Under the pieces are notes generated by a model. That model was given only the letters and a program-made list of their open reading frames with translations. It was not told the DNA's origin and ran no database searches. This document shows, in pieces, positions 1 through 64,000 of a stretch of DNA of 64,000 nt. Source of the stretch: a virus (taxonomy: Duplodnaviria; Heunggongvirae; Uroviricota; Caudoviricetes). The translations under genes and the position numbers were made by a program. The stretch lies in the IMG/VR virus record IMGVR_UViG_2609459792_000007. One strand, written 5' to 3'. Each line of letters begins with the position of its first letter. Positions within the stretch are counted from its first letter, which is position 1.

Positions 1-1160
1 ACTTCATCGGTAAAGATATTGTTTACTTCCACAGCCTGTTCTGGCCTGCCATGCTGGAAGGCAGCAACTTCCGCAAGCCGACCAACCTGTTTGTTCACGG
101 CTATGTGACGGTGAACGGCGCGAAGATGTCCAAGTCTCGCGGCACCTTTATTAAAGCCAGCACCTGGCTGAATCATTTTGACGCCGACAGCCTGCGTTAC
201 TACTACACTGCGAAACTCTCTTCGCGCATTGATGATATCGATCTCAACCTGGAGGATTTCGTTCAGCGCGTGAATGCCGATATCGTGAACAAAGTGGTTA
301 ACCTGGCCTCCCGTAATGCAGGCTTTATCAACAAGCGTTTTGACGGCGTGCTGGCAAGCGAACTGGCTGACCCGCAACTGTACAAAACCTTTACTGATGC
401 CGCTGAAGTGATTGGCGAAGCATGGGAAAGCCGCGAATTTGGTAAAGCTATCCGTGAAATCATGGCATTGGCTGACCTGGCTAACCGCTATGTCGATGAA
501 CAGGCTCCGTGGGTGGTGGCGAAGCAGGAAGGACGCGATGCCGATCTGCAGGCGATTTGCTCTATGGGCATTAACCTGTTCCGCGTGCTGATGACGTACC
601 TGAAGCCGGTACTGCCGAAACTGACTGAACGTGCAGAAGCATTCCTGAATACAGAACTGACCTGGGATGGTATCCAGCAACCGCTGCTGGGCCATAAAGT
701 GAATCCGTTCAAGGCACTGTATAACCGCATCGATATGAAGCAGGTTGAAGCACTGGTGGAAGCATCCAAAGAAGAAGTGAAAGCCACAGCCGCACCGGTA
801 ACTGGCCCACTGGCTGACGACCCGATTCAGGAAACTATCACCTTTGACGACTTCGCCAAAGTTGACCTGCGCGTGGCGCTGATTGAAAACGCAGAGTTTG
901 TAGAAGGTTCTGACAAACTGCTTCGTCTGACGCTGGATCTCGGTGGTGAAAAGCGTAATGTCTTCTCAGGCATCCGTTCCGCTTATCCAGATCCACAGGC
1001 ACTGATTGGTCGTCACACCATTATGGTGGCTAACCTGGCACCACGTAAAATGCGCTTCGGTATCTCCGAAGGCATGGTGATGGCTGCTGGCCCCGGCGGG
1101 AAAGATATCTTCCTGTTAAGCCCGGATGCTGGTGCTAAACCAGGCCACCAGGTTAAGTAA
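1..1160 (+). CDS. metG: methionyl-tRNA synthetase, C-terminal about 385 aa (5' end outside window)
   Basis: Frame is open from position 3; translation ([20 protein letters not shown]...KMSKSRGT...GAKPGHQVK) is recognisable as enterobacterial MetG including the KMSKS motif; stop TAA at 1158-1160. Confidence 0.95.
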
Positions 1161-1180
1161 TTAAACAACCTCTGTTCGCA

Positions 1181-1207
1181 ATGCCCGGCAACACGCTGGG
1201 CATTTTC
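1181..1207 (+). terminator. putative hairpin terminator downstream of metG
   Basis: atgccc-ggcaacacgct-gggcat stem-loop followed by tttc. Confidence 0.4.
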
Positions 1208-1243
1208 ATATAGACACAATCCCTTCTGATTTACGCATACCCT

Positions 1244-1258
1244 AAAACAATTTGTTTT
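1244..1258. promoter_or_regulatory. operator-like palindrome AAAACAA-T-TTGTTTT (family A)
   Basis: Perfect 15-bp dyad; overlaps presumed -35 region upstream of GATAAT at 1274-1279. Confidence 0.5.
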
Positions 1259-1293
1259 CTGCCTTTTGTTAATTGAGATAATAAGCCACATAA

Positions 1294-1309
1294 GAAAACA
1301 AATTGTTTC
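1294..1309. promoter_or_regulatory. operator-like palindrome GAAAACAAATTGTTTC (family A)
   Basis: Dyad between a GATAAT -10-like hexamer and the RBS of the 1322 gene. Confidence 0.55.
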
Positions 1310-1321
1310 GGAGTGGTTGAA

Positions 1322-1621
1322 ATGTTGAACATTACCCAAGCCTACCAGGTGGCATTGATCAGCTCATCTCATACATCAGAGGAAGATGCTCGCCGATTCA
1401 TGATCGCAAGCAATGAGCTGGATTGGGTTTCACAAATTGAGTACGGTTGCATTGTCCACGCCGGGTTACAGGACGATGACTGGAAAGATGAGTTGCGTCG
1501 ATATGGTATATCCGAGGGCGCGATTGCGAACATTCAGAAAGTACTTGATGTAGGCTTTGACTCTGTACATTTTGATTGTGGCGCACCGGTCGTTGAAGGG
1601 CTTGAGTGCTGGCAATGGTAA
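1322..1621 (+). CDS. hypothetical small acidic protein
   Basis: ORF with RBS ggagtgg 6-8 nt upstream of ATG 1322 (ORF track starts at 1313); preceded by family A operator. Confidence 0.6.
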   Translation: MLNITQAYQVALISSSHTSEEDARRFMIASNELDWVSQIEYGCIVHAGLQDDDWKDELRRYGISEGAIANIQKVLDVGFDSVHFDCGAPVVEGLECWQW

Positions 1622-1657
1622 TCCGGCAATCGCTTCATACTAGATAACGGAGAATTT

Positions 1658-1843
1658 ATGCTTAAAGAAGACTCATATCTACTAAAGGCGCTTGAAATGC
1701 GTGGCGTTGAACCTACAGTGAAAAACGCTCACGATATCTACCTTCAGTTTTCGCCAGAGCTGAAACAGCTCATAAATAAATATGGAGTGAATGACTCCAG
1801 CGTCAAAGCCATGATAGATGATGAATTAGACCATCTCATCTAA
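1658..1843 (+). CDS. hypothetical protein (61 aa)
   Basis: ORF with RBS acggag 7 nt upstream of ATG. Confidence 0.5.
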   Translation: MLKEDSYLLKALEMRGVEPTVKNAHDIYLQFSPELKQLINKYGVNDSSVKAMIDDELDHLI

Positions 1844-1859
1844 CCAAACCGTTGATAAT

Positions 1860-2790
1860 GGCGGTCACAATTTGATTCTTTTCTATAAGAATCCGTTGAT
1901 CGCCACTACTCCCCTTCCATACCCGCAATCACATCCTTAAATATCAATAAGTTATAGTTGTTTATACAATCAAGAAAACAACTGAATAACAGATCAACGA
2001 AACGTCAACGCTTTCACCCGATTTGGTCTAAAAAATTGACGTTTTCACACATCACTGCTTATACCCGTAATTCTACGCAGCAGACAGCGCCACAGCGTCC
2101 AATTTTCACCACAGACGACCCAACACACTACCAACAAAAACACACGCTCAAAATCGTTCCCGTTGCGTTACATAACCATATAAACAACTTATTTTCAGGC
2201 ATAACAAAACAACTAAATAACACATATGCCATTACCAAAAACAACCAACCTCTTTATGGCAGGCTACCGAAAAGACCCACCTCTTCTTCCCAGGCTACCG
2301 GACAACCAACCTAACTTTCACAGGCAATCCGAAAACATTCATACGCGCGATACCCACGATACGCCATTCCCCAAATAGCGAAGCACACCAGAATCACTGA
2401 AACCCCCAACGAAGCCTGTAACCGCAAGGTTTCTCTCAATCCCAAAAGACACGAAACAGAACAATCACGGGAAACGCCATTACCCAACACACGAATAACT
2501 ACAAAAGCCTTTCACGCACTCCAGACAAACACAATAACGAAAGGAATCGCCCACCTGCCATTACTCCATATACGGAGAAGAACAATCACCAAAACGACGA
2601 GAACCCCCCATAGAAGAACCACCGCAAAACGAACGAAACCACATACACCGACAGATAAAACAACACACCCAATTCACCAACAGAAATAGTCGTCGTATAG
2701 AACGTTCTGGAAGGAGTGAGCATTAACGCCTATAGAGAGGTTGAGACAGATAAAACACGAAGAAAACACAACATGTATAGCGAAGAAGCC
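1860..2790. repeat. A+C-rich, G/T-poor non-coding tract (strong strand compositional skew)
   Basis: About 900 bp dominated by A and C on the plus strand; only a low-complexity ORF (1958-2314) with no RBS; recurring caggctaccg words. Confidence 0.6.
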
Positions 2791-2899
2791 AGGTATGTAT
2801 AAGTGGGGAGGGAAGGAGGGGTGTCGCCTCCTTTTTCGTATTTATTCAACTCCTGATTTTATCCCCCGTAACACCCCTACGGTCAGCCTTCGGTCCATA

Positions 2900-3035
2900 C
2901 AGGGAAAAGGTTGCATCCCGCTACAGAAACGGCTGGGTTGCCTTCGGGGAACGGCTGGAGGTTTTCAGGGAAACGGTCGAGTTGCCTGTGTGGATTTCGG
3001 GAGAAGGCTCGATGCCGGTTCAGGAACGGTGGCGT
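2900..3035. repeat. iteron-like direct repeats G(G/A)AACGG(C/T), about 22-bp spacing, 5 copies
   Basis: cagaaacggctgg 2924, gggaacggctgg 2947, cagggaaacggtcg 2967, gggagaaggctcg 2998, caggaacggtggc 3021. Confidence 0.6.
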
Positions 3036-3364
3036 ACCGGTATAGCGAGAGGGAGAGTTGCGGCTACCCACCTGTAATGTGCGGGAAGAAGAGAGGCGCT
3101 CACGTAGGCGGACTTGCTTACCGCTGGATTCCCTCTGAATGCCCAGCTACAGCGTAATTGTGCCAGACAGTCAGCGGGTCACAATCGATTTCAGTAGGTT
3201 TTCGGGGAGGGGATTATTCTGCCCACCAGCCATCTTCGGCCACTAAATCAGAATAATGTAAAAAGTGTACTCGATACTGAACCTGAAAACTCACTGCCAA
3301 AACAACATTCACCGGAATAAAATCCTTTTTAGCCTGTGCGTTATTGCGATAATAACACCAACGA

Positions 3365-3380
3365 GAAAACAAGTTGTTTA
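3365..3380. promoter_or_regulatory. operator-like palindrome GAAAACAAGTTGTTTA (family A)
   Basis: Sits 10 nt downstream of GATAAT (3345-3350) and just upstream of RBS aagga. Confidence 0.55.
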
Positions 3381-3391
3381 AGGATTGCTTT

Positions 3392-3721
3392 ATGTTTGCA
3401 AATATCGACATCAACCAAATCAAGAAATTAACTCAAAAAGAGTTTGATCAGTTTTATGAGTTAGAAGGTTGGTCTTCCACTCTGATCAATTCGCGGTGGG
3501 TGCTTGAGCTGATGACTCGTGATGACGCACCTGCTTTGATGATCAGCGACCTGGGTGAAGATGCTGACTTTATGGATATGAGCGAATTTTGTGTGGACAC
3601 ATACAACCGCAGCCAGAAGTACTACTTCACATGCGATAGCGAAAATGACGTGATTTCTAAGGTCTATCTTCACCTCGTCCAGCATTGGGACGTTCAGGAG
3701 TTTCTTGAAGTATTCGAGTAA
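3392..3721 (+). CDS. hypothetical small acidic protein
   Basis: ATG 3392 with RBS aagga at 3380-3384; ORF track alternative start 3374 lies inside the operator; D/E-rich translation. Confidence 0.6.
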   Translation: MFANIDINQIKKLTQKEFDQFYELEGWSSTLINSRWVLELMTRDDAPALMISDLGEDADFMDMSEFCVDTYNRSQKYYFTCDSENDVISKVYLHLVQHWDVQEFLEVFE

Positions 3722-3728
3722 CCCCAAC

Positions 3729-3757
3729 CAAAGCCAGCATTGCTGGCTTAATTTCTC
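3729..3757 (+). terminator. hairpin terminator
   Basis: aagccagc-attg-ctggctt followed by aatttctc. Confidence 0.5.
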
Positions 3758-3848
3758 TATAGCCGCAGGGAAGAACCTGCATATCGCTCATGCACCTGAT
3801 CAATATGCTTTGTAGCCGTTTTCTTACTGGTATTATTTACGCCATTGA

Positions 3849-3864
3849 GAAAACAAGTTGTTTA
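3849..3864. promoter_or_regulatory. operator-like palindrome GAAAACAAGTTGTTTA (family A)
   Basis: Downstream of TATTAT -10-like hexamer, immediately before RBS acggag. Confidence 0.55.
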
Positions 3865-3874
3865 CGGAGTTGTG

Positions 3875-4186
3875 ATGAAAAAATCATTGGTTCTTGGTCT
3901 GGACAAAGACCAGAAGAGAAAAGAGAAGCCTGCGCTGGTTGCTCAATTAACTTTGCTGGACATCGTTGCCAATGGAACCTCTATTCGTCTGTTCCGTGAA
4001 ACAGCGGTGTCTTTCGATAAAAACACCTTTACTCGTTATGTAATGAATGTTCGTCGCCAGCGTGGAAAAGGCTGGGTGGCATTTCAAAGAATGTGGCCGG
4101 AACATCAGCTCGAACTGGCTTTGATGGAAGTTAACCGCGTGGCCCAGCAAGAGATTCAGAGAGCATCAGTGATGGCAATAGCCTGA
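3875..4186 (+). CDS. hypothetical basic protein
   Basis: ATG 3875 with RBS acggag; ORF track start 3845 lies inside the operator. Confidence 0.55.
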   Translation: MKKSLVLGLDKDQKRKEKPALVAQLTLLDIVANGTSIRLFRETAVSFDKNTFTRYVMNVRRQRGKGWVAFQRMWPEHQLELALMEVNRVAQQEIQRASVMAIA

Positions 4187-4220
4187 TAATGTGCAAGTGG
4201 TAATTAGTCGACAGTACGAC

Positions 4221-4249
4221 AGCCCCGCCATCCTTACGGGGCTTTTTTG
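4221..4249 (+). terminator. rho-independent terminator
   Basis: agccccg-ccatccttac-ggggct followed by tttttt. Confidence 0.8.
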
Positions 4250-4253
4250 TATT

Positions 4254-4269
4254 GTAAGTACATACTTAC
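4254..4269. promoter_or_regulatory. palindrome GTAAGTA-CA-TACTTAC (family B, TAAGTA type)
   Basis: Perfect inverted repeat directly after the terminator and upstream of the 4313 gene. Confidence 0.5.
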
Positions 4270-4312
4270 GATCATAGAATATAAAAATAACCAAAACACT
4301 ACGGAGAGTGAA

Positions 4313-4708
4313 ATGACCGTTAAACGCGAAAAACTGACAGTTGATGTTTACTATGCCTCTGAAACCGCCGAAGGTAAGAATGTGGCAAAAATCACCGTTG
4401 TTACGTACAACACCGAAACTGGTGCCGAAGTCCAGGCCAGTACGATTGTGCGTAAAGGTGATGCCTCCGGCGGCGAGTACGCGACTCAATACCAGTCCAT
4501 TCTCGATGCAACTGACCCGCTGCTGCTGAAAATCGAGAACTACTTCCGCCAGGTTGATGAAGAGGTGTTTGAAACCATGATGAATATGGTTAACACCGTA
4601 TTCGCCTCCAGCCTGAATACCAACACTACCTGGATTGGTCAGTACGGCCTGCGCATTACCTCTGGCATTCCTGCCGACACCTTAATCCCTGAAAGCGTAT
4701 TCGCTTAA
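4313..4708 (+). CDS. hypothetical protein
   Basis: ATG 4313 with RBS ggagag 5 nt upstream. Confidence 0.65.
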   Translation: MTVKREKLTVDVYYASETAEGKNVAKITVVTYNTETGAEVQASTIVRKGDASGGEYATQYQSILDATDPLLLKIENYFRQVDEEVFETMMNMVNTVFASSLNTNTTWIGQYGLRITSGIPADTLIPESVFA

Positions 4709-4720
4709 TCCTCTTTAAAT

Positions 4721-4748
4721 GGCGCGTAAACCGCGCCATTTTATTATG
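4721..4748 (+). terminator. rho-independent terminator
   Basis: ggcgcg-taaacc-gcgcc followed by attttatt. Confidence 0.75.
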
Positions 4749-4751
4749 CCC

Positions 4752-4768
4752 GATAACAATTTGTTTTC
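4752..4768. promoter_or_regulatory. operator-like palindrome GATAACAATTTGTTTTC (family A)
   Basis: Same word plus tctgcc flank as the copy at 1244. Confidence 0.5.
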
Positions 4769-4825
4769 TGCCTTATCTGATTTGTGAAAATGATTTCACT
4801 GAAGCAACTTAATAAGGAAACCATC

Positions 4826-5200
4826 ATGGGACTTGATATCTATATCGAGACGCAGCCTAAAAACGATCTGAATAACGAGGCATCCAGAAAGCAGGTTGCT
4901 TACTTCCGTAAGTTCAATGCGCTCGTTGGGTGGATGGAGCGCAACGTAGGTGAAGTCGAAAATTGTGAGCTTTTAGAATTAACGATGAATGACATTTGTT
5001 TTCTGAAGGCTCATTTGATGCACATAAACGAAAGTAATTGCGAAGAGTACTTGCCTACCCGGGAAGGTTTTTTCTTCGGCAGTCAGGAGTACGATGAAGG
5101 TTACTGGCATGATGTGGGGCAGTTGAAAGAGCTTGTGGAAGATCTGATTAAGAACCACGACTTTCACAATAACAGACTGACCTTCTGCGCCTGGTGGTAA
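4826..5200 (+). CDS. hypothetical protein
   Basis: ATG 4826 with RBS aaggaaac; ORF track start at 4784. Confidence 0.6.
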   Translation: MGLDIYIETQPKNDLNNEASRKQVAYFRKFNALVGWMERNVGEVENCELLELTMNDICFLKAHLMHINESNCEEYLPTREGFFFGSQEYDEGYWHDVGQLKELVEDLIKNHDFHNNRLTFCAWW

Positions 5201-5202
5201 AT

Positions 5203-5346
5203 ATGGGCGATTTCAAGAAACGCCTGAAGGAAAGAGCCGAGATGGTCAGAAAGCGAAACGCCTCTTCTGTCATCAGATACGCAAGGCAGTTTAGTCGCAA
5301 CAACAAATCAGTTGAGGAAAAGATCCTTAGCGTAATCGGGCGATAA
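5203..5346 (+). CDS. possible small basic protein (47 aa), below ORF-track size cutoff
   Basis: ATG 3 nt after the upstream stop; K/R-rich translation MGDFKKRLKERAEMVRKRNA...; ends just before terminator. Confidence 0.3.
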   Translation: MGDFKKRLKERAEMVRKRNASSVIRYARQFSRNNKSVEEKILSVIGR

Positions 5347-5349
5347 TTA

Positions 5350-5377
5350 TTAAGGCCACCAGCATTGGTGGCCTTAA
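5350..5377 (+). terminator. hairpin terminator, copy 1 of a twin element
   Basis: ttaaggccacca-gcat-tggtggccttaa. Confidence 0.6.
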
Positions 5378-5501
5378 ATGACTTTTAATAACCGAAGGTT
5401 AGTTTGAAACCTGGCTATCAACTTCCAGAACCTTTCTTGTGTATTCAGCCTGTATTAACTTCTTTTATGCCTTATCTACACTGCGATAATTACACCAACA
5501 A

Positions 5502-5518
5502 GAAAACAACATGTTTAC
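5502..5518. promoter_or_regulatory. operator variant GAAAACAACATGTTTAC (family A)
   Basis: Preceded by GATAAT (5485-5490) plus tacaccaac spacer as at 3345 and 5970. Confidence 0.5.
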
Positions 5519-5535
5519 GCAGTGAGGATATGCTC

Positions 5536-5817
5536 ATGACTGATTTCACCATTACCCCTAAAGCACAAAATGTATTCCTTGAATCATGGCTGGACTTGCC
5601 GGAAACAGAACAGCAAGAAATGGATCATGTGGATTATGACGAGCAGGTAAGCACGCGATTCTTCCACTTTGAGGGCTGCGTTTACGACATTGCCGACTTC
5701 ATGCGAGATGACCGCTTCCCTGAATGGCACGCCAGTTATCCACTAAACGCCTTTGCCATGCTGATGATCCGTGTGGATGATTCAGGGGATACCATCGACA
5801 TCGGTCTGCTCCACTAA
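5536..5817 (+). CDS. hypothetical small acidic protein
   Basis: ATG 5536 with RBS gagga 7 nt upstream; D/E-rich. Confidence 0.6.
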   Translation: MTDFTITPKAQNVFLESWLDLPETEQQEMDHVDYDEQVSTRFFHFEGCVYDIADFMRDDRFPEWHASYPLNAFAMLMIRVDDSGDTIDIGLLH

Positions 5818-5820
5818 AGA

Positions 5821-5848
5821 TTAAGGCCACCAATGCTGGTGGCCTTAA
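5821..5848 (+). terminator. hairpin terminator, copy 2 of twin element (loop inverted)
   Basis: ttaaggccacca-atgc-tggtggccttaa; same stem as 5350 with loop gcat changed to atgc. Confidence 0.6.
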
Positions 5849-5986
5849 ATGACCATCCTGTTTCCCGCAGGCTAAAAACACCAACCTCTTACCTCCAGGC
5901 AACCGACAAACCCACCTGTTCCCGTCCGGCTACCGCAACTTTCCACTTTGACGCCTTATTCGTACAACGATAATTAACACCAACAA

Positions 5987-6002
5987 GAAAACAATTTGTT
6001 AT
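5987..6002. promoter_or_regulatory. sigma70-like promoter plus family A operator GAAAACAATTTGTTAT
   Basis: TTTGAC (5946-5951), 16-nt spacer, GATAAT (5968-5973), then the dyad, then RBS aagga. Confidence 0.6.
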
Positions 6003-6021
6003 TTACGATAAGGAATTAATC

Positions 6022-6504
6022 ATGAATTTTATCGCTACTGTAAACGCACCCGCACATGGCAATATCGCTGTAACGTTCTCTGACATTGAAAAACGAGTAC
6101 TTGGTGCATGGCGCGACAATGAGACGGTAGAACTGTCAGCACAAGAAAAATGCATTATTGCACGCGACATCATTGGCAATCGTCGTTACTCGCGGGTATT
6201 TGAGAAAGCGTATGTGGTAAATTCTGGGTTCGGAACGTTCGTCTTTCCGGTGCGCTCCGGGCGATTCTGCCAGTCCAAGCTGATTGAGTTCGCTACGCAG
6301 ATTTCTGTCTGGATTAAAACTCAATCGTCGTTCAAATTTTCCGACGATGAAGCAGTATCGCAGGGGATGCGGATCGCCAACAATGCGATTAAATGCAAAA
6401 ACATTACGTATACCGCTGGCGTTGACACATGGAAACTGTTTTGCGCTAACTTTATGCTGAATGTATACGCAAGCAACCGCATCCACATCCTTGATGGCGT
6501 GTAA
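6022..6504 (+). CDS. hypothetical protein (160 aa)
   Basis: ATG with RBS aaggaa; preceded by promoter/operator module. Confidence 0.65.
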   Translation: MNFIATVNAPAHGNIAVTFSDIEKRVLGAWRDNETVELSAQEKCIIARDIIGNRRYSRVFEKAYVVNSGFGTFVFPVRSGRFCQSKLIEFATQISVWIKTQSSFKFSDDEAVSQGMRIANNAIKCKNITYTAGVDTWKLFCANFMLNVYASNRIHILDGV

Positions 6505-6513
6505 CTGAGAAGA

Positions 6514-6535
6514 GGGCCAGAAACGGCCCTTTCTC
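6514..6535 (+). terminator. hairpin terminator
   Basis: gggcc-agaaac-ggccc followed by tttctc. Confidence 0.6.
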
Positions 6536-6553
6536 TATAGCCACCAGCTGCCG

Positions 6554-6633
6554 CAGGGAAATTTTCAGAAACGGCGAGGAACGTATTCATGAGCCGACGG
6601 GAAACGGCCAGGATTTTTTCGGGAAACGGCTGC
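6554..6633. repeat. second iteron-like cluster TTTTC(A/G)GGAAACGGC
   Basis: cagaaacggcgagg 6566, cgggaaacggccagg 6598, cgggaaacggctgc 6620; last two exactly 22 bp apart. Confidence 0.55.
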
Positions 6634-7088
6634 ATTCGCCTTTATGTAGAAAAAACATCGGGAAGCTGGTGGAATCCAACCAGCGGTTGTCGGACAGGCG
6701 AGCGGGGAAAATTATGATGACTTTCGTCGCCTGATACATCCAGATTTCTTTCGTAGCGTAATCACATACGTGATTAAGTGGTGTGATTATGTGAAAAATC
6801 ACGCGCACATAATACGCGAGCGGACACAGAACAACACAAAATGCCGATCCGCGCCGACAAATAAACGCGGATCACATAGCAAGACTAAAAGCCAATGATT
6901 AACCATACGCTATAGCGCAATATAACGCGTTTTAAGCGCGTTAATGTGTTAAGTAATGGGTATGTACTGGCAAGGATATAAAAGCGCGTCTATGGCGTTA
7001 TTTTGGCGCTTATTTTTATGTTGTTGGAGTGAGTTAAAGACAATAAAAAACGCCCCATCATGGGCGGGTTATGGGGGGAGTATTGAAA

Positions 7089-7128
7089 AAAAAAAAAGCG
7101 CCCATGGGGGGCGCTCGATTTTATTTGT
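7089..7128. terminator. bidirectional hairpin terminator
   Basis: A-run, gcgccc-catgg-ggggcgc, T-run; ends the minus-strand 8274-7121 operon. Confidence 0.7.
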
Positions 7129-7351
7129 GTAAACTGATTTTAAATCCCATTTCTACAAACGCTTTTAACATTAAAAATATATCAGCGTCGTTCACGTCTG
7201 CTTTTTTTCGCTCCTGGTCGCTCAATAAATCAATTTTACGCGTTGTTTCATCGATAAACTCGACTGCGCGCCCAGCGTAACCAGCGATCCCAGCGATGCG
7301 ATTAACATAATATTCGTTATGGACGTTAACGCCAGCGATAAGAACAAACAT
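7121..7351 (-). CDS. hypothetical protein (76 aa)
   Basis: ORF in AT-rich minus-strand block. Confidence 0.4.
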   Translation of the reverse strand: MFVLIAGVNVHNEYYVNRIAGIAGYAGRAVEFIDETTRKIDLLSDQERKKADVNDADIFLMLKAFVEMGFKISLHK

Positions 7352-7371
7352 GATTAAGCTCCTTAAAAAAA

Positions 7372-7620
7372 TTAAATAGAATTTTGAAGTTTTCCGATTA
7401 ATGCGCTTAAACGTAAGTATTCACGTTTGCGCTTGCAATCTCGCTTGCTGTTAAGCAAATCAGAAAACGTAAAATTTAATTGGTCGCGTTGCGCGATTAA
7501 ATCATCGATTAATTCTAGTTTATAAGCGCGATACTTTGCGCGATATTCCGCGCGGATCTTGTCATAGCTGACCATTTTCAAAGCTCCTTTAAAGCGCCCA
7601 TAGTGGGCGCTTGATTCCAT
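7372..7620 (-). CDS. hypothetical protein (start uncertain)
   Basis: ORF in AT-rich minus-strand block; K/R-rich. Confidence 0.4.
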   Translation of the reverse strand: MESSAHYGRFKGALKMVSYDKIRAEYRAKYRAYKLELIDDLIAQRDQLNFTFSDLLNSKRDCKRKREYLRLSALIGKLQNSI

Positions 7621-7623
7621 TAA

Positions 7624-8274
7624 TTACGCTTTGAAAGCATCAGCTAAATAATTGTAGAAATCATTTTTAATGAAGCGATATTGCTGAGTACCAGCTTTCG
7701 CGCTCCCAGCTCCTTTGACTTTTTCAACAAGTCCAAGACGTTCGCAAAGATTGATCAACTGGTTGGCTTGAGTATAGCCAGCGTCCAATTTAATTTCACA
7801 CGCTTTTTTAGCTTCATTCATTAAATCGAAAACAGCGCCATTAGTGAACGTGTCGATCTCGTCGTTAATCATATCGATTAAAGCGAATACACGAGATCCT
7901 GACATATCAGCGACGGAATAAACACATTTGCCAGCTTTAATGGATTTAACCAGATAAACCAGTTTTTCCAGAGAATAACTATTAGTCATTGCATCACGGA
8001 AAAATACTTCTGGCGCTTGTTTGCTTGCTTTAATCGCATAGTAGAAAACAGAGCATAATTTTTCGTCTTCTACAGCGTTTACAACGTTGTTGATGAAGTA
8101 AGCAAGTTTAGTGGTCGCAGCTTGCATATTTGCTTTGTCTGCTTTAGTGTGCGTACCATTTTTATAATGTTCATTATATGTTTGAGTTGCCAGATCTGCT
8201 TTTTCGCGCAGTTCATCGGATACAATGGAAGCAGCTTCAACGATGGATTTTTTAGAAATGATAATGTTAGCCAT
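7624..8274 (-). CDS. hypothetical protein (216 aa)
   Basis: Long ORF in AT-rich block; no recognisable motif. Confidence 0.6.
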   Translation of the reverse strand: MANIIISKKSIVEAASIVSDELREKADLATQTYNEHYKNGTHTKADKANMQAATTKLAYFINNVVNAVEDEKLCSVFYYAIKASKQAPEVFFRDAMTNSYSLEKLVYLVKSIKAGKCVYSVADMSGSRVFALIDMINDEIDTFTNGAVFDLMNEAKKACEIKLDAGYTQANQLINLCERLGLVEKVKGAGSAKAGTQQYRFIKNDFYNYLADAFKA

Positions 8275-8558
8275 GATAATTTTTCCTTATGTAAATTTAA
8301 AATTTATTGTCGTTAGCGTCTTCGCTTTCGACGAGTTCAATTATCGATATGCGAAAAAAGATTGCAAGTGTTTTTTTTAAATTTTTTTGCAGGGATGAAA
8401 GTCCTAGAAATAAAAGCGAGATCGTCGAAGGTGTTCCCTAAATAAATAATTGATTGCGGCTTTAGACCTTATATATATTTAGGTTATTTGATTTGTAGAT
8501 ATAAAGAAGTGATGTGAAAAATAATAACCGGACTTAGCCGGTTATTAACCTTATAGAT

Positions 8559-8867
8559 TTATTGAACAGACTCTACAGCCTTACGATTGGTGTCAAATAG
8601 CGCATCAACGAACTGTGCCGATGACTCGCTAGATTCGCAATCCAACATTGCCCGTTCTTCATTTGCCACTTTCTTACACAGTTCCACATTCTCACCTATC
8701 GCTTTTCCTGCTTTTACGGCTGCCGAAAATTGATACATGCAAACTGATACATTCTGAGACGTTGAGCACACGTCATTCATCAGCGACTGAATGACAGGCT
8801 TATAGTCCATTGCATTTGCCGCAACTGAGCAAAGTAAAAATAATGGTGGTAACAATATCGATTTCAT
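8559..8867 (-). CDS. secreted cysteine-containing protein with N-terminal signal peptide
   Basis: MKSILLPPLFLLCSVAANA signal-peptide-like N-terminus; followed on minus strand by a terminator hairpin at 8523-8546. Confidence 0.55.
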   Translation of the reverse strand: MKSILLPPLFLLCSVAANAMDYKPVIQSLMNDVCSTSQNVSVCMYQFSAAVKAGKAIGENVELCKKVANEERAMLDCESSESSAQFVDALFDTNRKAVESVQ

Positions 8868-8870
8868 AAC

Positions 8871-9395
8871 TCAAAAAGGCAAAATTCGTTCAACCCAATC
8901 GAACAAAACAACTATTTTTCTACCGTTCTCGACACGTAGTGTAACCTGACAAGCATCTGCGCCTGCTGACACCCCCTCAATTTCACGGCCATCCGCCATG
9001 TACACCCTTATAGATTTGTTTGCTTTGTAGGCTTGGTTGCAAATTGCAAAAAAATCGCGGCGTGATGGCCGATTATCGACATAATCAGGGTGAACTGTTA
9101 GTCGACCTTTGAAATCGTGAGCGATACTGTCAACCACACCTGATTCAATTGTACTAATGCGTTCAAGTGGGAGCCTTATACGATTTTCTTTGTCAAAAGG
9201 GGCTGGGCAAAGGTCAACTTTGTTACGAGATGGCATGAGGCCATAAACGTACATGCAAAACGCCTGGCCATCTTCGAGAGTGACCCTTACAGGAATTTGT
9301 TCTCTGCGCCAGAACATCAGTAGTTTTTCAACGTTAGTGTAATCTCGCGGCCAGAGTTCAGCTTGGATACCGTAGGTAATATCTTTGGTTGTCAT
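8871..9395 (-). CDS. hypothetical protein
   Basis: ORF; likely start MTTKD at 9395 overlapping upstream stop. Confidence 0.5.
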   Translation of the reverse strand: MTTKDITYGIQAELWPRDYTNVEKLLMFWRREQIPVRVTLEDGQAFCMYVYGLMPSRNKVDLCPAPFDKENRIRLPLERISTIESGVVDSIAHDFKGRLTVHPDYVDNRPSRRDFFAICNQAYKANKSIRVYMADGREIEGVSAGADACQVTLRVENGRKIVVLFDWVERILPF

Positions 9396-9399
9396 GTCA

Positions 9400-9822
9400 T
9401 CACAGAGTTGTTGGCAGAATGTCGATGTCACCAGAATTGCTGGTGAACACCCTGAACGCTTTTGTGTCTCCATTCTTCAGAGTCGTTTCTCGCTCTTGAC
9501 GAGCGGGGTTTAGAGCACATAAACCTGCACCTTCAAGAGATGCACCCACAATTAATTCTCCGGCATTTAAATGGAAAGTCGCTTTTTCGCCTGTAGCCAG
9601 TTTTGCGACAGTTTCGCCATTGATGAAAATGGAAGCATCACATCCAGCTCCTACAAAACCTGTGTCTCTCATTACCACCAACGTAGCTGGCGCTGCGCTT
9701 TGATACTTGAACACTTTGGCCTGCGGTGCTGGTTTGGCGTCATGGATTGATATTGGACGTGATTGGCACGCGGTAAGCATCAACACTGGTAACGTTAGTA
9801 GAGGGAGAAGCGAGTATTTCAT
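9400..9822 (-). CDS. putative lipoprotein
   Basis: MKYSLLPLLTLPVLMLTAC: signal peptide with lipobox LTAC. Confidence 0.6.
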   Translation of the reverse strand: MKYSLLPLLTLPVLMLTACQSRPISIHDAKPAPQAKVFKYQSAAPATLVVMRDTGFVGAGCDASIFINGETVAKLATGEKATFHLNAGELIVGASLEGAGLCALNPARQERETTLKNGDTKAFRVFTSNSGDIDILPTTL

Positions 9823-9890
9823 GATAGTTTTAGAACAGAAAGTGAACAGTATGGGAGACTTCATCTTTGTCTCCCTAATTGATAGCGTGA

Positions 9891-10169
9891 TTATTTTAAT
9901 CTGCTTAATAGCGTTTCGAGATCTTCCTTTGTCATATTAGAGTTCTCATAGATACGCATGATTTTCTCACGAGTCTTAGCGGAAGCCCCGACAGAAGATA
10001 TAACCTTGTCAAAGTCGGCCATTGTCAATTGTTCCAGAATGGTATTTATGACTTCAGCCTTAGACATTTTGATATTTTTTTCTTTTAGTTTCACTTGAAA
10101 CTTTCCAAGTTTGTCATTGGCCTTATCAGACAATGCTACCTGACAGTAAGTTGTTTTCTTTTCACTCAT
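9891..10169 (-). CDS. hypothetical protein (92 aa)
   Basis: ORF directly downstream of helicase gene on minus strand. Confidence 0.5.
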   Translation of the reverse strand: MSEKKTTYCQVALSDKANDKLGKFQVKLKEKNIKMSKAEVINTILEQLTMADFDKVISSVGASAKTREKIMRIYENSNMTKEDLETLLSRLK

Positions 10170-10171
10170 AA

Positions 10172-11731
10172 CTAATCTCGTTTCAGAACTCCAAAATCGA
10201 ATGCTCCATCAATAGGCAATACACCTTCTGCAAAGCCAGGTGTGGTGTCGATGATGTGTTTTCGCTCATAAGAGTGAGACAACAGGTATTTGTTGCTAAT
10301 GTCAATGAAATCAGTGATAAAACACACGTTTGCCTGATTTTTTTTGGCTCGTAAGCCACGACCGACACGCTGTCTCATTTCAACTTCTGCTTTCCCACCA
10401 CCAGCAAGAATGACCGCACCAACGCTTGGCACATCAACACCAACATCCAGAATAGTCGAGCCTATTAAAACATCTATTTCACCAGACGCTAAACTATTCA
10501 GCTTTGCTTGCCTTGTCGTCTGGTTAGATTCCCCATAGATGAAATCAACTTTAAGACCTGACTCCTTCATCATCTCCATCAGGATTTGCCCGTGGCGTTT
10601 AAGACGAACCAGAGTCATGCAGTTGAGTGAATGTTGCTTATAAAGCAATGCCTCGCGCACTATGGCCTCGTTACGTCCCAAATTATACACGATCCCCAAC
10701 TGATAAGCCTTTTGGTAGGCGGTGCCCATACCAACTCTAAAATTGAGGTGTTTGTTGGCAAGTTCGGCCTTGATTCTGGCCTCGTCTGGCTTGTAGGCAA
10801 CTTTATGATAAAGGAAGTACGGCTTTGCCAGAATGCCTCGATCAATCAGGTACTTTTCTGTGACTTTAATTTCAATTCGCCCGGCCACCGCCATCAGGCG
10901 CATGTTGGCTTCCGTCGAATCCTTCATGAACGGCGTGGCTGTAAGCGCCAGACGATAGTCTGCGTTCACACATAATCTGGCAATGTCATAGAAATTAGAG
11001 CCTGAAGACTCATGCGCTTCTTCCAGAATAAGCAGAGACACACTTGAAAGGAAGCGTTTCACCAACTCCCGACGTTTGAGGTGGTAGCTCTTTTTATCTG
11101 GTGTTGCATCGCGTGGTGGTTCTTCAAGGAAACTTGCCAGAGTTTGAACTGTAGCGACGTTGATATGTCGTGATACCTGGAACTCACCCGAGCCAATGAC
11201 TCCAACCTTTTGGCCCTTTAACCACGGTTCGCCATTTTCGGCGCGGTAGTCGATGGATCTCTGGAAGTTTTCGGCCATTTGAAACATCAGAACAGAGCGG
11301 GTTGTTAAAAATAATGTCATTCGACCGATACGTGCAGCTGCTTTGCAGGCAACGTTAGATTTCCCGCCACCAGTAGCGATCTGCGCAATCATCATTCCCT
11401 CTCGAACCAGTGTTTCCACAGTCTGATCCTGATACGCATAATCAGGATTGTATGGGAATGGGTTAACCGCCGGATTTGGTTTACCAAGCGCCGGGGCTTT
11501 GTCTTTGCGGATATGAACACATTTGATGCCCGCCTTGTTCAAGTTCGCCGCTACAGGCTTGGCAAAGCCAGCAGGGAACGAGTTTTTACTCCAGTTGAAC
11601 ATCGTGCTTGTGCCCTTCCAGTCGCCAGTCTCGACTTCGTAGCTCAACATTTGCTGCACCAGTTGCTTTACCTTGTCATCTGCGCCAGAAATAAGCGCAT
11701 TTACTGCGTTAGATACAATCCGAACAGTCAT
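10172..11731 (-). CDS. superfamily 2 DNA/RNA helicase
   Basis: Walker A-like TGGGKS, motif II LILEEAH (DEAH-type), C-terminal helicase-domain-like region. Confidence 0.75.
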   Translation of the reverse strand: MTVRIVSNAVNALISGADDKVKQLVQQMLSYEVETGDWKGTSTMFNWSKNSFPAGFAKPVAANLNKAGIKCVHIRKDKAPALGKPNPAVNPFPYNPDYAYQDQTVETLVREGMMIAQIATGGGKSNVACKAAARIGRMTLFLTTRSVLMFQMAENFQRSIDYRAENGEPWLKGQKVGVIGSGEFQVSRHINVATVQTLASFLEEPPRDATPDKKSYHLKRRELVKRFLSSVSLLILEEAHESSGSNFYDIARLCVNADYRLALTATPFMKDSTEANMRLMAVAGRIEIKVTEKYLIDRGILAKPYFLYHKVAYKPDEARIKAELANKHLNFRVGMGTAYQKAYQLGIVYNLGRNEAIVREALLYKQHSLNCMTLVRLKRHGQILMEMMKESGLKVDFIYGESNQTTRQAKLNSLASGEIDVLIGSTILDVGVDVPSVGAVILAGGGKAEVEMRQRVGRGLRAKKNQANVCFITDFIDISNKYLLSHSYERKHIIDTTPGFAEGVLPIDGAFDFGVLKRD

Positions 11732-11777
11732 AAACCTCTTTCCTTAGTGCCTTTTGTATGTTATTTGGCTATTATAA

Positions 11778-11796
11778 TAAGTAAGTGATTACTTAG
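11778..11796. promoter_or_regulatory. family B motif TAAGTAAGTGATTACTTAG
   Basis: Inverted TAAGTA / TACTTA in divergent intergenic region between helicase and ParB-like genes. Confidence 0.45.
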
Positions 11797-11813
11797 TGGA
11801 TTGTAGCAATAAA

Positions 11814-12494
11814 ATGGATGTAAAAATCACGATTTTGCAGGTTGATGTTGCCAACCTTCGCCCGAATACCTGGAACACCAATTCGGTTGGTGCGCAGAAT
11901 TTTGAAAAACTGAAAGGTTCTATCGAAAAATTGGGCTTTTTTAAGCCAATTTTGGCTCGTGAACTTGAAGATGGATTTTTTGAAATCCTCGGCGGCGAAC
12001 ATCGCTGGCGTGCTGCTATTGAGCAAGGAATTTCAACGGTTCCGGTGCTTTCTGTGGGCAAAATTAGCGATGTCGTAGCTAAACAGATGTCACTGGTGGA
12101 CAACGAGCGATACGGTGAAGACGACCAAATCGCATTGCAACGCTTCATTGAAGAAATTCAGTCAGAACTTGACTATCAACTGTCTGAAATCGCCCCGTAT
12201 GACGACGAAATCTCGATGGTTTTAGCAAAAGAGGCGGCAATCGACCTTGAAGCACTGGAGGCGTTGTCTCGTGGTAGTGATGAGCCTGTCGATACCGACA
12301 AACGAGAGAAAACCGAACGTGTGGGTGCGGAACATCAGACCATGCGCTTCAAAGTAACTTTCGATGCGTCAGATCGTGTTGCAGAAACCATAAAAAACAT
12401 CATCAAAGAGCAGGCTATTAACACCGGTAATGAAATGGAGAACGCTGGTGAGGCTCTGGTGTGGCTGGTCGACTACTACAAGGAGCGTATGTAA
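11814..12494 (+). CDS. ParB N-terminal domain (ParB/Srx-like) protein
   Basis: ILGGEHRWRAA motif typical of ParB-NTD; ATG 11814 (track start 11796). Confidence 0.7.
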   Translation: MDVKITILQVDVANLRPNTWNTNSVGAQNFEKLKGSIEKLGFFKPILARELEDGFFEILGGEHRWRAAIEQGISTVPVLSVGKISDVVAKQMSLVDNERYGEDDQIALQRFIEEIQSELDYQLSEIAPYDDEISMVLAKEAAIDLEALEALSRGSDEPVDTDKREKTERVGAEHQTMRFKVTFDASDRVAETIKNIIKEQAINTGNEMENAGEALVWLVDYYKERM

Positions 12495-13162
12495 TGACCA
12501 AAAAGTTTGAAATCGTATATCGCGACCCGGCAGATCTTATTCCCTATGAGATGAATGCCAAAAAGCATGATGAACAGCAGATCAGAGATCTGGCCGCAGC
12601 CATTAAAAAGCGCGGATTTGACCAGCCAATTACGGTCGATAAGAACGACGTAATTATTACTGGCCACGGCCGCCGTGAGGCTGCAATTTTTGCTGGACTT
12701 GAGCGCGTACCGGTTATTGTTCGCGATGATCTCAGTGATGACGAGGTTCGTGCGAAGCGCCTTGAAGATAACCGACTTGCCAGCATTGATTACGATGCAA
12801 TTAAGCTACAGAAAGAGCTTGAGTCGCTTGTTCTGGACGATATCGAGGTTTTCGGCTTTGAAGAGCGTGAGTTGAATGTTCTCGTTGGCAGTATGACAGA
12901 AGAAATGGACACCGACTCGCTAGTTATCGATCTTGGCGAAGAAACTAAACGACAGAAGGATGAACACACCGAGATCAGTCGTGAAGTTGCAGCGGAAGAA
13001 GTACGTGTTGTCGACGTATTGGGCTTTAAAACGCTCCCTGCTGGCTCTGCCATTGTTGTTGGTGATTTGCTTGCCCATATGGAAGAAATGACGGGAGAAA
13101 GCGGGGTAGACGCATTTGTGGCATATGCGGAGAAGATCTCTTCCGGGGAGATGGCTGCATGA
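12494..13162 (+). CDS. ParB N-terminal domain protein, second copy
   Basis: ITGHGRREAA motif; ATG 12494 overlaps upstream stop (TAATG); RBS aggagcg. Confidence 0.7.
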   Translation: MTKKFEIVYRDPADLIPYEMNAKKHDEQQIRDLAAAIKKRGFDQPITVDKNDVIITGHGRREAAIFAGLERVPVIVRDDLSDDEVRAKRLEDNRLASIDYDAIKLQKELESLVLDDIEVFGFEERELNVLVGSMTEEMDTDSLVIDLGEETKRQKDEHTEISREVAAEEVRVVDVLGFKTLPAGSAIVVGDLLAHMEEMTGESGVDAFVAYAEKISSGEMAA

Positions 13163-13824
13163 GCAAATACATCATCAACGTATCGTTTCAGACACGCGTA
13201 AATAAAACCACGCGCACGTTGGAAATCGCTGAGTCGTTCGGGCTTGGCCTGGACGAAAAAGAGTGGACGCTTTACGACAATCTGGAGCTGGAAGTGAAGC
13301 AGGGCGATGTGGTGTACATCACCGGCCAATCCGGTTCCGGCAAATCCGTTGTGCTGCGCGAGTTGCAACGACAGATGAAGGATGAAGGGCTGTCTGTAGC
13401 CTCCATCGATGATTTTACCTTCGATAATGAGGTTAACGTCATCGATCAGTTGGGCAAAACGACCAGTGATGCGCTTGGGTTGTTATCTATGGCTGGTCTG
13501 AACGATGCATATCTGTTTGTTCGCAAGCCTTCTGAAATGTCAGACGGCCAGAAATATCGTCTCAAGATTGCCAAACTGATTGAGTCAGGCGCTAAAGTAT
13601 GGGCTGCTGACGAGTTCGGCGCTGTTCTCGACCGTGTAACCGCTCAGGTTGTGGCGTCTAACCTCCAGCGTGCCGCGCGAAAGGTTGGTGCGACGGTAAT
13701 GGTGGCGACGACTCACGAAGACCTGAAGAACGCGCTGCGCCCGGATATGCAGATCACCAAGCACTACAAAGAACGCGTGAAGGTGGAATATCACAATGGT
13801 AGTCATGATGAGGTCCATTCATGA
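13159..13824 (+). CDS. minimal ABC-type ATPase
   Basis: Walker A GQSGSGKS, signature-like MSDGQKYRL, Walker B VWAADEFG, H-loop ATTHE. Confidence 0.7.
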   Translation: MSKYIINVSFQTRVNKTTRTLEIAESFGLGLDEKEWTLYDNLELEVKQGDVVYITGQSGSGKSVVLRELQRQMKDEGLSVASIDDFTFDNEVNVIDQLGKTTSDALGLLSMAGLNDAYLFVRKPSEMSDGQKYRLKIAKLIESGAKVWAADEFGAVLDRVTAQVVASNLQRAARKVGATVMVATTHEDLKNALRPDMQITKHYKERVKVEYHNGSHDEVHS

Positions 13825-14711
13825 CGGACATCATCATTAAACGCTACCGCCCTGAAGAGTTTCCGCGTCATCTGGACTTTCTGGAGCGAATGACTGTTAC
13901 AAAGGGAACTGTAGAGGACTGGCACGCTCTTAAGTCGCTTCACTACAAAACAGACGGCAAACCTTTCGCGCCAACTTACTATCGCTGCGAACTTGATGAC
14001 CGTCTGGTGGGCGTCGTGGTTATGGCTTACCCGAAACTACTGTTGGCACCTCGCCACCGCATGTTTCCTAAGTTGAAACCAACCACTAATACCACCGTGG
14101 CTAACCAGTACTGGGGTCGGTACGTGAATAACAACTTTGCGGTGATCAGTCGCTCAGTTGTGGATACTCAGTATCGTGGCGTAGGCGTCTCTTATCGAAT
14201 GATTAACCTGGTTAGCAGGATGCATGACCGGCCAATCATTGAGATCCAGTCCTCGATGAGCAAATACAATCCCTTCGCCATGAAAGCAGGGTTTAAGTTC
14301 ATCCGCCCTGAGCGACCGAAGAGCTATGAAAGTGCACTGCGTGTGTTCCAGCGCCATTTCCGCTCCGACCCGGGTGATAACGAGGCGATCGTCAAAGAGT
14401 TGTTCGCTATGAGCGAGTCTCGTCGTCGCCGTGCGCTGCGCGATTTGGTGGCGGACTACCATAAGAACAGTTCCCTGGCAAAAGCTGGGCGGAATCGTGG
14501 CACGACGATTCAGGACATTGCCGACAGTCTGGTGGACGAGGCCAGCATTGTGAAGCTGCTCAAGGACATTCACAACCTGAGCTTTACGTCTCCGTTGTAT
14601 GGTGTGTACCGAAACCCTGACTTTGGCCGTCGACTGCCTGACACGCTGCCACTGCTGGCATTCGACAAACAACCTTTGGATAAACCGTTAGAAATTGCTT
14701 TACCAGCATAA
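13821..14711 (+). CDS. hypothetical protein, possible acetyltransferase-like fold
   Basis: Translationally coupled to ATPase; segment VVDTQYRGVGVSYRMI resembles GNAT motif A (weak). Confidence 0.5.
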   Translation: MTDIIIKRYRPEEFPRHLDFLERMTVTKGTVEDWHALKSLHYKTDGKPFAPTYYRCELDDRLVGVVVMAYPKLLLAPRHRMFPKLKPTTNTTVANQYWGRYVNNNFAVISRSVVDTQYRGVGVSYRMINLVSRMHDRPIIEIQSSMSKYNPFAMKAGFKFIRPERPKSYESALRVFQRHFRSDPGDNEAIVKELFAMSESRRRRALRDLVADYHKNSSLAKAGRNRGTTIQDIADSLVDEASIVKLLKDIHNLSFTSPLYGVYRNPDFGRRLPDTLPLLAFDKQPLDKPLEIALPA

Positions 14712-14720
14712 GGATTTGCC

Positions 14721-14987
14721 ATGACGTTAACCGACAAACAAAAGGACATCATCAAAACGCTCAATCTCGGTTATGAGCGAGGTCATCTACTTGACCTGGA
14801 CGAATTGCTTGAAGTTTTGCCGTACAAGACAACCAAGCAAAGTATCCAGTTCTCAATTCGCGCTCTGATAAAAAAGGGGCTGGTGGAGAAAGGGCATACG
14901 CGCCAACGCAGTGACAATCGCTATCACCGCCGGACTCTTGGGTTAACCACTTTAGGTCGAGCCAAAGCGAAGTTACTGGTGATGTAA
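14721..14987 (+). CDS. putative winged-helix DNA-binding protein
   Basis: 88-aa basic protein; helix-turn-wing-like segment SIQFSIRALIKKGLVEKGH. Confidence 0.45.
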   Translation: MTLTDKQKDIIKTLNLGYERGHLLDLDELLEVLPYKTTKQSIQFSIRALIKKGLVEKGHTRQRSDNRYHRRTLGLTTLGRAKAKLLVM

Positions 14988-15011
14988 TCGGTCTGGGAGC
15001 TTATTTAAAGA

Positions 15012-15066
15012 CCTGCATCTGTATATATAAATAATAAGTAACTTATTAAATATATACGGAAGCAGG
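15012..15066. repeat. 55-bp imperfect palindromic element, copy 1
   Basis: cctgcatctgtatatataaataataagtaacttattaaatatatacggaagcagg; near-identical copy at 47817-47871. Confidence 0.8.
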
Positions 15067-15102
15067 CTTCGTAAGACATGCCAGACCTAATTAAACACCC
15101 CA

Positions 15103-15144
15103 GAAAACAAGTTGGTTAGCAGATGCAGTAAACAAGTTGTTTTA
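15103..15144. promoter_or_regulatory. two family A operator copies upstream of terminase operon
   Basis: gaaaacaagttggtta (15103-15118) and taaacaagttgtttta (15129-15144), then hairpin gagcgc-atggac-gcgctc. Confidence 0.5.
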
Positions 15145-15182
15145 GAGCGCATGGACGCGCTCTGTGTGTTTTAGAGGGATCT

Positions 15183-15815
15183 ATGACGGTCGAAAAAGAC
15201 GAGGTAAAAACTCGCCTGACACCAGCGGAGTGGGCCGAAGCTGAAGCCAAATGGACGTCAGGCGAATATACACTCTCAAAGCTGGAGGAAGAGTACGGCA
15301 TTCGTCGTGAAACACTCTCCAGACATTTCAAAAAGCGAGGATTAGAGAAAGGCGCGGACTCTGTTGGGAAGATGGTTCGTGAGTCTCTTAAATCTGACGC
15401 AGAGCTTCGCGCTAAAGCCCGTGCGGAAAAGATAGAAGAACGTCGTACACGTTATGACGGCTGGGCGTATGCGTTGGGGCAGATGGTGATGGTCGAAGTC
15501 ACTACGGCCAAACGTGAGGGTAAGCCTTTAGGGGCGATTGAGGATTCTCTCAAGAGCTTACAGAGAGCCAGTAATACCCTTGCAAAATGCTTTGAAGTTT
15601 CGTCCAAAGCATTGGGCATGGATCATGCGGAAAATGACGAGGAAGAAATTCCGAACCTGGTATTTGGTGAGCTTACGCCTTCCCAGGTGGCGAAATTACG
15701 TCAGGAAGACGACGAGCCTGAAATCATCGATGACGAATTGCTTGAGACGTTGGAAGAAGAAGCTCTAAGCGAATTTGATGCGACAGATGATGGAAGTGAA
15801 GGGGAGGACGAATAA
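15183..15815 (+). CDS. putative terminase small subunit
   Basis: HTH-like N-terminus, acidic C-terminus, immediately upstream of and overlapping large terminase. Confidence 0.55.
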   Translation: MTVEKDEVKTRLTPAEWAEAEAKWTSGEYTLSKLEEEYGIRRETLSRHFKKRGLEKGADSVGKMVRESLKSDAELRAKARAEKIEERRTRYDGWAYALGQMVMVEVTTAKREGKPLGAIEDSLKSLQRASNTLAKCFEVSSKALGMDHAENDEEEIPNLVFGELTPSQVAKLRQEDDEPEIIDDELLETLEEEALSEFDATDDGSEGEDE

Positions 15816-17071
15816 TGGCAATCCCGTCCTCGCTCAGTCTTGTGCAACTGCATTCTGGACAGATGAAAGTCTTCCAGTCTCCGCATCGATTTAAAGTTGT
15901 TTGTGCTGGTCGACGCTGGGGAAAATCCCGGTTGTCGATCTCCACTATTATTCGTGCGGCGGCAAAGGAAAAAAAGCAAAGAGTCTGGTATGTCGCTCCT
16001 ACTTACCAGATGGCTCGCCAGATTTTGTGGGACGATCTACAGGAAGTTCTGCCTCGTAAGTGGGTTAGGAAAAAGAACGACACCACGATGACAATCGTGT
16101 TGAAGAACGGTTCGGAGATCGCCCTCAAAGGTGCTGATAAGCCTGACACTCTGCGCGGCGTAGCGTTGCATTTTGTAGTGCTTGATGAATTTCAGGATAT
16201 GAAGGCTGACACCTGGTACAAGGTGTTACGACCTACTCTTTCATCGACACGCGGCGGTGCACTGATCATTGGTACGCCAAAAGGCTTCTCGGAATTTCAC
16301 AAACTGTGGACTATAGGCCAGAACGTAGAGCTGCAAAGAAAGGGACAGTGGAAGAGCTGGCAGTTTGTAACTGCCGATTCTCCGTTTGTACCTACGGCGG
16401 AAATTGAAGCTGCTAAGAACGATATGGACCCGAAATCGTTCGCTCAGGAGTACCTGGCGAGCTTTGAGAACATGTCCGGGCGCGTTTACTACCCGTTCGA
16501 TCGTAACGTGCATGTAAAACCGCTTCAGTTCAACCCTCGGTTGCCTATATGGGTAGGGCAGGACTTCAACATTGACCCGATGTCTTCAGTAATTTTGCAA
16601 CCTCAGCCAAATGGTGAGCTATGGGCAATTGATGAATTGGTGCTCTTTTCCTCTAACACGGCAGAGGTTTGTGATGAGCTTGAGAGACGCTTCTGGCGCT
16701 GGAAATCACAGATAACGGTATTTCCAGATCCGGCAGGTGCTTATCGCCAACATGCTCGCGGGGAGTCTGACGTCGACATATTCAAAGAGAAGGGATTCTT
16801 ACGTGTCGATTATTCGAAAAAGCACCCGCCAATTGCGGATCGTGTTAATGCTGTTAACCGAATGCTGATGACCGCATCTGGAGATATCCGGCTGTATATC
16901 GATCCGAAGTGCAAGCATTTGATTGATTCACTGGAAAAAGTCATCTACAAGCCTGGAACACGAGATATGGATAAGACAGGTGGCATTGAGCATAGTGCAG
17001 ACGCATTGGGCTATCCAGTACATCGTAGGTATCCAGTCAAAAACCGTGTTATTCTTGGTGGTTCTCGATAG
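15815..17071 (+). CDS. terminase large subunit
   Basis: ATPase motif VVCAGRRWGKS, Walker B-like VVLDEF, C-terminal nuclease-like region; precedes portal. Confidence 0.8.
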   Translation: MAIPSSLSLVQLHSGQMKVFQSPHRFKVVCAGRRWGKSRLSISTIIRAAAKEKKQRVWYVAPTYQMARQILWDDLQEVLPRKWVRKKNDTTMTIVLKNGSEIALKGADKPDTLRGVALHFVVLDEFQDMKADTWYKVLRPTLSSTRGGALIIGTPKGFSEFHKLWTIGQNVELQRKGQWKSWQFVTADSPFVPTAEIEAAKNDMDPKSFAQEYLASFENMSGRVYYPFDRNVHVKPLQFNPRLPIWVGQDFNIDPMSSVILQPQPNGELWAIDELVLFSSNTAEVCDELERRFWRWKSQITVFPDPAGAYRQHARGESDVDIFKEKGFLRVDYSKKHPPIADRVNAVNRMLMTASGDIRLYIDPKCKHLIDSLEKVIYKPGTRDMDKTGGIEHSADALGYPVHRRYPVKNRVILGGSR

Positions 17072-17084
17072 GTAAGTAATTATC
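17067..17084. promoter_or_regulatory. family B motif GATAGGTAAGTAATTATC
   Basis: Between terminase stop and portal start. Confidence 0.45.
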
Positions 17085-17097
17085 TAAGGTTATTCAA

Positions 17098-18672
17098 ATG
17101 GAATTGAACGACAAACAAATTAAGGATCTGGTGGCGCGACGCCACCCGGAATACGAAAAGAAAAAAGAACATTGGGACTTCCTCGCCAGCACTTACGCTG
17201 GCGGGCGTGGTTGGTTTACAGACAATATCTTTCGTTACTTTAAAGAGGGAGATCAGGAGTTTAAGGAGCGAGTTGAACGTGCTTATCGCTTCAACCACAC
17301 TCGTGAGGTGGTAAACCTCATCAACAAATATCTCTTTAAAGAAGACATTCATAGAAATATCGAAGAGGCACCAGAGCAGATCCGCAATTTCTGGAAACGT
17401 GCGACTCGCCAGAATGCCTCTATTGACTCATTTATGGCCGCTATTGATTTGCAGTCGTCTATTTACGGTCGCATATGGGTTGTTGTCGATAGCACGATGA
17501 GTGGTGATGTTGAGTCAGTAGCTGACGAGAAAAAGAAAGATGCTCGCGCCTACGCCTACTGGATTTCACCTCAGCAAATGCTGGATGTGGCATGGGACGA
17601 CGACGGGAATATGTTGTGGGCGTTAATTGTGGAAGTCGCTCGTGATGACGCAGATCCTTTTACTTCTACAGGTCAGGAATACCAACGTTATCGTCTGTGG
17701 ACACAAAACGAGTGGTATCTGTTCCGTGAGGAAGTGAAGAAGGGCGCTGGTGGAGCAGGTCGCCGTCAGGCAAAAGTTATTTTAGAGGATAGCGGTGAGC
17801 ATAATCTCGGCGTAGTTCCTGTGTTTCCTGTTGATTGTATTGGAGAAAGTGAATCACCGTATTTCAGCCCATCGTTGATCGATGATATCGCTTATCTTGA
17901 TCGTGCGGTTGCAAACTATCTGTCAAACCTTGATGCCATTATTCAGGATCAGACATTTAGCCAGTTGGCTATACCGGTACAGTCGCTTTTACCTGGTGAT
18001 GAAAACCACACTAAAGTGCTTGAAATGGGCACAAAGCGAGTCTTCACCTACGATTCTGAAGGTGGAAACCAGCCGTTTTATCTGTCACCAGACCCGAAAC
18101 AAGCTCAGATGATCATCACTACGATTAAGACGGTGATTAACGAAATCTACCATTCAGTTGGTGTAGCTGGTGAGCGAACGAAGCAGGACAACGCACAGGG
18201 AATCGATAATTCATCTGGTGCCGCAAAAATGTATGACTTCCAGCGTGTAAATAGCTTGCTTGTCACAAAAGCAGAGCGTCTGGAAAGGGCTGAACGCCAA
18301 ATCATGCTACTGGTTGCGAAATGGATGGGGGTAGATCTGGACGAAGACCACTCTTTAATTGCATATCCAGAAAGTTTCGATATTCGTGGCCTTACTGATG
18401 AATTTTCTGTTGCCGAGAAACTGTCATTACTTCAGGCACCGGACTCTGTACGTCGTCACCAGATGGAAATGCTTATTGAGAAGATTTTCCCGAACATTAC
18501 TGAGGCGATGAAAAAGGAATTTGATAAAGATCTCTTGAATTTTCCTCCAAAAAATGATCTAAATACCCTTGAAAATAAGTCAGTACTTACTTATGATCGT
18601 GGTGCAGCCCAAGAAAGCGGGCAAGATCAACCCCGAGGGAATGGGGACTCATCTACTCAAGAGAACGAGTGA
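17098..18672 (+). CDS. portal protein
   Basis: 524-aa ORF between terminase and scaffold genes; RBS aaggttattcaaATG. Confidence 0.75.
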   Translation: MELNDKQIKDLVARRHPEYEKKKEHWDFLASTYAGGRGWFTDNIFRYFKEGDQEFKERVERAYRFNHTREVVNLINKYLFKEDIHRNIEEAPEQIRNFWKRATRQNASIDSFMAAIDLQSSIYGRIWVVVDSTMSGDVESVADEKKKDARAYAYWISPQQMLDVAWDDDGNMLWALIVEVARDDADPFTSTGQEYQRYRLWTQNEWYLFREEVKKGAGGAGRRQAKVILEDSGEHNLGVVPVFPVDCIGESESPYFSPSLIDDIAYLDRAVANYLSNLDAIIQDQTFSQLAIPVQSLLPGDENHTKVLEMGTKRVFTYDSEGGNQPFYLSPDPKQAQMIITTIKTVINEIYHSVGVAGERTKQDNAQGIDNSSGAAKMYDFQRVNSLLVTKAERLERAERQIMLLVAKWMGVDLDEDHSLIAYPESFDIRGLTDEFSVAEKLSLLQAPDSVRRHQMEMLIEKIFPNITEAMKKEFDKDLLNFPPKNDLNTLENKSVLTYDRGAAQESGQDQPRGNGDSSTQENE

Positions 18673-18693
18673 TAAGTAACAAAAGGAATTTTT

Positions 18694-19581
18694 ATGAATC
18701 TGTGGCAAATGCTTTTGGCCCGTCGTGGTCTGATGGATGTCGCTGAAGCGCATGAGCGTGGAGGCGCTGGCGGTGTAGCTGCTGATAATGAGCAGAGTAC
18801 ACAAGATCCTGACAAACAGGGTGAACAAAAAGAGCAGCCGAAGGGCGATGACGAATACGCTGGCATGACTCAGGAAGAGTTACTGGCCGAACTTCGTAAA
18901 ACCAAGAAAGCTGGTGCTGAACTGCTGAAGGAGAACATGAAGCGCAAAGAGAAAGAGCGCACATTGGCCGATCAGCTTGCTCAGTACGGTGATATCGATC
19001 CGGCTCGTGCTCGCCAGCTTTTAGAAGCTGAACAGGCCGCAGAAAACGCACGTCGTGAGGCGGAGCAAGCTGAACTGGAGCGTCGTGGTGAGTTCGATGC
19101 TGTTAAAAAACAGATGATCGAAGCACACCAGGCAGAGCTGGCACAGCGTGACGAACGTTATGCAGCACTGGAAAGTGAAAACGCATTACTGAAATCTCAA
19201 TTAGTCGAGATGACCGTGGGCGCTTCCTTCAGTAACTCTCTCTTCCTACGTGACAAAGTTCTGATGACCCCGGCAAAAGCCCGCGTGATCTACGGTTCTC
19301 ATTTTGAAGTGGGTGAAGACGGTAGCGTAGTGGGTTATGACAAACCGGCAGGTCACAAAGAACGAGCTGTTCTGGTTGACGGTGAAGGTAAGCCGTTGCC
19401 GTTTGAATCCGCGATTGAACGCATTGTGCGGGCAGATCCGGAAGCTGACGCATTGATGCGTAGCGAAGCCAAGCAGGGTGTAGGCTCACATTCCAAATCG
19501 ACCTACACAATATCCCAACCGAAGAACAAGTCGACTATGGATAAGTTGGCCTCCGGTCTGGGGAAAATTGGACTTAAGTAA
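18694..19581 (+). CDS. scaffolding protein
   Basis: Charged, coiled-coil-like 295-aa protein between portal and capsid genes. Confidence 0.6.
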   Translation: MNLWQMLLARRGLMDVAEAHERGGAGGVAADNEQSTQDPDKQGEQKEQPKGDDEYAGMTQEELLAELRKTKKAGAELLKENMKRKEKERTLADQLAQYGDIDPARARQLLEAEQAAENARREAEQAELERRGEFDAVKKQMIEAHQAELAQRDERYAALESENALLKSQLVEMTVGASFSNSLFLRDKVLMTPAKARVIYGSHFEVGEDGSVVGYDKPAGHKERAVLVDGEGKPLPFESAIERIVRADPEADALMRSEAKQGVGSHSKSTYTISQPKNKSTMDKLASGLGKIGLK

Positions 19582-19606
19582 CATCTAAATCAAAGGGAAT
19601 TGATAG

Positions 19607-20482
19607 ATGCCATTACTGCGTGAAGAAGCTGAAAAGCTGTCTAACAACGAACTTGAACAGGGTGTGATCGAAACTATCATCGATCGCGATGACCTGTTTG
19701 CCATCCTGCCTTTTATGAAAATTAATTCAAAGGCATATCTGTACAACCGTGAAAAAACGCTGAGTGAAGCTACCTTCATCGACGTTAACGACACCATCCC
19801 TGAAGGTGCAGCAACCTTCGAAGAATGCGTTGCGAAACTGCGTATTCTGGCTGGTGACGTAGACGTTGATAAATTCCTGGCGACCACTATGGCCGACACC
19901 AACAACCAGTTGGCTATTCAGGTTCGTCAGAAAGTTAAAGGTCTGGCTCGTGCGTTCCGTCGCAACCTGATTTTGGGTGACTCCAGCTCCAACAACAAGG
20001 CGTTTGACGGCATTCCACGCCTGATGCACGCAGATCAGAAGATCGATATCGCCGGTGCATCTATGACTTTCTCTATGTTCGACGAACTGGTCGATGCGGT
20101 GAAAGATCTTGGTGCTGACTGCATCATGATGCGTTCAGAGCACCTGCGTGCTTACCGTGCGCTGCTGCGTACAGTAAACGTAGGTCCGTCTGAAATCATG
20201 ATGGAGAACTTCGGTCGTCCGATGCTGTGTCATAACGGCGTTCCGTTCATCATCAACGACTTCATCCCGACCGATTCTGGCAAAGCAAGCATCTACTGCC
20301 TGCATCTGTCAGAAGAGAACGGCGTTACTGGTCTGTATGGCGGCGACAACGCAGGTATCGTTGTTGAAAACATTGGTACTGTACAGAACAAAGACGCAGT
20401 ACGTACCCGTGTGAAGTGGTACTGCTCTCTGGCGAATAAGCACGATAAGGCTATCGCTGCACTGACCAATGTAAAAATTTAA
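19607..20482 (+). CDS. major capsid protein
   Basis: Position after scaffold; RBS aaagggaattgatagATG; size consistent with a capsid subunit. Confidence 0.7.
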   Translation: MPLLREEAEKLSNNELEQGVIETIIDRDDLFAILPFMKINSKAYLYNREKTLSEATFIDVNDTIPEGAATFEECVAKLRILAGDVDVDKFLATTMADTNNQLAIQVRQKVKGLARAFRRNLILGDSSSNNKAFDGIPRLMHADQKIDIAGASMTFSMFDELVDAVKDLGADCIMMRSEHLRAYRALLRTVNVGPSEIMMENFGRPMLCHNGVPFIINDFIPTDSGKASIYCLHLSEENGVTGLYGGDNAGIVVENIGTVQNKDAVRTRVKWYCSLANKHDKAIAALTNVKI

Positions 20483-20493
20483 TCAGTGAAGTA

Positions 20494-20507
20494 GATAAGT
20501 AATTATC
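20494..20507. promoter_or_regulatory. family B motif GATAAGTAATTATC
   Basis: Same word as at 17067; sits between capsid stop and hairpin. Confidence 0.45.
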
Positions 20508-20515
20508 TATGTTAA

Positions 20516-20541
20516 AGGGTGGGCTATACGCCCACCCTTTT
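20516..20541 (+). terminator. rho-independent terminator after capsid gene
   Basis: gggtgggc-tatac-gcccaccc followed by ttttt. Confidence 0.8.
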
Positions 20542-20555
20542 TGTAGGAGCGAGAA

Positions 20556-21476
20556 ATGCCAGAACAAAAGATGAAGATTACGGAAGAGGCATTTTCGGAT
20601 TTTACGGGGCATATGTGCCGTGCCGGATTTACCAATTCTATCTCCGATGAACCTTTAACCGAGCGACAACAAAGTCAGCTATCTGCTTGTTTGCAGGCGG
20701 TTCCCTTCTCCCGATCCGTAAACATAACCCCGGCTTCACCGTCAGTTTTGGTTGGGAAAACTGTTCAACTTAGTGCAGGTATTACTATGGGTAAGAGTGC
20801 CAGTTCATTCACCTGGAAGTCAGCCAATGATCAAATTGCAACCGTCAACGGCACTGGATTAGTAACTGGCGTAGCACCAGGCAAAGTGAAAATTACCGCA
20901 ACTGATCAGGAAACCCAGCTTTCCGCGTCAGTGGAAGTCACCGTAAATCCGGTAGCCGTTCAATCCGTAACGGTAACGCCAGACTCAACCTCTGTTGAGA
21001 AAGGGAAATCAGTCAGTCTGAAAGCGAATGTTCAGCCGTCAAATGCGACGAATAAGGCAGTTACTTGGTCTTCCAAAAATGAAGACAAGGCAACGGTAGA
21101 CCAGAGCGGGAACGTTACTGGTGTAGAAGTTGGCACTGCGACGATTGAGATCGTTTCCCAAGATGGCAGCAAAAAGGGAACTGCAACGGTGGAAGTAACT
21201 GCGCCTGTTGTGGCTGTTACCGGCGTCGAAATCGACCCAAATAGCACAACCGTTGAGGCAAACAAAACTGTTCAGCTGACCGCAAATGTCGAGCCGGCAG
21301 GAGCAACAAATAAAACCGTTACTTGGGAATCCAAAAATACCGAGTTTGCAACGGTGGATAGCGAAACCGGTGTTGTAACTGGCGTTGCGGCTGGTACTGC
21401 CACAATCGAGGTTACTACCCAAGATGGTAGCCACAAAGCGACAGCGACCGTAGAAGTCACTGCTGCACAGGAATAA
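20556..21476 (+). CDS. Ig-like (BIG2-type) domain protein, likely capsid decoration
   Basis: Three repeated Ig-like segments (VTVTPDSTSVEKGKSVSL..., VEIDPNSTTVEANKTVQL...); follows capsid gene. Confidence 0.65.
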   Translation: MPEQKMKITEEAFSDFTGHMCRAGFTNSISDEPLTERQQSQLSACLQAVPFSRSVNITPASPSVLVGKTVQLSAGITMGKSASSFTWKSANDQIATVNGTGLVTGVAPGKVKITATDQETQLSASVEVTVNPVAVQSVTVTPDSTSVEKGKSVSLKANVQPSNATNKAVTWSSKNEDKATVDQSGNVTGVEVGTATIEIVSQDGSKKGTATVEVTAPVVAVTGVEIDPNSTTVEANKTVQLTANVEPAGATNKTVTWESKNTEFATVDSETGVVTGVAAGTATIEVTTQDGSHKATATVEVTAAQE

Positions 21477-21520
21477 TCAATATTGGGCGGCGAAAGCCGC
21501 CCATGTAGAGAGAATGCGTT

Positions 21521-21955
21521 ATGAAACCAGCAAAAATTGTTTTATTAGAACCGCAATTTTCCGGTTATTCGGGAATGTTGTGCGGCGTTCAGTTCGAGAA
21601 CGGGGTGTCCGTAGCGGAGTTGCCTTTTATCGATCAGCAAAGGATTTGTGCCTCAATGCGAGCATCAACAGTCGAGGGCAAAAATGTTTCTCCGTCTGCC
21701 GCATACAGTGATCGTGGCGAGTTGACCGCAGACCTGATTACCGAGCCAGCAGCACCTGACATTGTGCCAATGAAACGTGGGACACCAGATGAACCGGCCA
21801 AACAGATCCAGACTTTCACACGAGAAGAGTTGGAGTCAATTGCAGACAATGAAGGCATTGCCGGTCTACGTGTGATTGGTAATCAGGTTGGTGTCAAAGC
21901 GAAAGGAATTGTCGAGATGATTGAAGGCATCCTGAAAGCACAAGGCGGTGAGTAA
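21521..21955 (+). CDS. hypothetical head/neck protein
   Basis: ORF in morphogenesis block; preceded by hairpin gggcggc-gaaa-gccgccc at 21486-21503. Confidence 0.5.
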   Translation: MKPAKIVLLEPQFSGYSGMLCGVQFENGVSVAELPFIDQQRICASMRASTVEGKNVSPSAAYSDRGELTADLITEPAAPDIVPMKRGTPDEPAKQIQTFTREELESIADNEGIAGLRVIGNQVGVKAKGIVEMIEGILKAQGGE

Positions 21956-22788
21956 TGGCGCAGATCGACTCGTATCGTAGCGGTGAAGCTGTTTCCCTTT
22001 CATTTGCCTTCAACGTGCTGGATATCGAATCTGCTACCTACACAGTAAAGGACAGCACCGGGGCTATTCTCGTTGATGGCGAGCCGCTAGAAATTACCAG
22101 CGGTCAAATGTCGATTCCGGTTGTCGTGTCGGCTGAATATAACCAGCTCTCTGAGAAAGAACGCGATCTGCGGTACGTCATTGTGAAGGCTGTTGCATCG
22201 GGTCTGACGCATGAAGAGCGGCAAATGTATGTTCTGCTGAATAGTTTTGAACTGTCGATACCAGAACAGTCGTTTGCAACTGTCGCTGATGCTCAAATGC
22301 AGGCGATCGATATGCTGAATGGGGACACTTTGCTGTCGGATGGTGAAGGCTTAATGCGCAAGCGTCTCATTGAGGCTACCAGACGAATTAAAACTTTACC
22401 GTTCTCAATCCGCAAAATTCTACGTATCGACTTTGACCGATACGATCGCCCTCAAAATATGCTGAATGTGTATGACATTCCGTGGGGAGCAGATGGAGCG
22501 TACCGGCATGATTTAGTCGATTGGGAAAAGATGACGCAGGAGAAGTTTGAAGAGTTCCCTGACTACTTCAAAGAAGCGTTGATGCTTGCCGTTGTCAACG
22601 AAGCGTGTGAGATCGCAAATGGCAATGATGTTGCCGCAGCACGAGAGGATGGCATTTTGTCAGAGTCAATCGGTGAAACAACCAACATGTACCGTACCGG
22701 TAAAGCTGCAAACGTTCATGTGGCTCGCAGTACCTGGCGCTTGCTGGTCAGTTACATCAACAACCGTATGATTGTTCGCCGTGCGTAA
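21955..22788 (+). CDS. hypothetical head-tail joining protein
   Basis: ORF translationally coupled to upstream gene. Confidence 0.5.
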   Translation: MAQIDSYRSGEAVSLSFAFNVLDIESATYTVKDSTGAILVDGEPLEITSGQMSIPVVVSAEYNQLSEKERDLRYVIVKAVASGLTHEERQMYVLLNSFELSIPEQSFATVADAQMQAIDMLNGDTLLSDGEGLMRKRLIEATRRIKTLPFSIRKILRIDFDRYDRPQNMLNVYDIPWGADGAYRHDLVDWEKMTQEKFEEFPDYFKEALMLAVVNEACEIANGNDVAAAREDGILSESIGETTNMYRTGKAANVHVARSTWRLLVSYINNRMIVRRA

Positions 22789-22867
22789 CGCCAGTCGCAT
22801 TATTTACTTTTGGTCGAAAGGGTTTTTGGCCAGTAATGAGAGCGACCGACAACAACAGAGAGAGAGC

Positions 22868-23212
22868 ATGAATATTTCGTGGCAAACAGAAATTGCGATC
22901 TACCGCTTTGGCGCAAAGAACGTTTACGGCGAGGCGCAATTACAATTCGTCAGGAAGACGAATGTCGGCGTGGTTAAGTTCGAACAGAGTAATGAGAAAT
23001 CGTCAGTTCGTGCTGATAGCTCTGGTAGTCGTGGTAAGGCGAGTCTGGAGCTGTTTGATGCTGTGTTAGTTGTCCCTTTAGAAGCGGCTGTACAACTTGA
23101 TGATGTGCTGATCCTTGAAGGTCAAAAATTAAAGGTGTCCAGTGTTCATCGCCGCTGGGGGCTACGAGGAAGACCTGGGCATCTTGAAGTAGGGGCGAAT
23201 ATATGGGTCTGA
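22868..23212 (+). CDS. hypothetical head-tail protein
   Basis: ATG 22868 after RBS gagagagag; track start 22772 overlaps upstream gene. Confidence 0.45.
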   Translation: MNISWQTEIAIYRFGAKNVYGEAQLQFVRKTNVGVVKFEQSNEKSSVRADSSGSRGKASLELFDAVLVVPLEAAVQLDDVLILEGQKLKVSSVHRRWGLRGRPGHLEVGANIWV

Positions 23213-23676
23213 AATACGATGCGCATCAGTTCAAACGTGCGGGGAATCGACTCAACAACAGCCAGAAAGCATTTAAGCGATATCTTATCCGGGACATGGA
23301 AAAGCTGGCGCGTTTGGTTGAGCGTCTCAGCCGTGCAATGGCCCCGCTGGAAACCGGATCTCTGGAGACAGCCATCTTTGCCAGGGTGATTAAAGAAGGT
23401 TATTCAGGGCTGCGTATTGAGCTTTCTGTGTCTGGAGCAAAACCACGTCAGGGGCATCCGGGCGTAGAAGTAGGTGACTATGCTAAGTACATGGAGCTGG
23501 GTAAATACCGACTCGGTTATCTTTCTCGAATGAAGAACGTGACAAACCCACCAATTGCCGGTGTTAAACCCCGTGTTGGGCCACACTTTCTGGAAAGAGC
23601 GGTGGAAATTAGCGAGAAGCAGTTCTCAGAAGCGATTCTTGAGGCTGCCAGAAAAGCCGGATTTACGAGAGGTTAA
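23203..23676 (+). CDS. hypothetical head-tail protein
   Basis: ORF overlapping upstream stop. Confidence 0.5.
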   Translation: MGLKYDAHQFKRAGNRLNNSQKAFKRYLIRDMEKLARLVERLSRAMAPLETGSLETAIFARVIKEGYSGLRIELSVSGAKPRQGHPGVEVGDYAKYMELGKYRLGYLSRMKNVTNPPIAGVKPRVGPHFLERAVEISEKQFSEAILEAARKAGFTRG

Positions 23677-23677
23677 T

Positions 23678-24061
23678 GTGTTTATTGAAGCGTTTGCAAG
23701 TTTGATGCAGAAGGCAAAGATTGGCACGGTCGGGACTGACATTTTCTGTCACTACTTGCCTGCCAATGTGAAATCTGGCGTCCTGCTTATTAACCCAAAT
23801 ACCGGCATCAGCATCGATCATGAGCTACAGGGCTTTTATCACGAATCATTCACAATCATTGTGCGTGGTTCGTCAATTACTACGACGGTTGAGAAAGCCC
23901 ATAAAATCATTGAGATGTTTCCAGTAGAGGAAACGGAATCTGGTGGTGTTTATTTTCGACTTGTACGACCGATGGCGATGCCAATCATTTATCCCAAAAA
24001 TGATGGGGCATTAATAGAAGCAGGCATTCCTGTTGAATTTGCTGGCTATTTATTGAATTAA
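23678..24061 (+). CDS. hypothetical tail completion protein
   Basis: GTG 23678 two nt after upstream stop, RBS gagagg. Confidence 0.5.
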   Translation: MFIEAFASLMQKAKIGTVGTDIFCHYLPANVKSGVLLINPNTGISIDHELQGFYHESFTIIVRGSSITTTVEKAHKIIEMFPVEETESGGVYFRLVRPMAMPIIYPKNDGALIEAGIPVEFAGYLLN

Positions 24062-24066
24062 CTCAA

Positions 24067-24086
24067 TTAGTAAGTATATACTTACT
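24067..24086. promoter_or_regulatory. family B perfect palindrome TAGTAAGTATATACTTACTA
   Basis: 20-bp perfect dyad just upstream of major tail gene. Confidence 0.5.
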
Positions 24087-24134
24087 ATTAGCGCAATGAA
24101 TGCGTAGAATTAACGGAAAAAGGAGTTTTCCATC

Positions 24135-24882
24135 AATGTCTAATACCCATGTAAAAAACATCAAACTTGGTGCCTGTAAGGTATCGTTTGGTGGTGTGGA
24201 TTTGGGTTACACCAAAGGTGGTGTTCAGGTTGAAGTAGCCACTGAAACGCTGAAAGTCACCGTCGATCAGTTGGGGCAGACCGTAATTTCCGAATTAGTT
24301 CAGGGGCGCAACATTACCATCACCGCGCCTCTGGCTGAGTCTGTACTCCAAAACATGGTTGACCTGATGCCTGGTTCTACTCTGAGCGAAGATGACAACT
24401 CTGTCACGATCACATCTGCACAGGGCGTTAACCTGATTGATGTGGCGAAGGAGCTGGTTCTGACTCCGCAGGACACCACCGACTATGTGTTGACCATCCC
24501 GAAAGCGGCAACCGCGGGCAACTTCACTATGACCTACCAGTCTGATGATGTTCGTGTGTTCTCTGTTCAGTTCAGCGCATACCCGGATGATGAAGGCGTT
24601 CTGGGCAAAATGAGCGGTCCTAAACCGGTAAAAACTGTGTCGATCTCACCGGAATCTCCAACCGTAAAAGCTGGAGAAACTGTGCAACTGACAGCCGAAA
24701 TCACTCCAGCTGATGCCGCAGACAAAACCGGTGTTTGGGAATCCGAAGACCAGGAAAAGGCCACGGTAGATCAAACGGGTCTGGTACGTGGTGTGGCGCA
24801 GGGTTCTACAAATATCTCCTTCACCAGCAATAGCGGTGGTAAGAAGGCAACTAAGTCAGTAACGATTAACCCCGCAGATTAA
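24135..24882 (+). CDS. major tail protein with C-terminal Ig-like domain
   Basis: ATG 24135 with RBS aaaaaggag; C-terminal BIG2-like segment VSISPESPTVKAGETVQL...; followed by terminator. Confidence 0.7.
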
Positions 24883-24895
24883 TCAGTAATTAAGC

Positions 24896-24923
24896 AGAGG
24901 CTCAGGATGGGCCTCTCTTTTAA
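24896..24923 (+). terminator. rho-independent terminator after major tail gene
   Basis: agaggctc-aggatg-ggcctct followed by cttttaaaa. Confidence 0.7.
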
Positions 24924-24937
24924 AAGGATTTTAACCA

Positions 24938-25255
24938 ATGACCAAATTACTCGATCTCGATTCCATTCTGCCTCCGAAGAAAAGCATCAAATTTGGCGGT
25001 CAGGAATATCCCATCGTTGAAATGACGGTAGGTCTGTTCGTTTCCATCAAGCAGATGGAAGGCAAAGATCTCATGAACATGTCTCCTGTTGAGCAAGTGA
25101 CAGCTTATGCAGATCTGGTTCGTAAGGTTATCCCTTCAGTACCTGACGAAGTTCTTGAAAAACTGACTGTTCCGCAACTCCAGCAGATCTTCACCTTCGC
25201 TATGGAAGTGATTGATGAAGAAAACGAAAAAGCGGCTGGCGAAGGGGCAAAGTAA
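24938..25255 (+). CDS. tail assembly chaperone (G-like)
   Basis: Small acidic ORF immediately before tape measure gene. Confidence 0.6.
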   Translation: MTKLLDLDSILPPKKSIKFGGQEYPIVEMTVGLFVSIKQMEGKDLMNMSPVEQVTAYADLVRKVIPSVPDEVLEKLTVPQLQQIFTFAMEVIDEENEKAAGEGAK

Positions 25256-25605
25256 TTTCCCGCGATGAATCCGGGACAAGGACCGTCTCAATAGATCTCG
25301 GATTCTATTTCAGTCGTGTAGTTGCTCACTACGCCGTGTCGCCATTAGAGCTACTGAACGTTCCTCTCACGATGTTCTGGATGCTCAGTCGCAATATAGA
25401 CCGTCTGCGTGCGGAAGAGGATGTCCGCAACTTACAAGTCGCTCGTGCGTCCCAGGCGGATGGCGAGGCTGTGAAGGCGTTCATGGAGGGTTTGCAACTC
25501 AGGATTGGAAGACCAGTCGTAACAGATAAAGTCTACGATCCAAGCCAGGATAAGGCAGACCCTGACGCCAAAGAGCAACTGATGCAAATATTTGGCAGAG
25601 GATGA
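24938..25605 (+). other. putative G-T fusion via programmed -1 frameshift
   Basis: -1 frame is open from 25219 to 25605 overlapping the end of G; A-rich stretch gaa-aaa-gcg at 25226-25234 could allow slippage. Confidence 0.4.
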
Positions 25606-25612
25606 CAAGGGA

Positions 25613-28600
25613 ATGTCACAAAACGTAGAGTTTATCCTGTCGCTGGAAGACAAACAGTTTACAGCGTCAATCGATCGTGCGGGGAAACTGCTTACTCGAT
25701 TTGGTGAGCAGGTAACAAAGCCTGCTCAAAAAATCCAAACCTTTGAACGCTCTTTGGGTTCGGTCGCCCGTATCATTGGCGTTCTGGAAAGCAAGCTCGA
25801 TTCTACGGCAGATAAACTACAGGATGTAGCTGCCGGTTTTGAGCTTGCTTCAGATGCTACGCGTAAAATGCGTGGCAACATCACCAGCCTCAATTCTGGT
25901 CTTAAAGCCCTGATTGAGCGCGTCGATACGACAACTTCTTCAGTAGATAAACTCACCGCGTCATTACGTAAAGTGCAATCAGAGCTAAATGATTTCTCTG
26001 ATTGGGCGACCTATGCAAGCAAAAGCGCAAGCCGCTTTGGTACGGAGGCCAAAGAAGCCTCTGCGTCCGTGAGTGGCATGAATACGCGCCTTAATACCAC
26101 GACGAAGCGACTCAGTAATTGGGGTGTCACAACGAGTCAGGCTGCCGAGGGACTGAAAAAGGTTCGTGAGCAGATGGACGAAGTTATCGGACGTCAGCAA
26201 CTGATTAGCAAGCCGGTACGCGTTCGTACATCTGGAAGTGGCGATGGTGGTAGCGGGCGGCGTAGCGGCGCTTCTGGCCATAGCGGTAAAAGTAACGAAG
26301 GAGGTATGTTCTCTGGCCTTCGTGGCAACATTTTCCTGCTTGGCGAGATCGGAGATGCAGCCAGAACGGTTACTGACATCATGTTTGGGTGGCAGAAGCC
26401 TATTGTTGAAGCTGCGGCCGAAATGGAACGTATGCGGGTGATGCTTCGAGGGTTGAATAAGGAGAAGTCCAACCCGGGCCAGGCTGCCGCTGATGATATG
26501 AAGTACATCGTAGACATGGCGCAAAATGCGCCGTTCGCGATGCAGGCGTTAACAGATTCCTTCGTGAAGTTTCGTTCTGCTGGCTTAGATCCAACCGATG
26601 GTTCTCTGAAGGCGCTGGTGGACTCCGTTGCTCGTTTTGGTGGTGATAGTGAGCTGTTGAAACGTGCGGCTGTGGCCGTTCAGCAGATGTCCGGTAAGGG
26701 CGTTGTGTCAATGGAAGAGCTACGTCAGCAATTAGGTGAAGCCGTTCCTAACGCGATGCAGGCAATGGCAGACGCCGCAGGCATCACTATGGGGGAACTG
26801 ACTAAAGCCGTTGCCAGCGGTACGGTTGAGGCAAAACAGGCGTTGTCTCTGATGTTTGTTGGTCTGCGTGCGGAGAATGAGAACGCAGCGAAAGACATGA
26901 TGCAAACCTACACAGGTGCGCTGGCGCAACTTCAGACGTCATTCACGTTATTTGCTGATCGGGTTGGTCAGGCCGGATATCTGGATTCTCTATCGAAGGG
27001 GATGAAAGAACTGGCTTCAATCATGAATAGCGCCGAAGGGATTTCGTTTGCCAATTCTTTAGGCTCGGGGTTAACGACGGCAATCGATGGGTTGCGTCAG
27101 CTTGCTCAATGGTTAGCAAAGAACCAAGAGCTGGTAATTAATCTCGGTAAGGTCGTGGCCGCGATGGTTGCGTTCAAACTGATGCGAGCAGGGATCATGG
27201 GGGTAGTTGGCGCAGGCAGCCAGATGGTTAGCACCTTTGCCACGATGGCGACCGCCATACAGACTCCATTTAACCTCGGCGCTACAGCAGTAACCCGATT
27301 CAATCGTGCGGCACGTATGGGGCTGGCTCCGATCCCCTCTCTTATTTTCGCCATCCGTGGGGCGATTACGGGGCTTAAAGGCGCTTTTGCTGGATTAACG
27401 GCGTTCATTGCAGCAAACCCTATAGGGGCAGCATTTACAGTTGCCACTGTAGCTGTTGCTGGCCTAATCACGTACATGACCATGCTCCGCAGCGAAACTT
27501 CAAAGGTCGTTGACGAGATTAGGAAAATACCAGAGGCGATGACGGCGGCCAAACGTGCACAAATGGCCGACCGCGCAGAAAAGCTCGAAAAGCAGATTCT
27601 TGCTGATCAACGAGCATTAAAAACTGGTGAGGGTGTTAATTACGTATCTAACTCTGCCGGTGTTATTACTCACAAAGAGTCGAAGGCTGACATCGAAGCA
27701 CGCCTGAAAAAAAATCAGGAAGAGTATCAAAAGATAACCGGCACGATAGCTCTTGGTGACGGCGCTGTAGCAAAGCGTTTGGCTAAAGAGGCTGCCGAAT
27801 CTCAGATTGAGAAAATTCGAGCGGAAAACCAGATTTTCGCGGCAACATTCGTGAAAGCCCGGCAGGAGGCTCTGGATAAGATCCAGAAAATCAATGATGA
27901 CGGTTCACTTTCAGATGACGAAAAGAACAAGCTATTGGCACCGTTACGTGAAACGGTAAACAAAAGCTATCTGGAGCCTGCGCAAAAACTGGTTGATTCA
28001 CTTTCTTCTCGTAAGAATGCGACCGAGAAGCAAATTGCGACTCTTAATGATCAGCTTGAAAAAGCCAAAAAGGATGGAAATACCGAGCAGATCCAGAAAC
28101 TGCAAGGCAGTATTCGTGGTTATCAGGAGCATTTGGAAGCCGTTGCTCAGGAGCTGACTCAGGCAGAGTTCGAGAGAGATAACGCGGCCAAAACTGGTAA
28201 GGGCGTAATGTCAAACCAGGGGACTGTTCTTGGGTTAGGTACAACTGATAAAGCTGCTCAGAAGGCGTTGGCGCAATATATGCGAAACCAGATGGATTCT
28301 GCGACTTATCAGCGTACTTTGCCTGACGGCACTCCGATGATGGACTTCGAAGGTAAGCCGATTATTGGGCCTAAACAACTCAAGACGCAGCTTAATTTGC
28401 AGAAAGCATCCAGTGCCAGCTCTCTGGAGAAAATGAGCGATGAAGAGCGTGCCGCAGCCATTGCCGCACTTACTAAAGCTCGTGAACAGGATGCAGCAGC
28501 TGCCGAGAAAGCAGCCCAACGATCAGCTAACGCCTCGCAGCGTGCGGCCAAGAAGGAACAGGCAGCGCAACAGAAACTGGCAGCCGGATACCAGAAGGCT

Positions 28601-30184
28601 CTGGACAAAGCTGATCAGCTTATGGGGCAAATGGGTGAAAGCTCTAAGGCTACGGTATCGTTTGATCAGTCTCTTCGCGATACAACGAAATCGCTGACAG
28701 ATTTGGCTAATGCGGTACCTAACGAGTTCATCACTCAAGAGATGATCGACAAGGCGAAAAAACGTCTTGAAGACCTCAAAAATGCGACACCTGAATATCG
28801 CGAGATGTTTAATCGCCGCAATGTTGAGCAGATGATCTCCACTTGGGCACCGGAGGCGGATTCCATTATTAGTGCTGGCTATACGCCGTCTCGCGAAGAG
28901 AAAGTTGCTGATTTCGAAGACACCTACAACCGCAATCTCAAAGCGTTGATAGAACTTCGTGATAAGGCGTCTGATCCTAAAGTTGTGGCGCTTTATACAA
29001 AGAAAATCAATCAACTGATTGCTGCTGGCAATACCGCGCTTATTAAAGAGACGGGGACTGCGACGCAGAAGTTGGCACTGGAATACGAAAATCTGGCAGA
29101 GCAGATCGAAAGCACCTGGACTGATTTGTTTAGTGGCTTAACTGATGTCCTGACTGATTTCGTTATTAACGGGAAGATGAGCTTCTCCAGCCTATCTCAG
29201 TCCATTTTGAAAGATATCACCAATATGGTCGTGAAGTCGCAGATCACGCTGCCTCTAATGAACATGTTGGGGATGGGAACCACCGCAGCTGGTAGTTCAC
29301 AGAGTGGTAATTTGCTCACCGGGGTTGCTTCCGCAGTTGCCAATCAAGGTGTGCGCATAAGCAACACTGTTAATGGCGACAAGTCGGTAGGAGAAGCCAC
29401 GAAGGAGACGTCCAGTTCGGTAACTGGATTGGGGCAAACGACACAGCAGACCACCAGCGCAATTGGCACAGCAACAAATGCGATTGGTAGCTGGGTATCA
29501 GGGCTATTTAATAGCACCGAAGCCAAAGATGCTGAGACAAAAGCAGTGAAGGACTCCATCTTCTCGATGCAGAACCTCAGCTCTGTTACCGGCGCTCTGT
29601 CTGCCGCGTTTGCAATGCTTGGAGCTAATGCTTCCGGCTCTGGTAATAAGTGGTTGAATTTCGGCGCGACAGTTGCATCTGGTTTGGTTTCAGTATGGGC
29701 TGGTGGTGGATTCGATGGATTGATGTCCGGTTCTTCTGGCTCAACTTCCGGGTTCAACAATCTGACCAGTTCTGCTGCCGATGGCACGAATGGTATTCCT
29801 GCAATTCCGAAGTTTGCAAATGGTGGCATATTCGGAAAAGACGGCGTGATCCCGCTCCGGGCATACCAGAAAGGCGGTATCGCCAACTCACCTCAATTGG
29901 CGTTGTTTGGGGAAGGCGATATGAATGAGGCGTATGTTCCATTGCCTGATGGTCGAACAATCCCTGTAACGCTCAGTACCGATGGTATGAGTGGAGGAGG
30001 AAATGTTCTTTCTCCTGTATCAATTGAGATCAACGTCCATAGTGACGGTAGCACAACTGAATCCGGCGATACAGAAAGCATATGGAACAATGCCGCTCAA
30101 CGGATGAAAGCAATCGCGCTTGAGACTATCGCTCAAGAGAAACGCCCTGGCGGATCACTCAACCCAAACACTCAACGTAACTAA
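25613..30184 (+). CDS. tail tape measure protein
   Basis: About 1520-aa mostly alpha-helical protein downstream of G/GT; ATG 25613 with RBS aaggga. Confidence 0.85.
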   Translation: MSQNVEFILSLEDKQFTASIDRAGKLLTRFGEQVTKPAQKIQTFERSLGSVARIIGVLESKLDSTADKLQDVAAGFELASDATRKMRGNITSLNSGLKALIERVDTTTSSVDKLTASLRKVQSELNDFSDWATYASKSASRFGTEAKEASASVSGMNTRLNTTTKRLSNWGVTTSQAAEGLKKVREQMDEVIGRQQLISKPVRVRTSGSGDGGSGRRSGASGHSGKSNEGGMFSGLRGNIFLLGEIGDAARTVTDIMFGWQKPIVEAAAEMERMRVMLRGLNKEKSNPGQAAADDMKYIVDMAQNAPFAMQALTDSFVKFRSAGLDPTDGSLKALVDSVARFGGDSELLKRAAVAVQQMSGKGVVSMEELRQQLGEAVPNAMQAMADAAGITMGELTKAVASGTVEAKQALSLMFVGLRAENENAAKDMMQTYTGALAQLQTSFTLFADRVGQAGYLDSLSKGMKELASIMNSAEGISFANSLGSGLTTAIDGLRQLAQWLAKNQELVINLGKVVAAMVAFKLMRAGIMGVVGAGSQMVSTFATMATAIQTPFNLGATAVTRFNRAARMGLAPIPSLIFAIRGAITGLKGAFAGLTAFIAANPIGAAFTVATVAVAGLITYMTMLRSETSKVVDEIRKIPEAMTAAKRAQMADRAEKLEKQILADQRALKTGEGVNYVSNSAGVITHKESKADIEARLKKNQEEYQKITGTIALGDGAVAKRLAKEAAESQIEKIRAENQIFAATFVKARQEALDKIQKINDDGSLSDDEKNKLLAPLRETVNKSYLEPAQKLVDSLSSRKNATEKQIATLNDQLEKAKKDGNTEQIQKLQGSIRGYQEHLEAVAQELTQAEFERDNAAKTGKGVMSNQGTVLGLGTTDKAAQKALAQYMRNQMDSATYQRTLPDGTPMMDFEGKPIIGPKQLKTQLNLQKASSASSLEKMSDEERAAAIAALTKAREQDAAAAEKAAQRSANASQRAAKKEQAAQQKLAAGYQKALDKADQLMGQMGESSKATVSFDQSLRDTTKSLTDLANAVPNEFITQEMIDKAKKRLEDLKNATPEYREMFNRRNVEQMISTWAPEADSIISAGYTPSREEKVADFEDTYNRNLKALIELRDKASDPKVVALYTKKINQLIAAGNTALIKETGTATQKLALEYENLAEQIESTWTDLFSGLTDVLTDFVINGKMSFSSLSQSILKDITNMVVKSQITLPLMNMLGMGTTAAGSSQSGNLLTGVASAVANQGVRISNTVNGDKSVGEATKETSSSVTGLGQTTQQTTSAIGTATNAIGSWVSGLFNSTEAKDAETKAVKDSIFSMQNLSSVTGALSAAFAMLGANASGSGNKWLNFGATVASGLVSVWAGGGFDGLMSGSSGSTSGFNNLTSSAADGTNGIPAIPKFANGGIFGKDGVIPLRAYQKGGIANSPQLALFGEGDMNEAYVPLPDGRTIPVTLSTDGMSGGGNVLSPVSIEINVHSDGSTTESGDTESIWNNAAQRMKAIALETIAQEKRPGGSLNPNTQRN

Positions 30185-30226
30185 CTATCGACTGCCCCGA
30201 CCGGGGCAGTCTCACAAGGATGTGAG

Positions 30227-30562
30227 ATGGAAAGACAAACGTTTAATTGGTATCCAGATTACGAATCTGAAAAAAGCGTAAAACCGAATGTAACGGTACT
30301 TAATTTTGGTGATGACTACGAGCAGCGACAGGCTCAAGGTCTTAATCGTATTAAAGAAGAATGGTCGTTAACCTTTACCAGATCATACAACGAAATTAAT
30401 GCAATCGATGACTTCCTGACTGAGCGAGCAGGCGTTGAGTCGTTCTATTGGGTTAATCCAAGAGGAAAACGGATTGTAGTTGTATGTGACAGTCATACGG
30501 TCAAGCGATATCAGGGGTACTGTGTCTTAACTGCTACATTCAGACAAGTATTTGAGGCTTAA
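30227..30562 (+). CDS. minor tail protein (lambda M-like position)
   Basis: First ORF after tape measure; preceded by hairpin gactgcccc-gacc-ggggcagtc at 30189-30210. Confidence 0.6.
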   Translation: MERQTFNWYPDYESEKSVKPNVTVLNFGDDYEQRQAQGLNRIKEEWSLTFTRSYNEINAIDDFLTERAGVESFYWVNPRGKRIVVVCDSHTVKRYQGYCVLTATFRQVFEA

Positions 30563-30611
30563 GTATCTGGATAAGTAAGTACTAATTTACTATCATTGTG
30601 GCGCTGACAGG

Positions 30612-31343
30612 ATGTTAGCGCCTACTTATTTCAAGGATGAAACAATGGGAATTAAAGCTGATATTCAGAGCTTATCTCCCTCTGCACTCATTGAGTTGTT
30701 CGTACTGGATATGTCGAACACAACTTCAGGGGGGAAGTTATTCTTCCACGCCGGAACAAACGAACTGATGCAACCGGTCGTCTGGCAAGGAGTGACATAC
30801 GAGCCGTGGCCAATCAAAGCATCAGGCTTTGACAAAACTGGCCAGGGAACGTTGCCACGTCCAAAAATTCAGGTATCGAACTTTGCCGGAACCGTCTCTG
30901 CGGAAGTTCAGGCGAACGACGATCTTGTTGGCTGCCGCATTATTCGCAAGATGACGCTGGCTCGCTTCCTCGATGCCGTTAATTTTAAAGACGGCAACCC
31001 AACAGCAGATCCAAACCAACATTTCCCGGATGAAATGTGGTTTATCGAACAGAAAACTCTCGAAACTCATCAGGTTGTCGAGTTTGAATTGTCCAGTGTG
31101 TTCGATTTGATGGGGGTGCAACTGCCGTATCGTCAGATCATTAAAAACACCTGCCCGTGGAAATACCGAGGGCCAGAATGCGGCTATACCGGTCCATATT
31201 TCGACAAAAATAACCAGCAGACGTCTATGTCTGGTGCGGATTACTGCACAAAACGTTATGACGCCTGTAATGCGCGTCGGAATTATTTTGCCGACGGTGT
31301 GATCCATTTTGGCGGATTTATTGGAGCTACGCGGTATGGGTAA
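30612..31343 (+). CDS. minor tail protein (lambda L-like position)
   Basis: 243-aa ORF with several cysteines; start may be ATG 30645. Confidence 0.6.
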   Translation: MLAPTYFKDETMGIKADIQSLSPSALIELFVLDMSNTTSGGKLFFHAGTNELMQPVVWQGVTYEPWPIKASGFDKTGQGTLPRPKIQVSNFAGTVSAEVQANDDLVGCRIIRKMTLARFLDAVNFKDGNPTADPNQHFPDEMWFIEQKTLETHQVVEFELSSVFDLMGVQLPYRQIIKNTCPWKYRGPECGYTGPYFDKNNQQTSMSGADYCTKRYDACNARRNYFADGVIHFGGFIGATRYG

Positions 31344-32133
31344 TAAAGCAATCCCTGAGCTTGGCTCTGACGTTATGCAGCAAATCTATCTCTGCGCCAT
31401 AAATCGCTACCCTAATGAAGCGTGTGGCTTTCTGGTTAGAACTAATGGCGACAAATATCGCTTTATGGAAGCGCGGAATGTTTCGGAGAACCCGCAGAAC
31501 ACTTTTGTAATGCACGTTGACGACATTATGGCGGCAGAGGATGCGGGTGATGTTATCGCAATCTGGCATTCACATACTGATGAATCAGCAGAAGCATCTG
31601 ATGCCGATCGTGCAGGCTGTGAAGCGACGGAAGTTCCGTGGATGATTCTGGCTATTCGCAAGAATGTTGAGGGAGATGCCCCTTTCCATTTTAGCGAGAT
31701 GAATGTGATCACACCTGATGGTTTCGAAATGCCATACCTGGGCAGACCGTATGTATTTGGCGTATTCGATTGCTGGATGTTGTGTCGGGACTATTTGAAG
31801 CGTGAGTTTAACGTCAAACTAAACCCGAACGCACACCTGCATATTCCATCGTGGTACACCGGCGATAACGACATTCTCGATCAGAACTACCGAAACGAAG
31901 GATTGGTACGGCTTGCGCCCGGAACAGAACCTCAACGTGGGGACGTCTTCTTTATCCAATACGGAAAAATGCCTGACCACTGTGCGGTTTATATCGGCGA
32001 TGGAATGATTCTTCATCACCAGATCGACCGCCTTAGTTGTCGTGCTTATTACGGCGGGATGTATCAGAAACATACGACGCATCACTTGCGTCACAGAGAC
32101 TTGCTCAAGGGAGATGAGACGTGTCTGAGTTAG
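31309..32133 (+). CDS. tail tip assembly protein (lambda K-like; JAB/MPN plus NlpC/P60)
   Basis: JAB-like motif HSHTDESAEASDAD and Cys/His pair (DCWMLC ... HCAVYIGDGMILHH). Confidence 0.7.
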   Translation: MADLLELRGMGNKAIPELGSDVMQQIYLCAINRYPNEACGFLVRTNGDKYRFMEARNVSENPQNTFVMHVDDIMAAEDAGDVIAIWHSHTDESAEASDADRAGCEATEVPWMILAIRKNVEGDAPFHFSEMNVITPDGFEMPYLGRPYVFGVFDCWMLCRDYLKREFNVKLNPNAHLHIPSWYTGDNDILDQNYRNEGLVRLAPGTEPQRGDVFFIQYGKMPDHCAVYIGDGMILHHQIDRLSCRAYYGGMYQKHTTHHLRHRDLLKGDETCLS

Positions 32134-32711
32134 TTCATGTGCAGCTTGGCGGCCCTATGGCCAAACATTTTGGCCGCCACTGGCATCTAAAGGTGCGCAA
32201 TACAAAACAGGCTCTGGATTTAATTGAGGCCAACAAGCCAGGGTTTAAAGCATGGATGAAGCGCAACATCAAAACCTATGACAGATACCACATCCAGATC
32301 ACCAATAAACAGGGCCACAAGTGGTCTGTGGACGAGAGTGAATATCAGATGATGGGGCAGTCTGACAATATTGCAAAAATCCGCATTACCCCTGTTCCGC
32401 GAGGAAGTGGTGGATCTGCTTTTGGATGGTTTCAGACGGTTGTTGGAGCAGTATTAATGGTTGCCTCGATATGGGTGCCCGCTCTTGCGCCTCTCGGTTT
32501 GTCACTGATGATGGGCGGTATAGCGCAAATCATATCTCCGCAAGCCACTAACGAAAGTGTGAGGCAGGCGGATAACTCGAACTCTTATTACTTTGATGGA
32601 CCTCAAAACACAACAAACCAGGGGAACCCTGTACAGCTTATCTATGGCGAGGAAATTTTAGTTGGCTCACAGGTCGTGAGTTCTTCTATCACCATCGACC
32701 AGCTTATGTAA
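32121..32711 (+). CDS. tail assembly protein (lambda I-like)
   Basis: Position between K-like and J-like genes; hydrophobic central segment. Confidence 0.6.
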   Translation: MSELVHVQLGGPMAKHFGRHWHLKVRNTKQALDLIEANKPGFKAWMKRNIKTYDRYHIQITNKQGHKWSVDESEYQMMGQSDNIAKIRITPVPRGSGGSAFGWFQTVVGAVLMVASIWVPALAPLGLSLMMGGIAQIISPQATNESVRQADNSNSYYFDGPQNTTNQGNPVQLIYGEEILVGSQVVSSSITIDQLM

Positions 32712-32722
32712 TCAAGGATTTT

Positions 32723-35700
32723 TTGGACATGGAACAGTTCAAGAAGAAAAAATTACCGCTTCTTATTGCCGGTGCTGGTGGCAAGAAAAGTAAAAGCTCC
32801 AGCCGTACCCCGGTTGAAGCTGATGATACTGTCAATTCTCGTGCTATGGCAGCCATCCTCGACCTTCTTGGCGAGGGGGTTATCGGTGGCCTGGTAAATG
32901 GCGCAAAGTCGATCTTCATCGACGATTTACCGATCTTGAATGAAGATGGCTCTTCCAACTTCAGCGGTATTACATGGGATTTTCGTGACGGCTCACAAGA
33001 CCAGACGCCAATGGCTGGTTTTGATTTTGTTGAAACGCCTAAGTCCGTAAATATTCAGCTTAAAAAAACACACGACGTTACGGTTTCAATCGATAACGAT
33101 GAAGCTGATCGCGTTCGTGTCATCATGAAATTCCCCTCTTTACGTAGCGTTGATAAAAGCTCTGGCGATACAAATGGCACTACGGTGAAGTACAAATTCC
33201 AGATCGCCAACGGAGACGCAACATTTTCTGATGTAGTGGCAGAAGGTGAGAAAAGCGTTGATATCACGCTAACGGCAAAGAAAACAGGCGTGTATTACCG
33301 TAGCTATGAGCTGAAACTACCTAAGCCTGGTCGTGCATACAAGGTTAGGGTGATTCGTCTTACAGATGATAACAGTAGCCAGTACCTCTACAACGACACA
33401 TGGGTTGATTCCATAGGTGAGATTGTCGACACGCCAATGAACTACCCTAACTCTGCTCTTGTTGGCTTGAAGGTCAATTCAGAGCAGTTTGGTAGCACAA
33501 TGCCTTCCCGTTCGTATTTGGTGCGCGGTATCAAAATCCGAGTACCGTCAAACTACAACGAATACACCAATACTTATGTCGGCGTATGGGACGGTACTTT
33601 TAAGCTGTTGTCTTCTTCAAACCCTGCGTGGATTCTCTACGATTTGCTTACCAATACTCGGTATGGTCTTGGGCAATTTGTGTCGGAATCCATGATTGAC
33701 CTCGGCCAGCTCTACCAGATTGGTCGATATTGTGACGAAGAGGTCGATGATGGCTTTGGGGGTAAAGAGAAACGCTTTGCAATCAATACGCAGATCACCA
33801 GTCGACAAGACGCATACCGATTAATTCAGGATATTGCCGGTGCATTCCGCGGCATGGTGTTTTGGGCTGGTGGCATGGTTAACATCATGCAGGATAGCCC
33901 ATCAGATCCGGTAATGATGTTTACCAACTCCAACGTCAAAGATGGACTGTTTACCTATAAAGGTTCTGCGCGTAAAGATCGCCCATCCGTTGCGCTCGTA
34001 ACCTACAACAACAAGGAGGACGGTTATAAGCAAAATATCGAGTACGTTGAAGATCAGGACGCAATGCGCCGTTATGGTGAGCGTAAAACAGAAGTCGTAG
34101 CATTTGGATGTACAAGCCGAGGCCAGGCTCACCGAGTTGGTTTGTGGCTTTTGTATACCGCCAGAATGGAGTCGGATGTAATTACATTTACTGCCGGCTT
34201 AGACGCCTCATTTCTGATGCCCGGTGAAACCGTTCTGATTCAGAACAAATATCGTGCAGGTAAACGTAACTCCGGTCGAATTGTGGAGTTTACCAAAAAC
34301 AGCATCACTCTCGATGCGCCTGTGTCGTTAGCTAAAAGCGGCAGCTTTATTCGGATATTGAATCAGGAAGGCAAAATCGTTGAACGTGATGTTCTTGAAA
34401 CTGGCGAAAACATAACAAAGGTTACGTTTTCAAAAGCTCTGTCGTCAGCGGAAACGCCTGTTTTGAACGGTGTCTGGACAATTACAGAACCAGATCTCGA
34501 ACCTATGCGCGTTCGCATCGTTAACATCGCGCAGGGGGAAACGCCGGGTAGCTTTGACATCACCGCTGTTGAGAACAATCCGTCTAAATATGAGGCAATC
34601 GACAATGGTGCAACGCTTATCCCGCAGAATACGACGGTATTGGACCCGACTTACTCTAAGCCATCTAATTTGCAAATCACTGAAGGGACTTATCTCTCAA
34701 GCCCGGGCAACCTGTCAGTAAAACTGACTGCAACATGGGAAGGAAAATCTCCAGAGTATTGGATCAGTTGGCGACGTTCTGATGAAAACAATGTATCGAA
34801 CTGGCAATCGGCGCGTGTAACCGAAGAGCAATACGAAATCGTTAATGTCGCGGAGAATGGACGCTACGACTTCCAACTGTATGCGGTTTCATTCAACGGT
34901 AAAAAAACAGAGATTATCAGTACCGTTTATCAGGTGTTGGGCACAATGACACCGCCGGATGCCCCAACGTCATTAACGGCCGTTGGAGACTATCGTAATG
35001 TGATACTGAATTGGGTTAATCCAGATTCGGTAGACCTTGATCACATTAATGTTTACGCATCCCAGACCAACAATCTGGATACGGCGAAACTGATCGCAGA
35101 GTCTGCAAGCACCACCTTTACACATGCTGGTCTTGGGGATAGCGAAACGTGGTATTACTGGGTTCGAGCATCGAACAAGCGAGGTATGTTAAGCCCTCCG
35201 AACTCAAACTTGGGTACAGAGGCGACAACTCGCGATGTACTGTCGTTCCTGGCTGGCAAAATTACATCTTCCGAGCTTGGTCAGGCTCTGCTTGAGGACA
35301 TCAACAGTAAAGCCTCTCAAGAAGCAGTTGACGAGTTAAATGAGCATATCAACCAGAGCGTCGAATCTTTGGAGGGGTCGGTAAACGACGTTAAGGAAGA
35401 TATAGCTGAATTAGATAAGCAGTTCAGCGATAACCTCGCGGGTTTTGAAATAAAATTCAACGAGCGTAGCGATGCTTTGGAGAACGCACAAACCGAGCTT
35501 AAAGGTGAGGTTTCGGCAACGATCGACAAGGTCAATGAAGCGTTTGAAAAAATTGATGCTACTGATGCTGCAATTGTTGAAATCGAAAACACCGTATCTG
35601 AACACGATAAAGCTCTCGCTAATACAGTCGAGGCAATAAAGGCTGCAAGAGACGAAGCGGCGGCTCTTATTGCTAAGGAAAGCGAGGCTCGTGTAGAAGG

Positions 35701-37453
35701 TGATGCCGCAAACGCTAAACAACTGGAAGTGTTGCAGTCGACGGTAGAGGAAAGTTCCGCAGCTGTTGAAGAAATGAAAAAGACGGTTGCAGAGGTCGAT
35801 CGTGCCAGTGCAGAACTGACTACGAACATTGAGGCGTTAGCCAAAACAAATATTGACCTGGCTCTTCGTCAAGATGAAGACCAGCACAAGCAGATGGTCA
35901 ATAACGCGAAGATCGCAACAACACAGAAAACCTTTGCTGATGATATGTCTGCAATGGCCACGAAGGTTGAGGAAATTCGCGTAGAAATTGGCGAAGACAT
36001 TAAGGCCAGTATTCTGGAAGAGTCCACCGCTCGTGCCGATGGCGATGAAGCGTTGGCAAAGCGTGTCACTCAGCTGCAATCTAAGTTTGAAGGAGATATC
36101 AGCGCGGCGATTAGTACAGAACAGGAGGCTCGTACATCTGCCGATGAAGCTTTGACGAAACAAATAACTCAGCTTGAGTCGAAAGTAAGCAACGATATTG
36201 TCGCAGCCATTAAGGAAGAGCAAGAAGCCCGAGCAACGGAAGATTCGGCTCTGGCAAGCCAGATCACCCAACTTCAGGCAAAAGTTGATGATGATATTTC
36301 TGCTGCAATACGCAGTGAGCAGGAGGCGCGTGCGAGCGGAGACTCTGCGTTAGCTAAACAAATAAACCAGCTTCAAGCAAAGGTTGACGGTGATATATCC
36401 GCCGCCATCACTCAGGAGCAGGAGGCCAGAGCAAGTGCTGACGAGGCGCTCTCACGAGAAATTAACAGCCTGCGGGCGCAGACCGGAACTGACATTGCCG
36501 CAGCCGTTGCTGTAGAGACAAAGGCAAGGACTGACGCCGATAGTGCATTGTCCAGCCAGATTACATCTCTTACAGCAAAAGCTAATGATCTCGAGGCGTC
36601 TCTTGCCAAAGAAACAACGGCTCGTGCAGATGGCGATACCGCTTTAACAAAAGAGGTTTCAAGTTTAAAAGCACAGACTGCGAAAGATATTAGTGCGGCC
36701 GTTGCAGTGGAAACGCAGGCTCGAACTGATGCTGACTCGGCGCTATCGTCTCAGATCACCAAGCTGACCTCTCAATACAAAGAGGATATTAAAGCGGCTG
36801 TAGCAACCGAAACGAAAACGCGTACAGAGCAAGATGCGGCACTGGCGACTCAAATCACAAACTTAGAGTCTCAAACAGCAGCCAACATTTCTGCGGCGGT
36901 CACAACTGAAACGACAGCGAGAACGCAGGCAGATAATGCACTAAGTGGGCGAATCGATACTCTGAAAGCAGAGGTGGATGGAAATACCGCGACAATTCAA
37001 CAGCAGGCAACAGCCATTGCTGATACCAACAAAAAAGTCTCAACCGCGTGGACGTTGAAAATGGAGACTTCAACGAGCGGAGGGCAGAAGTATGTTGCCG
37101 GTATTGCGCTTGGTATCGACACCACCGGTCTTTCTCAGTTTTTGGTGCAGGCGGACAGATTTGGTTTGGTCAACTCTGTTAACGGGAAGATCACCACGCC
37201 ATTTGTTATCGAAAACAGTATCGCCTATATGAATGGTGCGTATATCAAGGATGGCACAATCACCAATGCAAAAGTAGGCGATCTGCAATCTACCAATTTT
37301 GTTAGCGGTAGATCTGGATGGCGGTTCGGCAAAAATGGAACGCTTGAGATCAACGGTAATAGCGGCGGCAATGGGCGACTGGTCATAAATGGTCAGCGGA
37401 TTGACGTTTATGACGATAACAACGTCCTACGAGTAAGAATTGGCCTTCTGTGA
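32723..37453 (+). CDS. tail tip / host specificity protein (lambda J-like) with internal tandem repeats
   Basis: 1576-aa ORF after the M/L/K/I-like series; central block of about ten 33-aa repeats. Confidence 0.8.
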   Translation: MDMEQFKKKKLPLLIAGAGGKKSKSSSRTPVEADDTVNSRAMAAILDLLGEGVIGGLVNGAKSIFIDDLPILNEDGSSNFSGITWDFRDGSQDQTPMAGFDFVETPKSVNIQLKKTHDVTVSIDNDEADRVRVIMKFPSLRSVDKSSGDTNGTTVKYKFQIANGDATFSDVVAEGEKSVDITLTAKKTGVYYRSYELKLPKPGRAYKVRVIRLTDDNSSQYLYNDTWVDSIGEIVDTPMNYPNSALVGLKVNSEQFGSTMPSRSYLVRGIKIRVPSNYNEYTNTYVGVWDGTFKLLSSSNPAWILYDLLTNTRYGLGQFVSESMIDLGQLYQIGRYCDEEVDDGFGGKEKRFAINTQITSRQDAYRLIQDIAGAFRGMVFWAGGMVNIMQDSPSDPVMMFTNSNVKDGLFTYKGSARKDRPSVALVTYNNKEDGYKQNIEYVEDQDAMRRYGERKTEVVAFGCTSRGQAHRVGLWLLYTARMESDVITFTAGLDASFLMPGETVLIQNKYRAGKRNSGRIVEFTKNSITLDAPVSLAKSGSFIRILNQEGKIVERDVLETGENITKVTFSKALSSAETPVLNGVWTITEPDLEPMRVRIVNIAQGETPGSFDITAVENNPSKYEAIDNGATLIPQNTTVLDPTYSKPSNLQITEGTYLSSPGNLSVKLTATWEGKSPEYWISWRRSDENNVSNWQSARVTEEQYEIVNVAENGRYDFQLYAVSFNGKKTEIISTVYQVLGTMTPPDAPTSLTAVGDYRNVILNWVNPDSVDLDHINVYASQTNNLDTAKLIAESASTTFTHAGLGDSETWYYWVRASNKRGMLSPPNSNLGTEATTRDVLSFLAGKITSSELGQALLEDINSKASQEAVDELNEHINQSVESLEGSVNDVKEDIAELDKQFSDNLAGFEIKFNERSDALENAQTELKGEVSATIDKVNEAFEKIDATDAAIVEIENTVSEHDKALANTVEAIKAARDEAAALIAKESEARVEGDAANAKQLEVLQSTVEESSAAVEEMKKTVAEVDRASAELTTNIEALAKTNIDLALRQDEDQHKQMVNNAKIATTQKTFADDMSAMATKVEEIRVEIGEDIKASILEESTARADGDEALAKRVTQLQSKFEGDISAAISTEQEARTSADEALTKQITQLESKVSNDIVAAIKEEQEARATEDSALASQITQLQAKVDDDISAAIRSEQEARASGDSALAKQINQLQAKVDGDISAAITQEQEARASADEALSREINSLRAQTGTDIAAAVAVETKARTDADSALSSQITSLTAKANDLEASLAKETTARADGDTALTKEVSSLKAQTAKDISAAVAVETQARTDADSALSSQITKLTSQYKEDIKAAVATETKTRTEQDAALATQITNLESQTAANISAAVTTETTARTQADNALSGRIDTLKAEVDGNTATIQQQATAIADTNKKVSTAWTLKMETSTSGGQKYVAGIALGIDTTGLSQFLVQADRFGLVNSVNGKITTPFVIENSIAYMNGAYIKDGTITNAKVGDLQSTNFVSGRSGWRFGKNGTLEINGNSGGNGRLVINGQRIDVYDDNNVLRVRIGLL
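35990..36980 (+). repeat. about ten tandem 99-bp (33-codon) repeats inside the J-like gene
   Basis: Repeating EQEARxxADxALxxQITxLxxKVxxDISAAI units. Confidence 0.8.
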
Positions 37454-37482
37454 TGGTAGAAAAAAATATTTATATCGGTAAA

Positions 37483-37525
37483 AATAAGTAGGTACTTACT
37501 TAATGGTGGGCAAGGATAGCCCACC
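37483..37525. promoter_or_regulatory. family B motif plus GGTGGGC hairpin upstream of fibre gene
   Basis: aaataagtaggtacttactta then ggtgggc-aaggata-gcccacc, then RBS aaggag. Confidence 0.5.
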
Positions 37526-37546
37526 AAATCAAGGAGCATATTCAAC

Positions 37547-40500
37547 ATGTGGTACAGGGAAGGTACTATCACATTTACACAGGGTAGTAATACTCTGGTT
37601 GGGGTTGGGACAGCCTGGAACGTAACAGCTAATGGTGTGTTGCCGGGGATGATCGTCATTGGCCCCGACAATAAGCTGTATGAGATCAAGCGCGTAACAA
37701 GCGATACGAACATTGTTCTCTCAGAACCTTATACCGGTGAAACTCAGTCTGAAGTTCCGTGCCGAATCATTACTACCTATGAAGGCGACTTAACACAGTT
37801 TAGCGCGCGCTTTACCGCGCTAATGTCGCGTATGTCGGCTGATTCCAAGTCCATGCGTAGTTGGTTGACTGCTCTGGATGAGGTGACAATCGAGCGTGAA
37901 GACGGTACAGAAGTGACCGTTAAGCCGCTGATGCAGATCGTCAACGAGCACAACGAAAACGTTGAGTGGTATAAAAATAACACTGACGCGATTGATGCCG
38001 CTGGTGACAAAGCTCGTGAGGCGGCGGCCAGTGCTGCCGCAGCAGCAGAAAGCGCCAATACCGCTGGAGAAAAAGCATCTCAAGCGTCTCAAAGTGCATC
38101 CGCTGCGGCATCCTCACAAAGTGCCGCAAGTGCGAGTGCAACTGCTGCGAAAAAATCTGAAACGAACGCAGAATCAGCATATCTATCGGCAGCAGAATCA
38201 GCGTCTGTAGCGTCGACCAAAGCATCGGAGGCAGCAACATCTGCGTCCAGTGCCTCTGCATCTAAGGATGCAGCCAAAGCATCAGAGACTAACGCTTCAT
38301 CGAGTGCAAACGCGGCTGCATCATTTGCAACAGAAGCTGAAAATTCGTCTAAGGCAGCAAAAGCGTCAGAGACAAACGCAAAAGCATCTGAAACGGCAGC
38401 CGGGCAGAGTGCATCGTCTGCAAACAGTTCGAAATCTGCGGCAGAAGCGTCAGCAAGCGCAGCCTCAGCAAGTGCGGATAGTGCTTCATCAAGTGCAACT
38501 GCGGCAGGAAAATCTGCGGAAAGCGCGTCGTCATCAGCGACAACAGCTACCGCAAAAGCGACTGAGGCGACGAATCAGGCTACAGCTGCTAAAAATTCAG
38601 CATCGGCAGCAAAATCCTCTGAAACAAATGCAAAGGCTTCTGAAGATAATGCCGCTTCCTCTAAAGAGGCAGCTGCTGAATCTGCAAGTTCTGCGTCTGC
38701 ATCAGCCACCTCGGCATCTGCTTCAAAAGATGAGGCGACCAAGCAGGCATCAGCTGCGAAGGGGAGTGCTTCAACGGCATCCACGAAAGCAACAGAGGCG
38801 GCAGGTAGTGCGACGGCTGCATCTCAGAGCAAAGCTGCTGCTGAATCCGCTGCGACCCGTGCAGAAGCTGCCGCTGATCGTGCTGAAGAGATCGCCGGTG
38901 CAGTTGCGATGGAAGACGCAAGCCTTACCACCAAAGGTGTTGTGAAACTTAGCAGTGCTGTCGATAGCACCAGTGAATCGCTGGCCGCAACGCCAAAGGC
39001 AGTTAAAGCAGTCAATGACAATGCGAACAGCAGGGTGCCATCTAACCGAAAAATTAACGGGAAAGCACTGACTGCGGATATCACATTAACGCCGAAAGAT
39101 ATTGGTACTTTAAATTCAATAACGATGTCTTTCTCTGGCGGGGCCGGGTGGTTCAAACTGGCTACTGTTACAATGCCACAAGCGAGTTCCATCGTTTACA
39201 TCGCATTGATTGGTGGCGCTGGTTACAACGTCGGCTCCCCACATCAGGCAGGCATTTCAGAACTGGTTCTACGAGCAGGCAATGGAAACCCCAAAGGGAT
39301 TACAGGTGCTTTGTGGAAGCGTACAGCTGTCGGATTAACGAATTTCGCCTGGATCAACACATCCGGCGATACATATGATATTTACGTTGAAATTGGCAAT
39401 TATGCGACGAGTGTAAATATCCATTGGGATTGTACTGCAAATGCGTCAGTTTCTATTTATACATCGCCAACATATTCAGCGAGTAAGCCTTCCAGCGTTA
39501 CCGATGGTGTTGTTTATACGTTGTATAGCACACATCAGAAACCGACGCCGTTAGATATTGGAGCACTGCCAACAACCGGAGGAACAGTTTCAGGTCCGTT
39601 GTCTGTTACTGGTGGGATCACCGGAACATTAAATGGTAATGCAAGTACAGCAACGAAATTGCAGACGGCAAGATCTATCGGTGGAGTTGTTTTCGACGGT
39701 TCTGCAAATATTAACCTTCCAGGTGTAAACACTACGGGTAATCAGAACACCACTGGTAATGCTGCAACTGCTACAAAACTTCAGACGGCACGCACAATTG
39801 GCGGGGTAGCATTTGATGGCAGTGTCAATATCGACCTGCCGGGCGTGAATAAAGCAGGCAATCAGAGCACTACCGGCAATGCTGCAACCGCTACAAAACT
39901 ACAGACAGCGCGTACAATCAACGGTGTTAAGTTTGATGGTTCTGCGGACATAACGCTGACTCCTGCGAACCTTGACGTATACAGCAAAAGCGAAATAGAC
40001 AATAAAAAAGGGATGAGAAAATACACTTTTTCAGCGCCTGCAAATGCAGTAAGCGGTAAGTGGTATCCTATAGTCTTTCGCCGATCTGGAGGCAGTACCG
40101 ATGAATTAGCCTCACGAGTTGTGATAACTACTTATTCCTCAGCTGGCGGATACGCCATGAATAATTGTGAATTTAATGGGTTTGTTATGCCTGGCGGTTG
40201 GTCTGATCGCGGTTCATATGCGGCTGGTTTTTTCTCAATATATTCTACTGCTGAGCGAGCTATACACTCGATTATTTCAAGTGTGAAAGATGACGATTTG
40301 TGTAGTGTATTTTACGTTGAAGCCAGAGCATTCCCTATCAAGATATTTGCTGAGGAGGGCTTGAACGTAATTGTTCCAACGGCTGATTATGCAGTTGGTC
40401 AAACCACTTATAAGTGGGGGGCAACTGATCCTTTATCAGAAAGTACGAATGCACAGATAATTTTGGACTTTAAAAATGGACGAGGTTATTACTGTTCACA

Positions 40501-41704
40501 TCCATTTATTTCAAGTCTTTCAGGAAATGCTGCTACAGCAACGAAATTGCAGACTGCAAGAACTATCGGCGGCGTGGCCTTCGATGGATCTGCGAACATA
40601 AATTTGCCTGGTGTAAACACGGCAGGTAATCAGAATACAACGGGCAACGCGGCTACTGCTACGAAGTTGCAAACAGCGAGAAACATCAATGGTGTTAAGT
40701 TTGATGGCTCAGGCGATATCAACATTAATACATTGGTATCTCGTGGCCGAGTTACGGCGTTAAGCGGCTCTACTCAAGGCACTGCTGGCATTCAAATGTA
40801 CGAGGCGTACAACAATAGTTATCCGACCACGTATGGCAACGTATTGCACATGAAAGGTGCGAGTGCTGCTGGTGAGGGCGAGTTGCTTATTGGCTGGAGT
40901 GGTACGAGCGGTGCACATGCGCCGGTTTTCATTCGCTCCCGAAGAGATACCACTGATGCGGCATGGTCAGCGTGGGCGCAGGTATATACCGCTAAGGATT
41001 CAATCCCTGGTGTGAATACAACCGGTAATCAGAACACTACTGGTAATGCCGCAACCGCCACAAAATTGCAGACAGCAAGGAAAATTGCTGGTGTGGCGTT
41101 TGATGGCTCTGCCGATATTACTTTGACTGCGGCTAACCTTAATGCTTACACGAAAACAGAGGTAACAAACCTTCTAAGTTCCTATGCAAGCAGATCATCA
41201 CTGACAGGCTATAGTGGCAACCTGGATATTATTGCTGAAACACTGGTTGTCAAATCAGGCGGTAGTGGAGGGTTTGCTATATGGGATATTGGCACAACTA
41301 CTAGCGGTGCCAATATGTACATTGATCCAAACCCAGGTATCAATACAGTTTGGCGTTCAACATCTTCAAGGCGCTATAAAAAGGATATTGAAACATTACA
41401 AGATCGATATGCTGATGAACTTTTGTCATTAAGACCTGTTTGGTATCGTTCAATTTGTCGAGGTGACCGAAAGGATTGGGGGTATTACGGCCTTATTGCT
41501 GAAGAGGTTGGTGAGATTGCCCCGCAATATGTCCATTGGCGTGAACCAACAAATAATGATTCTCCAGAAGATATTTCCTCCAATGGTATGGTCGCTGAAG
41601 GAGTGATGTATGAACGTTTGGTTGTACCACTCATTCATCATATTCAGCAATTGACCAAAAGGGTTGAGGAGCTTGAAAAGAAGTTAAATTCACCTAAAGA
41701 ATAA
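37547..41704 (+). CDS. long tail fibre with C-terminal intramolecular chaperone (peptidase S74-like)
   Basis: 1385 aa; Ala/Ser-rich segment; repeats NTTGNQNTTGNAATATKLQTAR; C-terminus ...DWGYYGLIAEEVGEIAPQYV... typical of autoproteolytic chaperone domains. Confidence 0.8.
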   Translation: MWYREGTITFTQGSNTLVGVGTAWNVTANGVLPGMIVIGPDNKLYEIKRVTSDTNIVLSEPYTGETQSEVPCRIITTYEGDLTQFSARFTALMSRMSADSKSMRSWLTALDEVTIEREDGTEVTVKPLMQIVNEHNENVEWYKNNTDAIDAAGDKAREAAASAAAAAESANTAGEKASQASQSASAAASSQSAASASATAAKKSETNAESAYLSAAESASVASTKASEAATSASSASASKDAAKASETNASSSANAAASFATEAENSSKAAKASETNAKASETAAGQSASSANSSKSAAEASASAASASADSASSSATAAGKSAESASSSATTATAKATEATNQATAAKNSASAAKSSETNAKASEDNAASSKEAAAESASSASASATSASASKDEATKQASAAKGSASTASTKATEAAGSATAASQSKAAAESAATRAEAAADRAEEIAGAVAMEDASLTTKGVVKLSSAVDSTSESLAATPKAVKAVNDNANSRVPSNRKINGKALTADITLTPKDIGTLNSITMSFSGGAGWFKLATVTMPQASSIVYIALIGGAGYNVGSPHQAGISELVLRAGNGNPKGITGALWKRTAVGLTNFAWINTSGDTYDIYVEIGNYATSVNIHWDCTANASVSIYTSPTYSASKPSSVTDGVVYTLYSTHQKPTPLDIGALPTTGGTVSGPLSVTGGITGTLNGNASTATKLQTARSIGGVVFDGSANINLPGVNTTGNQNTTGNAATATKLQTARTIGGVAFDGSVNIDLPGVNKAGNQSTTGNAATATKLQTARTINGVKFDGSADITLTPANLDVYSKSEIDNKKGMRKYTFSAPANAVSGKWYPIVFRRSGGSTDELASRVVITTYSSAGGYAMNNCEFNGFVMPGGWSDRGSYAAGFFSIYSTAERAIHSIISSVKDDDLCSVFYVEARAFPIKIFAEEGLNVIVPTADYAVGQTTYKWGATDPLSESTNAQIILDFKNGRGYYCSHPFISSLSGNAATATKLQTARTIGGVAFDGSANINLPGVNTAGNQNTTGNAATATKLQTARNINGVKFDGSGDININTLVSRGRVTALSGSTQGTAGIQMYEAYNNSYPTTYGNVLHMKGASAAGEGELLIGWSGTSGAHAPVFIRSRRDTTDAAWSAWAQVYTAKDSIPGVNTTGNQNTTGNAATATKLQTARKIAGVAFDGSADITLTAANLNAYTKTEVTNLLSSYASRSSLTGYSGNLDIIAETLVVKSGGSGGFAIWDIGTTTSGANMYIDPNPGINTVWRSTSSRRYKKDIETLQDRYADELLSLRPVWYRSICRGDRKDWGYYGLIAEEVGEIAPQYVHWREPTNNDSPEDISSNGMVAEGVMYERLVVPLIHHIQQLTKRVEELEKKLNSPKE

Positions 41705-41764
41705 ACAACTTCAATCGGGGCTGGAACTAAACCAGCCCCTGCTTAAAAGTATAAGGATATATTT

Positions 41765-42019
41765 ATGAGCTATGGTGCACAGGTTTGGTCGCCATCAAGA
41801 CAGGAGATGGTCGATGCGTTGGCCCCTGTTTATTACCTCGATTATTTTACTCCCTCTGGTTCTGGAAGTAGAACATATGAGGTTGAGGCGGGATTGGGAA
41901 TCGACTATTACATAATGGACGTAACCAATGGGAAATACACAAGTCTTACGGTTTCTGGAAATACCATTTCATGGTCTGGAGCTAGTGGCAATTTAAACAT
42001 ATTGGTTTTTCAAAAATAA
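41765..42019 (+). CDS. hypothetical protein (84 aa)
   Basis: AT-rich ORF after fibre gene; RBS aaggatatatttATG. Confidence 0.5.
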   Translation: MSYGAQVWSPSRQEMVDALAPVYYLDYFTPSGSGSRTYEVEAGLGIDYYIMDVTNGKYTSLTVSGNTISWSGASGNLNILVFQK

Positions 42020-42627
42020 TGTACGGAAGCAAGATATATCGATCTGACGGGAAGGTCTGGATGTCTCCTTCTTTGTCTCCTATCGTTTTTCAGAGAAAGC
42101 AGGTTGTTTCTTTGTCTGGCGGGACAGAGTTTAACACCCAAATATCTCCAGATCGTTCACCGATGATTTTTGTTGCCTATTCGAAAGCTGTTTCATTAAT
42201 AGCCAACAGAATAGTGCGTAACAACCAGGTGATTTACAGTTTCGGAGGTCAGGGTAGCGACTCTAGTGCCACGATATACGTATTTTCGAAAGGTATAGCC
42301 AAAAAAGAAACTTGGGGCATGAGTTTTTTCAATGCGCGAGGAGAGGAGATCTATAATACGGCAAATATCCCACTTTCATTTACCTTTCTTAATAATACGG
42401 AGTGGAACAGTTCTGGAGGGCATGTTTTTGATTACCCGCCAGCGATAATCCCAACATATGCAAATGTGTTCGCGGTTCCAGTACCGGGCGGGGCCATGAC
42501 AATGGTTTATGGATATGCGGCATATGGAAATACTGTTAGTTCCATATTCGTAAACCAACTTAATGGCGGCCATAGTTTTAGCGTAAATGGCAGAGTACCG
42601 GTAATAAATAGAAATCTGTATAACTGA
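42019..42627 (+). CDS. hypothetical protein (202 aa)
   Basis: AT-rich ORF coupled to upstream gene. Confidence 0.5.
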   Translation: MYGSKIYRSDGKVWMSPSLSPIVFQRKQVVSLSGGTEFNTQISPDRSPMIFVAYSKAVSLIANRIVRNNQVIYSFGGQGSDSSATIYVFSKGIAKKETWGMSFFNARGEEIYNTANIPLSFTFLNNTEWNSSGGHVFDYPPAIIPTYANVFAVPVPGGAMTMVYGYAAYGNTVSSIFVNQLNGGHSFSVNGRVPVINRNLYN

Positions 42628-42637
42628 TGAGTAAACG

Positions 42638-42868
42638 ATGAAAAGATTATTTCTAACAATAGCTGTTGTTCTCTCTCTTACTGGCTGTCAGAAATTGCCG
42701 ACACCCATATGTTATGGTGAGGCTATCATTGGTGGACAGGAGACAGTCATACCTATATATGCTGTTAAAAAGGTTAACGGCTATACCTTATACAAAGCGG
42801 GTAGCATCTATAACTGGCGATGGGTTGGAGTAGGTGCTTTCTCATCAGTGCGTTGCAATGCTGAATGA
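42638..42868 (+). CDS. small lipoprotein
   Basis: MKRLFLTIAVVLSLTGC: signal peptide with lipobox LTGC. Confidence 0.6.
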   Translation: MKRLFLTIAVVLSLTGCQKLPTPICYGEAIIGGQETVIPIYAVKKVNGYTLYKAGSIYNWRWVGVGAFSSVRCNAE

Positions 42869-42888
42869 TAAGTAAGTACACACCTACA
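42864..42888. promoter_or_regulatory. family B motif GATAAGTAAGTAC
   Basis: Upstream of lysis genes; followed by TTGACT -35-like hexamer at 42925. Confidence 0.45.
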
Positions 42889-42949
42889 ACAAAAGGGTGA
42901 AATGTGATATAAATCCGCCATCCCGATTTGACTTTTCATGGAGGAAAAC

Positions 42950-43273
42950 ATGTCGAACGAGATGGCGGGCGTTACAACAGAGCAAGTTGAGCGTATTGCC
43001 GCGATCGTTGCTCGGGAGGTTGTTGGCAAATTAGGTAAAGAGCTACGTGAAGAAATTGGCCAGGAGGTCAATGATCAGCTGAAAACCTACTTTGGTGATA
43101 TGACCCCGGCGCAACATAGTATTCAACACTCCAATCTGGACAAACTCCTTAACCGGTTAGATTCCATCTCCAGTGGGTTCTTTGGCGGCATTGTTTCTAA
43201 AATAACGTCGTTCATTATTACCGCACTGCTTTTGGGGTTAGCCGCGTATGGCGTAAAAAATGGACTGCAATAA
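42950..43273 (+). CDS. putative holin-like membrane protein
   Basis: Single C-terminal hydrophobic helix (ITSFIITALLLGLAAYGV); first gene of lysis cluster; start uncertain (42938 or 42950). Confidence 0.4.
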   Translation: MSNEMAGVTTEQVERIAAIVAREVVGKLGKELREEIGQEVNDQLKTYFGDMTPAQHSIQHSNLDKLLNRLDSISSGFFGGIVSKITSFIITALLLGLAAYGVKNGLQ

Positions 43274-43286
43274 CAGGAGATCAAGG

Positions 43287-43979
43287 ATGAAGACTCCGAG
43301 AGGCATTCGTAATAATAACCCCGGTAATCTTGATAAAGGATCACCGTGGCAAGGTCTGGTTGCGAATCCAGACGAACCGCGTTTTTGCACGTTTAAAGAC
43401 CCTGTTTGGGGGATTCGTGCGCTGGCGGTGACTCTAATTACCTACCACGACAAACGTCGCGCAAAAGACGGCTCAAGTATCGATACCATTCGTGAAGTTA
43501 TTGAACGTTGGGCACCGCCGAATGAAAACAACACTGACGCCTACATTAATGAGGTGTCTAAAGCCGTTGGTGTAACCGCAGACATGATCATCGATCTGCA
43601 TGATTACGACATCCTTCGACCTTTGGTTGAGGCAATCATTCGCCACGAGAATGGCCGGGGTCCGCTAAAAACGCTGAACACCTGGTATGCGGCAGAAGTT
43701 ATTGAGGAAGGTCTGCGTCGAGCTGGCGTTGTTAAGCCGGTGAAAACCGTGAAGGCTGTTCCTGTAACTAAAGAAACAGCAGGCGCAACTGTTACAGCAG
43801 GTATTGGTCTGGCGCAACTGGCCGATGTTATGCCGCAGGTTTCCGCTGCTATGGATAAGGCACAAGGCCATATCTCTAGCGGGGATACAGTACGCATCAT
43901 CTTCGGTATTGCCACTATTGTTGTGGCCGGATTCATTGCCTGGTCGCAGGTAAGAAAACACCAGAAAGGGATGGTCTAA
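43287..43979 (+). CDS. putative endolysin with C-terminal membrane anchor
   Basis: ATG 43287 with RBS caggaga; position between holin-like and spanin genes; C-terminal hydrophobic helix; catalytic class not assignable. Confidence 0.45.
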   Translation: MKTPRGIRNNNPGNLDKGSPWQGLVANPDEPRFCTFKDPVWGIRALAVTLITYHDKRRAKDGSSIDTIREVIERWAPPNENNTDAYINEVSKAVGVTADMIIDLHDYDILRPLVEAIIRHENGRGPLKTLNTWYAAEVIEEGLRRAGVVKPVKTVKAVPVTKETAGATVTAGIGLAQLADVMPQVSAAMDKAQGHISSGDTVRIIFGIATIVVAGFIAWSQVRKHQKGMV

Positions 43980-43980
43980 T

Positions 43981-44232
43981 ATGCTAGGCAGCCTGATGAC
44001 AAAGCTAAAAGTTGCTTTGATTACGCTGGCTGCCGTTCTTTTCGTTCTGGTCGGCGCTTACACGATGGGCGGGAATGCAGCACGACGAGCAATGGAAGAG
44101 AAGGCAAAACAGGAAGACAGAAAACGACTTCAAAGCACAGTGGACGTCAAAAATGAAACACTTGATGAGTTACGGCGCAAGGATGCTTCTTCTGTTCATC
44201 ATGAGTTGCACAATAAGTGGTTGCGTGATTAA
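43981..44232 (+). CDS. i-spanin (Rz-like)
   Basis: N-terminal TM helix then charged periplasmic region. Confidence 0.6.
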   Translation: MLGSLMTKLKVALITLAAVLFVLVGAYTMGGNAARRAMEEKAKQEDRKRLQSTVDVKNETLDELRRKDASSVHHELHNKWLRD

Positions 44233-44383
44233 GCCTCAACCCGCTGGTGTGCTTTTCTGCGATGCGGCTACACCGCTATACATCAGCCGTGATGATCTCA
44301 TGACCGAAGAGACTGAAAGAGAGGTGCTTTTTCACAATATGATAGGGGAGCGATTGTGTGGATGGGGCAGAAAAGTACCATAA
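44153..44383 (+). CDS. o-spanin (Rz1-like lipoprotein), overlapping i-spanin in another frame
   Basis: MKHLMSYGARMLLLFIMSCTISGC lipobox; begins inside i-spanin gene. Confidence 0.55.
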   Translation: MKHLMSYGARMLLLFIMSCTISGCVIKPQPAGVLFCDAATPLYISRDDLMTEETEREVLFHNMIGERLCGWGRKVP

Positions 44384-44560
44384 CAGAAGAGGAGTTTTCT
44401 AACATAAAATTTGCATATTATTAGAGCACAAGGTAGATTTGGCACATGGATGTCAAGTAAATCATCCCTTGCATTAATGCTGCGACGCATACTCGTAGCC
44501 TCTAAACCCTGACAAGGGTCGCCGCTATGACATTAAGTTAATACCGGCTAAGGTGGACAC

Positions 44561-44944
44561 ATGCTGAACGAAAAACGTTCTATACAAACAATTCGCGATT
44601 GCACGAGTGTTATCGCAACTCATGTGCTGAATAAGCGCAAACTTGAGGTGCGTAAACTTAACAACGATGCGACTGCGCCAAAAGACACTCGCTTCATCGT
44701 AACTTTCAAAGACGATGTTGAGAATGCTGGTGCCAGTGTAAAACCGTTGGCTGAAGCGATTTTCCTGAACGATCGTGTTCGTTTCATTGTGAAGCCAGCA
44801 AAACAATACCCTGAATTAGCACGGTTTAGTGACCAATTCTCTGAAATTATTGAGAGTGCAATTCGCCGCTTTCTTAATACTCATGGTAGCATTGTCAGCA
44901 ATACAACTGCTGATGGTACTGCTCTAAGATGGCACCTACACTAG
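44561..44944 (+). CDS. hypothetical protein
   Basis: ORF with RBS aaggtggacacATG. Confidence 0.5.
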   Translation: MLNEKRSIQTIRDCTSVIATHVLNKRKLEVRKLNNDATAPKDTRFIVTFKDDVENAGASVKPLAEAIFLNDRVRFIVKPAKQYPELARFSDQFSEIIESAIRRFLNTHGSIVSNTTADGTALRWHLH

Positions 44945-45681
44945 AACGCACATACTCTAAAAATCTTTATGAGTTTCCTCACCGTGGGGAAACTCGCGTT
45001 TCACGTTTTGGCTACCTCATCAACGAAGCATCGCTTTTCAAAATATCTGAAATAACCATTATCGAGCCTGATGATGATATCTGTCTGTATATCCTGATGG
45101 AGAAAGTTGGAGCACGAGATCAGGGTGAACTGATGGACTTCATTCTGGACAGAGGCGAAGATGGAATGTCTGATTCGGACATTATTCAAGCAATTCTGCG
45201 TTCCGACATGCTCGATCAGAGCAGAAACACGATAGCAGGCAGAATTGCATTGCGTGAATACACATTCATCGAGGATGGGGTAGAGATTGACTGCTATCAG
45301 ATTGCAGGTGTTGAAACAGAAAGAGCAATAAGGCAAAGGGGACTGTGCAACCTCACGTATCGCTTCCTCCTTCATTGGTACGAACATCTTGTCTGTGATT
45401 ACAATCAGACCATTCCTGGCGCAAAAATCTGGGCCGGTCCATTAATGCGAACAGGTGATGTAAGAATTTACAACGCAAAAACTGAGACGTTCGAGGATGT
45501 GTTAGGCGAATATGGGATGGGAAAAGAAACCGGCTTTTTGCCGTGGAACAGAGGATTGTTACTTGATCCAGAATTAAGCTCTTGGTTTCCAAATAAGGTG
45601 CAAGTTAACGTTGAGAAATTTATCGTACTTATCATCTCCCGCAAAACAAGAACCCCAGTTGGTTTATATCTAAAAGATTAA
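44929..45681 (+). CDS. hypothetical protein (250 aa)
   Basis: ORF followed by terminator. Confidence 0.55.
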   Translation: MAPTLERTYSKNLYEFPHRGETRVSRFGYLINEASLFKISEITIIEPDDDICLYILMEKVGARDQGELMDFILDRGEDGMSDSDIIQAILRSDMLDQSRNTIAGRIALREYTFIEDGVEIDCYQIAGVETERAIRQRGLCNLTYRFLLHWYEHLVCDYNQTIPGAKIWAGPLMRTGDVRIYNAKTETFEDVLGEYGMGKETGFLPWNRGLLLDPELSSWFPNKVQVNVEKFIVLIISRKTRTPVGLYLKD

Positions 45682-45685
45682 CAAT

Positions 45686-45708
45686 TAGGCGACTTCTGTC
45701 GCCTTTTT
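45686..45708 (+). terminator. rho-independent terminator
   Basis: aggcgac-ttct-gtcgcct followed by tttttt. Confidence 0.8.
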
Positions 45709-45807
45709 TGTTAACAGCCATTGATTCTCGCCTAAAAATTCTAAGGCAGCACCTACCATTTAACCTTTACACAGCAGCCGTAGGCATTTAGGCTATATCA
45801 CATATAA

Positions 45808-45823
45808 GAAAACAAGTTGTTTC
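45808..45823. promoter_or_regulatory. family A operator GAAAACAAGTTGTTTC upstream of partition operon
   Basis: Dyad between promoter-like sequence and RBS of ParA-like gene. Confidence 0.55.
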
Positions 45824-45857
45824 AGACAATAATAATAGACGCAAAGGGAACTCTCCA

Positions 45858-46526
45858 ATGACCAAGATCTTTGTGGTTGGCGGCACAAAGGGCGGGCCTG
45901 GCAAATCCACCGTTGCCCAGCAAATTGCCGTTTGCCTGAAAGTCAAAAAGAAGAAGAAGGTTTATATCACTGATATAGATATTCAGCGCACGACAACAAG
46001 CTGGTGTGAAGACCGTCGACAGAACGAAGACCTTGAGCTGATTCCTTTTGCATACGTTCAGGATGACATCATTAAGCACCTAAAATCGCTTCAGGGTAGA
46101 GCTGAGTTTGTAGTGGTAGATGCTGGTGGCTTTGACTCCGAAATTCAGCGACAAGCGATGCTGATGGCCGACGTTATCATTATCCCGCTTCGTCCTAAGC
46201 GTCGTGATTTGAAATCTCTGCGTGACATCGATCCTATTATCGACAATGTTCGTAATGTAAACGATAAAGTGAAGGTCCGCGCGGTCATGAACCAGTGCCC
46301 GGCTTTGCCATCACAAGTGTCTCGCATTCTGGCGGCTAAAGAGATTGTCGAGACGTTTGGCATCGAGTCTGCGCCAGTCAATCTATATAACCGCAACGTC
46401 TACGATGATGCGGAAGAGTCAGGTCGTTCTATCTTTGAAATGACCGGTAGCGAGCGCGACAAAAAGGCGGAAGCCGAGTTTGAAGAATTTGTAGATTATC
46501 TGTTGAGTCTGGAGGAAGAAGAATAA
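45858..46526 (+). CDS. ParA/MinD-family partition ATPase (small type)
   Basis: Deviant Walker A GGTKGGPGKST; about 220 aa. Confidence 0.8.
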   Translation: MTKIFVVGGTKGGPGKSTVAQQIAVCLKVKKKKKVYITDIDIQRTTTSWCEDRRQNEDLELIPFAYVQDDIIKHLKSLQGRAEFVVVDAGGFDSEIQRQAMLMADVIIIPLRPKRRDLKSLRDIDPIIDNVRNVNDKVKVRAVMNQCPALPSQVSRILAAKEIVETFGIESAPVNLYNRNVYDDAEESGRSIFEMTGSERDKKAEAEFEEFVDYLLSLEEEE

Positions 46527-46885
46527 TGTCCATGAAAATGGGTGACCTAGCAAAGCGCAAAGAGCCTGATGCACCGGCTAAGAACACAACTCCTTTGCGC
46601 CAACCAGTCAGACCACAAGGACGCCCGACTCGTGGCAAAGAGAAAATTAAAAGCCGCACTATGTCACTGGAAGACGAATACTTCGAGCTTCTGGAAATGA
46701 TGAAGTTTATCCCTCGTTTCGAGAAGTTCACCCGCTCTGATGTGATTCGTGCTGCTATTTTCCATCTGGCAGAGAAGTCACCGCAGGAAATCGAGGACAT
46801 CGTGAAACTTAACGAGGCGATCACCGCTGCCGATGTCACGATGCGTACCGATGAAATCAAACGAGAGTTGATGAAGAAAGGTTAA
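46526..46885 (+). CDS. putative partition centromere-binding protein
   Basis: Coupled to ParA-like gene (ATGTCCATG overlap); basic N-terminus and ribbon-helix-helix-like C-terminal half. Confidence 0.5.
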   Translation: MSMKMGDLAKRKEPDAPAKNTTPLRQPVRPQGRPTRGKEKIKSRTMSLEDEYFELLEMMKFIPRFEKFTRSDVIRAAIFHLAEKSPQEIEDIVKLNEAITAADVTMRTDEIKRELMKKG

Positions 46886-46890
46886 AAATC

Positions 46891-46921
46891 ATGCATTGGC
46901 GCGTACATTGCGCCAATGCAT
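46891..46921. repeat. perfect 12-bp inverted repeat atgcattggcgc-N7-gcgccaatgcat
   Basis: Directly downstream of partition operon, between convergent genes. Confidence 0.7.
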
Positions 46922-46937
46922 AACTACAGTGTCAGCT

Positions 46938-47705
46938 TTATGCCGCGCTAACACTATGTTCAGTCCTAACCACCCCAACCTTCACAAAAGGGCTACCGTA
47001 GCTTGGTGGCTTCTTGATTAATTTGCCTACATACAGTTTTCTAATATGCTCATCGGCTATTCTGCCAACAAATTCATATCGTTTTGTGTCGGGGCCAAGA
47101 GCTATATCCCTTGTAAAGTACTGCTGAGAACCGGCTTTGACCCAGCATTCAATCTGATAAACTTCCATTATTAGCCCACCATATGTAGCGTAGGCATATT
47201 TGAGATTCTCGTCTCTTGGAACCTTTGCCCATACGCCACGCGTAGCTTCATATAATGCCAGAGCGGACATTCCTGATTTGTAGGTGCTGTTTAGCAGGAA
47301 GGCAAGACCGGCGTGCTCAGGAGCAATTTCAGTTTCCTCTTGCAGCACTAAGTGATGGTAGGCGTCCAGTGATATTCTGCCCATCATGGAACCACTTCCT
47401 CGAACCTTATTCGTAAGCTCTCCGACCCCCATAAGGTCGATGCATGTCGCCTCAACAAGTTTGGCTGTGGTTTCATCCATACCATGACGAAGAATATCTA
47501 TGCCTAATTTTTTATTAGCCAAAAGTTCTTTGATCCGCATGGATTTGGGAGAGTCATCGGGATACTTGATGTGATCGAGACAACGAGTCGATTTGCCTTT
47601 TCCTATGTAAAACGGTCTTTTCATCTTGTCTTCTGTATCATAGAGACAGTAAACATAGTATTTAGCCTTATCCAAGGATCTCGCGTATACCGATAAATCG
47701 TCCAT
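46938..47705 (-). CDS. GIY-YIG nuclease domain protein
   Basis: N-terminal YYVYCLY ... FYIGKGK motif. Confidence 0.6.
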   Translation of the reverse strand: MDDLSVYARSLDKAKYYVYCLYDTEDKMKRPFYIGKGKSTRCLDHIKYPDDSPKSMRIKELLANKKLGIDILRHGMDETTAKLVEATCIDLMGVGELTNKVRGSGSMMGRISLDAYHHLVLQEETEIAPEHAGLAFLLNSTYKSGMSALALYEATRGVWAKVPRDENLKYAYATYGGLIMEVYQIECWVKAGSQQYFTRDIALGPDTKRYEFVGRIADEHIRKLYVGKLIKKPPSYGSPFVKVGVVRTEHSVSAA

Positions 47706-47816
47706 TATTGCATCTCTTAGCTACTGACTAATGCGTTCTATTTTACACATAAGTTTTTAATCAATTTAACAGGCTCAAAGTGTAGAGCTTCTGGGCGTCT
47801 AAGACGACAAGTTATG

Positions 47817-47871
47817 CCTGCTTCTGTATATATAAATAATAAGTAACTTATTAAATATATACGGAAGCAGG
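47817..47871. repeat. 55-bp imperfect palindromic element, copy 2
   Basis: Identical to copy at 15012 except one base (cctgcTtctg vs cctgcAtctg). Confidence 0.8.
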
Positions 47872-47952
47872 TCTTTTAAAAGACACCACCAGAACAACTC
47901 CCTTCCGTTTCCACTTCCAAAAACTGCCACCAGTCGCTATCATCCGCTCATT

Positions 47953-47976
47953 GTGATAAGTAAGTAACTACCTACC
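47953..47976. promoter_or_regulatory. family B motif GATAAGTAAGTAAC
   Basis: About 25 nt upstream of the 47988 gene. Confidence 0.45.
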
Positions 47977-47987
47977 AGGTGAGCCAC

Positions 47988-48728
47988 ATGAGCCAAATCT
48001 TTTTCGATACCATCGACAACGACCAGTACGACTTCATGACAGAGTGGAATACCGCTGTTATGGACAAGTGGGTCGCTGAAAACATTGGTTTGTCGCGCTG
48101 TAAAGACGAGGCTGAACTCTTCGAGACGAAGTGGTTTGATTACCGCGACATGCATCCTCTCATGGCCACCTGTCTTTTTACGGAGGCATACAAACGTCAG
48201 TACTCAAATATCATGCTGACGCACGGTCGCGAACACTTTGAAACAGCTCCGTTCACCACCGGGTTAAAACGCCTGCCTTATCAGGAGTTGTCGACTGCCA
48301 ATAAAACGTCGCTATGGAAAGCACGCCAGTTTGCGGATCGCTATTGCTGCTCATACGACTATTTTATCTCCACCGTTCTTTCCGCAGCTGCACGACGGCT
48401 GTGGGACAAGCTGCCGCGCCCACAGCATTTATGGCAGCCAGAGCTGGTTGAGATATTCGAAGAGAAATTAGCCAGACGCGCAACAACCCGTCTGGATGAC
48501 TCTCTGGTTAGTTTTAAGCATATGGGAGACATGCAGTTCAACCCGATTCAGGAAAGCTATTTTGAGTGGATTCTGGAGCGTTTACGCGCCATCCCCCGCA
48601 GCAAGCGCATACGCGCAATTTTCTCCGCTATCTGGCTAATGGAAATCGTTCCAGAGCGCCTTATTTCCGCCCACTTTCCAGAAGAACTGGAAGAAGCACG
48701 GCGGTTTATTGATCCCCTATCTAATTAA
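47988..48728 (+). CDS. hypothetical protein upstream of replicative helicase
   Basis: ATG 47988 with RBS aggtgag; position suggests a replication accessory role. Confidence 0.55.
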   Translation: MSQIFFDTIDNDQYDFMTEWNTAVMDKWVAENIGLSRCKDEAELFETKWFDYRDMHPLMATCLFTEAYKRQYSNIMLTHGREHFETAPFTTGLKRLPYQELSTANKTSLWKARQFADRYCCSYDYFISTVLSAAARRLWDKLPRPQHLWQPELVEIFEEKLARRATTRLDDSLVSFKHMGDMQFNPIQESYFEWILERLRAIPRSKRIRAIFSAIWLMEIVPERLISAHFPEELEEARRFIDPLSN

Positions 48729-48737
48729 CTAATACTA

Positions 48738-48753
48738 GAAAACAATTTGTTTA
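48738..48753. promoter_or_regulatory. family A operator GAAAACAATTTGTTTA upstream of helicase gene
   Basis: Dyad followed by RBS aaaggaaag. Confidence 0.55.
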
Positions 48754-48771
48754 AAAAACAAAGGAAAGCAC

Positions 48772-50112
48772 ATGACCGAACTTTGCCATACAGGACGCGG
48801 GCTGTCCGAAGAGTTTGATGAAGATTTCCAGAACAGACTGACGGCATATTTTTGTCGTGATCACGAGTTTCTTACTCGTGCGGGAGATCTGGTTGTGCCT
48901 AGCCAATTTGCCAATGCGGCCAATGCCATATTGGTTAATATGGTTTCGGGCTATTACCGTATGTACAAGAGCGCGCCCTCTTCATCTGCAATTCTGGATA
49001 TGCTTAAGCGTGCGAAACGCGATAAGACTATCCGTGAGGAACTATTCGCCGATGTTGTTGCTGCGTTTAAGCGCATCCTTGCAGAAAAATTGTCCGATAC
49101 CTCGTACATGGTTGACCAGGTATCAACCTTCGCAAAAAGCGTAGCGTTTGATGATGCTCTGATTAAGGCTGCTGAACTGAAAGAGAAAGGCGACTTTCAG
49201 GGGGCGATGGCAATCATGGCCAAGGTTCAGCAGATTGGATCGAACGAAGCGACCGGAATCTATGACTACTACACCTCCGCAAGTGAGCGATTGAAAGCGC
49301 GTGAATATGAGGCTTCAGAGGAGTATGTGCCAAACAGCATTACAACTGGACTCCCTCTGCTCGATAGGTTGCTGTACCAAAAAGGCTGGGCGAAGCGTGA
49401 AATGGTGCTCTTCATGGGGTTCGCTAAATCCGGTAAATCGACCGCAATGGGTGAGTTTTCCATAAACGCAACGCTTGCTGGCTACAATGTTCTGTATCTC
49501 TCGCTGGAGGTTCACACCAACATTTTGTCCGACCGTTTTGATGCAAGATTGTCGGAGACGGAAATGTCCAAGTTGGTGGAACGGCGCGATGAAGTTCATC
49601 GTAAGTTGGCAGAGTTGGGAGCCTCTAAGGGGATTGGTAGTTTGTGGGTTGTTGAGCGTCCGTCAGGAAGTATGTCACCGGCAGATCTGGACCGTATGCT
49701 TAACAGCATGAAAGCCAACGGCATGGTGCCTGACATGGTTGTTGTCGACTACGCAGATTTGATGCGTGCCAGTTATGACCTTCGTGATGATCGCGCCAAC
49801 ATTCGTAGTATCTACACCGATTTACGTGCTCTTTATGACAAGCATAACGTTGCTGGTATCACGGCGTCGCAAACAAACCGTGAAGGTGGCGCGTCAGAAG
49901 TTGCCACAATGATGCACGCTGCCGACAACATCGAAAAAGTACGTATTGCTGACCTGGTAATAACGATCAACAAAACCGAAGAAGAAGAAGCGAAAGGAGA
50001 GGCTCGTCTCTACTTTGCTGGTTCGCGTAACCAGCAGGGAGGGATCAGCATTCGCGTTAAACAAAACCTCGAACAAATGCGCTTCATTGAGCGGATCTTA
50101 GACGTTACCTAA
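48772..50112 (+). CDS. DnaB-family replicative helicase
   Basis: RecA-like C-terminal domain with Walker A GFAKSGKST and Walker B VVVDYADLM. Confidence 0.75.
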   Translation: MTELCHTGRGLSEEFDEDFQNRLTAYFCRDHEFLTRAGDLVVPSQFANAANAILVNMVSGYYRMYKSAPSSSAILDMLKRAKRDKTIREELFADVVAAFKRILAEKLSDTSYMVDQVSTFAKSVAFDDALIKAAELKEKGDFQGAMAIMAKVQQIGSNEATGIYDYYTSASERLKAREYEASEEYVPNSITTGLPLLDRLLYQKGWAKREMVLFMGFAKSGKSTAMGEFSINATLAGYNVLYLSLEVHTNILSDRFDARLSETEMSKLVERRDEVHRKLAELGASKGIGSLWVVERPSGSMSPADLDRMLNSMKANGMVPDMVVVDYADLMRASYDLRDDRANIRSIYTDLRALYDKHNVAGITASQTNREGGASEVATMMHAADNIEKVRIADLVITINKTEEEEAKGEARLYFAGSRNQQGGISIRVKQNLEQMRFIERILDVT

Positions 50113-50121
50113 AAAATAAGC

Positions 50122-51375
50122 GTGGAGAACACCTCCACGCTTGATTCATTGGTGAAACAACTTTTCTTTTGCCAAACCACAAAAGAAAAACACATGAGCC
50201 TTTATGTTATATCAACATTTAGGTTGGTCACAATATTGCCTGTTAAAAGTGGAATTATCGTGAGCGAGCTGAAAGAGCTAATTACCGAATTAGATTTTGA
50301 ACAATGGTTGGACACTGAAGGTATCGTTTATCGACGTGGAGGCGTGAGTGCTCGCGGTCGTGAAGTGAATATCAAGGAGTGTCCGGTATGCGGCAGCTCC
50401 AACTGGAAGGTATATTTCAATCTGACCAGTGGCGTCGGCAAATGCTTTGCTGGTGATCATCCCGAAGAGATTCAGTTCAATAAGCTGGTCTTCCTCAAGC
50501 ACTACAGCGGTAAATCACGACGACAGTTCGAGGAATATGTGCAGAACGCTCTTCTTTCCCAGGGGTGGGCACCAAAGAAAGAAGAGCTAGTGCTTGCAAG
50601 CACAGTCGAGTTAGAGGGGCCAGTTGCACTCCCTCGTCATTACGAGCTTCCTATAGATGGCCGTCTTCCAGACTATCTGGTTGAACGAAACATATCACCT
50701 GAAATGGCAAAGTATTTTGACCTACGATACTGCGTCGAAGGCAAGCACGCTTATGTAGATCCGTATACAGATCAGGTAAAAGGGCAGATATTCGATATGC
50801 GAGTACTGATACCGGTTTACGATCTGGATGGGGTAATGAAGACATTTCAGGGACGAGACATTACCGGTACAGCAGAACGCCGCTACCTCTTTCCTATGCA
50901 GCTTCCAGCTTCAGGTAAATTTCTCTACAACGGCCATAATGCAGTCGGCAAACAGACTGTAGTTGTCTGTGAGGGTGCGTTCGATGTTATGGGGGTCAAA
51001 CGAGCTATTTTCGACGAAGAAACATTACGTGATTACGTGGAGCCAATAGGAACGTTCGGGATGCATCTATCTGGTAACACCACTCAGGATGCAGAAGATC
51101 AGTTAGGCGCGTTCCTGACGCTCAAGGCGCGTGGGTTACGTAATGTGATCATGATGTGGGATAGTGAAAAGCAAGCTATACGCAACACTATGGCCGCAGC
51201 CAGGCGACTGACCAGTATCGGTCTTAATGTCAAAGTTGCGTGTTTGGGTGAGGAAGGACTCGACCCGGGCGGTGCAACGCCAGAACAAATTATCAAAGCC
51301 TATTATCGGGCAAAACCGTATACCAAACAGTTGGAGTTGCAAAGCAAGGTTTTGGGCATTAAGGCGCTATCGTAA
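50122..51375 (+). CDS. DNA primase (zinc-binding plus TOPRIM)
   Basis: CPVCGSS...KCF zinc-ribbon-like segment and TOPRIM-like VVVCEGAFD; start codon uncertain. Confidence 0.7.
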   Translation: MENTSTLDSLVKQLFFCQTTKEKHMSLYVISTFRLVTILPVKSGIIVSELKELITELDFEQWLDTEGIVYRRGGVSARGREVNIKECPVCGSSNWKVYFNLTSGVGKCFAGDHPEEIQFNKLVFLKHYSGKSRRQFEEYVQNALLSQGWAPKKEELVLASTVELEGPVALPRHYELPIDGRLPDYLVERNISPEMAKYFDLRYCVEGKHAYVDPYTDQVKGQIFDMRVLIPVYDLDGVMKTFQGRDITGTAERRYLFPMQLPASGKFLYNGHNAVGKQTVVVCEGAFDVMGVKRAIFDEETLRDYVEPIGTFGMHLSGNTTQDAEDQLGAFLTLKARGLRNVIMMWDSEKQAIRNTMAAARRLTSIGLNVKVACLGEEGLDPGGATPEQIIKAYYRAKPYTKQLELQSKVLGIKALS

Positions 51376-51386
51376 CAAGTGCCGCT

Positions 51387-51410
51387 AAAATAAGTAGATG
51401 ATTACTTATC
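51387..51410. promoter_or_regulatory. family B motif, reverse orientation
   Basis: aataagtagatgattacttatc. Confidence 0.45.
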
Positions 51411-51450
51411 TTTCTGTAAGAATACTTTCATCTGTTAGCTAGGAGTTGGT

Positions 51451-52233
51451 ATGAAAGACGAAATTCACAAATTAGCCTGCGACATCATTGATAAAACTGG
51501 TTTAGAAATCAGCGAGAGCAATCGACTAGACATCATTGAAAAAGCGGTAAAAACAGCAATGGATCATATCGCCACTCGTTTGGTTGAGATCCCGCTACCA
51601 GGGCTACCTTATCTGAAAGTTGAGTTACACGTATGGGGTGAACCTTCTTGTGCACGGCGTTCTGCATTAGTTGTTTTTATTAGCAAAGAAAACCCGCTCA
51701 GTCTTAAAGTGCAGGTTGGTGCATGGATGGATGGCAAAGTGATCTACACAAATACCGTTTTTTGTGCGCCAAACGACAGTATTATTGAAGAGGCTATTCA
51801 GGAATCACTTCTAACTATGCATAGCTTAGTTTTGCTGGAAGACAAGCAAAACTACGAAGAGTACTTACGGTCGATAAAAGGTGAGAGAACATTGTCACTT
51901 AGAGCCGATTTCGTTACCCCGACAAACCTGTTGGAAGTCTTGCTTAATAAAGGGGCTAATGATGCCGTAAATGTAATCAGAGAGAGTGAGTATGCGTCTC
52001 TTTGCGACATGTGCAAAAGCCAGTTGGATCTGGTGCATATCGTTATTGATGCTGGGAAGGCATGTGATGGCGTAATGGCGGAATTTGCTGGGAAGATGGT
52101 CAGGATTGCTAACGAATTACCGATGATAGAGCAAGAGGCTAAATCATACGCCACCAATCATGTCACAGAGCTTCTTGTCCCCTATCGCTTAGAAAGCAAT
52201 CAGCGCAAGATGATTAGCTGGGGAAGTTGGTAA
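51451..52233 (+). CDS. hypothetical protein (260 aa)
   Basis: ORF with RBS aggag. Confidence 0.55.
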   Translation: MKDEIHKLACDIIDKTGLEISESNRLDIIEKAVKTAMDHIATRLVEIPLPGLPYLKVELHVWGEPSCARRSALVVFISKENPLSLKVQVGAWMDGKVIYTNTVFCAPNDSIIEEAIQESLLTMHSLVLLEDKQNYEEYLRSIKGERTLSLRADFVTPTNLLEVLLNKGANDAVNVIRESEYASLCDMCKSQLDLVHIVIDAGKACDGVMAEFAGKMVRIANELPMIEQEAKSYATNHVTELLVPYRLESNQRKMISWGSW

Positions 52234-52265
52234 TCTCTCCGCGCGTCGTTTTTTTACGCAAACAA

Positions 52266-52285
52266 TGATAGGTAAGTACAAGATT
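52266..52285. promoter_or_regulatory. family B motif GATAGGTAAGTAC
   Basis: Ends about 12 nt before the ATG of the 52290 gene. Confidence 0.45.
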
Positions 52286-52289
52286 ATTT

Positions 52290-52772
52290 ATGGCGATAGT
52301 TGTGAAAGCTGATTTGTCAAAAATCCCCTCTATTTCAGGAAATAATGGTTATTCACTTCGTTGTGAGGAAGTAAAGATAAACGGTGAGTCGGCATATTGC
52401 AGTTACTCCGTTTGCCAGCACACCATTCTTGCCTTCAAAGAAAACCGTCTTCCTCGAACTTCTTTCCAGTCGTGCGCAACCGCTATTAAAGCAGGCAAAT
52501 GCAAGGCGTTAAAAATGATGGTTGAAGAGATTCGTAAAGGAGAATCTCTGTATTTCGAAGATATGACCGCACTCATTAAGGAGGTTGAAGAACGGAATAA
52601 ACAAGCCAGAACTATAAAACGAAAACGTGACAGTGTAACGATTAATAGCATGGTTAAGAAGAGCGCCACATCACAAACAGCGATCACTGACGTGTATGCG
52701 GCGTTGCTTGAAGAAACAACAAAAGAAACACATGAGCAAATCGATCAACATATGGAGGCAAAACAACAATGA
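52290..52772 (+). CDS. hypothetical cysteine-containing protein
   Basis: ORF between primase and ligase genes. Confidence 0.5.
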   Translation: MAIVVKADLSKIPSISGNNGYSLRCEEVKINGESAYCSYSVCQHTILAFKENRLPRTSFQSCATAIKAGKCKALKMMVEEIRKGESLYFEDMTALIKEVEERNKQARTIKRKRDSVTINSMVKKSATSQTAITDVYAALLEETTKETHEQIDQHMEAKQQ

Positions 52773-54091
52773 AAAAGTTGATCGCACTTAAGCATAAGCT
52801 GGACGAAATGAAAGCTATGGGAACCAATGCAAAAAAAGAGGCATTGGCCAACATGGATGACTTTGAACAAAGCATGGTTTCATTGATGCTCAACCCTTTC
52901 ATCCGTTTTGGGGTAAAGAAATACAAAGTGGCAGAGCCGCTTAGTGAGTCCGTCCCAAGTGACGAAAAAGCCATTGATGTACTGAATAAGCTGGCCTCTC
53001 GCGAGCTGACGGGGAACGCAGCAATAGTTGCTGTTGAGTCTATCGTAGCGTCAATGTGCGCCGATGGGCAGGACGTGTTCCGTCGTTTCCTCTTAAAAGA
53101 CCCGAAAGCAGGTGTTGGGATTAGCCTATGCAACAAGGTTTTTGAGAATCCCATTCCGAAATTCGAGGTGCAGCTGGCGTCACCGTATAAAGAAAAAGGC
53201 GACAAATACCCCTTCAAGCCAAATCCTAAAGCAAAATGGCCGATGATTGGCAGTCTTAAGCTCGATGGTTTGCGAGTAATTTGCGAGGTTATTGTTGACG
53301 AGGAAGAGGTTAACTTCCTTTCTCGTACTGGTAATCCAATCACGTCTCTCGATCACCTAAAGCCAGCAATGCTCGAATTAGGCAAACTTTCAGGCCACAA
53401 ACACATCTTCTTCGATGGTGAAGGAACAGCCGGTTCATTTAACCAGTCCGTATCTGCATTGCGCAAAAAGAACGTGCAGGCAATTGGCGCTATTTATCAT
53501 GTTTTCGACTTCTTCCTACCGGAATGGCGGGCACAGGCTAAATCCAAAGAGTATGCAAAGACAGGTATGAAGCTGAAAGAGCGCCTGGCTATGCTGGTGG
53601 CGTTGTTCAAAAACGATCGCAGTGAAGGCTACGGACAAGACATTCACCTGCATCCGTTCTATATCATCCATAGCCACGAAGATTTCATCGAACGCTTTAT
53701 GAAACGCCTGGACGATAACGAAGAAGGGGAGATGGGCAAAGATCCGAACTCTGTTTACGAGTTTAAACGTACCCGCAGCTGGTGGAAGTTAAAAGACGAA
53801 GATTCAGAAGATGGTGAAATTATCGACTTTGAGCCGGGCGACCCGGACTCTGGTTTTGCCAACACACTTGGAAAAATTGTTATTCGTCTTGAAAACGGCG
53901 TCATCGTTCGTGCGAGCGGCATTAAGCATAAATATCTGGACGAGATCTGGAACAACAAAGAGAAGTACCGTGGTCGTATTGTTGAGGTTCATTGTCACGA
54001 GAAAACGCCGGATGGCAGCTTACGCCACCCACGACTGAAATGGCCGCGTTGCTTACGCGATACAGAAGATCGAATCGGAGATAAAGAATGA
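52769..54091 (+). CDS. ATP-dependent DNA ligase
   Basis: Adenylation motif KLDGLR (SLKLDGLRVICEV) and downstream nucleotidyltransferase-like motifs. Confidence 0.8.
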   Translation: MKKLIALKHKLDEMKAMGTNAKKEALANMDDFEQSMVSLMLNPFIRFGVKKYKVAEPLSESVPSDEKAIDVLNKLASRELTGNAAIVAVESIVASMCADGQDVFRRFLLKDPKAGVGISLCNKVFENPIPKFEVQLASPYKEKGDKYPFKPNPKAKWPMIGSLKLDGLRVICEVIVDEEEVNFLSRTGNPITSLDHLKPAMLELGKLSGHKHIFFDGEGTAGSFNQSVSALRKKNVQAIGAIYHVFDFFLPEWRAQAKSKEYAKTGMKLKERLAMLVALFKNDRSEGYGQDIHLHPFYIIHSHEDFIERFMKRLDDNEEGEMGKDPNSVYEFKRTRSWWKLKDEDSEDGEIIDFEPGDPDSGFANTLGKIVIRLENGVIVRASGIKHKYLDEIWNNKEKYRGRIVEVHCHEKTPDGSLRHPRLKWPRCLRDTEDRIGDKE

Positions 54092-54267
54092 TGCTCGGCT
54101 GGATGATTGCATTTTTAGCGGTTGGTTTTTTAATCGGTATTGTGGTGATGTCCAGTTGCATCAATGACTACATTAAAAGCGGTGTTATAGAACGACGCGG
54201 TCGTATTTATCGCATTGTAGAAATAACCCACACAGTGAAGGAGATTAAGGATGATCGTATTAAGTAA
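54088..54267 (+). CDS. small membrane protein (59 aa), not in ORF track
   Basis: ATGA overlap with ligase stop; N-terminal TM helix; C-terminal RIYRIVEIT resembles the ORF at 54463. Confidence 0.35.
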   Translation: MMLGWMIAFLAVGFLIGIVVMSSCINDYIKSGVIERRGRIYRIVEITHTVKEIKDDRIK

Positions 54268-54466
54268 GCGGGAGAAGGAAACGCTTCATGAAATCAGTAA
54301 GTGGCCGGAGTTCCCTGAGTACTGGAAGCCTAAAACGCGGGCTAAGTTAGAGCGGTTAGGGTTGGTTGCAAACGTTTCTGAAACGTGGTGTTCGGCCAAC
54401 TACCAGTTAACTGATAAAGGGAAAGTATTGCTACAGCAATTAGTAGAATCAGGAGCGTTAAAATGA
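54251..54466 (+). CDS. hypothetical protein (71 aa)
   Basis: ORF with RBS gaaggag. Confidence 0.45.
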   Translation: MIVLSKREKETLHEISKWPEFPEYWKPKTRAKLERLGLVANVSETWCSANYQLTDKGKVLLQQLVESGALK

Positions 54467-54615
54467 TTCCATACATCTCATTAGCTTTTATGGGTGGCTT
54501 CCTTATTGGCTTCGGCATCTGTCGTGATTTAATTAAGCAGGAACTTAAAACCAAAACACTGTGCATCGGAAAGCGTGTGTATCGGGTAGTTCATGAAACA
54601 AAGGTTAGAAAATGA
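54463..54615 (+). CDS. small membrane protein (50 aa), paralogue-like, not in ORF track
   Basis: RBS aggagcg; starts with the ATGATTCCATACATC word; TM helix then RVYRVVHET. Confidence 0.35.
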   Translation: MIPYISLAFMGGFLIGFGICRDLIKQELKTKTLCIGKRVYRVVHETKVRK

Positions 54616-54902
54616 GCAATTTAACTTCTTGGGACTGGTGGTTGGTCACCTATTTCTTAGCGGCTGGAGTAGCATTCGCCTTTTACGTAGGTCAGTTAGT
54701 CGTAAAACTGTTGCTGATTAAATTTGCTAGTCATAAACGTATCGATGATGGTCTGTGGCGTCTTGGCACCTTGGTGGAAACTCGCTACGGGCAACTTAAG
54801 GAGAACGAAACCATTACTATCCAAGCGAAACGATTCACTGCCACCATCACAAGAACACCTAGTCGTAGAGTGGCCTTGATCAAAAAAGTCACAACCGAAT
54901 AA
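54612..54902 (+). CDS. membrane protein (96 aa)
   Basis: N-terminal TM helix WWLVTYFLAAGVAFAFYV. Confidence 0.45.
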   Translation: MSNLTSWDWWLVTYFLAAGVAFAFYVGQLVVKLLLIKFASHKRIDDGLWRLGTLVETRYGQLKENETITIQAKRFTATITRTPSRRVALIKKVTTE

Positions 54903-54910
54903 AAATACAA

Positions 54911-54933
54911 TGATAAGTATTTACTTACTTATC
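54911..54933. promoter_or_regulatory. family B motif GATAAGTA-N7-ACTTATC
   Basis: Inverted GATAAGT arms at the start of the structured region before the tRNAs. Confidence 0.45.
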
Positions 54934-55681
54934 TTATATGTATAAGATGACTTTGTTTTCGTTGAGACGCGACTGTTTGAACTTAAATACAAGTGCAAAC
55001 GAAGAAGTCTATCTGGCAGTAGCCTAATAAGCCAAACACCAGCGAGGTCAGTTTCCAGCCTCGTTACCGAAATGGGACACACTGAGCGAGTGTGATTGCA
55101 GAACGCAGGAGGGAACATTCATGTTCCCTCCGATGAAGTAACAGAATGGGCGGTTGGTATATTTTCAACTCCATATGACTCCCGGATTCTTAGCCACTGA
55201 CCGCCCATTCTGTTACGTCATTTTGTTCAATTATGTCGTTTATACTGGGTTAAAAAGCGGCGACGTAGCCCGGCTGGTATGGTCAGCCAGCACACAACGT
55301 TGAGGCCATTACATTTTTATCAATTCTAAGGTTCTATTCACAGAGATACCGGCGAGCGTTGATATGTAACATGTTGGGCAAACATTCAATCGGAGTAGTG
55401 GCCTCAACGTTGTGAAAATAGGATAGTTGTGTAGGTTTAACCACTGTTGCCATTGGTACCTGTTTTCACAACAAATGATTCCATACATCACATTGTATAA
55501 ATTACAAAGTAGGTGCTGTCCTCAGAAACATCATCTACTTAAATAATTTGCCTTCTACTATTGAGCGAAGTCGAAAGCGTCTGGCACTAACGAAAAGTGC
55601 AAGTAGCGGTGCGTTTCCTGGCAGAAACTAACACCGCCGCGATTGGCACTGTTGAGTAATAAATACTGGCAGTGCTGAATT

Positions 55682-55756
55682 GATGGTGTAGCTCAGCGGT
55701 AGAGCAGTTGGCTGTTAACCAACTGGTCGGTGGTTCGAATCCACCCACCATCGCCA
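55682..55756 (+). tRNA. tRNA-Asn (anticodon GTT)
   Basis: Manual cloverleaf: acceptor gatggtg/caccatc, D arm gctc-agcggta-gagc, anticodon loop ctGTTaa, T loop ttcgaat. Confidence 0.85.
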
Positions 55757-55761
55757 ATTTA

Positions 55762-55848
55762 GGGGAGTTAGTCCGTAGAGGTAGCGGGGTAGACTGTAAA
55801 TCTACTGTCATGGAGACTCGGGTGGTTCGACTCCATCACTCCCCACCA
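55762..55848 (+). tRNA. tRNA-Tyr (anticodon GTA), long variable arm
   Basis: Acceptor ggggagt/actcccc, anticodon stem-loop gtaga-ctGTAaa-tctac, long variable arm, T loop ttcgact, 3' CCA. Confidence 0.7.
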
Positions 55849-55852
55849 AATT

Positions 55853-55928
55853 GCCGGTTTAGCTCAGTTGGTAGAGCGCCTGCCTTGTAAGCAGGATGTC
55901 AGCGGTTCGAGTCCGTTAACCGGCACCA
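55853..55928 (+). tRNA. tRNA-Thr (anticodon TGT)
   Basis: Acceptor gccggtt/aaccggc, D arm gctc-agttggta-gagc, anticodon loop ctTGTaa, T loop ttcgagt, 3' CCA. Confidence 0.8.
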
Positions 55929-56152
55929 ATACAACGATAAGATCATTACGGTTAATCGTCGTTCATGTGCACAATGACTGGTCGAAAGGTAGTGATCTTA
56001 CCGTTGTGGTGGATTCGCAGACTGATGCGATAGCTTTCTTGGATGTTAGGGAAATGCGGCCGCAAATCTTCCCTTTCGCGAGCGGTGATCGTCCGTAGTC
56101 CTAATTGGCTGCACCGTATGCCGGAGATTCAGTACCGGCCACCACAACGGCC

Positions 56153-56239
56153 GGAGAGTAGGGAGCATGGTGCTCAAGCGGTCTTGAAAACCGTCCCATT
56201 GCGCAAGCGATGATGGTTCGATTCCATTACTCTCCGCCA
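56153..56239 (+). tRNA. tRNA-Ser (anticodon TGA), long variable arm
   Basis: Acceptor ggagagt/actctcc, anticodon stem-loop gcggt-ctTGAaa-accgt, long variable arm, T loop ttcgatt, 3' CCA. Confidence 0.7.
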
Positions 56240-56396
56240 GACACAGCGTTGAGCGGTTTGGCCTTTTAATCAACTCGATTAAGACTCCGCTAACATAAAC
56301 CAGACCGCTCAACGCTGTGATAGACAATTACGGCAGACGTTCTTAACCATAGCTTGCTAACATCCTAGCAACACTTTTTTTCAGCGCAAAATTCAA

Positions 56397-56423
56397 AGGG
56401 GCTTCGGCCCCTTTTTTGCAACT
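56397..56423 (+). terminator. rho-independent terminator after tRNA cluster
   Basis: aaaggggc-ttcg-gcccctttt followed by ttgc. Confidence 0.85.
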
Positions 56424-56460
56424 GAAAGAGTCAAGTCTACGAACTTTGTAGGGAGAAATA

Positions 56461-56811
56461 ATGACCAGCAAAGAGAACACACCACTAAAAGTCACCCCTG
56501 AACACATTGAACAACTCATTCAAAGTGAACATTATTTCACTGCATATGATGCCAGCCACGGGGATAACTTCATCTCTGTTTACAATTCAAAAACAGATAT
56601 CGACAAAGGTCATGAGTCGTTAAAACTCTTAACGTTCTGCGTTATGGTTCTCAAAAATGGATATACCGTAACGGGAAAATCTGCGTGCGTAAGACCAGAA
56701 ATCTTCAACTTTGATGTTGGTCGTGAGTACGCTCGAAAAGATGCTATCGATCAAATCTGGCCCCTGGAAGGCTATCTCCTGAAGCAAAAGTGGCATGAGG
56801 CAAAGCAATGA
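56461..56811 (+). CDS. hypothetical protein (116 aa)
   Basis: ORF with RBS gggagaaataATG; coupled to glutaredoxin gene. Confidence 0.5.
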   Translation: MTSKENTPLKVTPEHIEQLIQSEHYFTAYDASHGDNFISVYNSKTDIDKGHESLKLLTFCVMVLKNGYTVTGKSACVRPEIFNFDVGREYARKDAIDQIWPLEGYLLKQKWHEAKQ

Positions 56812-57053
56812 CGATCACTATCTACGGACGAGATAACTGCTCATACTGCAAACGTGCGGTCGAGCTGGCGAAGCAACTAAAGGGACATGGCTACGGTGAT
56901 TATGAGTACATAGACATCACCACTGCCGGTATCGACAAGAAAAAACTAAGTGAAATTGTTGGTAAACCGGTAGAGACTATCCCCCAAGTACTGATCGATG
57001 GTCAACCGATTGGCGGATACACAGAACTGGCTGCATACGTCAGCACCCTCTGA
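56808..57053 (+). CDS. glutaredoxin-like (NrdH-type) redox protein
   Basis: CSYC active-site motif near N-terminus; 81 aa. Confidence 0.75.
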   Translation: MTITIYGRDNCSYCKRAVELAKQLKGHGYGDYEYIDITTAGIDKKKLSEIVGKPVETIPQVLIDGQPIGGYTELAAYVSTL

Positions 57054-57131
57054 TTTTAACGGCTCACAGGAGCCGTTTTTATTACCACCAAACTCACTCC
57101 CATTTCCCTTAAAATTCAAAAAACAACGTCA

Positions 57132-57164
57132 AAATGATTCCATACCTACTATGTATGGAATCAT
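57132..57164. other. candidate site-specific recombination site: perfect 13-7-13 inverted repeat
   Basis: AATGATTCCATAC-ctactat-GTATGGAATCATT, 100 bp upstream of tyrosine recombinase gene. Confidence 0.55.
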
Positions 57165-57217
57165 TAGTGAAAATGAGTTACTTTTACTCTTGATCCTATA
57201 AGAATCTATGCCTAATA

Positions 57218-57237
57218 TACTGTTTACTTATACAGTG
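57218..57237. promoter_or_regulatory. LexA-box-like sequence upstream of recombinase gene
   Basis: TACTGT-ttacttat-ACAGTG fits CTGT-N8-ACAG; 27 bp upstream of ATG 57264. Confidence 0.45.
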
Positions 57238-57263
57238 AATCGGCGTAACTCGGTGATTGTCAT

Positions 57264-58367
57264 ATGAAAAATAGCTTTGACAGAGCACGCGCTGCGGAGA
57301 ACACCTCAAAAGAGGCGATTGAGTATCTCGAAAGAGCATCTCAAATGCAGGCCGTTATGATCTCGCAGGTTAGCATTGATATGAGATTCTCGGACGCATT
57401 CATGTTATTCACTCGCTTATCTCTGCTGATAACCAGACGTCGGCCAGAGATCGCTGTTCATTGTATTTTGATACATGTTTTGCCGCACATTGCCGATGTA
57501 AAAGTAAGTGACATTAATAGGTTCATGGTGAACCAGCTGGTCAACCCACTAATACTGGATGGCAAAATTGTTATGGGCCGCCGCGTTTTCTCTCTGATGA
57601 AACAGTTCCTTAGCTGGTGCGCCTTCCAGGGGATGATAGACGTGTCACCGTTAAACGATATGTCACTAAACAAAGTTGCCGGTGGCGCAAAGCCCACACC
57701 TCGCGAGCGGAAGCTGACCGACGCAGAGGTATGGGTGTTCTGGAATATATGGGACTACTTCAATGTGTGCGCTGGTACAAAATGGGCGGCCAGGCTGTGT
57801 CTTGTATCAGCAAGACGACCTGACGAAGTACTGCGGGCTAAAAAAAGTGAGTTCAATCTTAAGCGTGGGGTTTGGAATCAAGGCAAGAGAAACAAGTCAG
57901 CACGTGAGCATTCGCTGCCTTTAAGCACATTAATGCGCACATGCATTGAAGAGTTGTTCGAATACGGTAAAGACAGCCAGTGGCTCGTGCCTTCGAATAA
58001 AAAAATCGGGAAAGACCTTCCTATGTCTAAAGTGGCAATAGCCCAGGCATTACGTCGTATTCTGGAACGACCAGAACTGATGGAGCTTGAGCCATTTACA
58101 CCCCGAGATTTGCGCCGTACTGCGCGTAGTTACTTCCCAGCATTAGGCATAAGCCAGGAGGTATCACGCAAAATCATGAACCACAGTCTTGAGGGGATAG
58201 ATCGGGTCTACGACCGGCACGATTATATGGACGAGATGCGAGACGCCTTAGAAAGTTTCTCGACGTACATCGCATCAATCGTAGAGCAACCGGATTTAGA
58301 CGAAATTGACCACAAATTCAAGGGAGATCGTCTATCAACAGAGCTTATTCGTGTAAATTTTTCATAG
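57264..58367 (+). CDS. tyrosine recombinase / integrase family protein
   Basis: C-terminal catalytic-domain-like residues (ARRPDE, DLRRTARSY, MNHS, RVYDRHDY). Confidence 0.7.
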   Translation: MKNSFDRARAAENTSKEAIEYLERASQMQAVMISQVSIDMRFSDAFMLFTRLSLLITRRRPEIAVHCILIHVLPHIADVKVSDINRFMVNQLVNPLILDGKIVMGRRVFSLMKQFLSWCAFQGMIDVSPLNDMSLNKVAGGAKPTPRERKLTDAEVWVFWNIWDYFNVCAGTKWAARLCLVSARRPDEVLRAKKSEFNLKRGVWNQGKRNKSAREHSLPLSTLMRTCIEELFEYGKDSQWLVPSNKKIGKDLPMSKVAIAQALRRILERPELMELEPFTPRDLRRTARSYFPALGISQEVSRKIMNHSLEGIDRVYDRHDYMDEMRDALESFSTYIASIVEQPDLDEIDHKFKGDRLSTELIRVNFS

Positions 58368-58748
58368 AGACTTTATGGCCTCAACAACCTTTTGTGATGC
58401 GCCTTTCTCTTTACCGAATCGCTCGTTATACGCAGCAAGAACCTGTTTTTCGTCCTCGTTAAGAGGAGCGGTGCCTTCTTTGTATAAAAATGCTGCGAGT
58501 TCAGGTTGGCGTTCTTCCAGCACCATCATCATAAGACGACTTGGTTCAATACCCAGCGCCAGCGCCAGCGGACGAACCTTATCGATAGGCAAAGGAATTT
58601 TGCCACTTTTAATTAAAGAAAGGTTGTTGGCATTTTTATAACCAATAAGTCTGGCTATTTGGGCCTGACTCATAGGTGAGGATTCAATCAGCCCTGCGAT
58701 AAAAGCAGCATAGCGACTTTCTATAAATTCAATCTTGTTGTCAGACAT
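58362..58748 (-). CDS. XRE-family helix-turn-helix transcriptional regulator
   Basis: HTH-like segment SQAQIARLIGYKNANNLSLIKSGK in a 128-aa protein. Confidence 0.7.
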   Translation of the reverse strand: MSDNKIEFIESRYAAFIAGLIESSPMSQAQIARLIGYKNANNLSLIKSGKIPLPIDKVRPLALALGIEPSRLMMMVLEERQPELAAFLYKEGTAPLNEDEKQVLAAYNERFGKEKGASQKVVEAIKSL

Positions 58749-58786
58749 TGTTACAACCTTTGCGCGTTTAATTCTCTCTGGTAAGT

Positions 58787-58800
58787 GCTTACCGATATTA
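58787..58800. promoter_or_regulatory. palindrome GGTAAG-TG-CTTACC upstream of regulator gene
   Basis: Perfect dyad about 40 bp upstream of the regulator start; related to family B. Confidence 0.45.
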
Positions 58801-58999
58801 CATCAAAGGTTAGGGTTGTAAAGCTATTATCATTTTTTTCGGCAGGCACTTGTAAGACCGAGCAAAGGTCCATGCATGGAGAAAAACTAGCCCAAAATAG
58901 GTAAGAAAATTAACTTGCATCTGATATAGATGTATTCAGTATTGATACAAATTTTAGTAGTATTCCTTACCATAGTATAAGTTAGAATGGATTGATTGA

Positions 59000-59212
59000 A
59001 TGAAAACCACTATTTCCAGCCTAATCGCTCTTGAGATCGGACACGTACAGAAATTAGCTGATGAGTGTGTAGCTGACATCCTCACCGATCTACCGAATGA
59101 GCAGATTCAGGTTGGTGTGAATGACACAACTGGCTTTATATTCGAACTTAACAACAAACGCTTCACGCTTCTCAATACCGGCTCCGGGTCTTTAGCCGTC
59201 AGAATCTGTTAA
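59000..59212 (+). CDS. possible small protein (70 aa)
   Basis: ORF in AT-rich intergenic region; followed by hairpin ctgcgcgaa...ttcgcgcag. Confidence 0.3.
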   Translation: MKTTISSLIALEIGHVQKLADECVADILTDLPNEQIQVGVNDTTGFIFELNNKRFTLLNTGSGSLAVRIC

Positions 59213-59310
59213 CCCCTCTTCTCCCTGCGCGAATGGCTTAGTTCCCTGTTCGCGCAGTGCTACATTAAACACACTAGTAAATAATTTGTTTTCATAACAA
59301 AGGATTAGCC

Positions 59311-61419
59311 ATGTCTAAAAAACGTTCCATCAAAGAGGTTCAGGACTTCCGTGACAGTGTAAAACGAGTAGTCGCTCTCCTTTCAGGTAAAAACATCCCT
59401 GTTGCAGAACGAGGGGACGACGCTTATGTACGCTATAACGATGATGGAGAGCCAATTCTCGTAAACATCCCATCAATCCCGGATAACGCAACACCGGCAT
59501 TGATGAATGCTGTGCGCGGATTTCTCGATCATGAGGTTGCTCACATTTTGTTTACCGATATTCGTGTGTCCAACAAAATGAGAGAAAAAGGACGCGTTCC
59601 TTCCTGGTCGCTATGGAATGCCTTAGAAGACGTGTTCATCGAGCGAAAAATGGGTCAGGTCTTTAACGGAACAAGACGTAATCTGATGGCAACTCAGCGC
59701 CTTATAATCGAAAAAGTCTTTAAACCAAAGGCTTCAGAGGCTATTGCTTATTGTGGCAAAGATCAGCGCGCGCTTTTTCTAAACTTCTTTCTCTGTCCGG
59801 TTGTAAGAGCCTGGGATGGCCAAGCACCGTTCGTAGATTTCATGGATGAATATTGGCCTGTCATTGAGAAACCAATTTCATTATTAAAAGAACATGGTAT
59901 CGATGTGGCCGTGCGTAACATGTCTTGCACCGAGGATTGTGTAAAGGTGGCTGCGACCATAGCTAAGATCCTCAAAGACACTGAAAGTGAAAGCAAAGGT
60001 AAGGAGTCAGCTCCGGGAAAAACTTCCGATCCTTCAGACGCTGACCAGACGGATGCCTCTGGAGAAAACAATGAAGACAACGAAGATCATGAGACACCCT
60101 CATCGTTAGATAATCACAAATCTATTAAATCAGAGTCACATAGTAAGCACAAACATGATAATAACGACAGTGATGATTCAGATAATCCTGAATCATCAGA
60201 AACAATATTCGATGATACAGAAAATGATAAAGCGGTATCAGATTCTGATGCTTCTGATAACGCGGCGTCAGAATCATTAACCGCTGACCACGAAAAAAGA
60301 AAAACGACAGAAGACGGCTCTTCAGACATTCCAACTCCGTCAAAAATGAGTCTGGAAGAGGCTTTAGAGGAGTTGGATAGCATGGAAGATGAAGTCGGAG
60401 GCATGACAGAAGATGCGCTATCCGAAACGATTAAAAGCGAGTTAACAGAAAGCTCGAAAAGCGAATACAGGCCATACAATCGCTCATACGACTTCATCGG
60501 CTCGATTGATCAGGCAGAAGCCCATATCAAACGGCTTATTAAAACATTCTCCGATATTGATTTAGGTGGATATCCAATCAGCCGTTATCGCATCGTTCCT
60601 GAAGGCAACCAACTCTTCGACAAATATATTGAAAAGCACCTTTCGTCAGGTGTTTCGTCGACGCTGGCAAAAGACCTGGAACGTGCAATAGCAAGCAGAA
60701 ACAGAGTTCAGTTTATACCTGGCCAGCGTCGGGGGCGCATTCATGGTTCAAGTATCTACAGATTAACAATGAATGATGATCGCGTGTTTCGTAAAAAAGA
60801 AGAATCTAAAGCCGTTAACGCCTGTGTTCAACAAGTGATTGATTTATCGGGTTCAATGAGTGGCGAAACGATAAAACTAGCTCTTGCAAGTGCATATACC
60901 ATCGCCGATGCACTTGATCGAATAAATGTTCCCAACATTATCACCGGCTTCACTACATTTGGCAGTCATATGGCAGCAGGAGAACTTAAGGCTATCAAAT
61001 ATGAGTTCTCTCGCTTTGAATCTTTAATGCTACCTATCATCAAAAATTGGAATGAAAAAGCAAATTCTCGCGAAGTTCGCTCACGTATGGGGTGCGTAGG
61101 CTACACATTCCCACTTCTTAATAACGTGGATGGTGAAAGCATAGCCAGCCTTGCATCGTTATTTTCCGGTCGCTTGGAGGACAGGAAGATCATGCTTGTT
61201 CTGAGCGATGGCGCGCCGTGGGCTGTTGGGAGAGGTTTTGACGCCCATTTGCGTTCGGTTACGAAGCAAATTGAAACGCAGACTGACATTGATTTGATGG
61301 CAATTGGCATCATGACTGATGCACCGGAGAGATTTTACGCAAATCATGCCCTGGTAACTAGTGTTGATAGTCTTGGTTCATCTGTAGTTACTGAACTATC
61401 TCGTATCATTTTGAAGTAA
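59311..61419 (+). CDS. CobT-like von Willebrand factor A domain protein with acidic linker
   Basis: MIDAS-like motif VIDLSGSMSG; long D/E/S-rich low-complexity region. Confidence 0.65.
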   Translation: MSKKRSIKEVQDFRDSVKRVVALLSGKNIPVAERGDDAYVRYNDDGEPILVNIPSIPDNATPALMNAVRGFLDHEVAHILFTDIRVSNKMREKGRVPSWSLWNALEDVFIERKMGQVFNGTRRNLMATQRLIIEKVFKPKASEAIAYCGKDQRALFLNFFLCPVVRAWDGQAPFVDFMDEYWPVIEKPISLLKEHGIDVAVRNMSCTEDCVKVAATIAKILKDTESESKGKESAPGKTSDPSDADQTDASGENNEDNEDHETPSSLDNHKSIKSESHSKHKHDNNDSDDSDNPESSETIFDDTENDKAVSDSDASDNAASESLTADHEKRKTTEDGSSDIPTPSKMSLEEALEELDSMEDEVGGMTEDALSETIKSELTESSKSEYRPYNRSYDFIGSIDQAEAHIKRLIKTFSDIDLGGYPISRYRIVPEGNQLFDKYIEKHLSSGVSSTLAKDLERAIASRNRVQFIPGQRRGRIHGSSIYRLTMNDDRVFRKKEESKAVNACVQQVIDLSGSMSGETIKLALASAYTIADALDRINVPNIITGFTTFGSHMAAGELKAIKYEFSRFESLMLPIIKNWNEKANSREVRSRMGCVGYTFPLLNNVDGESIASLASLFSGRLEDRKIMLVLSDGAPWAVGRGFDAHLRSVTKQIETQTDIDLMAIGIMTDAPERFYANHALVTSVDSLGSSVVTELSRIILK

Positions 61420-61432
61420 TTAAAACAGCCTT

Positions 61433-61457
61433 AATGATAAGTAACTACTTACCATAG
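61433..61457. promoter_or_regulatory. family B motif GATAAGTAACTAC
   Basis: Between the CobT-like and CobS-like genes. Confidence 0.45.
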
Positions 61458-61514
61458 TTAATGGTATATTTATATAAGAACTTGAACGCTCATTAGAGAA
61501 CAAAGGAAAAGCGC

Positions 61515-62750
61515 ATGACTACTACTGCACTGCAAAATGATAAAAATCCTTCTGATTACCTTGTTTGCAAGTGGTGCGGCAAATCATTTCACTATTTTAA
61601 GTCCCATGTAGCCAATGGTAATTGCGAGGGCATTCCTGAGTCAGTAAAAGATGCCGATCCTGACACCGTACTGAAAATGTACACAACGCAGTTTCCAGAT
61701 GAACCAACGCTATCGAAAAAGGCACTTGATGCAATTCAAGCTAAACGTGCCGAGCAAAAAAGCGAAATGGCGAAATCTTCTGGCTTGACCAGTAGCCCAG
61801 GCTACACAGGCACAGTTGAGTACAAGACAGATCTGGTCGCAGCTCACGAACTGCTAAACGTAACGGTGGAAGAACTCGGAACAAAACGTGGGACGCCGCT
61901 CATGGTTAGCGTCAACGTCAATACGCCGTATCCAGAGTTCGTTCCAGAAGTGAAGAAGGGCTACGTATATGGCGACTTCGAACTTATCAAAGATATTTTC
62001 ATGATGCTTGAACTTGGCATACCTGGCTATTTGTGGGGTCATGCAGGAACAGGCAAATCGTCATTGCCTACACAGCTATGTGCTTTGCTCAATCGTCCGT
62101 TGATCCGTGCCCAACATACAGCATCAATGGAAGAGGCACATGTTACGGGGCAAATTCTGGCGCGTGATGGCTCTACGTATTTCGAGCCTGGCTTGCTTGC
62201 GCTCGCAATGAAGCATGGCTGGGTTTACCTCGCGGATGAATACGACTTTGCGTTTCCACAAATTCTTGGCGTGTATCAGCCAGTGCTGGAAGGTGAGGCG
62301 TTGGTCATCAAAGAGGCAACTCCAGAATGGCGTCGCATTACTCCGCATGAACGGTTTGCTTTCATTGGCACTGGCAACACAAACGGTTCTGGTGATGAAA
62401 CCGGCTTGTACCAGGGTACAAACATCCAGAACGCCGCGAACTTTTCACGTTTTGGCATCGTTTCGAATGTGAAATACATGAGCAAAGAGGCAGAGATCAA
62501 CATGTTGATAAATGCCGGTATCGTGGATGAATACGCAGAAAAGATGGTTAAGTTTGCCGGTATCGTTCGCGATGGATACGAAGAACACCTTATCAGTCAG
62601 CCAATTGGCCCTCGTGAACTTTTGTTGTCGGCCAAGATTGGAATGATGCGAGGCGACTTTGTGACAGGTATTGAGCGTTCTTTCATTAACAAACTCCCTT
62701 CAGCTTCTGCACAAGCGGCTCGTGAAGTTGTTCAAAAAATATTTGGTTAA
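61515..62750 (+). CDS. CobS/MoxR-like AAA+ ATPase
   Basis: Walker A GHAGTGKSS, Walker B VYLADEYD. Confidence 0.7.
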   Translation: MTTTALQNDKNPSDYLVCKWCGKSFHYFKSHVANGNCEGIPESVKDADPDTVLKMYTTQFPDEPTLSKKALDAIQAKRAEQKSEMAKSSGLTSSPGYTGTVEYKTDLVAAHELLNVTVEELGTKRGTPLMVSVNVNTPYPEFVPEVKKGYVYGDFELIKDIFMMLELGIPGYLWGHAGTGKSSLPTQLCALLNRPLIRAQHTASMEEAHVTGQILARDGSTYFEPGLLALAMKHGWVYLADEYDFAFPQILGVYQPVLEGEALVIKEATPEWRRITPHERFAFIGTGNTNGSGDETGLYQGTNIQNAANFSRFGIVSNVKYMSKEAEINMLINAGIVDEYAEKMVKFAGIVRDGYEEHLISQPIGPRELLLSAKIGMMRGDFVTGIERSFINKLPSASAQAAREVVQKIFG

Positions 62751-62929
62751 TCGTGCGTAAAGGATGTTTCGGCTCTCTTATCGCTGCTTCTGAAACTGGT
62801 AAGGCTTGTCTGGTGTGTCCAGACAAGCCCGATTGTCACCAATCAGCAAAAGAAGTTGCGATTTCGATGCATGGGAAGTTCGTAGGCTTCCCCAATGACA
62901 AAATCAAAAAACCAGAAAGGTAAAAACAC

Positions 62930-64000
62930 ATGAAGGCACTGATGGTTCGAACTGACTTCTCACTTGGGGAGTCGGCTCTAAAAGCAGAAAACGCGGTGAA
63001 GATTGCCAGAGAAGCTGGCTACACCGCTGTAATTTCAGCAGATAGCATGAATATTGCGAGCGTTATTCCACTACAACGTGCCGCTGGTGACGACATGGCG
63101 GTTATTTGTGGTGTGAAACTAAACATTGTTGATGATCCCACATACGAGCACCGGGCTAAACTTGCTAAAGAATCTATGAGATGTATGGAATCATTAGAGC
63201 GGGGACGTAACTACTCGTTTACCGCTCTAATTAAAAATGAGCAAGGATATCGCGACATCTGCGAACTAATGACGGCGGCCAACACACGAGAACAGTTCTA
63301 CTTTGTACCGCGTCTCTCGCTCGAACAGTTGGTTTCTACATATGCCAAAGGCAACATCATCCTGCTTACTTCCGACATCGGTAGCGTGTTCCAACGCAAC
63401 GATTTTGCAAAAATCATAAGCACACTGATTACAGCGGGTGGAAAAGACAACTTCTATAGTGTGGTTTATCCGCACCCTACCCCATTCTACGACCAGATTA
63501 ACGTCCGGGCGATGAAAGTCGCCAGCGCATTGAAAATAGAGCCAGTGGCGTTCTATCCCGCTTATTACGAATCGATCGACGATGCAGACATTAAAGACAT
63601 TGCGCACATGGTTACGAACAACATAAAAATCGACCAGCCGCATCGTCTGCGTATCCCCCACCAGCGAGATAACGCCGTCAATGGTCGCCGCCATCTCCTT
63701 GAGGCGCTTAAAGCCTTCTCCGTTCGCATGGATGTGCCGGTAACAGCTGCAATGGCCTCAACAACGCAGGACTCCATTATCGAAGCCTGTACATGGCGCT
63801 GGCATGAATTGCCACCAGCACTGCCCAAGATGGCAGACGACGAGCCTGCAACGCTGATGAAACTGGCTGTTGCAGGGCTGCGCAAACGTCTTACCACAAA
63901 AGAGTTTGGCTACACACCACCGGCTTCTGAGAACAGGGTTTATGTTGAGCGACTTAAGTACGAAATGGACACGCTTACTCGCCTGGGATTTTGTGGTTAC
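62930..64000 (+). CDS. DNA polymerase III alpha-like protein, N-terminal PHP region (3' end outside window)
   Basis: Open frame from ATG 62930 (RBS aaagg) to window end, absent from ORF track because it has no stop; layout resembles DnaE N-terminus. Confidence 0.6.
   Translation, partial: MKALMVRTDFSLGESALKAENAVKIAREAGYTAVISADSMNIASVIPLQRAAGDDMAVICGVKLNIVDDPTYEHRAKLAKESMRCMESLERGRNYSFTALIKNEQGYRDICELMTAANTREQFYFVPRLSLEQLVSTYAKGNIILLTSDIGSVFQRNDFAKIISTLITAGGKDNFYSVVYPHPTPFYDQINVRAMKVASALKIEPVAFYPAYYESIDDADIKDIAHMVTNNIKIDQPHRLRIPHQRDNAVNGRRHLLEALKAFSVRMDVPVTAAMASTTQDSIIEACTWRWHELPPALPKMADDEPATLMKLAVAGLRKRLTTKEFGYTPPASENRVYVERLKYEMDTLTRLGFCGY

Follow-up and report, generated by a model that had tools for sequence, protein, structure and literature searches.

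A ten-unit protein repeat in the J-like central tail fibre of an SSU5-type phage-plasmid as a candidate fold-switching shaft

The energy source for the opening of non-contractile tails, and for crossing of the outer membrane, is a question of long standing. The answer that invokes a change of fold at present rests on one tailocin, the F7 pyocin, in which the shaft of the central fibre (CFP; residues ~921-1083, 163 residues) changes on ejection from a trimeric coiled coil to a β-prism (He et al. 2026, bioRxiv 10.64898/2026.01.28.702463). Gln substitutions at the 'S' positions of that shaft abolished killing and left assembly unaffected, within the coiled coil Glu1039 and Arg1043 pair as a buried salt bridge, and the region that does not switch opens with about three β-prism strands, which serve as the seed (He et al. 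2026, bioRxiv 10.64898/2026.01.28.702463). The same authors searched by similarity to the C-terminal ~400 residues of the F-pyocin central fibre and reported that, of related phage fibres, 30% were predicted by AF3 to form a prism; the β-prism has been observed in a tailocin alone, the phage cases being AlphaFold predictions from a set that SSU5-like phages lie outside, and lambda and T5 have no such switch according to this work (bioRxiv 10.64898/2026.01.28.702463). Three cryo-EM studies have found the F-pyocin shaft to be a coiled coil before ejection, and F-pyocins carry three side-fibre trimers on this coiled-coil shaft, at one short, acidic, Gly-containing kink. Two further J-like proteins are relevant here. 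T1 gp33 (1172 aa; PDB 9L9P; PMC11945409) contains 33-aa units, ALSREIDQLKAQIGDDIQASLTDIREVIATETE, which are near-exact copies adjoining the same tip domain as in the protein described below; its residues 821-1172 were unresolved, and an AlphaFold3 model protrudes by ~370 Å (PMC11945409). Lambda gpJ (PDB 8IYK and others) has homologous hub, FN3 and PF09327 domains, no long coiled coil and a C-terminal LamB-binding domain.

The window analysed here is a stretch of 64,000 nucleotides from an E. coli phage-plasmid of the SSU5/Cyrano type, and all the features that we describe lie on its + strand. The ORF of interest is listed as 32723..37453 with a TTG at 32723, from which amino acids are numbered throughout; the ATG at 32729 is the probable start, as annotated in phage Cyrano, giving a lambda-J-like central tail fibre or tail-tip gene at 32729..37453 whose Cyrano counterpart is annotated as 'tail host specificity protein J'. 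A preliminary description of this locus had proposed a J-like tail tip protein, and the Pfam scan agrees: FNIII-A_GpJ (33029..33433, 1e-29), Phage-tail_3 (33797..34288, 7e-34) and fn3 (34958..35197, 2e-5) make up a hub and fibronectin part at 33029..35197, and Phage_Tail_Tip (PF09327, formerly DUF1983) forms the distal domain at 36992..37396 (E 1.2e-41). The protein as a whole matches the PDB sequences of the F2-pyocin fibre, T1 gp33 and lambda J with E values of 1e-155 to 1e-128, and the hub, fibronectin and tip domains of a lambda-J/TipJ-type protein are all found in it. Homologues of the tape measure, M, L, K and I precede the gene, collinear with Cyrano. Its product ends 18 aa past Phage_Tail_Tip and, unlike lambda gpJ (E 1.3e-127 across the whole protein), is without a C-terminal receptor-binding domain. 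Downstream, a 1385-aa tail fibre with a C-terminal Peptidase_S74 chaperone (37547..41704) is a candidate side fibre and receptor binder. SSU5 gp20 (AFL46947) and the J proteins of SSU5-like phage-plasmids are orthologues with a common gene order (tape measure, M, L, K, I, J, fibre). They share one type of 33-residue unit, with the first and last units conserved, in numbers that can differ from the ten of the window: SSU5 has five, and other relatives have 3, 4, 6, 7, 8 or 9. Some of these J proteins carry an additional domain beyond the tip domain. In the Klebsiella relative vB_KpnS_p4727 the C-terminal half is of another kind, far longer and without the array.

Nucleotides 35987..36973 (aa 1089-1417) hold the repeat itself, ten tandem units in register, of which nine have 33 aa and the remaining one has 32; this placement is within 3-7 nt of the block of ten that the preliminary description had put at 35990-36980. 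Units 1-6 (35987..36580, 99 nt each, first bases at 35987, 36086, 36185, 36284, 36383 and 36482) are of an 'EQEAR' subtype. Unit 7 (36581..36676; A-NDLEASL...) has lost one codon near its start and is therefore 32 aa long, and units 8-10 follow at 36677..36973 (first bases 36677, 36776 and 36875). Residue identity at a lag of 33 is 0.49, against 0.10 +/- 0.017 in 2000 shuffles (z ~24), and a profile made from the units recovers all ten with i-E values of 1e-15 to 1e-20. The description of the block as 99-bp repeats calls for one qualification, which concerns the DNA. Between units, amino-acid identity is 33-79% (mean 48%) and DNA identity 42-61% (mean 52%; 32% at third codon positions), synonymous sites are saturated, and the longest exact in-register DNA run that any two share is 11 nt. 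Tandem Repeats Finder (TRF), run on 34000-39000, did not report the 99-nt array even at score 30, and an exact-seed repeat finder returned only fragments at 99/198-nt spacing. The array is a repeat at the protein level. The Pfam scan assigned no family to the units, and coiled-coil families gave no match in the J-like protein.

Degenerate units occur on either side of the array. The proximal shaft (35273..35986; aa 851-1088) is non-repetitive and presumably helical; its hydrophobic periodicity of 3.55 is heptad-like, Pro is absent and Gly is scarce, and it is this composition that suggests helicity outside aa 1056-1088, the part covered by an AF2 model. Within it, a motif scan and the unit profile locate about 2.5 degenerate units at 35567..35791 (aa 949-1023), with alternating motif matches at 949(R), 964(F), 981(R), 996(F) and 1013(R) and a single weak profile match at aa 981-1006. 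Beyond unit 10, a degenerate '11th unit' (36974..37072; aa 1418-1450) has approximate reverse and forward motifs, read by eye, lacks the Glu/Arg pair described below and forms two β-strands in the AF2 model. By analogy with the seed concept of He et al., it is a probable non-switching seed for a β-prism.

The closest known counterpart is the F-type pyocin CFP (F7 CFP; PA0641; PDB 25vf), which like the window protein has a hub, FN3, a helical shaft and a C-terminal tip of ~140 aa, with sequence similarity across hub and shaft plus tip. In a phmmer comparison, the C-terminal 746 aa of the window protein match residues 926-1193 of the F2-pyocin fibre 25vf_A (E 2.6e-25), and the repeat region alone gives E 2.1e-5; T1 gp33, with just ~3-4 units against ten in the window, matches the C-terminal part at E 4.6e-30, and the unit profile finds no match in lambda J. 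Unit 10 aligns to F2-pyocin residues 1029-1061, which places Glu12 and Arg16 of the unit on Glu1039 and Arg1043, and the coiled-coil core residues L1050 and I1054 seen in two independent pyocin structures correspond to unit positions 23 and 27. The alternating SxSxxMxxLxS motif and the Glu/Arg(i+4) pair are common to both proteins. Read from the alignment, the F2-pyocin motifs recur every 32-33 residues, so that the 163 residues of the pyocin shaft would amount to about five units, compared with ten (329 aa) in the window protein, which also has an extra 238-aa heptad-like helical segment upstream. The window protein shows four features of the class described by He et al., namely a helix N-terminal to the tip, pyocin similarity, the alternating motif and the acidic/Arg pair, and by sequence we place the array as a homologue of the F-pyocin switching shaft and a longer member of this recently described kind. 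The pyocin is a tailocin whose switch has been seen, whereas the window protein belongs to an infectious phage-plasmid and is known from its sequence. Incidental inspection brought no PyoF11/F12-like genes to light. A 329-residue switch would be twice the length of the sole one seen.

Each unit is built from two 11-residue segments with Asp/Gly/Asn-rich positions between them. Positions 7-17 carry S-x-L-x-x-M-x-x-S-x-S (the reverse motif) and positions 22-32 carry S-x-S-x-x-M-x-x-L-x-S (the forward motif); in a scan of the whole protein, both occur at phases 7 and 22 in all ten units, so that all 20 half-units show SxSxxMxxLxS in alternating orientation, and the block holds 26 matches where shuffles give 5.6 +/- 2.3. 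The Glu12/Arg16 pair is present in every unit of the array and in all 174 distinct units collected from homologous proteins, which are mostly partial (<=912 aa); the S positions of these units are 99-100% small residues, and positions 4 and 20 are Asp or Asn in 99%. The hydrophobicity of the array peaks at 2.06 (33/16) and 3.65 (33/9) residues, in contrast to the single 3.55 peak of the upstream shaft, and with nine core positions per unit it departs from the 3.5-residue periodicity of a canonical heptad. Covariation among 95 units less than 82% identical gives 18-21, 11-28 and 14-25 as the best pairs, all on i+j=39, the antiparallel-hairpin register expected from the symmetry of the motif, and pair 14-25 is charge-complementary. 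The mean corrected mutual information on this antidiagonal is 0.060, against 0.003 +/- 0.019 after relabelling of positions (P=0.005); since the units are kin and, as for the profile statistics, were picked with a profile built from the window, these values are inflated to some degree.

The AF2 monomer models, built with 100-114 homologues, are helical across units 1-10 with a pLDDT of 80-93; a run on the full C-terminal part and one on a crop of three units plus tip both gave helix. The preliminary description had supposed a coiled coil, a view that gains from this helix and from homology to the pyocin shaft, whose solved structure is a trimeric coiled coil. The helix runs from aa 1057 to 1406 and gives way to β-structure at aa 1407-1409, directly before the tip domain, with strands at aa 1407-1418, 1421-1433 and 1439-1450 (in a monomer; prism geometry needs a trimer). 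The tip domain is all-β with a pLDDT of ~90 and was the only part of the cropped model for which Foldseek found matches in the PDB, to the SU10 fibre and the lambda J central fibre at low TM-score. The second half of unit 10 (aa 1407-1418), which carries the forward motif, is a β-strand joined to the sheet of the tip domain. As the forward motif is helical in the other units, the same motif has been modelled in both states. This strand, together with a motif and covariation that suit hairpins and the AF3 prisms of He et al., could be taken to mean that the array is already a β-prism or β-helix in the mature virion, as in the lambda central fibre, and is never a coiled coil. We consider that very unlikely, given the confident helix in units 1-10, the invariant Glu12/Arg16 pair that stabilises the coiled coil of the solved homologue, and the agreement of the three cryo-EM studies on the state of the homologous shaft before ejection.

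A more serious contender, although in our judgement still somewhat unlikely, is a static trimeric coiled coil, nearest to the preliminary description: a rigid or semi-flexible rod that sets the distance between hub and tip without refolding and whose copy number tunes reach through O-antigen or capsule. The continuous AF2 helix, the 3.65-residue periodicity, the range of 3 to 10 units among relatives and the coiled coil of the pyocin homologue in the assembled particle are all consistent with such a rod. It leaves unexplained, however, why six surface positions in each unit are almost invariably Ala, Ser or Thr, why Asp, Asn or Gly occupies two positions that lie 16-17 residues from each other, and why there is a 2.06-residue periodicity. 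Residues 11 or 17 apart do not make contact in a parallel coiled coil, so the covariation of 14-25 and 11-28 on a single antidiagonal is likewise not accounted for, and in the homologous segment of the pyocin a change of fold has been demonstrated.

We find it somewhat probable that the array is the helical shaft of an SSU5-like central fibre which refolds from coiled coil to β-prism on contact with the host. Its function is probably mechanical, and not that of a passive spacer that sets length; we infer the trimeric state, the occurrence of the switch in this phage and an effect of copy number. The shaft has the hub and FN3 part of J on one side and the DUF1983 tip domain on the other. Its units would be helical in the virion, every 33 residues providing nine core positions (3.67 residues per turn), and the core would include the buried Glu12-Arg16 pair. 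On contact with the envelope the array would most likely refold as the homologous 163-residue F7 pyocin shaft does, starting from the strands at the beginning of the tip domain that are predicted to be already β, into a triangular β-prism in which one unit makes one antiparallel hairpin. With 0.15 nm for each helical residue and 0.48 nm for each strand, we estimate that the shaft might shorten from ~49 nm to ~10 nm; with this refolding the tail tip would open and the tape-measure protein would be released. Rare microhomology-mediated slippage would shift the number of units by whole hairpins, and this number would set both the length of the shaft and its stroke.

A further reading, which we hold only tentatively as a joint proposition, treats the array as a spring. 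Each unit would be a quantised α-to-β hairpin contributing ~4 nm of shortening, the stroke of the non-contractile tail and the energy stored in it would be determined by the number of units, and the first strands of the tip would be a degenerate, permanently β copy from which the array arose by duplication; the SSU5-like phage-plasmids, with 3 to 10 units, would then form a natural series. If fold switching is confirmed, this locus would bring the mechanism into a genuine, inducible and genetically tractable E. coli phage-plasmid family, with the longest switch segment in our survey, cleanly modular, and natural alleles of 3 to 10 units in its relatives. Through it one could test for operation of the switch in phages, for an effect of its length and for a requirement for hairpin parity. 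For annotation, a 'coiled coil' preceding a DUF1983 domain should not be taken as a passive spacer.

The position of pyocin side fibres suggests another role, in which the repeats would be equivalent binding sites for the 1385-aa fibre or accessory proteins and copy number would set the load. The three side-fibre trimers on the F-pyocin coiled-coil shaft offer a precedent, and the AF2 helix is locally interrupted where units 5 and 6 meet (aa 1252-1257). We regard such a docking ladder as highly improbable, since pyocin attachment occurs at one short kink rather than along the repeat, the units of the window are regular and without such a gap, and no sequence relation was found between the 1385-aa fibre and the pyocin side fibre. 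Docking of this sort is compatible with fold switching.

Variation in copy number by recombination had also been anticipated, along with a possible tuning of host range. Comparison among relatives, with whole-protein counts taken from IMG/VR loci, does reveal 3 to 10 whole units, and in 40 distinct relatives the length of the array tends to be close to a whole multiple of 33 aa. The route appears to be a different one: with units 42-61% identical in DNA and no shared word longer than 11 nt, ordinary homologous recombination is unlikely, and the three independent one-unit deletions that we found in close relatives lie at microhomologies of 5-11 nt. Nor did host range follow copy number in a non-systematic look, E. 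coli carrying both ten-unit arrays and versions about five units shorter, and nothing we found supports the proposed tuning. The family is present in 239 of 5426 complete E. coli genomes (~4%); in a spread sample of these 239 records, nearly all Cyrano-type plasmids align the whole 1854-nt query unbroken, and about 30 IMG/VR contigs also have ten units, which for practical purposes excludes the assembly collapse that the preliminary description had asked to be checked.

The locus is stable rather than hypervariable. The three deletions are what might lead one to see the ten copies as an unstable number, at a contingency locus, or as a mis-assembled one, a view that we find scarcely credible: one-unit deletions occur in six of 167 close plasmids, neither deletion junction is present in the other 161 Cyrano-type plasmids of complete E. 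coli genomes (~96%), which keep ten units, the order of the ten units is kept between lineages of just ~70% protein identity, and the divergence of the units at the DNA level and the negative TRF result are not those of a DNA tandem repeat. The repeat is no source of rapid variation. At the shortest distance, PhiR41_1 (nine units) and CMS-2020a SCU-175 (ten) differ by one unit at 99.8% DNA identity. Steps of whole units are expected from slippage alone, without a need for selection.

The lambda-J-like central tail fibre gene of the window (J) lies in a long ORF at 32723..37453 (+), from the first base of which we number residues; its start codon is likely the ATG at 32729, following the annotation of the collinear phage Cyrano. 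Upstream lie a gene for a 1530-aa tape-measure protein and then small ORFs which are M, L, K and I in the Cyrano record. Pfam families found are FNIII-A_GpJ (aa 103-237), Phage-tail_3 (aa 359-522), fn3 (aa 746-825) and the tip domain Phage_Tail_Tip (PF09327, formerly DUF1983; aa 1424-1558), and we assign the protein, which shows all the features of the J/TipJ family, to that family. Residues 830-1420 matched no family in the Pfam scan of the protein. If J is divided into 33-residue segments starting at aa 1089 (nt 35987), ten units fall in register; unit 7 is one residue short, which makes aa 1417 (nt 36973) the last residue of the block. The preliminary description, which had placed ten tandem 33-residue units at 35990-36980, was therefore right in number and, to a few bases, in position. 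Residue identity at a lag of 33 is 0.49 vs 0.10 ± 0.017 in shuffles, and a profile derived from the units finds every one of them (i-E 1e-15 to 1e-20), together with one weak, isolated extra copy at aa 981-1006. The distal shaft of this J-like fibre contains a ten-unit protein repeat. DNA identity between units is just 42-61% (32% at third codon positions), their longest exact in-register run is 11 nt, and Tandem Repeats Finder detected no array of 99-nt period in this region of the window; units 6 (36482..36580) and 8 (36677..36775) share 79% identity as protein and 59% as DNA. We regard the array as an old protein-level repeat that is maintained by selection on the protein, and the codon divergence may reflect either very old duplications or a benefit in suppressing recombination. 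On the opposite strand, two ORFs (175 aa, 35317..35844 (-); 144 aa, 35837..36271 (-)) are contained entirely within J's helical part and are probably by-products of its Ala/Glu/Gln-rich coding strand.

Compared with the PDB, the whole of J matches the F2-pyocin tail fibre (E 1.3e-155), T1 gp33 and lambda J. Its C-terminal 746 residues match residues 926-1193 of the F2-pyocin fibre (E 2.6e-25), with unit 10 pairing with residues 1029-1061 and Glu12 and Arg16 of the unit aligning with pyocin Glu1039 and Arg1043; T1 gp33 is matched as well, and has a 33-residue repeat of its own in the aligned segment. The F7 pyocin particle, once assembled, has a trimeric coiled coil at residues 921-1083, and placing Gln at the small residues of the prism corners abolishes killing without affecting assembly (He et al., bioRxiv 10.64898/2026.01.28.702463). 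The same work describes SxSxxMxxLxS in each strand of related phage fibres, alternating in direction, and acidic M residues that pair with an Arg four away, Glu1039-Arg1043 being seen in the map; its text contains neither 'repeat', 'periodic' nor SSU5. Two further structural papers confirm the pyocin coiled-coil shaft, on a short kink of which the side fibres dock. On these alignments, the array is homologous to a shaft whose coiled-coil structure is known and which has been shown to refold into a β-prism.

When the whole of J is scanned for the motif in both directions, each of the ten units shows it reversed at position 7 and forward at position 22, with 26 matches in the block vs 5.6 ± 2.3 in shuffles and a weaker alternating series at aa 949-1013. 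Among 174 distinct ungapped units from relatives, picked with a window-derived profile and hence giving inflated conservation figures, the S positions (7, 15, 17, 22, 24 and 32) are 99-100% small residues, L positions 9 and 30 and M27 are hydrophobic in 98-100% of units, Asp or Asn fills positions 4 and 20 in 99%, with Gly or Asn common beside position 4, and Glu12 and Arg16 are invariant. The hydrophobicity of the block has periods of 2.06 residues (33/16, strand-like) and 3.65 residues (33/9, helix-like), the latter giving each unit nine core positions; the sole period of the non-repetitive shaft (aa 851-1088) is 3.55. At the level of sequence, J has every feature of the fold-switching central fibre group, and its array carries each hallmark of the pyocin switch in strictly modular form. 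The motif is also mirror-symmetric about i+j=39 (pairs 7/32, 9/30, 12/27, 15/24 and 17/22), the register expected for an antiparallel hairpin of the unit's two halves, which prompted a calculation of corrected mutual information over 95 units with pairwise identities below 82%. Pairs 18-21, 11-28 and 14-25, all on i+j=39, are among the highest-scoring, and this antidiagonal has a mean of 0.060 vs 0.003 ± 0.019 under random relabelling of positions (P=0.005, for units related by descent); at pair 14-25, Glu occurs with Arg/Lys and Lys with Ser/Thr. On general structural grounds, contact between residues 11 or 17 apart is impossible in a parallel coiled coil, so the covariation suggests that a hairpin state is under selection, as support rather than proof given that the units share descent. 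The main rival explanation is a static rod, in which the helical shaft would simply persist. We consider this possible but doubtful, as it explains neither the conservation of small residues on the surface nor the turn-former positions, and accounts for neither the two-residue periodicity nor the long-range covariation.

AlphaFold2 was applied to the monomer only, where the trimeric prism can be neither formed nor excluded, and with 114 sequences it predicts helix at aa 1057-1251 and 1258-1406 (pLDDT about 80-90), interrupted where units 5 and 6 meet, and strands from aa 1409. A cropped model of units 8-10 and the tip domain (mean pLDDT 89.5) again has helix as far as aa 1406; residues 1407-1418, which hold the forward motif of unit 10, become a strand that pairs with those at 1421-1433 and 1439-1450. 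By eye, these last two carry degenerate forms of both motifs and lack the Glu/Arg pair, and we infer that they form an 11th, permanently β copy, matching the 'seed' strands described by He et al. (bioRxiv 10.64898/2026.01.28.702463). A helical shaft is, in our judgement, very probable. A constitutively β fibre would be at odds with both the predicted helix and the Glu/Arg pair, and we hold it to be very unlikely.

For the window phage we lean, with some reserve, towards a fold switch. In the virion, the array would form a trimeric rod of helices about 49 nm long (329 residues x about 0.15 nm). Once the tip or side fibres engage the envelope, it would zip up into a prism some 10 nm in length, to which each chain contributes 20 strands. 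Refolding would begin at the β seed of the tip domain, and would draw the tail toward the membrane, open the tip and free the tape measure. One unit more or less would mean one hairpin and nine helical turns more or less, so that the tip domain would keep its orientation in both states. Compared with the pyocin protein, J has about twice as many units and an extra 238-residue heptad-like proximal helix, belongs to an infectious phage-plasmid and is accompanied by a different side fibre. The candidate side fibre, a 1385-aa protein encoded downstream of J (37547..41704 (+)), which carries a C-terminal Peptidase_S74 intramolecular chaperone (aa 1273-1329), has patchwise matches to many different PHROG fibre families and looks mosaic; its PDB sequence matches are limited to 52 aa of the P1/Mu-type fibre S and, weakly, the T5 L-shaped fibre, and no relation to the pyocin side fibre was found. 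That lack of kinship counts against the array being a docking ladder for side fibres, an idea suggested only by analogy with the pyocin, which we judge less probable still than a constitutively β fibre. Beyond the fibre lie an 84-aa PHROG 557 'outer membrane protein' gene (41765..42019 (+)) and a 202-aa PHROG 425 membrane-associated moron gene (42019..42627 (+)); the corresponding region of SSU5 holds a Cor-like exclusion gene.

The number of units differs among relatives, from about 3 to 10, when the unit profile is run on annotated phages and 66 IMG/VR loci. There are ten in the window, Cyrano and about 30 near-identical contigs, and in the CMS-2020a SCU-175 type (about 70% aa identity in this part of J), nine in the PhiR41_1 type, five in the SSU5 type, and 9, 8, 7, 6, 4 or about 3 in other lineages; array lengths are near whole multiples of 33 aa (40 distinct sequences). 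Three single-unit deletions could be mapped. PhiR41_1 and CMS-2020a SCU-175 are 99.8% identical over 2.1 kb apart from one clean 99-nt gap, flanked by the 11-nt word GCTGCTATTAA. Plasmid NZ_CP027358 lacks unit 4 and is joined at the unit boundary within the 5-nt word GCAAA, and NZ_CP081792 has a chimeric unit 4/5, with its crossover within a stretch holding the 11-nt word GAGCAGGAGGC common to both units; each junction occurs in 3 of the 167 plasmids with this array type among complete E. coli genomes. The expectation that repeat number would vary by recombination thus stands as regards variation, and the mechanism is narrowed to rare microhomology events; within the window's clade, ten units are the stable norm. 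What is new here is modest: an explicit 33-residue hairpin unit, a quantised series of copy numbers, covariation evidence for the β register, and natural nine- and ten-unit alleles at hand.

The J gene has 94% DNA identity to those of Escherichia phages Cyrano and CMS-2020a and is related to that of Salmonella phage SSU5. Of 5426 complete E. coli genomes, 239 have matches to it, each time on a plasmid of about 95-120 kb; these relationships place the window in an SSU5-type phage-plasmid. More distant proteins differ in the array, lambda J having no units and T1 gp33 a few, in a region not resolved in its structure. The J homologue of the Klebsiella phage-plasmids (phage vB_KpnS_p4727, PQ492289), an open frame of >2210 aa (locus position 3980 to the end), shares only its N-terminal 55% with the window protein, and has scattered weak unit-like matches and no tandem 33-aa array. 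Database proteins matching the repeat and tip are, among the 120 matches listed, nearly all 'partial', with none >912 aa; several large clusters, such as P0006 (102 members), start inside the array, which may reflect contigs breaking at this gene or the make-up of the index searched, and PF12421 is listed for the related partial proteins P0016, P0017 and P0024. In the six-unit J proteins of IMG/VR SSU5-like contigs (L047-L053), about 297 aa follow the array vs 159 aa in the window, which implies an additional C-terminal domain. Finally, in E. coli plasmid pAVS0968-B (NZ_CP124394, locus 4106-6522) an IS66-family ISEc23 (tnpA/tnpB) sits inside the array near the unit 7/8 boundary (~ window 36674). 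The insertion divides J between a truncated 'phage tail protein' and a DUF1983 pseudogene, and probably leaves this phage-plasmid tail-defective.

Follow-up and report, generated by a model that had tools for sequence, protein, structure and literature searches.

The C-terminal chaperone of the phage K1F endosialidase endoNF is the founding member of the MEROPS/Pfam family S74. Side tail fibres of the P1 S, Mu S and lambda Stf type use separate assembly chaperones (Tfa/U type), not S74. The Mu fibre and its separate assembly chaperone have been described, as have the T-shaped dual-receptor fibres of the BASEL collection, which combine an internal Gp12-like domain (RBD1) with a T5-like RBD2 that has an intramolecular chaperone (PMC11990801). 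The K1F-type mechanism has been summarised alongside that of T5 pb1, in which T1263|S1264 is the scissile bond and Ser1264 and Lys1269 are the catalytic residues (PMC4690869). LtfA of phage DT57C, a T5-like fibre, contains the pfam13884 domain (PMC4728585), and its helical N-terminal part forms a three-helix coiled coil (PMC10713586). The Salmonella phage SSU5 binds the LPS core (PMC12312913, PMC4138488).

Here we analysed a fibre gene located at positions 37547..41704 (+ strand) of a 64,000-nucleotide window of viral DNA (IMG/VR record IMGVR_UViG_2609459792_000007). Its 4158-nt frame starts with ATG and encodes 1385 amino acids plus the stop codon (ORF list), a size similar to that of T5 pb1 (1396 aa). 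A Shine-Dalgarno sequence AAGGAG, read from the sequence, lies 10 nt upstream of the ATG (37531..37536, +), and the spacer between the J and fibre genes contains an 8-bp GC-rich hairpin (37504..37526, +; −15.5 kcal/mol; z-score of −2.1 relative to shuffles) that is not followed by a T-run. The fibre matches phrog_3299 and tail-fibre PHROGs with E = 0 to 1e-300. A sequence-only reading had described a large fibre with an Ala/Ser-rich region, repeats and an S74-type chaperone domain, and one 1385-aa ORF does hold all three. The gene order of K/I/J, fibre, an 84-aa gene, a 202-aa gene, Cor and holin is the same in pAVS0968-B, SSU5 and Cyrano. The fibre shares the homologous N-terminal domain of SSU5-like side tail fibres and, like them, sits directly behind the J-like gene of a ~110-kb phage-plasmid. 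The gene product is very probably the homotrimeric side tail fibre of an E. coli phage-plasmid of the SSU5-like, pHCM2 type, and would work in the manner proposed below.

The fibre and its S74 domain are already known. An identical protein from E. coli (KDY90830.1 / WP_432704428.1, 109.6-kb contig) carries the GenBank name “chaperone of endosialidase family protein” under KDY90830.1, and thousands of homologues are found on ~110-kb plasmids or contigs. The observation is correct but ordinary, and none of the results reported here changes the known picture of S74 chaperones and tail-fibre mosaicism. Phage-plasmids of the SSU5 type are frequent in E. coli, Shigella, Enterobacter and Yersinia, and resistance genes are present on some of them (PMC9600943). 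In practical terms the gain is small; because the host range of these elements is poorly understood, the domain map of the fibre and its predicted maturation site T1272|S1273 are useful for planning host-range and engineering experiments.

In relatives of this element, insertion sequences are present in the tail module: IS66 within the J gene of pAVS0968-B, and IS2 in other plasmids. Some SSU5-like elements, including one of E. coli, are not inducible (PMC9600943), so the copy in the window may never be expressed. A gene in decay, left on a defective plasmid and no longer giving a working fibre, is nevertheless an unlikely reading: the 4158-nt frame and the neighbouring genes, including the 1576-aa J gene, are uninterrupted in the ORF list, every module is full-length relative to its counterparts, and the substitution pattern is that of purifying selection in the fibre frame.

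The working fibre would end in a self-cleaving chaperone (aa 1273–1385; 41363..41701, +), with S1273 as the predicted nucleophile and K1278 as the predicted base. The sequence-only reading had assigned an S74-type chaperone to the C-terminal 120 residues and proposed a domain search of this part. In that search, PF13884 matched aa 1273–1329, equivalent to profile positions 1–57 of 58, and scored 27.2 bits in the whole protein and 30.8 bits in the C-terminal piece, above the gathering cutoff of 22. A profile of 21 diverse C-termini, moreover, matched the last ~120 residues of LtfA (residues 953–1074 of 1076; PDB sequence 8hqz_d) with E = 5.5e-8. In this alignment T1272|S1273 coincides with the scissile Thr|Ser, and the residue five positions after S1273, K1278, falls on the catalytic Lys, so that Ser1273 and Lys1278 correspond to Ser1264 and Lys1269 of T5 pb1. 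The alignment runs on through a predicted terminal helix (aa 1355–1380; AlphaFold2 block-mean pLDDT 66–94), and the chaperone ends at the stop codon. Among the 21 sequences, which include relatives down to 30% identity, S1273, S1274, Y1277 and K1278 are invariant and the motif R-S-T-S-S-x-R-Y-K is nearly so; upstream of the putative scissile bond, T1250 and N1256 are invariant and R1270 is nearly invariant. T5 pb1 has its folding-sensor residues Arg1250 and Asp1239 upstream of the bond, but this part of the fibre gave no reliable alignment to T5. The median identity is 50% in the chaperone and 14% in the variable stretch aa 1200–1249. The Pfam match, the profile match and the invariant residues are three independent lines of support for an S74-type intramolecular chaperone. 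They uphold the domain assignment, with its length corrected to 113 residues, and they suggest that the fibre is cleaved at T1272|S1273 after trimerisation.

The PF13884 score is modest (27–31 bits). The AlphaFold2 monomer model of aa 1200–1385 was poor (pLDDT 56, pTM 0.37), and a Foldseek search of the PDB with this model returned no match with E ≤ 0.001, which leaves the assignment with no fold-level confirmation from these two programs; solved chaperone domains of this kind include those of K1F (3GW6) and T5 (4UW8). The modest score and the failed fold comparison would be compatible with a degenerate, non-cleaving chaperone that stays attached and caps the fibre tip permanently. We regard such a cap as very unlikely, as the Ser-Lys dyad and the surrounding motif are conserved across the 21 relatives and align to the T5-type scissile site, and a conserved chaperone next to a variable tip is what would be expected of a working folding module.

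In the cleavage model, which draws on the homologous T5 pb1 and K1F endosialidase, the C-terminal 113 residues would act, from the C-terminus, as the nucleus on which the distal tip (aa 1206–1272; 41162..41362, +) trimerises and folds. Upon correct formation of the trimer, Ser1273, activated by Lys1278, would cut the T1272|S1273 bond at which the tip ends, and the departing chaperone would leave a mature 1272-aa fibre with its tip exposed. No separate assembly or adhesin gene is present downstream of the fibre, in keeping with a self-chaperoned protein. SSU5, however, has a Gp38-like adhesin gene alongside its S74 fibre, so the lack of an adhesin gene does not by itself identify the receptor-binding part.

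The likeness to T5 pb1 and LtfA comprises the C-terminal S74 chaperone with its scissile Thr|Ser and the Lys five residues on, and a predicted Ala-rich three-helix coiled coil close to the N-terminus. The N-terminal anchor, in contrast, is unrelated to that of T5, and the ~290-aa bullet-shaped receptor-binding domain of the T5 fibre is missing, with only ~67 aa separating the predicted cleavage site from the last repeat. The T5 fibre in turn lacks the 40-aa repeats and cassette domains found in the middle of this protein, which, unlike T5, belongs to a temperate phage-plasmid. With endoNF of K1F the fibre has the Pfam family S74 and the Ser-Lys motif in common, and in both the domain lies at the C-terminus and ends in a helix (predicted here), whereas no sialidase or other enzymatic domain was detected in it; the PDB search gave no direct sequence match to K1F chains.

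The middle of the fibre begins with a Phage_fiber_2 motif (PF03406; aa 459–499; 38921..39043, +; E = 1.2e-19; 70.1 bits, cutoff 22), a match seen only when this piece was scanned without the heptad region that precedes it. The motif aligns to residues 105–156 of protein S, the tail fibre protein of phage Mu (PDB 5yvq, E = 8.9e-8), and is shared with the P1 S, Mu S and lambda Stf-type fibres, as is a mosaic, recombining architecture. Past this motif, three globular domains would be strung between 40-aa GNAATATKLQTAR units. Domain D1 (aa 500–696; 39044..39634, +) is 94–100% identical in most homologues and has neither a Pfam nor a PDB sequence match. It is followed by repeat block 1 (aa 697–816; 39635..39994, +), which consists of three tandem GNA(A/S)TATKLQTAR units, by the cassette domain D2 (aa 817–992; 39995..40522, +) and by the two units of repeat block 2 (aa 993–1072; 40523..40762, +). 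Domain D3 (aa 1073–1165; 40763..41041, +), without a Pfam match, is conserved in most homologues and shows ~72% DNA identity to SSU5; the single repeat unit 6 (aa 1166–1205; 41042..41161, +) then leads to the distal tip. D2 is a beta-rich globular module whose fold found no confident match among solved structures, and it may serve as a spacer or bind a receptor laterally.

The six 40-aa units begin at aa 697, 737, 777, 993, 1033 and 1166; five open exactly with GNAATATKLQTAR and one with GNASTATKLQTAR. As the DNA copies are only 67–79% identical to one another, the units are maintained at the protein level and do not stem from recent duplication. It is the segment aa 459–499, and not these units, that the Pfam 'Phage tail fibre repeat' (PF03406) recognises; no Pfam-A model matches the GNAATATKLQTAR units even at E ≤ 10.

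Relative to the nearest plasmids, a stretch of the fibre that lies between the two repeat blocks (aa ~801–1036) has been replaced: identity is 97% up to aa 800 and 98.9% from aa 1037. The region aa 808–1050 is 96% identical at the DNA level to the lytic Nonagvirus HdSG1, and the borders of the cassette fall inside the repeat blocks. SSU5 and most sister plasmids carry a Gp34_trimer domain (PF21446; aa 907–1008 in the sister protein P0002), which has no match in this fibre, where another cassette takes its position. Across 120 homologues, the type of D2 and the type of C-terminus assort independently. The comparison shows that domains lying between the conserved repeat units are swapped as cassettes, for which these units would also serve as handles for homologous recombination. 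With borders that fall within conserved repeats and a near-identical module in a lytic Nonagvirus, the fibre offers a clear case of exchange of putative receptor-binding modules between temperate plasmid-phages and virulent phages. The BASEL T-shaped fibres are similar in their internal globular domain, in the horizontal exchange of modules and in a distal tip whose folding involves an intramolecular chaperone (predicted here), but the Gp12-like domain that they contain was not detected by Pfam in this fibre.

A bolder version of this arrangement sees the fibre as an adhesin built like 'beads on a string', in which the GNAATATKLQTAR units serve as structural joints as well as dedicated recombination handles, D2 is a second, lateral receptor site and the tiny tip that chaperone removal exposes binds a different ligand, which would give the fibre dual specificity. 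We consider this version doubtful. If it were true, the 40-aa units would let internal globular domains swap between temperate phage-plasmids and virulent phages.

At the other end of the protein, the N-terminal domain (aa 1–150; 37547..37996, +) shows 98–100% identity in almost every SSU5-like homologue of the comparison and matches no Pfam family. These family-specific ~150 residues presumably form the tail-attachment domain and would anchor the fibre at the tail tip beside the J-like protein. The similarity to the SSU5 fibre gene SSU5_021 (74–78% DNA identity) is limited to the gene's 5′ end, where it amounts to 78.3% over nt 1–515 and 73.7% over nt 1–740. The two fibres are homologous over their N-terminal ~250 aa, both end in S74, and both loci continue from J and the fibre to the 84-aa, ~200-aa and Cor genes. 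They differ in that SSU5 has the Gp34_trimer domain and a separate Gp38_N adhesin gene (SSU5_022), neither of which is found here, and in that the D2 cassette and the tip-plus-chaperone module of the present fibre are of other types.

Residues 151–450 (37997..38896, +) had been labelled low-complexity, a description that misses their strict periodicity: they form 43 uninterrupted heptads with the consensus x-A-x-x-S-A-T/S. Ala occupies one position in 43/43 heptads and Ser follows three residues later in 31 of the 43; the Ala lag-7 autocorrelation is 0.41, with a maximum of 0.19 among 5000 shuffles. Length variants among the homologues differ by exactly 105 aa, that is 15 heptads, and the array aligns weakly to the helical N-terminal part of LtfA. 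The 300-aa region is most likely a trimeric coiled-coil rod; judging from the periodicity and the solved LtfA helix bundle, its 43 heptads would form a rigid three-helix coiled coil ~44 nm long.

The Ala+Ser content of this region (60–70% per 50-aa block, compared with 3–34% in other blocks) might instead be that of a disordered low-complexity linker, and the long stop-free runs of the other frames (+2, 228 codons; −2, 161 codons) might hide a real overlapping gene, the more so as an antisense ORF at 38824..39192 matches phrog_24241 (E = 6.8e-13). This pair of assumptions is highly improbable. The heptad register is perfect across all 43 repeats, and the length variants keep to it; the stop-free runs are equalled by 13–79% of 2000 codon shuffles; and, in the fibre frame, substitutions relative to phage Cyrano number 42, 27 and 146 at the first, second and third codon positions. 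The shuffles and the substitutions bear out the view of the sequence-only reading that the overlapping ORFs are composition artefacts. That reading named antisense ORFs; spurious ORFs in fact occur on both strands over the Ala/Ser region, the longest (231 aa, 38250..38945) lying in another frame of the + strand. The other alternative-frame ORFs tested had no PHROG match. As for phrog_24241, the matching ORF sits opposite the conserved Phage_fiber_2 motif, not opposite the heptads, and the family has no known function, for which reasons it is most simply read as a family of miscalled antisense ORFs.

The fibre gene is a single ORF in the ORF list (37547–41704, + strand) with an ATG start and a product of 1385 amino acids, preceded by a Shine-Dalgarno-type AAGGAG (37531–37536) located 10 nucleotides before the ATG. 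At the DNA level, 1420 records from complete E. coli genomes match the gene, as do 556 plasmids, mainly non-mobilisable replicons of about 110 kb. One plasmid, CP056788.1, spans 99% of its length with 91% identity. Gene order, comprising tail assembly, a J-like tip protein, the fibre, and lysis and plasmid-partition genes, is common to the closest plasmid pAVS0968-B, phage Cyrano and Salmonella phage SSU5. Considering these matches and this gene order, we identify the product, on sequence grounds, as the side tail fibre of a phage-plasmid of the SSU5-like (pHCM2-type) group. An identical 1385-residue protein is already in public databases (KDY90830.1 / WP_432704428.1, from a 109,600-bp contig of E. 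coli 2-427-07_S1_C3) as a ‘chaperone of endosialidase family protein’ or ‘tail fiber domain-containing protein’, and is thus named for the S74 domain itself. Both the S74 type of chaperone and mosaicism in tail fibres are textbook matter; what is added here is a precise domain map, a predicted cleavage site, the reading of the ‘low-complexity’ part as a perfect rod of 43 heptads, and a clear-cut swap of a cassette with a virulent phage.

The C-terminal 120 residues had been attributed to an S74-type intramolecular chaperone. A domain search of the C-terminus bears out its presence, with Peptidase_S74 (PF13884) matching residues 1273–1329 at 27.2 bits in the whole protein and 30.8 bits in the C-terminal piece (cutoff, 22 bits), and corrects its length to 113 residues (1273–1385). 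An alignment of 21 C-termini, the most distant sharing 30% identity with the window protein, shows no variation at S1273, S1274, Y1277 or K1278 and very little at R1270, S1271 and T1272. The profile of these C-termini matches residues 953–1074 (of 1076) of LtfA, the fibre of the T5-like phage DT57C (E = 5.5e-8), for which an autocleavable pfam13884 domain has been predicted (PMC4728585), and places T1272|S1273 on a Thr|Ser and K1278 on a Lys of LtfA. In the T5 fibre pb1, the scissile bond is Thr1263-Ser1264, the serine is activated by Lys1269, the S1264A substitution blocks cleavage, and an Arg of the neighbouring chain ties cleavage to correct folding of the trimer (PMC4690869). By homology, we infer that the fibre is cleaved and predict the cut at T1272|S1273, which should follow trimerisation.

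Across the same alignment, the median identity to the window protein is 50% in the chaperone versus 14% in residues 1200–1249, most of which belong to the short distal tip (residues 1206–1272). This is the pattern that would be expected of a portable folding module on a variable binding tip. An AlphaFold2 monomer model of the C-terminal part was poor (pLDDT 56), with only the terminal helix (residues 1355–1380) being reasonably confident, and a Foldseek search with this model returned no match.

Residues 500–1205 consist of the globular domains D1 (500–696), D2 (817–992) and D3 (1073–1165), which alternate with blocks of a 40-residue repeat. The repeats noticed in the sequence-only reading are indeed present as six units, each opening with GNA(A/S)TATKLQTAR, at residues 697, 737, 777, 993, 1033 and 1166. 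No Pfam-A model matched them, even at E ≤ 10. Their DNA is only 67–79% identical, so what is conserved is their protein sequence, and recent duplication does not account for them. The unit is very widespread: a query with residues 1150–1385 retrieved 7186 cluster representatives (E ≤ 0.001), and the match of many top-scoring proteins comes mainly from several 40-residue units, with as many as 17 matched stretches in one protein.

Sliding-window identity resolves the fibre homologues into discrete modules. Relative to pAVS0968-B, DNA identity is 97% up to residue 800 and 98.9% from residue 1037, and the sequence between is unrelated; the stretch encoding residues 808–1050 is instead 96% identical in DNA to the lytic Nonagvirus HdSG1, and both borders of this interval lie inside repeat blocks. 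Sister proteins and SSU5 carry a Gp34_trimer domain as an alternative cassette. In the 120 best homologues, the presence of a D2 cassette of the window type is independent of that of a tip-plus-chaperone of the window type, and the combination of the two is a minority (4 of 120). In HdSG1 (MK373795.1), the segment matching D2 at 96% (5001–5728) spans the junction of the overlapping CDSs HdSG1_00041 and HdSG1_00042, which points to a fibre gene that is split, frameshifted or wrongly annotated in that record.

The N-terminal 150 residues are almost invariant across SSU5-like homologues by sliding-window identity and match no Pfam family; DNA similarity to SSU5 (74–78%) is kept mainly here and at the start of the following heptad region. 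We infer that they form the tail-attachment domain. The Ala/Ser-rich region is confirmed at residues 151–450 (37997–38896, + strand; 60–70% Ala+Ser). It is not merely of low complexity, as it consists of 43 heptads without a break, with Ala at one position in 43 of 43 and Ser three residues on in 31 of 43; the lag-7 autocorrelation of Ala is 0.41, whereas none of 5000 shuffles exceeded 0.19. This region aligns weakly to the helical N-terminal part of DT57C LtfA, a three-helix coiled coil by cryo-EM (PMC10713586), and would form a rod of about 44 nm at ~1.5 Å per residue. Rod lengths among 104 homologues fall into two main classes exactly 105 residues (15 heptads) apart, the shorter comprising 16 of the 104, including the homologue P0062. 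The length polymorphism is thus quantised, with the coiled-coil register preserved, and a loss of 15 heptads would cut the rod by about 16 nm. Next to the heptads, residues 459–499 match Phage_fiber_2 (PF03406, E = 1.2e-19) and the Mu S structure 5yvq; the PF03406 match was missed in the whole-protein scan, presumably because of composition filtering.

Both strands of the heptad region carry many overlapping ORFs (60–231 residues), whose earlier dismissal as composition artefacts stands. In 2000 shuffles of the order of the 300 codons, every alternative frame reached its observed stop-free length in 13–79% of cases. Substitutions relative to Cyrano in this region number 42, 27 and 146 at the first, second and third codon positions, respectively, of the fibre frame, a test that is not fully independent for the one antisense frame that has its third positions in common with the sense frame. 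The alternative-frame ORFs tested had no PHROG match except for 38824–39192 (− strand, 122 residues), which matches phrog_24241, a family of unknown function, at E = 6.8e-13. Since the conserved Phage_fiber_2 motif is encoded on the opposite strand at this match, the family was probably built from miscalled antisense ORFs. The observation of a large composite fibre is confirmed and its interpretation is supported at the level of sequence.

Same-locus relatives differ distally. In SSU5, the fibre likewise ends in S74 but a Gp38_N adhesin gene comes after it, whereas the Cyrano fibre ends in gp37_C without S74; downstream of the window fibre there is no gene for an adhesin or for assembly. The LPS core serves as receptor for the SSU5 fibre (PMC12312913, PMC4138488), which does not indicate the receptor of the window fibre because the distal modules differ. 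The fibre gene is followed by an 84-residue gene (41765–42019, + strand; phrog_557 ‘outer membrane protein’), a 202-residue gene (42019–42627, + strand; phrog_425 ‘membrane associated protein’) and a Cor superinfection-exclusion lipoprotein gene (42638–42868, + strand), a trio that is kept after the SSU5 fibre and adhesin and is absent from Cyrano. By eye, the first two products have no signal peptide and, accordingly, their PHROG names look doubtful.

Upstream, an ORF of 1576 residues (32723–37453, + strand) carries the J-type domains FNIII-A_GpJ, Phage-tail_3 and Phage_Tail_Tip. Between its stop codon and the fibre ribosome-binding site lies an 8-bp GC-rich hairpin (37504–37526, + strand; −15.5 kcal/mol, z = −2.1) without a T-run, which could act in RNA stability or processing. 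At about residues 1090–1420, the J-like protein contains some 9–10 tandem 33-residue repeats (DISAAIxxEQEARxxxDxALxxQIxxLxAKVxxDI), probably a long coiled-coil insertion ahead of the C-terminal Phage_Tail_Tip domain. In pAVS0968-B (NZ_CP124394.1, 4619–7907), the IS66-family element ISEc23 interrupts the J-like gene, which probably makes the tail module of this plasmid defective; the J gene of the window is intact.

Follow-up and report, generated by a model that had tools for sequence, protein, structure and literature searches.

A hypervariable locus beside gpJ encodes a terminal receptor-binding protein, accessory proteins and the cognate exclusion protein (PMC8594841; bioRxiv 10.64898/2026.04.02.716166). 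Within this locus an 'extended cor cassette' has been described (Maffei 2021; PMC13164509; Wietzorrek 2006 as cited in PMC13164509), and it occurs in T1, HK022, N15, ES18, phi80 and 10 FhuA-using BASEL phages (PMC13164509). Every characterised Cor protein (phi80, N15, HK022, mEp167, T1) acts on FhuA, and the BASEL phages with the full trio all use FhuA; Cor-like proteins are also found in BtuB-using phages (PMC13164509). The gp23-like 'hand-like' protein of phage JLBYU60 has been predicted to be an FhuA binder (PMC12309495), and a disulphide is common to Llp and Cor according to van den Berg et al. (PMC9586334). Cor-type lipoproteins decide which phages superinfect a cell and can switch off an iron-siderophore transporter, so that they matter for the host range of phages used in therapy and for lysogen physiology. 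Literature searches returned no publication on Cor in SSU5-like phage-plasmids, the elements considered here.

Genetic setting of the lipoprotein gene

The window, by which we mean the whole stretch of 64,000 nucleotides that was analysed, belongs, by sequence comparison, to an SSU5-like phage-plasmid of Escherichia. Matches to its region 41000-44500 were found in the phages Cyrano, PhiR41_1 and SSU5, and those in complete E. coli genomes (172 of 172, from approximately 3% of these genomes) all lie on plasmids of about 100-115 kb. The carrier of cor belongs to a widespread E. coli phage-plasmid family, some members of which have resistance genes. The following features of the window are used below:

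32729..37453, plus strand: J, central tail-tip protein, presumed carrier of the A and B products, with a C-terminal Phage_Tail_Tip domain of phi80/N15/T1 type
37547..41704, plus strand: side tail fibre, 1385 aa, with a C-terminal Peptidase_S74 intramolecular chaperone, between J and the cassette
41717..41739, plus strand: GC-rich hairpin GGGGCTGG-N7-CCAGCCCC after the fibre gene, read from the sequence
41750..42867, plus strand: A-B-cor cassette, a presence/absence unit among SSU5-like plasmids, 41.7% GC
41765..42019, plus strand: gene A, divergent homologue of phi80/N15 gp22, 84 aa (PHROG 557, E 1.3e-24)
42019..42627, plus strand: gene B, divergent homologue of phi80/N15 gp23, 202 aa (PHROG 425)
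42638..42868, plus strand: cor, precursor of a Cor-family superinfection-exclusion lipoprotein, 76 aa, ATG to stop
42938..44383, plus strand: lysis cassette directly 3' of cor, from PHROG matches and the Cyrano, SSU5 and RefSeq annotations
42938 or 42950 to 43273, plus strand: holin
43260-43979, plus strand: endolysin ORF, RefSeq-annotated start at 43287
43981-44232, plus strand: Rz
within 44075-44383, plus strand: Rz1 lipoprotein
45858 onward, plus strand: ParA

A sequence-only reading of the same DNA had placed the lipoprotein directly after the fibre genes; this needs correction, as the genes for 84 and 202 aa separate the side fibre (37547-41704) from cor, and the holin comes next. Its description of the genes at 41765-42627 as AT-rich is right in direction, with 41.7% GC in the cassette against 46.5% in the window and 46-50% in the neighbours, but the skew is modest. 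Its suggestion that these genes and the lipoprotein form a host-range or exclusion cassette is upheld at the level of homology, through the gp22/gp23 families of phi80, N15, HK75 and JLBYU60.

The lipoprotein is a member of the Cor family

The 76-aa lipoprotein proposed at 42638-42868 was confirmed, with an exact ORF, an LTGC lipobox, a lipobox cysteine at position 17 and matches to Cor models; its tentative assignment to the receptor-blocking Llp/Cor type also stands, through homology for the Cor family and through the predicted fold for Llp. The parts of the protein are as follows:

aa 1-16: signal peptide of Cor
aa 14-17: lipobox LTGC, with the codon of the lipidated Cys17 at 42686-42688, plus strand
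mature Cor: 60 aa, with conserved Cys25 and Cys73

The precursor opens with MKRLFLTIAVVLSLTGCQKL..., and its N-terminus, MKRLFLTIAVVLSLTG-C17-Q, has the make-up of an SPII signal peptide with lipobox cysteine, featuring a basic n-region (MKR), a hydrophobic core and the lipobox L-T-G-C. As residue +2 is Gln, the Asp inner-membrane retention signal is absent. The NCBIfam equivalog model NF047972 ('phage exclusion lipoprotein Cor') matches residues 1-74 of 76 with 79.5 bits against a cutoff of 31, and PHROG 1119 ('Cor superinfection exclusion protein') matches the ORF with E 7.8e-30, while a Pfam search returned a weak match to LPAM_1, a lipid-attachment site, and nothing else. Judged from these similarities, the lipoprotein is clearly a member of the Cor family. 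At the nucleotide level the ORF and cassette are 96-99.6% identical in 72 PLSDB plasmids and 66 RefSeq E. coli genomes. The same gene on near-identical plasmids is called cor by RefSeq/PGAP (WP_033803601.1); its identity is already captured by standard automatic annotation, under the correct name. A chance ORF at 42638-42868 is ruled out by the conservation and the curated family model matches. PADLOC holds no model for the proteins of gene A, gene B or cor.

Searching a large protein collection with the single Cor sequence gave just 3 fragments, and an alignment query gave the wider family. Aligning 87 family members revealed that Cys17, Cys25 and Cys73 are invariant. The invariant Cys25 and Cys73 fit the disulphide noted for Llp and Cor (PMC9586334), and by this analogy a Cys25-Cys73 disulphide probably ties the mature domain.

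In tblastn comparisons, Cor of the window shares 59% identity with SSU5_025 ('Cor-like'), 58% with Cor of Stx2-converting phage 86, 47% with HK75 Cor, 42% with phi80 Cor and N15 gp24, and 34% with Cor of the FhuA-dependent Dhillonvirus JLBYU60. It is similar in length to the Cor proteins of phi80, N15 (gp24), HK022/HK75, mEp167 and T1 (76 versus 77-78 aa) and has in common with the phi80/N15/HK75 type the lipobox, two further conserved cysteines and the motif GGQET-x-V/I-P/Q-IY...YRAG/YKAG...NWRWV. As with phi80/N15-type cor, the gene comes after a gp22/gp23-like pair near tail-tip and fibre genes. In contrast to the phi80/N15 type, the window protein belongs to a distinct SSU5/Stx2-86 subgroup (57-62% identity inside the group, 43-48% to the phi80 type) and has a linker after the lipid Cys that is 3 residues shorter; its gene has no intergenic promoter region upstream, is followed on the 3' side by lysis genes instead of a side-fibre gene, and is carried by a plasmid-prophage of about 110 kb. 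SSU5 and the E. coli SSU5-like plasmids (WP_033803601.1) agree with the window in element type and in the order fibre, A, B, cor, holin, but SSU5 has one more gene, for a Gp38-like adhesin, ahead of its cassette, and the window does not.

The predicted fold of Cor is an Llp-like small beta-barrel, with Llp in the FhuA-Llp crystal structure as best match; a Foldseek search with the Cor model did not retrieve Llp. T5 Llp (PDB 8A60, 7QJF) resembles Cor in fold alone, with no detectable sequence relationship, and a Cor-family profile did not retrieve Llp from the PDB sequences at E<=10. Sequence profiles built from the Cor and B families found nothing meaningful in the PDB. The T5 receptor-binding protein pb5 is unrelated to A/B. 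Rtp45 and the Oekolampad superinfection-exclusion lipoprotein with its receptor-binding protein, an LptD system (PMC12685063), differ from the Cor system in lipoprotein family and receptor, and profile searches detected no sequence similarity to them. In tonijn (Warwickvirus; L015 4452-5615), gp18 is a 91-aa lipoprotein starting MKKLIAVIATVAALTGC..., with faint similarity to Cor (E 3e-4), and lies upstream of an A/B pair.

Genes A and B form a presumed receptor-binding pair

PHROG 557 and PHROG 425, to which A and B belong, take in gp22/gp23 of N15 and phi80 and p21/p22 of HK75, and JLBYU60 gp25/gp26 aligns with them; Pfam has no match to either protein. Such a gp22/gp23-type pair adjoins cor in N15, phi80, HK75 and JLBYU60. 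In the window, the sequence TAATG at 42017-42021 overlaps the A stop with the B start, and both this overlap and the order A-B-cor are the same in phi80, N15 and HK75. Taken together, A, B and cor are by homology the published extended cor cassette. The receptor-binding locus of Drexlerviridae, Dhillonvirus and lambdoid phages agrees with the window in its three families, their order, the A/B overlap and the type of J tip. Elsewhere, however, it lies directly 3' of gpJ, whereas the window cassette is displaced from J by the 4.2-kb side-fibre gene, and A and B of the window are very divergent from their counterparts there.

This divergence can be followed in the pairwise identities. Product A is 69% identical to SSU5_023, 27-36% to Stx86 gp27, tonijn gp17 and CYRAN_88, and about 27% to phi80 gp22. 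Product B reaches 18-19% with gp23 of phi80, N15 and JLBYU60 in global alignment, 18-24% in end-to-end alignment with the gp23-type proteins of phi80, N15, HK75 and JLBYU60, and 21-23% over partial BLAST alignments with phi80/N15 gp23; BLAST of B against JLBYU60 gp26 found no match. Identities to the tonijn and Stx-type proteins are 24-32%, the tonijn pair being the closest non-SSU5 relative at 31.6%. The predicted structure of B, a low-confidence model (pLDDT 61), fits onto the tail-tip receptor-binding protein of phage Oekolampad, for which a structure has been solved. On the side of J, Pfam PF09327 matches residues 1422-1556 (E 1.2e-41), and over its last ~200 aa J shares 30-38% identity with the J C-termini of phi80, HK75, N15 and JLBYU60. 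We presume that the product of B is the terminal receptor-binding protein on the J tip and that A contributes a small subunit, an accessory or adaptor, to the receptor-binding complex of the tail tip.

The RefSeq plasmids and the SSU5 record (L001 6362-6928; L002 6423-6989) annotate B in an N-terminally truncated form of 188 aa. The conserved N-terminus MYGxxIxxxDGxxWxSP and the TAATG overlap show that B is 202 aa long from 42019 and that the later RefSeq/SSU5 start is wrong.

Linkage of B and cor is kept in three diverged SSU5-type lineages, at 39-75% identity for B and 59-65% for Cor. The lineages L017 and L019 keep it, and in L019, a metagenome locus, the cassette precedes the fibre gene. 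Stx2-converting phage 86 (L007 3331-6213) has a 58%-identical cor after a tail fibre end and a Gp38-like adhesin, which are 50-58% identical to SSU5_021/022, with no A/B between adhesin and cor; its own gp27/gp28 pair stands 3 kb beyond cor, beside lom. This fibre-adhesin-cor segment looks like the recombinational import of an SSU5-type segment. On the cassette-bearing plasmid pAVS0968-B (L001 1-1754), J is truncated by the IS66-family element ISEc23 while A, B and cor are intact; as a phage, pAVS0968-B is probably defective.

Proposed mechanism and receptor of Cor

We consider it likely that cor is the superinfection-exclusion lipoprotein gene of an SSU5-like phage-plasmid and propose that its product blocks the terminal receptor of the phage in the manner of Llp. 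The precursor would be exported, lipidated at Cys17 and cut by signal peptidase II, and the analogy with Llp (PMC9586334) suggests that Cor would then reside in the periplasmic leaflet of the outer membrane. There the 60-residue mature domain, predicted to be a small beta-barrel and probably holding the Cys25-Cys73 disulphide, would bind the periplasmic face of the outer-membrane protein used as terminal receptor, most likely FhuA, and lock its extracellular loops in a conformation closed to the tail-tip receptor-binding protein, as T5 Llp does. The cognate binder would be the products of A (84 aa) and B (202 aa), which we infer to dock on the conserved C-terminal J tip. Such a block would shield the infected cell and keep progeny from being lost to debris.

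As the link to FhuA holds for all characterised Cor proteins and for every full trio, this protein is the likeliest receptor. It is also plausible because mature Cor of the window is 45-47% identical to the phi80 group, compared with only 41% between the Cor proteins of phi80 and JLBYU60, both from FhuA-dependent phages. By this analogy the receptor of the window Cor and trio is probably FhuA, and if the target is confirmed, carriage of the plasmid would predict resistance to FhuA-dependent phages. To our knowledge, the only receptor requirement known for SSU5 is the LPS core, and this is one reason why FhuA is not established. Others are the occurrence of Cor-like proteins in BtuB-using phages, the nearest non-SSU5 relatives of A and B, which are of the tonijn and Stx types and not of the FhuA type, and the identity of A and B to FhuA-class gp22/gp23, at only 19-27% below the >30% that defines the FhuA receptor-binding class (bioRxiv 10.64898/2026.04.02.716166).

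A protein of the same kind and mechanism could instead act on another TonB-dependent transporter, such as BtuB, YncD, FepA or CirA, or on a different outer-membrane protein, a reading to which we give a real, if lesser, chance of being correct and which we would call somewhat unlikely. It draws on the identities of B (19-23% to FhuA-class gp23 and 24-32% to the tonijn/Stx type), on the Cor-like lipoproteins that accompany BtuB-using phages (PMC13164509), on Rtp45, an unrelated small lipoprotein that does the same job on LptD (PMC12685063), and on the subgroup that SSU5-type Cor and Stx2-86 Cor form on their own. The uniform action of the characterised Cor proteins on FhuA speaks against another target, as does the use of FhuA by all BASEL phages with the full trio, and two FhuA-associated Cor proteins differ from each other at least as much as the window protein differs from phi80 Cor.

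Expression of cor

The stop codon of B and the ATG of cor are 10 nt apart. In phi80 and N15, by contrast, a 110-nt gap and a sigma-70-like promoter lie upstream of cor, both absent in the window, and around cor a promoter is annotated in phi80 and terminators in phi80/N15, whereas no such sites were found at the window cor. A consensus scan of 42020-42640, which weak or embedded promoters can escape, found no sigma-70-like site, promoter-like sites in the region are fewer than in shuffled sequence, and scanning between cor and the holin found no terminator-like site. No promoter of its own was detected for the cassette, which is flanked by the fibre gene and the holin; Cor is therefore probably a late product, and co-transcription of cor with the fibre and lysis genes late in infection is the simplest reading.

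The alternative that Cor is mainly expressed from the prophage and defends the lysogen against other phages, as a moron in the way of phi80 and N15, and does not serve late self-exclusion, appears unlikely to us. In phi80/N15, cor has its own annotated promoter or terminator and is reported to convert lysogens (PMC3594210), and cor of Stx2 phage 86 (58%), standing apart from its own gp27/gp28, looks like an orphan exclusion gene. At the window locus, however, the absence of the 110-nt gap and of a promoter upstream of cor lends lysogenic conversion no support, and between the cassette edges, at 41750 and 42867, there is no space for regulatory DNA. Expression of Cor in the lysogen is possible.

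That the lipoprotein belongs to the lysis cassette as an outer-membrane spanin or lysis regulator, a thought prompted by its place directly 5' of holin, endolysin and Rz/Rz1 and by the fact that spanin o-subunits are also small outer-membrane lipoproteins, is highly improbable and was rejected, as a separate Rz/Rz1 pair lies downstream (PHROG 1026, 1275), Cor has clear Cor-model matches and no o-spanin or other lysis-family match, and the same lysis cassette occurs in Cyrano and PhiR41_1, where cor is missing.

Two apparently alternative receptor modules in SSU5-like elements

About half of the matching PLSDB plasmids carry the cassette (72/147). Most of those lacking it match the window only from 42867, the cor stop codon, onward, and so do the phages Cyrano and PhiR41_1; the left edge lies at about 41750, from where onward some plasmids match exclusively. 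In Cyrano the holin follows the fibre gene directly, yet its J is 97.6% identical to that of the window, with an essentially identical C-terminus. Cyrano has a different A/B pair, CYRAN_88/89 (L014 3717-4615), 62-63% identical to gp27/gp28 of Stx2 phage 86. CYRAN_87 and a DUF4942 gene flank this pair, which lies at a distance of about 60 kb and has no lipoprotein gene next to it. The same arrangement is present in PhiR41_1 (L020 7284-8185). This second A/B site is non-allelic to the cassette, at a distance of about 55-60 kb, and on the cassette-bearing plasmid pTLYA-2 (L016 23684-23826) the genes flanking it are adjacent and the pair is absent.

Cross-tabulating cassette and CYRAN_89 over 42 + 20 accessions among the matches listed, we found none of the 42 cassette-positive plasmids, but 10 of the 20 cassette-negative ones, in the sample of CYRAN_89-positive records (Fisher p 1.7e-6). 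Among the matches listed, a single A/B pair per element therefore seems to be the rule, in support of the view that the virion needs A/B and that the cassette is one of two alternatives for the receptor module. The cassette and the Stx-phage-like pair are apparently mutually exclusive in SSU5-like elements. This apparently exclusive alternation of two non-allelic receptor modules is the sole fresh observation at the locus.

We would go further only tentatively, with a proposal that is more doubtful than not: SSU5-like phage-plasmids might switch their terminal receptor on an unchanged J tip, using either A-B-cor beside the lysis genes or the Stx-like A/B pair (a BamA-type candidate) with no exclusion lipoprotein, with the SSU5-type trio targeting a receptor other than FhuA and its Cor founding a subfamily of new specificity. 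If the target is confirmed, the polymorphism of cassette and alternative pair would make host-range switching in phage-plasmids easy to approach by genetics.

The spacer between fibre and holin genes in Cyrano (L006 3629-3650) matches window 41751-41772, the RBS and first codons of gene A, at 18 of 22 positions; the match is too short to be significant as a scar of cassette deletion.

Further features of the region

The hairpin at 41717..41739 lacks a T-run, which makes it a doubtful terminator, and the terminator scan did not call it. In the side-fibre protein (37547-41704) the N-terminal third is long and Ala/Ser-rich, and several copies of a ~40-aa motif (TATKLQTAR-I-GV-FDGS-NI-LPGVN--GNQ-TTGNAA) are dispersed along it; at the DNA level, Tandem Repeats Finder reported no tandem repeats in the fibre-cassette region. 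In the holin ORF a second in-frame start codon follows the first at a distance of four codons (42938-42952; MEENMSNE...), similar to the dual start of holin/antiholin genes, and RefSeq has the shorter form. The start of Rz1, whose lipobox is ...TISGC, falls within the 3' part of Rz but in a different frame, and Rz1 runs past the end of Rz, so that the two genes are overlapped and not embedded. The near-identical plasmid pTLYA-2 (L016 10446-13737, 31076-31552) carries metG, apbC, nrdAB, a thymidylate synthase gene and the trimethoprim-resistance gene dfrA51, which illustrates the accessory load of the SSU5-like phage-plasmid family.

What the first reader, a model, noticed from the sequence alone, without database searches (positions are those of the whole stretch)
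42950..44383. Lysis cassette with embedded o-spanin and an endolysin candidate bearing a C-terminal membrane helix
The Rz1-like lipoprotein gene starts inside the Rz-like gene in another frame, the classic embedded arrangement. The putative lysin has no catalytic motif I can assign from sequence and ends in a hydrophobic helix, which is unusual for endolysins.
Basis: partly seen in the sequence, partly recalled or inferred. Interest (0 to 1): 0.4.

Follow-up and report, generated by a model that had tools for sequence, protein, structure and literature searches.

The report
Known membrane-anchored phage endolysin cassette
This is the ordinary four-gene host-lysis cassette of an SSU5-type phage-plasmid; its cell-wall enzyme belongs to an already described but mechanistically unsolved class (Enc34/M4Lys type) that carries a membrane anchor at its tail end, and its two outer-membrane "spanin" genes overlap rather than being nested.

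Summary
The four + strand genes exist at 42950-44383. They are a 107-aa protein with a C-terminal transmembrane domain (TMD), a 230-aa lysin, an 83-aa Rz and a 76-aa Rz1 lipoprotein.

The window is an SSU5-like phage-plasmid: 94-95% DNA identity to phages Cyrano and PhiR41_1, 82% to SSU5. Those records already annotate these genes as holin, endolysin and spanins.

The lysin has no Pfam or NCBIfam hit, but its N-terminal domain matches the solved Enc34 endolysin catalytic domain (PDB 7q47, E=1.5e-54, model TM-score 0.83). The catalytic Glu/Trp/Tyr are invariant. The C-terminal membrane domain is the published hallmark of this class (Siskin, M4Lys, Enc34).

One correction: Rz1 starts inside Rz (+1 frame, 80-nt overlap) but runs 151 nt past the Rz stop. 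That is the overlapped (P2-type) architecture, not the embedded (lambda-type) one.

New here, all computational:
- The ~70-aa C-terminal module is a conserved, portable unit also fused to GH24, Hydrolase_2 and M15 lytic domains.
- Its charge pattern looks like a procoat-type hairpin.
- Unrelated ~100-aa proteins with an extreme C-terminal TMD recur beside such lysins.

How the enzyme reaches the cell wall remains unknown. Verdict: real, already known, modest interest.

The parts
42950..43273 (+). Putative holin or lysis regulator. 107 aa, with a helical, acidic N-terminal ~80 aa and a single TMD at the extreme C-terminus (about residues 86-102, followed only by KNGLQ). Its function has not been tested.
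   Evidence: ORF and Shine-Dalgarno site. phrog_5093 'unknown function', E=8e-69. No Pfam or NCBIfam family. Annotated 'putative holin' by position in SSU5 and Cyrano. The family is restricted to SSU5-like plasmids: 30 proteins and 12 phage records. No similarity to Chi gp37. The AF2 model is uninformative (pLDDT 47).
43287..43979 (+). Endolysin of the Enc34/M4Lys type, 230 aa: an N-terminal PHA02564-family muralytic domain joined to a C-terminal membrane module.
   Evidence: PDB 7q47 E=1.5e-54. AF2 model against 7q47: TM-score 0.83. phrog_873 'endolysin', E=6e-89. 55% identity to Chi gp38 over the full length.
43287..43766 (+). Enzymatically active domain (residues ~1-160), with catalytic Glu121 (IIRHENG), Trp75 (ERWAPP) and Tyr86.
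   Evidence: Aligned residue by residue to the Enc34 catalytic domain. E121, W75 and Y86 are invariant in 60 homologues. pLDDT is above 90 over residues 40-150. The roles of the residues come from PMC8943055.
43749..43976 (+). Portable C-terminal membrane module (residues 155-230), made of five parts: a basic linker with an invariant P-V-T-K-E-T motif; a weakly hydrophobic Gly/Ala/Ser/Thr-rich segment (164-181); an acidic loop with an S-S-G motif; a TMD (203-221); and a basic tail.
   Evidence: Conserved in sequence across 120 homologues. Charge pattern +2.0 / seg1 / -1.6 / TMD / +2.3, averaged over 59 sequences. A profile search of 1.84 billion proteins found only 32 hits, including fusions to GH24, Hydrolase_2 and M15 domains. 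The module aligns to the C-terminus of AP1 LysAP (hhalign 89%).
43981..44232 (+). i-spanin (Rz-like). 83 aa, with an N-terminal TMD and a 54-aa charged periplasmic part ending in KWLRD.
   Evidence: phrog_1026 'Rz-like spanin', E=2e-23. TMD. 80% identity to SSU5 gp28. Short Rz proteins of the same type (75-95 aa) sit next to homologous lysins in many lineages.
44153..44383 (+). o-spanin (Rz1-like) lipoprotein precursor, 76 aa. Lipobox Cys24 is at 44222-44224; the mature protein is 53 aa with 3 Cys. The gene is in the +1 frame relative to Rz, overlaps it by 80 nt and extends 151 nt beyond the Rz stop, so the architecture is overlapped.
   Evidence: phrog_1275, E=1.3e-22. 49% identity to the Chi gp40 o-spanin, with conserved cysteines. 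Architecture computed. Kongari et al. place the SSU5 o-spanin in the Chi family (PMC6139136).

Best explanation
IDENTITY (about 0.95). This is the late lysis cassette of an SSU5-like phage-plasmid. It has four parts:
1. A small single-pass membrane protein, which is a holin or regulator candidate.
2. An Enc34/M4Lys-type endolysin.
3. A short i-spanin.
4. An o-spanin lipoprotein gene in the overlapped architecture.

The endolysin's N-terminal domain is a lysozyme-alpha-lobe-like glycosidase with a catalytic Glu. In the homologue M4Lys it was measured as an N-acetylglucosaminidase. After the wall is degraded, the Rz-Rz1 complex disrupts the outer membrane.

MECHANISM (inferred, about 0.4).
- The conserved ~70-aa C-terminal module inserts post-translationally and independently of Sec. 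It forms a procoat-like helical hairpin: basic linker inside, weakly hydrophobic first segment, acidic loop outside, TMD, basic tail inside.
- This parks the enzyme at the cytoplasmic face of the inner membrane, where it is harmless.
- At a critical level the membrane module permeabilises the membrane locally and gives the tethered enzyme access to the murein. The timing is set by the upstream tail-anchored protein, whose bulk is also cytoplasmic.

Shown in homologues: the enzyme activity, the requirement for the TMD, and lysis without a holin. Inferred here: the topology, the insertion route and the role of the partner.
For: Identity:
- DNA is 94-95% identical to Cyrano and PhiR41_1 and 82% to SSU5, with the same four genes.
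- The lysin matches 7q47 (E=1.5e-54; model TM-score 0.83).
- Catalytic E121, W75 and Y86 are invariant.
- The spanins hit phrog_1026 and phrog_1275 and resemble the Chi spanins.

Experiments on homologues:
- The Enc34 catalytic domain lyses outer-membrane-permeabilised cells, and the full-length protein is toxic (PMC8943055).
- Full-length M4Lys alone lyses E. coli. Azide does not block this, deleting the TMD abolishes it, and the upstream gene is not needed (PMC7143992).

Hairpin topology:
- Over 59 homologues the net charge is +2.0 in the linker, -1.6 in the ~21-residue loop and +2.3 in the tail. Segment 1 is 62% Gly/Ala/Ser/Thr.
- This agrees with the N-in/C-in prediction for Siskin (PMC6498227).
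- It resembles M13 procoat, which is YidC-dependent and Sec-independent (my own background knowledge, not tested here).

The module as a self-contained functional unit:
- Its sequence is conserved, not only its hydrophobicity.
- It is fused to four different lytic domains.

The partner:
- Small proteins with an extreme C-terminal TMD are enriched directly upstream of such lysins: 8 of 29 loci against 8 of 168 background ORFs, Fisher p=5e-4.
- These fall into at least four sequence-unrelated families. They also occur in the GH24 and M15 cassettes.
Against: - The catalytically dead mutant E15A of AP1 LysAP, which carries the same type of module, neither slowed growth nor released beta-galactosidase (PMC8879335). 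The module alone is therefore not a lethal hole-former, at least there.
- In that system 10 mM azide delayed lysis, and the authors favour export of the enzyme (a 'C-terminal SAR' model).
- For M4Lys, Phobius and Phyre2 predicted N-out/C-in, and only TMHMM called the first segment a TMD (PMC7143992).
- Segment 1 is only weakly hydrophobic (mean KD 1.06) and carries a conserved acidic residue.
- AF2 gives segment 1 no confident helix (pLDDT below 50 for residues 159-180).
- Many loci have no membrane protein upstream of the lysin (16 of 35 representatives; the ORF picking was crude).
- Nothing has been tested on the SSU5-type proteins themselves.
Confidence: 0.45

Rival explanations
1. C-terminally anchored, SAR-like endolysin. 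The catalytic domain is exported to the periplasm and held at the inner membrane by the C-terminal TMD (N-out/C-in). The upstream small protein acts as a pinholin. Depolarisation of the membrane activates or releases the enzyme.
For: - Full-length M4Lys, Enc34 ORF39 and LysAP lyse or poison E. coli without a holin. This needs the TMD and, for LysAP, the catalytic Glu. HolAP accelerates lysis and interacts with LysAP in a two-hybrid assay (PMC7143992, PMC8943055, PMC8879335).
- Phobius and Phyre2 gave N-out/C-in for M4Lys.
- The basic C-terminal tail (+2.3) fits C-in.
- The non-toxic E15A mutant implies that the enzyme reaches the wall without gross membrane holes.
- A single-TMD partner could form pinholes.
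Against: - No known pathway exports a ~200-residue N-terminal hydrophilic region using a C-terminal anchor; the Enc34 authors say so themselves.
- M4Lys lysis was not blocked by azide.
- The TMD here is strongly hydrophobic (KD maximum 2.07, rich in Ile/Val/Phe). This is unlike the Gly/Ala-rich SAR domains that slip out of the bilayer.
- The basic linker (+2.0) and acidic loop would lie on the 'wrong' side of the membrane.
- The bulk of the partner protein is predicted to be cytoplasmic, away from a periplasmic enzyme.
Confidence: 0.3
2. Canonical holin-endolysin system. The 107-aa upstream protein is a true large-hole holin of a new topological type. The lysin's C-terminal domain merely concentrates the cytoplasmic enzyme at the membrane. 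The holin-independent lysis seen in homologues is an over-expression artefact.
For: - The gene order is the classic holin-endolysin-Rz/Rz1.
- The TMD and juxtamembrane region are the most conserved part of the 107-aa protein.
- The Enc34 authors note that holin-independent lysis may be a side effect of strong promoters.
- HolAP enhances lysis.
Against: - In BSPM4 the soluble truncated lysin plus the upstream gene gave no lysis, and the upstream gene alone was harmless. HolAP alone was also not lethal.
- The 107-aa protein matches no holin family and lacks the charged C-terminal tail typical of holins.
- Several related cassettes have no membrane protein upstream at all, for example in Pasteurella and Spirabiliibacterium.
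Confidence: 0.15
3. The 230-aa protein is a virion-associated (entry) lysin or structural protein rather than the endolysin.
For: - The same catalytic domain is embedded in large virion, ejection and tape-measure proteins: phrog_7182, phrog_2276, phrog_992; PDB 9vvp Gp29 core protein; T7-like internal virion proteins.
- NCBI named the family 'virion protein' (PHA02564).
- The gene lies just after the tail-fibre region.
Against: - The protein is small and membrane-anchored. It sits between a holin candidate and the spanins, as in Chi, Enc34 and BSPM4, where it causes lysis from within.
- 182 phage records carry this full-length form, and the listed ones (14 chi-like and related siphophage records) are annotated endolysin, lysis protein A or hypothetical protein.
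- No other endolysin candidate was seen in the 64-kb window. This rests on a scan of the ORFs, not on an exhaustive search.
Confidence: 0.03

Closest known systems
Enc34 ORF39 endolysin (PDB 7q47; Cernooka et al. 2022, PMC8943055)
   Same: - Same PHA02564 catalytic domain (59% identity, E=1.5e-54, model TM-score 0.83).
- Same catalytic Glu/Trp/Tyr.
- Same C-terminal two-segment membrane domain.
- Same position, followed by an overlapped Rz/Rz1 pair.
   Different: - The host element is an SSU5-type phage-plasmid, not a chi-like siphovirus. The paper thought the architecture was limited to Chivirus and its relatives.
- The upstream partner differs: here it has a C-terminal TMD, whereas Enc34 ORF38 has an N-terminal TMD with a dual start.
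- The protein in this window has not been tested.
M4Lys of Salmonella phage BSPM4, Chi gp38 and the Siskin endolysin (PMC7143992, PMC6498227)
   Same: - 55% identity to Chi gp38 over the full length, including the C-terminal module.
- The same four-gene cassette.
- M4Lys supplies the functional data: glucosaminidase activity, and TMD-dependent lysis that needs no holin and is insensitive to azide.
   Different: - The putative holin of chi-like phages (gp37/ORF_37; predicted N-out/C-in, 'class IV') is unrelated in sequence to the 107-aa protein here and is a mirror image of it in layout.
- The i-spanins are barely similar (27% identity, E=0.01).
LysAP/HolAP of Acidovorax phage AP1 (PMC8879335)
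   Same: - A C-terminal membrane module of the same type, colinear over 70 residues (hmmsearch p=1.6e-7, hhalign 89%).
- The TMD is required for lysis.
- An adjacent single-TMD partner is present.
   Different: - The catalytic domain is GH24 T4-type lysozyme (PF00959), unrelated to the one here.
- No spanins are annotated next to it.
- The partner has a central or N-terminal TMD.
SAR endolysins with pinholins (P1 Lyz, phage 21 R21/S21 68)
   Same: - A membrane-tethered muralytic enzyme that can lyse without a canonical holin.
- The Gly/Ala/Ser/Thr-rich first segment of the module, plus a TMD and a basic tail, recalls the two-TMD layout of the S21 68 pinholin.
   Different: - The anchor is at the C-terminus, not the N-terminus, so co-translational Sec export cannot apply.
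- The TMD is strongly hydrophobic.
- There is no sequence relationship.
P2 LysB/LysC and the Chi-family spanins (overlapped two-component spanins; PMC6139136)
   Same: - The o-spanin gene starts inside the i-spanin gene in the +1 frame and extends beyond it.
- There is a lipobox with a non-Asp +2 residue.
- Kongari et al. group the SSU5 o-spanin with those of Chi and Enc34.
   Different: - Both proteins are very short (83 aa; 53 aa mature) compared with lambda Rz (153 aa). The lambda length is from my own knowledge.
- The mature o-spanin is not proline-rich (7.5% Pro) and has three cysteines.

Membership tests
Enc34/M4Lys-type endolysin (PHA02564 catalytic domain + C-terminal TMD) | Sequence homology of the N-terminal domain to the Enc34 ORF39 catalytic domain | tested here: met
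   phmmer against PDB 7q47: E=1.5e-54, residues 10-160 aligned. phrog_873 'endolysin', E=6e-89.
Enc34/M4Lys-type endolysin (PHA02564 catalytic domain + C-terminal TMD) | All-helical, lysozyme-alpha-lobe-like fold | tested here: met
   The AF2 model (pLDDT above 90 over the domain) has 7q47 as its top Foldseek hit: E=5e-16, target TM-score 0.83.
Enc34/M4Lys-type endolysin (PHA02564 catalytic domain + C-terminal TMD) | Catalytic Glu (Enc34 E131) with conserved Trp79 and Tyr95 | tested here: met
   The equivalents E121, W75 and Y86 align to the Enc34 residues and are invariant in a 60-sequence alignment.
Enc34/M4Lys-type endolysin (PHA02564 catalytic domain + C-terminal TMD) | C-terminal membrane domain (proximal weakly hydrophobic helix + distal TMD + basic tail) and no N-terminal signal | tested here: met
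   Hydropathy. Conserved in 120 homologues. AF2 places a helix at residues 199-226. Charge pattern.
Enc34/M4Lys-type endolysin (PHA02564 catalytic domain + C-terminal TMD) | Muralytic activity, and TMD-dependent lysis from within | not testable with these tools
   Shown only for the homologues Enc34 ORF39 and M4Lys (PMC8943055, PMC7143992).
Two-component spanin, embedded architecture (lambda Rz/Rz1) | The o-spanin gene lies entirely within the i-spanin gene | tested here: not met
   Rz1 (44153-44383) ends 151 nt after the Rz stop at 44232.
Two-component spanin, overlapped architecture (P2 and Chi type) | The o-spanin gene starts inside the i-spanin gene in another frame and extends beyond it | tested here: met
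   +1 frame and 80-nt overlap. Definition from PMC6139136. The same arrangement occurs in SSU5, Chi and in Pasteurellaceae, Alcaligenaceae and alphaproteobacterial relatives.
Two-component spanin, overlapped architecture (P2 and Chi type) | i-spanin with an N-terminal TMD; o-spanin with an SPII signal, a lipobox Cys and a non-Asp +2 residue | tested here: met
   The Rz TMD has a KD maximum of 2.38. Rz1 has TISG|C followed by Val. phrog_1026 and phrog_1275.
Holins (classes I-III and curated holin families) | Homology to a described holin family | tested here: not met
   No Pfam or NCBIfam hit. phrog_5093 is 'unknown function'. No similarity to Chi gp37 or to HolAP.
Holins (classes I-III and curated holin families) | Small membrane protein encoded next to the endolysin, with a TMD and a charged hydrophilic C-terminal tail | tested here: inconclusive
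   The protein is small, adjacent to the lysin and has one TMD. However, the TMD is at the extreme C-terminus and only KNGLQ follows it, so the hydrophilic domain is N-terminal.
Holins (classes I-III and curated holin families) | Lethal, timed hole formation in the inner membrane | not testable with these tools
   No experiment exists for this family. The non-homologous partners ORF_37 and HolAP were not lethal on their own.
SAR endolysins | N-terminal signal-anchor-release domain | tested here: not met
   The N-terminus MKTPRGIRNNNPGN is hydrophilic, and no hydrophobic window occurs before residue ~200.

The most novel reading that the evidence does not exclude
The ~70-aa C-terminal module may be a portable, self-inserting lysis device that evolution has attached to at least four unrelated cell-wall hydrolase domains (PHA02564, GH24, Hydrolase_2, M15). 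Its layout is a basic linker with PVTKET, a SAR-like segment, an acidic SSG loop, a TMD and a basic tail.

It may work together with a recurrent, sequence-diverse class of ~100-aa tail-anchored proteins, including DUF6127 and the 107-aa protein here. These would be regulators rather than holins.

If so, this would be a distinct route of phage lysis, alongside holin-endolysin, pinholin-SAR-endolysin and Mu-type releasin systems. The endolysin itself would carry the membrane-breaching or translocation function.
Probability: 0.3. Interest if true: 0.65.

Novelty: already known. Interest (0 to 1): 0.3.

Why it matters
Its main value is a correct label (Enc34/M4Lys-type endolysin, overlapped spanins) for SSU5-like phage-plasmids. 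These plasmids are common in Enterobacterales and sometimes carry resistance genes.

The class itself still matters. How an enzyme with only a C-terminal anchor reaches the cell wall is an open question in phage lysis, and such self-sufficient lysins have been used in engineered lysis circuits.

- The membrane module is a separable unit shared by several enzyme types.
- It carries a procoat-like charge signature.
- Tail-anchored small proteins are its recurrent neighbours.

Tried and rejected
- Pfam and NCBIfam scans of the four proteins gave nothing usable. Only PHROGs and the PDB sequence search were informative.
- The C-terminal module matched no holin family in PHROGs. It hit only its own phrog_873, plus a weak 'membrane protein' hit.
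- The AF2 model of the 107-aa protein had pLDDT 47 and was not used for fold search.
- AF2 of the lysin gave no confident structure for the linker and segment 1, so it could not decide between a hairpin and a single span.
- hhalign among the partner families A-D and the Chi type found no convincing homology. The best was A against D at 25% probability, so I treat them as analogous, not homologous.
- The viral-contig scan with the module profile returned only near-identical SSU5-like loci and added no diversity.
- The promoter/terminator scan of 41600-45000 found fewer sites than shuffled sequence, so no transcription-unit claim is made.
- I looked for a free-standing copy of the module, as a holin-like small protein. 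The only candidate, P0177 (79 aa), turned out to be the tail of an M15 lysin interrupted by an in-frame stop.
- I looked for other holin candidates in the window. Three small TMD proteins at 54088-54902 belong to PHROGs of unknown function and lie far from the cassette.
- The upstream-neighbour survey used crude longest-ORF calling. Some 'noTM' calls are mis-picked ORFs, so the 8/29 figure is approximate.
Full report
**What is there.**
On the + strand, 42950-44383 holds four tightly packed genes.

| Gene | Coordinates | Product | Key features |
|---|---|---|---|
| 1 | 42950-43273 | 107 aa | GGAGG Shine-Dalgarno; single TMD at the extreme C-terminus |
| 2 | 43287-43979 | 230 aa | AGGAG Shine-Dalgarno; lysin |
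| 3 | 43981-44232 | 83 aa | N-terminal TMD |
| 4 | 44153-44383 | 76 aa | signal peptide + lipobox TISG\|C; mature 53 aa, three Cys, +2 = Val |

The longer ORFs listed mechanically (42938, 43260, 44075) have no ribosome-binding support. They also do not match the gene lengths annotated in relatives.

**Source element.**
Region 42600-44600 is 95% identical to Escherichia phage PhiR41_1, 94% to phage Cyrano and 82% to Salmonella phage SSU5.
- ParA lies at 45858. A Cor-type lipoprotein and tail-fibre genes lie upstream.
- The window is therefore an SSU5-like phage-plasmid.
- SSU5 and Cyrano already annotate these genes as putative holin, endolysin, Rz and Rz1.

**The endolysin.**
Other evidence is clear.
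- A search of PDB sequences hits the Enc34 endolysin catalytic domain, 7q47, at E=1.5e-54 over residues 10-160.
- PHROGs gives phrog_873 'endolysin' at 6e-89.
- An AlphaFold model built on 59 homologues is confident over the domain. Its top structural match is 7q47 (target TM-score 0.83, 59% identity).
- Cernooka et al. (PMC8943055) showed that this domain (family PHA02564) degrades Gram-negative murein. It resembles the alpha-lobe of lysozyme and uses Glu131, with Trp79 and Tyr95.
- The equivalents here (E121, W75, Y86) are invariant in a 60-sequence alignment.
- For the chi-like homologue M4Lys, mass spectrometry indicated N-acetylglucosaminidase activity (PMC7143992). The window protein is 55% identical to Chi gp38 over its full length.

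**The C-terminal helix.**
It is real: KD maximum 2.07 over residues 203-221, an AF2 helix at 199-226, and the tail RKHQKGMV. It is also the known hallmark of this class.
- It was shown to be essential for the holin-independent, azide-insensitive lysis caused by M4Lys.
- It was discussed as unexplained for Enc34.
- tblastn finds 793 phage records carrying the catalytic domain. Of these, 182 have the full-length TMD-bearing form.
- In the rest, the domain sits inside virion or ejection proteins, for example PDB 9vvp Gp29 and T7-like internal virion proteins. This is why NCBI called the family 'virion protein'.

**The spanins.**
Rz and Rz1 hit phrog_1026 and phrog_1275. Rz1 is 49% identical to the Chi gp40 o-spanin, with the lipobox and cysteines conserved.
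- Rz1 starts 172 nt into Rz in the +1 frame, overlaps it by 80 nt and continues 151 nt past the Rz stop.
- By the standard definition (PMC6139136) this is the overlapped architecture, as in P2, Chi and Enc34.
- Kongari et al. already list SSU5. Its i-spanin is a singleton in the list that precedes the separated class, and its o-spanin is in the Chi family.
- The same short Rz (75-95 aa) plus overlapped Rz1 (68-92 nt overlap) accompanies homologous lysins from Enterobacterales to Alphaproteobacteria.

**The holin candidate.**
The 107-aa protein is phrog_5093, 'unknown function'.
- It matches no holin family.
- It is confined to SSU5-like plasmids: 30 proteins and 12 phage records.
- It is unrelated to Chi gp37 and to AP1 HolAP.
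- Its TMD and juxtamembrane region are its most conserved part.
- Its 'holin' label rests on position only. In BSPM4 the non-homologous upstream gene was neither lethal nor needed for lysis.

1. The last ~75 residues are conserved in sequence, not just in hydrophobicity. Conserved residues include P159, T161, A167, G174, Q177, A188 and Q221, plus an SSG motif.
2. Averaged over 59 homologues, the charges run +2.0 (linker), then a Gly/Ala/Ser/Thr-rich weakly hydrophobic segment, then -1.6 (a 21-residue loop), then the TMD, then +2.3 (tail). This is the signature of an N-in/C-in hairpin, reminiscent of M13 procoat.
3. A profile of the module was searched against 1.84 billion representative proteins. 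It returned only 32 hits. Most carry the PHA02564 domain. Some carry GH24 Phage_lysozyme (P0178, P0181, P0182) or Hydrolase_2 (P0173).
4. One is a Peptidase_M15_4 enzyme interrupted by an in-frame stop.
5. The C-terminus of AP1 LysAP, a GH24 enzyme whose C-terminal TMD has been characterised (PMC8879335), aligns colinearly with the module (hhalign 89%).
6. No free-standing copy of the module was found.

Among 35 non-redundant loci from bacterial genomes, the gene directly upstream of the lysin is often a ~90-110-aa protein with one TMD at the extreme C-terminus.
- The count is 8 of 29 loci against 8 of 168 background ORFs (Fisher p=5e-4).
- These proteins fall into at least four families with no detectable mutual homology. 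One is Pfam DUF6127.
- Similar proteins sit downstream of the spanins in the GH24 and M15 cassettes.
- Other loci have an N-terminal-TMD protein (Chi type) or no membrane protein at all.
- The ORF calling for this survey was crude, so the numbers are indicative only.

**Mechanism.**
The experimental record on homologues is mixed.
- M4Lys lysis is insensitive to azide, and its TMD alone is bacteriostatic.
- The LysAP E15A mutant is harmless, and azide delays LysAP lysis.

I rank the models as follows:
1. Hairpin, with the enzyme parked at the cytoplasmic face: about 0.4-0.45. The charge pattern supports it and it offers a plausible Sec-independent insertion route.
2. Exported, SAR-like tethered enzyme with a pinholin partner: about 0.3.
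3. Canonical new-type holin: about 0.15.
4. Virion protein: about 0.03.

None of these can be settled by computation.

**Verdict.**
- The cassette and the unusual endolysin class are already described and annotated.
- The export problem and the portable module with its tail-anchored neighbours give the class residual interest.

Noticed in passing
window 37547-41704 (+): The 1385-aa tail-fibre ORF has a long Ala/Ser-rich low-complexity stretch. It also has about seven copies of a 'GNAATATKLQTAR.I.GV.FDGS' motif, ahead of a distinct C-terminal region.
   Followed up: no
window 41765-42868 (+): Three small genes lie between the tail fibre and the lysis cassette: phrog_557 'outer membrane protein', phrog_425 'membrane associated protein' and a Cor-type superinfection-exclusion lipoprotein (phrog_1119). 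SSU5 has all three. Cyrano lacks them, and PhiR41_1 has different genes there.
   Followed up: partly
window 44561-45681 (+): Two conserved ORFs of unknown function (phrog_2594, phrog_3307) follow the cassette. In phage Cyrano the same position holds a KacT-type acetyltransferase toxin and its antitoxin on the opposite strand. This looks like a variable slot between the lysis genes and parA.
   Followed up: no
window 54088-54902 (+): Three small conserved single-TMD proteins (59, 50 and 96 aa; phrog_4381, phrog_6302, phrog_4507; all of unknown function). The first two look paralogous (TMD followed by G.R.YR.VE/HE). They lie far from the lysis cassette and are not annotated as holins.
   Followed up: partly
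L009, L014, L015 (Xenorhabdus and Morganella SSU5-like plasmids), downstream of the lysin: These relatives keep the 107-aa partner and the lysin, but no Rz was detected directly after the lysin. L014 has an Rz1-like lipoprotein about 250 nt downstream with no Rz detected. The spanin genes may be relocated or lost.
   Followed up: no
L171 417-1076; L174 2388-3823: Metagenomic cassettes in which the same C-terminal module is fused to a Peptidase_M15_4 domain (interrupted by an in-frame stop) or to a GH24 lysozyme. Both have the short Rz (L174 also an Rz1-like lipoprotein), plus a 68-74-aa protein with an extreme C-terminal TMD placed after the spanins instead of before the lysin.
   Followed up: partly
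P0001 and P0006 (protein database; homologues of window 43287-43979): 289-aa variants are identical or near-identical to the lysin up to the TMD, then read on into an unrelated basic tail. They are probably frameshifted or mis-assembled copies running into the Rz region.
   Followed up: no
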